From assembly GCF_006345805.1 (NCBI RefSeq), contig NW_021829374.1, forward strand, positions 1-6,377: a stretch of 6,377 bases of DNA, read 5' to 3'. A model generated the notes under the pieces. That model saw nothing but the letters and a program-made list of their open reading frames with translations, ran no database searches and was not told the DNA's origin. The number at the start of each line of letters is the position of its first letter. Position 1 is the first letter of the stretch. Position numbers and translations under genes: made by a program. This document shows, in pieces, positions 1-6,377 of the stretch. Origin of the DNA: Octopus sinensis. Lineage: Eukaryota.

Positions 1-113
1 CGGTCATTCGGTTGCTTTTCGTGCTTGTGTTTTGTATATTTGGTTATATCATATTTTCGTTGTTGTGGTAGCATTAGAACTTAGTGAACCCTGATTAAGA
101 AGAACTATAACGA

Positions 114-725
114 ATCCCAGAGGATTTTTGCCTTCCCCTTTTCGTCCATTACCTTTTCCTATATACGTTGGTACCAAGCATTCGTAACCTCATATCCATA
201 CTTATGGCGTAGTATCTAGTGGAGGTTTTGGGCTACTTTGTCGTGTCTACATTTGTACTCTTTCTGCGCAAGACTTTCACAAGCACTAACAACGAGCGTC
301 ACATTTTCCACCCTCTTCCTACACAATCTACAGGGGTTCGATACATTTGTGTGTTCTATATTCTTTTTCTGGTGCTAGGCCACGGCGATTAGGCTTTCAG
401 TATTTTATTTTAGGTCACTCTTCTGGAGCCACCTCCATGATGCTCCCTGGTTTTTCAACTTATTGGCTTGACAATGGAACTGATCACGTAATTCCATACG
501 GAGTAGGGTTTCTTCTCTCTCGTTGGTTGTTCTTTTTCGGAATTCATGAGCACTCACAAGTCCACCTTTGTTAACCCCTTCTGCACTAGCAGCATACTGT
601 AGCAAGTCTTTGCTGTTTACCAAATATTCTACCATATTTCTTCATTCACTGTTGATGCTATTCCGTACGCTAATCAGCCCAGGTCCACCCTTAACTTTCT
701 TCATGCAGAGCCTGTGTACATTTGC
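114..725 (-). pseudogene. Post-RT linker, degenerate CCHC zinc knuckle and start of restriction-like endonuclease region, disabled
   Basis: ANVHRLCMKKVKGGPGLISV resumes at 725. In-frame stops at 642-644, 375-377, 216-218 and 159-161, and a frameshift near 405. The knuckle is C-X2-C-X8-(H>L, codon at 294-296)-X4-C. RHD and KILWD are present; no PD..D motif follows. Confidence 0.85.
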
Positions 726-1100
726 GTCCCCAAAGTCTATCCCCTCCTCACCGTGGTGGGGACGCTGGCAACGGATAGTGTCAGAGCTATGCCGTCGGGA
801 ACTTCGGTTCCTGGTAGGGCCACCCAAGGCGGATTGGTCTAACACCGAGTGGTATTAGGGCCACAACCCGGCAGACGGGGTTTCTGGTGAAAATCCTCGG
901 AGTGTCTGTTTCGGCAACCGGCGGCTCCTCGGTCGTTCTGTCCCTGCGTCTGCGGACAATCTGCGGCAAACAGGATGTCTCTACATGCGGGTTTGTTGGG
1001 GACCGCTTGTAAAATCCACATATTCCCACGAAACTTCTTCCATGGTAGAAGAAGCCGACTCAACCCGCCCAGGGTGAATGTCACCACAAGTAAGTAAGTA
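725..1100 (+). mobile_element. Non-tRNA SINE-like retroposon, copy 1 (putatively RTE-mobilised)
   Basis: Interrupts the LINE ORF. TSD TACATTTGC at 717-725 and 1106-1114, extendable to GTGTACATTTGC / GTGTATACATTTGC with a TA slip. 3' tail AAGTAAGTAAGTA (1088-1100). About 95% identical by hand alignment to the reverse complement of 3650-4002. No A/B box seen. Confidence 0.9.
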
Positions 1101-1640
1101 GTGTATACATTTGCCTTAAGGTGGAGGGCACCATGCATTGTCATTGTCTTTCGGGTAGTGCGATCGAGTTGGTCAATCTTCGCTTGCGTCCATTTCAGGA
1201 TGGGTGCAGTATAGAGGACTACAGCAACAGCCCATATATTGATGACAGTCACAAGGTTCTCTGAGTTGAGTTATGACTTCAAGAGAAGTTTGAGGCGCTT
1301 GAAATATGCAGTCATGACTTAGTCTTTCATTTCTCTGTGCAAGATATTGTCCAGCTCCAGGATCCCAAGGTACCTGTACCCATCATCATTCGGGTCTTCT
1401 ATTCCCTCTCCGTTTGGCAATTCTATGCCCCTACAACCTGCTCTTTTCCCCTCGCTTCAAAGTGAGTACCGCACACTTCGAGATACCGAATTCCATCCCT
1501 ATATCTTTGCTGCACATTTGCACAGTCTCAAGGACCCTCTCCATTTCAGCCTTTGCTTTGTGAACAGCTTTCAATCATCCTTGAAGTGAAGGTGGTTGGA
1601 GACAAGATCCGTCCTTTCTCAGCTCATAGTGCACTTTGAT
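1101..1640 (-). pseudogene. Reverse transcriptase C-terminal half (domains 5-7 and thumb), disabled
   Basis: In-frame stops at 1571-1573, 1319-1321 and 1271-1273, and about three frameshifts near 1600, 1553 and 1445. ORF 839..1252 is the thumb part (INIWAV...HGALHLKANVY) running into the insertion. Confidence 0.9.
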
Positions 1641-1673
1641 TTTACGTAGGACTACAAAAAAGTAGGATTATTG

Positions 1674-1864
1674 CTGAACGAAAAGCTTAGCGGTATTTCG
1701 CCCGTCGCTACGTTCTGAGTTCAAATCCCGCCGAGGTCGGCTTCGCCTTTCATCCTTTCGGGGGTCGATAAAATTATTACCAGTCAAGTACTGGGATCGA
1801 TGTAAATCGACTTCATCCCTTCCCCATAATTTGAGGTCTTGTGCTTCCAGTAGAAAGGATTAAT
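1674..1864 (+). mobile_element. tRNA-derived SINE, 5'-truncated, with Meta-domain-like core and (ATT)n tail
   Basis: B box GTTCAAATC at 1719-1727. Core GCCTTTCATCCTTTCGGGGGTCGATAAAATTATTACCAG (1746-1783) matches my recollection of the MetaSINE-type domain and of a very abundant octopus SINE. Runs directly into (ATT)n. No A box upstream. Confidence 0.8.
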
Positions 1865-1883
1865 ATTATTATTATTATTATTA

Positions 1884-1942
<59 letters not shown>
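1865..1942 (+). repeat. (ATT)n microsatellite, tail of the preceding SINE
   Basis: Near-perfect ATT array with one ATC variant. Confidence 0.98.
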
Positions 1943-1946
<4 letters not shown>

Positions 1947-1970
1947 TCCGGGTTCGATTCCAGGCAGTGG

Positions 1971-1974
<4 letters not shown>
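1943..1974 (+). mobile_element. 3' remnant of a short tRNA-derived SINE with (AAT)n tail, fused head-to-head to an inverted 3' tip of the same family
   Basis: CAGGTCCGGGTTCGATTCCAGGCAGTGGCCTG: perfect B box GTTCGATTC (1952-1960). The ends CAGGTC and GGCCTG are near reverse complements and are flanked by (ATT)n on the left and (AAT)n on the right. Confidence 0.65.
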
Positions 1975-2033
<59 letters not shown>

Positions 2034-2066
2034 ACTAATAATAATAATAAGAAGAAGAACAACAAC
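1975..2066 (+). repeat. (AAT)n microsatellite grading into (AAG)3(AAC)3
   Basis: Direct reading; ACACT interruption at 2032-2036. Confidence 0.97.
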
Positions 2067-2252
2067 TATTATTATTATATTATTATTATTATTATTATTT
2101 TATTATTATTATTATTATTATTATTATCATTATTATTATTATTATTATTATTAGTAGTAGTAATAGTCTTGTTGACATCATTATTGTTGTTGATTTTGTC
2201 ATTGTGGTTGTTGCTGTTGTTGTTGTTATTATTATTATTATTATCATTATTA

Positions 2253-2310
<58 letters not shown>

Positions 2311-2336
2311 CATTATTATTATTATTATTATTATTA
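2067..2336 (+). repeat. Compound (TAT)n / (TAG)n / (TTG)n microsatellite
   Basis: TAT arrays flank a degenerate period-3 GTT-rich core at about 2152-2226. Confidence 0.97.
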
Positions 2337-2407
2337 CATTACGTGCATTAGTGAAAATTTCCGACTTTGAACGGCTTCTCAGTAATGTGTTTTGAATATT
2401 ATCCCTG

Positions 2408-2410
<3 letters not shown>

Positions 2411-2448
<38 letters not shown>

Positions 2449-2457
2449 CTCTCTCTC
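2411..2457 (+). repeat. (CT)n microsatellite
   Basis: Direct reading; two ATCT variants at 2441-2448. Confidence 0.98.
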
Positions 2458-2637
2458 AGCCACTCCCTCTGCCCATCCGTCCATTTCCTCCTGCTACTCT
2501 CTTCTACGTATTATCAACTTCTGTGCACTTTCTTAAATCTACTAACCAACTTTTCATTCCTACATTAATTTAAAAATCTCCATTATTCTATCTACCCATT
2601 TTTCTTTGGTTATTTCTGTCTGCCCCCATAGTGTGTC

Positions 2638-3262
2638 TACATACATACGCACATACATACATACATACATACATACATACATACATACATGCATGCATGC
2701 ATACATAGATGCATACATAGATGCATACATACATACATACATGCATACATACATGCATACATACATGCATACATACATACATGCATACATGCATACATAC
2801 ATACATACATACATACATTCATGCATGCATACATAGATGCATACATACATGCATACATGCATACATACATACATACATACATAACATACATACATGCATG
2901 CATACATAGATGCATACATACATGCATACATACATACATACATGCATGCATACATAGATGCATACATACATGCAGACATGCATACATGCATACATGCATA
3001 CATACATACATACATGCATGCATACATAGATGCATACACATACATACATACATACATACATGCATGCATACATAGATGCATACATACATGCAGACATGCA
3101 TACATGCATACATACATACATGCATACATGCATACATACATACATACATGCATATACATGCATACATACATATATAGAAGCATACATACATACATATATA
3201 CATACATACATACATACGCACATACATACATGCATGTACGCATGCACACACATACAGACATA
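2638..3262 (+). repeat. (CATA/CATG)n tetranucleotide array with higher-order structure
   Basis: About 620 bp of CATA interspersed with CATG, TAGA and CAGA variants. Confidence 0.98.
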
Positions 3263-3493
3263 TTCTGTTATTCTTTTAGTCCTTCTGTCATTTGATTGCG
3301 ACCACGCTGGAGCACCGCCTTAAAAGGTATTTTAGTCGAGGAAATCGAGCCCCAGGACTTATTCTTTGTAAGCCTAGTATTTATTCTATCTGTCTCTTTT
3401 GCCGAACCGCTGCTTACGGGGACGTAAACACACCAACATCGGTCAAGCGATGGTGGGGGCACAAACATAAACATAAAGACGCAGGCTTTTCAG
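3263..3493 (-). mobile_element. 3' part of a second SINE family (5'-truncated)
   Basis: The minus strand ends ...AAGGCGGTGCTCCAGCGTGGTCGCAATCAAATGACAGAAGGACTAAAAGAATAACAGAATA, which matches my recollection of a very common octopus SINE. In-window support: the reverse complement of 3334-3360 aligns to the SINE segment at 1786-1812 (about 21/28 columns). Remnant (CA)-rich spacer at 3461-3478. Confidence 0.7.
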
Positions 3494-3649
3494 AAATTGG
3501 AATTTTAAATCCTAATCTCTATAGGAACTTTTTTTCATTTCAAGAAAACATTGAATTTGAATGACTTTTAATTTTTTCGATTATAGATAACAACTCGGTC
3601 TGTAGCTTCTGAGCGCGAGTTATTGGCTACAATTACATACTTGAAGTTA

Positions 3650-4002
3650 CTTATTTGTACATGTGGCGACATTTACCCTGGGCGGGTTGAGTCGGCCTCT
3701 TTTACTCACGGAAGAAGTTTCGTGGGAATATGTGGACTTCACAAGCGGTCCCCAACAATCCCGCATGTGGAGACATCCTGTTTGCCGCAGATTGTCCGCA
3801 GACGCAGGGACAGAACGACCGAGTAGCCGCCGGATTTTCACCAGAGCCCCGTCTGCCGGGTTGTGGCCCTAATACCACTCGGTGTCAGACCAATCCGCCT
3901 TGGTTGGCCCTACCAGGAACCGAAGTTCCCGACGGCATAGCTCTGACACTACCCGTTGCCAGCGTCCCCACCACGGTGAGGAGGAGATGGACTTTGGGGA
4001 CG
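3650..4002 (-). mobile_element. Non-tRNA SINE-like retroposon, copy 2
   Basis: Perfect 14-bp TSD CATACTTGAAGTTA at 3636-3649 and 4003-4016. Same 5' start (CGTCCCCAAAG) as copy 1. Tail ...ACATGTACAAATAAG. Lacks the 23-nt segment 897-919 of copy 1. Confidence 0.93.
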
Positions 4003-4114
4003 CATACTTGAAGTTAGTGTTGGGAGAACTTAAATCAGCTTGCAAATACTCGTTCACTTTACTAAATTTATACTCGGGCTAAGCCTGACAGCCCCGATGT
4101 CGGAGTCGCCATTG

Positions 4115-4137
4115 ATATATATATATATATATATATA

Positions 4138-4170
<33 letters not shown>
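4115..4170. repeat. (AT)n microsatellite
   Basis: Direct reading; one CT interruption at 4139-4140. Confidence 0.98.
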
Positions 4171-4172
<2 letters not shown>

Positions 4173-4622
4173 ACATCAAGGAACGGCCATAATAGGCCAT
4201 TCACCCACTAGAAATAACAGCCAAAGCTTCAACCGCAAATAAAAGTCAATTCCGTAAACAGGAGAAAATTTAAAAAACATTTACCCTGTAATTTCTTACG
4301 GTTTCACCGTTTCATCTGCTGTTTAATGGTAAACTAACCTGATTAAATTAAATCAAGCATCTTCCATAGCCCTCAGATTCTTCAGTAAGAAATAGCCACA
4401 AGTCGGAACAGATATTTTCACGAGGCATTTCCGACCCTGCCAAGGTAATATCTGACCTAAAATTTTCAAATCATCGCACTCGCGCCAAATTTATCGGCAG
4501 CAAATAAATATAAGCCGTCGATTCCATTACGGAATTAACCAGAAAATTCATAATTAATCAATATAGGGTGGCAAAAAAATTCTGTAGAATTCTTTTGCCA
4601 CCAGCGGCCTAGTGGGAAAAAA
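4171..4622 (-). mobile_element. Putative non-autonomous Helentron-type element (HINE-like)
   Basis: The minus strand reads 5' T6 - subTIR CCCACTAG (4609-4616) - 36-bp palindrome (4567-4602) ... subTIR CTAGTGGG (4204-4211) - stem-loop GAATGGCC-TATTAT-GGCCGTTC (4181-4202) - CTTGATGTTG 3'. This is the HINE/DINE-1 layout. No TSD seen. Confidence 0.6.
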
Positions 4623-4650
4623 TTAAATAGTCATAGACCATTTTTAAGTT

Positions 4651-4907
4651 CAACATCAACAATCAAGGAACGGCCATAATAGGCCATTCACCCACTAGAA
4701 ATAACAGCCAAAGCTTCAACCGCAAATAAAAGTCAATTCCGTAAACAGGAGAAAATTTAAAAAACATTTACCCTGTAATTTCTTATACGGTTCACCGTTT
4801 CATCTGCTGTTTAATGGTAAACTAACCTGATTAAATTAAATCAAGCCAATCTTCCATAGGCCCTCAGATTCTTCAGTAAGAAATAGCCACAAGTCGGAAC
4901 AGATATT
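4651..4907 (-). repeat. Partial tandem copy (257 bp) of 4171-4416
   Basis: Identical to 4171-4416 except five or six small indels (net +11 nt) and no substitutions. Retains the subTIR (4691-4698) and the stem-loop. Confidence 0.97.
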
Positions 4908-4914
4908 GATTAAT

Positions 4915-4938
4915 TATATATATATATATATATATATA
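4915..4938. repeat. (TA)n microsatellite
   Basis: Direct reading. Confidence 0.98.
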
Positions 4939-5169
4939 CAACTTCTTCCATGGGTATGAGTGAGTATTTCATTTATTTCTTTGCCACATTTATCACATAC
5001 GAACTAACCCTGAAATCAGTGCGATATGGTAATAATGGAATTTTTTAGAAATTTCTGTCGGCTATTTTTTCGAGTAGGGTGCGTATCGTGTAAAATTATA
5101 TGGTAATGGACAATATGTCCAATTTTCGGCATATTTGGCATTAGAAATTTTTTCGTTTGCCCTTATTCA

Positions 5170-5590
5170 TAAGTTGTTTATATTTTTTAACCTTTAAAGG
5201 TATTTTTAATATGCTGGCCATTGATAAAATTTCTTTTTTCTAAAAAAATTTTATCCTACATTAAATATATATATATATTATATACATATCATATCGTGTG
5301 AATTTGTAATTCACTATATCGTATATCATATCGACGATTTTTTTTTATTTATGTATCTATTTATGTGTATATATATTTTTTAAATGCCTACGTATTTTAA
5401 ATATTTGCGTGTTTTTATATATTAAATATTTATATGTTTATATGCTTGTATGTCTTTAATACTTTTCGAACTTTATATTGATTTATTAATGTCGAAGAAA
5501 GTACACATATATACTGAATATTCTATTGGATAATAGGTCATGTTCCTCTAGTTTTCCGTTCGTTTTACCTCCATTCAAATTATATATATA
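5170..5590. other. AT-rich low-complexity sequence
   Basis: T/A runs and short (TA)n/(TATG) stretches; no ORF in the track. Confidence 0.8.
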
Positions 5591-5968
5591 CTAGCAGTAT
5601 CGCCCGGCGTTGCTCGGGTTTGTAAGGGAAATAACTATATAAGCATTTTTAGAGATGTAAAGAGTAATAGCCATCTCAATATGTCTAACCATATTTAATA
5701 ATATAATGAGATTTAATAATAAATTTTTAGAGAGTTACTTCCCTTATATATGCCAAAAATGCATTAAAAATGGGAAAAATTGATGGTAATTTTTTTTTTA
5801 AATCGTAGACTCATCGTAGACGCGCGCTAATACCCAGAAGGGCTTGATATGAATCACGACTATAAGATACCCAGTTTTGGTTAAACTGCACCGCAAAATG
5901 TGGGAGTAGTTAGGAATCTAAATCGTAGGAGACAGACACTCACACAACCTCTCTTTTATATATAAAGA
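5591..5968 (-). mobile_element. Complete non-autonomous Helitron (378 bp)
   Basis: Minus strand: 5' A|TCTTTATATATAAAAG (TC at 5967-5968), 16-nt GC-rich hairpin CCCGAGCAACGCCGGG (5603-5618), 8 nt, then CTAG|T (5591-5594). Inserted between A and T with no TSD. All canonical Helitron terminal features are present. Confidence 0.92.
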
Positions 5969-6001
5969 TATTAAAAAATGTATTGTTATTAAACAAACGA
6001 C

Positions 6002-6115
6002 GTGATGATAAATACGATGGTGATGATGATAGTTATCATCTGCATTGTCATCATCATCAAGTCATTCACTTGCTGTTGTTTTTCTAGTAGTTGTTGTAGG
6101 AAACAACAACGACCA
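6002..6115. repeat. Cryptic trinucleotide simple sequence (GAT/CAT, GTT/AAC)
   Basis: Short (GAT)n, (CAT)n, (GTT)n and (AAC)n runs. Confidence 0.8.
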
Positions 6116-6377
6116 CGATGTCGACGTTTCGCCCGCTAAAACTCTTCATCCACCACACCGAACCTTCAAGAACAACAGAATCGTTGAGAGCGGCGATTAT
6201 TCGGGCGTCATAAACAGAGTGTGTGTTTAAGAGCGTATGTATGCGCGCGCGAGTGTGCTGCGTCTCTGGGAGGTAGCAGGGGCTATGGCTATCTTCGGCT
6301 GTCATCCATTCTATAGCAGGCTACTAGACTTGTATGTATTTATTTATATATTCATTTATGTATTCGCCTGTTTTCTT

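What the first reader, a model, noticed from the sequence alone, without database searches (positions are those of the whole stretch)
725..1100. Possibly undescribed non-tRNA short retroposon family: two full-length copies in one 6-kb window
Seen: 725-1100 (+) and 3650-4002 (-) differ by about 16 substitutions, two 1-nt indels and one 23-nt indel by hand count. Each has its own TSD and a TAAG-type tail, both begin at the same base (CGTCCCCAAAG), and neither shows a Pol III A/B box or a recognisable ORF. Established: short tandem tails such as (TAAG)n with variable-length TSDs are typical of RTE-clade LINEs and their dependents. Inference: a non-autonomous element built from a structured LINE 5' leader joined to a LINE-recognised 3' end, rather than a tRNA/7SL/5S head. 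I do not recognise it, but it may already be in Dfam/Repbase.
Basis: partly seen in the sequence, partly recalled or inferred. Interest (0 to 1): 0.75.

Follow-up and report, generated by a model that had tools for sequence, protein, structure and literature searches.

The report
Short retroposon with possible ribozyme head
The two repeats are copies of a real, high-copy short retroposon of an octopus-like genome that has no tRNA-type head; its first 81 bases fit a hepatitis-delta-like self-cutting RNA whose cut site is the element's first base, but distant relatives lack that fold, so the ribozyme is only about even odds.

Summary
Window 724-1100 (+) and 3650-4003 (-) are two copies of one ~379-nt element. 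They differ by 18 substitutions and gaps of 1, 23, 1 and 2 nt. Each has its own target-site duplication and an (ACAAGT)n(AAGT)n tail.

The family is dispersed, with 300-440 exact hits per 22-mer and at least 1,500 first-look candidates. Sampled copies lie about 3% from their consensus. About 77% of copies found by their 3' end are full length. The same family and boundaries occur in runs of three further organism labels. It is not tRNA/7SL/5S-derived, has no ORF, and is not a set of LINE 3' fragments.

From that G, 81 nt can fold as an HDV-like double pseudoknot. It is the only Rfam hit here, but weak (18 bits against a threshold of 44). Chance is about 1 in 1,000 on a descriptor written after seeing the sequence.

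Against this, there is no covariation within the family, and distant relatives carry a shorter head that cannot form the fold. No LINE parent was found.

Earlier notes of this scan report HDV-like heads on LINEs in this genome. One note on a 377-bp element, possibly this family, judged its ribozyme to be chance.

The parts
724..1100 (+). Copy A of the ~379-nt retroposon (full length, about 2.2% from the family consensus)
714..723 (+). 5' copy of the target-site duplication of copy A (GTGTACATTT). The target continues with GC, matching the element's first two bases.
1101..1112 (+). 3' copy of the target-site duplication of copy A (GTGTATACATTT, with one 2-nt indel)
724..804 (+). Candidate HDV-like ribozyme head of copy A. 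P1 is 724-730 with 759-765. P2 is 733-736 plus 740-743 with 797-804. P3 is 744-747 with 755-758 and contains one U.U mismatch. L3 is 748-754 (UCACCGU). P1.1 is 749-750 with 766-767. J1.1/4 (GCAA) is 768-771. P4 is 772-778 with 787-794.
   Evidence: Rfam RF02682 match 724-791, starting at G724. Own descriptor scan.
796..796 (+). Candidate catalytic cytosine (C73 of the element), two bases after P4
   Evidence: Position in the model. Not tested by experiment.
798..811 (+). Stable GGAAC-UUCG-GUUCC hairpin that overlaps the 3' strand of the proposed P2 and would compete with it
   Evidence: Minimum-free-energy folds
895..917 (+). 23 nt present in copy A and in the family consensus but absent from copy B
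1034..1054 (+). 3' hairpin (CTTCTTC, loop, GAAGAAG). The loop is the site of a 15-20-nt insertion in a younger subfamily.
1048..1085 (+). Conserved 3' module. It is shared by all size variants, by the younger subfamily and by distant relatives, and is presumed to be the recognition site for the partner reverse transcriptase.
1086..1100 (+). Short tandem tail ACAAGTAAGTAAGTA. The number of units varies among copies.
3650..4003 (-). Copy B of the retroposon (full length, lacks the 23 nt). Its candidate ribozyme head is 3923-4003.
4004..4016 (-). Target-site duplication of copy B, on the element's 5' side (TAACTTCAAGTAT on the minus strand)
3637..3649 (-). Target-site duplication of copy B, on the element's 3' side

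Best explanation
Both repeats are insertions of a high-copy, non-coding, non-autonomous non-LTR retroposon of about 379 nt.

Shown: copies are made by target-primed reverse transcription from an RNA whose 5' end is fixed at one G. The evidence is TSDs of 5-16 bp, a tail of variable unit number that often overlaps the target by 1-5 nt, 1-2 nt of G/GC microhomology at the 5' junction, 5'-inverted copies, and composite copies that look like template jumps.

Inferred: a still unidentified 'stringent' LINE supplies the enzyme and recognises the conserved 3' hairpin, module and tail.

Inferred, at about even odds: the element has no promoter head. Its RNA would be released from any longer host transcript by an HDV-like self-cleaving ribozyme formed by nt 1-81, which cuts just 5' of G1. 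This would make it a dispersed counterpart of the ribozyme-headed SIDE and NARTc elements.
For: Family and mechanism:
- 1,563 first-look candidates, with the 40 scored at 93-96% identity.
- Exact 22-mer counts of 301 (head), 347 (body) and 436 (3' module).
- Mean 3.0% divergence from the consensus in 46 copies.
- 23 of 30 copies fetched by their 3' end are full length, and three of the rest carry 5' inversions.
- TSDs, microhomology and extra T's before G1.
- One composite insert is enclosed by a single TSD.
- The same boundaries appear in runs of three further organism labels.
- Head and 3' module are kept while the middle varies, with head-to-module distances of 172-460 nt.

Ribozyme:
- The only Rfam match in 700-1125 is an HDV family. 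It starts exactly at G724 and aligns P1, P3, L3, P1.1 and GGCAAC. The same match recurs in L003.
- A full P1/P1.1/P2/P3/P4 plus C model fits at position 1 of the consensus.
- 1 of 3,000 dinucleotide shuffles pass anywhere and none pass at position 1. There are 2 complex-sequence hits in 391 kb of background.
- With P1 and everything downstream fixed, shuffling only nt 8-35 passes 182 times in 200,000.
Against: - The Rfam score is far below the gathering threshold (18.1 and 15.6 bits against 44). Across all families the E-value is about 0.5-1.
- My descriptor was written after seeing the sequence.
- The model departs from the standard fold. P3 has a U.U mismatch, J4/2 is only UC, and a very stable UUCG hairpin competes with P2.
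- There is no covariation inside the family. Differences are singletons and 92.4% of cells are paired, the same as in the shuffles.
- Most distant relatives found through spurious ORFs carry a head about 13 nt shorter. Read back with free third codon bases, that head cannot satisfy even a relaxed HDV descriptor.
- An earlier follow-up of this scan (s1-112418) on a 377-bp element, possibly this same family, called the fold a chance pattern.
- No LINE parent was found.
- No raw RNA reads were available, so no 5' ends of RNA were seen.
Confidence: 0.5

Rival explanations
1. It is the same high-copy non-tRNA retroposon, but the head is only a structured 5' hairpin. That hairpin could be part of an internal promoter, a protein-binding site, or a decayed relic of a ribozyme. 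The fixed 5' end at G1 would then come from transcription initiation, and the HDV-like fit would be coincidental.
For: - Distant relatives keep the tail, 3' module and core, and also a G+C-rich 5' terminus starting GC..CCCC. They lack the ~16 nt that make P3 and L3, and they cannot form the fold.
- There is no covariation.
- The Rfam score is below threshold.
- A competing UUCG hairpin overlaps P2.
- An earlier follow-up, s1-112418, reached this verdict on a 377-bp element that is possibly the same family.
Against: - Given the hairpin and the downstream sequence, a random 28-nt interior gives P3 + L3 + P1.1 + P2 only about 0.09% of the time.
- The one Rfam family that matches is an HDV family, and it starts on the element's first base.
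- GGCAAC directly after the P1 3' strand, a P4 hairpin and a C two bases later are HDV hallmarks.
- No promoter motif was identified.
Confidence: 0.4
2. The copies are 5'-truncated 3' UTR fragments of an autonomous LINE and not a family of their own.
For: The tandem tail and variable TSDs are LINE-like.
Against: - 23 of 30 copies found by the 3' end alone start within 15 nt of the same 5' base.
- No head-to-module distance is in the kilobase range.
- The reading frame through the 3' module is open for only 37-175 aa.
Confidence: 0.02
3. It is a classical Pol III SINE with a diverged tRNA, 5S, 7SL or snRNA head.
For: It is short, non-coding and high-copy.
Against: - ARAGORN finds no tRNA in the window.
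- Permissive Rfam searches of copy A (700-1125) and of the first 200 nt of the L003 copy find no small-RNA family.
- The only box-like words (AGTGG, GGTTC) lie in the wrong order. This is from direct reading.
Confidence: 0.03

Closest known systems
R2 SIDEs and R2/R1 hybrid SIDEs of Drosophila (Eickbush & Eickbush 2012, PMC3414825)
   Same: They are short non-coding non-LTR elements made of a 5' HDV-like ribozyme plus a 3' end recognised by a LINE protein. They have no promoter of their own, a precise 5' end, and template-jump products at 5' junctions.
   Different: SIDEs are rare and site-specific in rDNA, and they are demonstrably derived from known R2/R1 parents. This family is dispersed, has hundreds to thousands of copies with variable TSDs, and has no identified parent. 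Its ribozyme is unproven.
NARTc / RIME / SIDER with the L1Tc ribozyme (Pr77 hallmark) of trypanosomatids (PMC3185411, PMC3383444, PMC4035085)
   Same: They are dispersed, abundant non-autonomous derivatives that carry an HDV-like ribozyme in their first ~77 nt.
   Different: Those occur in protists and share their first 77 nt with a known autonomous LINE. That segment is also a promoter, and cleavage was shown in vitro. None of these points is established here.
HDV-like ribozymes at 5' ends of animal LINEs (R2, RTE, Baggins; Ruminski et al. 2011, cited in PMC4908430; paper not held)
   Same: The cleavage site is the first base of the element, and the RNA is released from co-transcripts.
   Different: Those head autonomous elements of several kilobases. 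Here the element is 379 nt and non-coding.
HDV ribozyme of Faecalibacterium prausnitzii, Rfam RF02682
   Same: It is the best-matching curated model. It shares a G-C first pair in P1, a 7-nt L3 ending in CGU, a two-pair P1.1 directly after P1 followed by GCAA, and then P4.
   Different: The score is 18 bits against a gathering score of 44, and the P4 and J4/2 parts do not align. It is bacterial, so the likeness is in fold type and does not indicate descent.

Membership tests
HDV-like self-cleaving ribozymes | Nested double pseudoknot in the order P1, P2, P3, L3, P3', P1', P1.1, P4, J4/2, P2' | tested here: met
   All helices can be drawn on nt 1-81 of the consensus and of copy A. The departures are a U.U mismatch in P3 and a 3-nt bulge in P2.
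HDV-like self-cleaving ribozymes | Cleavage site immediately 5' of the first base of P1, which becomes the RNA 5' end | tested here: met
   This is indirect evidence. Retrotransposed copies begin at G1 of P1, including copies where that G is not in the TSD and copies at template-jump junctions. RNA ends themselves were not seen.
HDV-like self-cleaving ribozymes | Catalytic C in J4/2 just after P4 | tested here: inconclusive
   C73 (window 796) is in place. However, J4/2 is only UC in the best model, where known members have C plus about three bases (the latter from my own knowledge). The register of P2 is ambiguous.
HDV-like self-cleaving ribozymes | Score at or above the curated threshold of an Rfam HDV family | tested here: not met
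   RF02682 scores 18.1 bits and 15.6 bits against a gathering score of 44. No other HDV family was listed at E <= 10.
HDV-like self-cleaving ribozymes | The fold is kept in relatives through compensatory changes | tested here: not met
   Within the family there are only singleton changes and no covariation. Distant relatives have a shorter head that is incompatible with the fold. Their DNA could not be fetched.
HDV-like self-cleaving ribozymes | Self-cleavage activity | not testable with these tools
   This needs an in vitro transcription and cleavage assay.
Classical SINE (Pol III, tRNA/7SL/5S head) | Head derived from a Pol III gene, with internal A and B boxes | tested here: not met
   No tRNA was found and no small-RNA Rfam match.
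Classical SINE (Pol III, tRNA/7SL/5S head) | Short, non-coding, dispersed, with TSDs and a LINE-type 3' tail | tested here: met
SIDE / NARTc type (internally deleted LINE) | 5' and 3' ends shared with an autonomous LINE of the same genome | tested here: inconclusive
   None was seen in 60 loci or in the coordinate tables. The search was limited to the best-scoring candidates, and no further genome letters could be fetched.
RTE-dependent retroposon | 3' end shared with an RTE-clade LINE | not tested
   Only the tail type speaks for it. No RTE sequence of this genome could be read.

The most novel reading that the evidence does not exclude
This may be a promoter-less, ribozyme-headed SINE-like family that has spread to at least hundreds, probably thousands, of dispersed copies in octopus genomes. 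It may still be active, since a younger subfamily has 3' modules that are 100% identical over 71 nt. The HDV core would have been gained or lost through a ~16-nt P3-L3 indel relative to relatives in other species. If so, the birth or death of a ribozyme is captured within one retroposon superfamily.
Probability: 0.3. Interest if true: 0.65.

Novelty: new member of a known kind. Interest (0 to 1): 0.42.

Why it matters
If the head cleaves, this would be a dispersed, high-copy animal retroposon whose 5' end is made by a ribozyme and not by a Pol III promoter. Until now that design is known from rare rDNA-specific SIDEs and from trypanosomatid elements. It would explain how some of the many 'unclassified SINE' families reported for Octopus (893 families in PMC13282606) are expressed without a promoter.

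It would also give a large natural set of full-length insertions for studying how 5' junctions are sealed, through G/GC microhomology, added T's and template jumps.

If the head does not cleave, the finding is an ordinary unclassified SINE-like family. The useful lesson would then be that an HDV-like drawing at a retroposon start needs relatives or a bench test.

Tried and rejected
1. LINE partner.
- A search with the last 90 nt returned only copies of this element.
- nhmmer of the consensus against all 60 loci and the window found no weaker relatives.
- A scan for the tail in other contexts found none.
- A loose end at 1043 in the laid contigs looked like a LINE 3' end. Pattern counts and coordinates showed it is a younger subfamily of the same element with the same head 300-420 nt upstream.
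- The frame through the module is not the end of a long ORF.

2. Covariation. There is none inside the family.

3. RNA 5' ends. All runs were Logan contigs, which cannot show starts.

P0008 was a spurious repeat protein.

5. Literature.
- No paper holds HDV-like + ribozyme + octopus.
- Element words are absent from the held text of the supplements of PMC9115989; several files, including the transcriptome FASTA, were cut when stored.
- Ruminski 2011 is not held.

6. Whole-window Rfam search. It gave only microsatellite artefacts.

7. Bacterial promoter and terminator scan. It is not relevant to this genome.

Full report
**Observation**

The window holds two copies of one element in opposite orientation.
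- Copy A is 724-1100 (+) and copy B is 3650-4003 (-).
- Over 380 aligned columns they differ by 18 substitutions and gap runs of 1, 23, 1 and 2 nt.
- The 23 nt at 895-917 are present in copy A and in the family consensus, and missing from copy B.
- Copy A is flanked by GTGTACATTT (714-723) and GTGTATACATTT (1101-1112).
- Copy B is flanked by a 13-nt duplication at 3637-3649 and 4004-4016.

**A real, dispersed family**

The window belongs to a 2.72-Gb assembly of 13,516 contigs. From memory, that size, contig number and repeat content fit an Octopus assembly. Earlier notes of this scan also call it octopus. I did not verify the species.
- The element gave 1,563 first-look candidates. All 40 that were scored were 93-96% identical and almost all full length.
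- Exact 22-mers occur 301 times (nt 6-27), 347 times (nt 284-305) and 436 times (nt 336-357). Reversed control patterns gave zero.
- These words survive in about 60% of my sampled copies, and my sample is the best-preserved fraction. The family therefore has at least several hundred and probably over a thousand copies.
- Forty-six distinct near-full copies lie on average 3.0% (range 1.1-6.7%) from their consensus. Their differences are almost all singletons, which means neutral decay after insertion.
- Contigs of public runs carrying four coded organism labels hold the same family. In the four runs laid, which are three further labels plus one possible RNA run, depth rises at 720-734 and falls after 1094. 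Loose ends after 1092 read CAAGTAAGTA followed by unrelated sequence.

**Not LINE fragments, not a Pol III SINE**

Thirty loci were fetched with the last 90 nt alone, so they were not selected for 5' completeness. All are this element.
- 23 start within 15 nt of the same 5' base and 7 are truncated at nt 32-199.
- Three of the truncated copies (L035, L056, L037) carry an inverted 5' piece, as in twin priming.

ARAGORN finds no tRNA. Permissive Rfam searches of copy A (700-1125) and of the first 200 nt of the L003 copy find no tRNA, 5S, 7SL or snRNA. The ORFs have no Pfam domain.

**How copies are made (shown by the junctions)**

- TSDs are 5-16 bp with no common target word.
- In about half of the copies the TSD runs 1-5 nt into the tail. 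This fits priming by annealing of the nicked target to the tail repeats.
- The tail varies in unit number: CAAGTA one to three times, then AGTA or AAGTA.
- At the 5' junction the base before CGTCCCC is G in about 85% of copies. In L002, L003, L012, L022 and L007 that G is absent from the 3' copy of the TSD, so it belongs to the element.
- In many other copies the target itself continues with G or GC. This is microhomology with the element's first bases.
- A few copies have one or two extra T's before the G.
- L008/L009 (one locus duplicated) and a locus on C25 have nt 1-187 of a second copy joined directly to G1 of a full copy; a pair of heads 187 nt apart on C10 (coordinates only) suggests another.
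- In L013 a single 11-nt TSD encloses a partial head, a piece of another repeat and a full copy. These look like template jumps at the end of the RNA.

The template RNA therefore ends at G1 (window 724, and the complement of 4003 in copy B).

**The head**

Reading the first 81 nt, I recognised the layout of an HDV-like ribozyme before running any model. Rfam then gave exactly one match in 700-1125 at E <= 10.
- The match is RF02682, the HDV ribozyme of F. prausnitzii, at 724-791.
- It starts at G724 and aligns P1 (GCGUCCC/GGGACGC), P3, a 7-nt L3 (UCACCGU), the two bases after P1, and GGCAAC.
- The same match, starting at G1, recurs in L003.
- The score is weak, 18.1 and 15.6 bits against a gathering score of 44. 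Over all 4,227 families the E-value is 0.5-1.
- What makes it notable is that the one family hit is an HDV family, and that it begins on the element's first base.

A full model can be written on the consensus:

| Part | Positions (element nt) |
|---|---|
| P1 | 1-7 with 36-42 |
| J1/2 | C8 A9 |
| P2 | 10-13 and 17-20 with 74-81 (3-nt bulge) |
| P3 | 21-24 with 32-35 (U22.U34 mismatch) |
| L3 | 25-31 |
| P1.1 | C26-G44 and A27-U43 |
| J1.1/4 | GCAA, 45-48 |
| P4 | 49-55 with 64-71 (G68 bulged) |
| Candidate catalytic C | C73 |

Copy A has A52 where the consensus has G52. Both pair with U67.

A descriptor coding these rules gave the following results:
- It hits position 1 of the consensus.
- It hits 12 genomic copies at their 5' end.
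- It hits only two A+T-rich places in 391 kb of non-repetitive background.
- 1 of 3,000 dinucleotide shuffles of nt 1-140 pass anywhere, and none pass at position 1.
- With P1 and everything from nt 36 onward fixed, shuffling only nt 8-35 passes 182 times in 200,000.

The descriptor was written after I had seen the sequence, so these figures flatter the model somewhat.

**What speaks against a working ribozyme**

1. J4/2 is only UC in the best model. A very stable GGAAC-UUCG-GUUCC hairpin (nt 75-88) competes with the 3' strand of P2.

2. The family offers no covariation. 92.4% of cells are paired, the same as in shuffles of partners among the sequences. That is expected for dead copies and says nothing either way.

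3. Distant relatives do not share the fold.
- A profile-free search of 1.84 billion representative proteins with the spurious antisense ORF of copy B found 15 hits at 36-75% identity. One of them, P0008, is a spurious repeat protein. The others are spurious translations of diverged copies; the nine of them looked up lie on ENA contigs.
- Several of them share the tail and 3' module (antisense ...LLTCTC..HPGRVE..ASS...), and nearly all share the core (...CQTNPPWVALPGTEVPDGIALALPVAT...).
- Eight then end in ...ALPRWGGVGL or a close variant and diverge after it. Ours reads ...SVPTTVRRRWTLG.
- Read back to the sense strand, that head again starts GC..CCCC and again has a G-rich strand before GGCAAC. 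It is about 13 nt shorter and lacks the stretch that makes P3 and L3.
- With every unknown third codon base left free, it cannot satisfy even a relaxed HDV descriptor. There were 0 solutions, while our head passes.
- In this genome the best match to such a protein is at most 74% identical, and most matches stop at ...PVAT; those that run further read through stop codons. These relatives therefore come from other species.

4. Its follow-up judged the fold a chance pattern that relatives do not share. That note made me look for relatives. I confirm that relatives do not share the fold. I do not think chance is a sufficient account of a 1-in-1,000 fit that begins on the first base.

**Weighing**

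A deletion of the P3-L3 hairpin in another lineage would give exactly the relatives' head. It would leave GGCAAC, P4 and the C as relics. The reverse is also possible: a 16-nt insertion that happened to complete a ribozyme. In either case the relatives show that elements of this superfamily can spread without the fold. I put the working-ribozyme reading at about 0.5. I put the reading of a structured hairpin, relic or promoter at about 0.4.

**Partner LINE**

No partner LINE was found.
- A sequence joined to the last ~55 nt in the laid contigs looked like a LINE end. It belongs to 168-207 copies that carry a 15-20-nt insertion in the loop of the 3' hairpin.
- Many of these copies are 100% identical over 71 nt.
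- Their coordinates show the same head 300-420 nt upstream, for example at C2:133533404, C5:37580104, C7:6931405 and C6:11013618. It is therefore a younger subfamily of this element.
- Among 69 exact heads on the six largest contigs, 26 have an exact 3' module on the same strand, at 172-460 nt and never at kilobase distance.
- Head and module are thus kept while the middle varies: there are variants of -150, -23, +23 and +110-130 nt. This is what one expects if only the two ends matter.

Later genome searches gave tables only.
- The sequencing runs were contigs only.
- I built a family consensus of this non-coding retroposon in scratch for analysis only, and I do not print it here.

**Comparison and novelty**

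HDV-like ribozymes at LINE 5' ends, and non-autonomous derivatives that keep them, are known. Examples are the R2 SIDEs (PMC3414825) and NARTc/RIME with the L1Tc ribozyme (PMC3185411, PMC3383444, PMC4035085). I found no paper linking HDV-like ribozymes with octopus. Octopus repeat annotations list hundreds of 'unclassified SINE' families (PMC13282606).

This is at most a new member of a known kind. It would be unusual for being dispersed and high-copy in an animal. If the head does not cleave, it is an ordinary unclassified SINE-like family.

Noticed in passing
window 1-723 and 1101-1640, minus strand: Copy A sits inside a decayed LINE fragment in antisense orientation. The broken frames carry reverse-transcriptase C-terminal-like words (GYRYLGILELD, INIWAVAVVLYTAPILKW, KKVKGGPGLISV, CRLCRKRVENV...HDKVAQNLH). 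It is not the partner of the short element as far as can be seen.
   Followed up: partly
window 4175-4416 and 4662-4907: A ~245-bp direct repeat that is 100% identical within blocks (three 1-3-nt indels), spaced 487-491 bp apart. Both copies are bordered by (TA)n runs. It may be a young duplication or a tandem non-coding element.
   Followed up: no
window 1675-1860 and 1943-1975: tRNA-like pieces with B-box-like words (GAGTTCAAATCC, GGGTTCGATTCC). They are embedded in or next to long (ATT)n/(AAT)n arrays that face each other as inverted repeats (1860-2340). They are probably remnants of tRNA-derived SINEs. ARAGORN calls no tRNA here.
   Followed up: partly
window 2640-3240: A 600-bp (CATA)n/(CATG)n array. 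It produces dozens of false microRNA and snoRNA matches in a permissive Rfam search.
   Followed up: yes
G000 places such as C5:37580104, C7:6931405, C6:11013618 (not read): A younger subfamily of the same element has a 15-20-nt insertion (…CATGGTTCGAGATGCCTCGAGGG…) in the 3' hairpin loop. There are 168-207 exact copies, and many are 100% identical over 71 nt. Some are about 110 nt longer in the middle. It may still be active.
   Followed up: partly
L008/L009 (G000:C29:6726660-6727218 and C29:3665927-3666485), G000:C25:2758737-2759288, G000:C10:698697-698905: In L008/L009 and the C25 locus, nt 1-187 of one copy are joined directly to G1 of a full copy; on C10 two exact heads lie 187 nt apart (coordinates only). 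This is either a recurrent template jump or a small dimeric subfamily with two heads.
   Followed up: partly
protein P0009 (ENA contig, species unknown): In another species a diverged copy of the element lies antisense directly after a Penelope-like reverse-transcriptase fragment (…YVDDTFVLW…FRKPTFTGQYLNFKSFHP…), so one spurious ORF runs through both.
   Followed up: no
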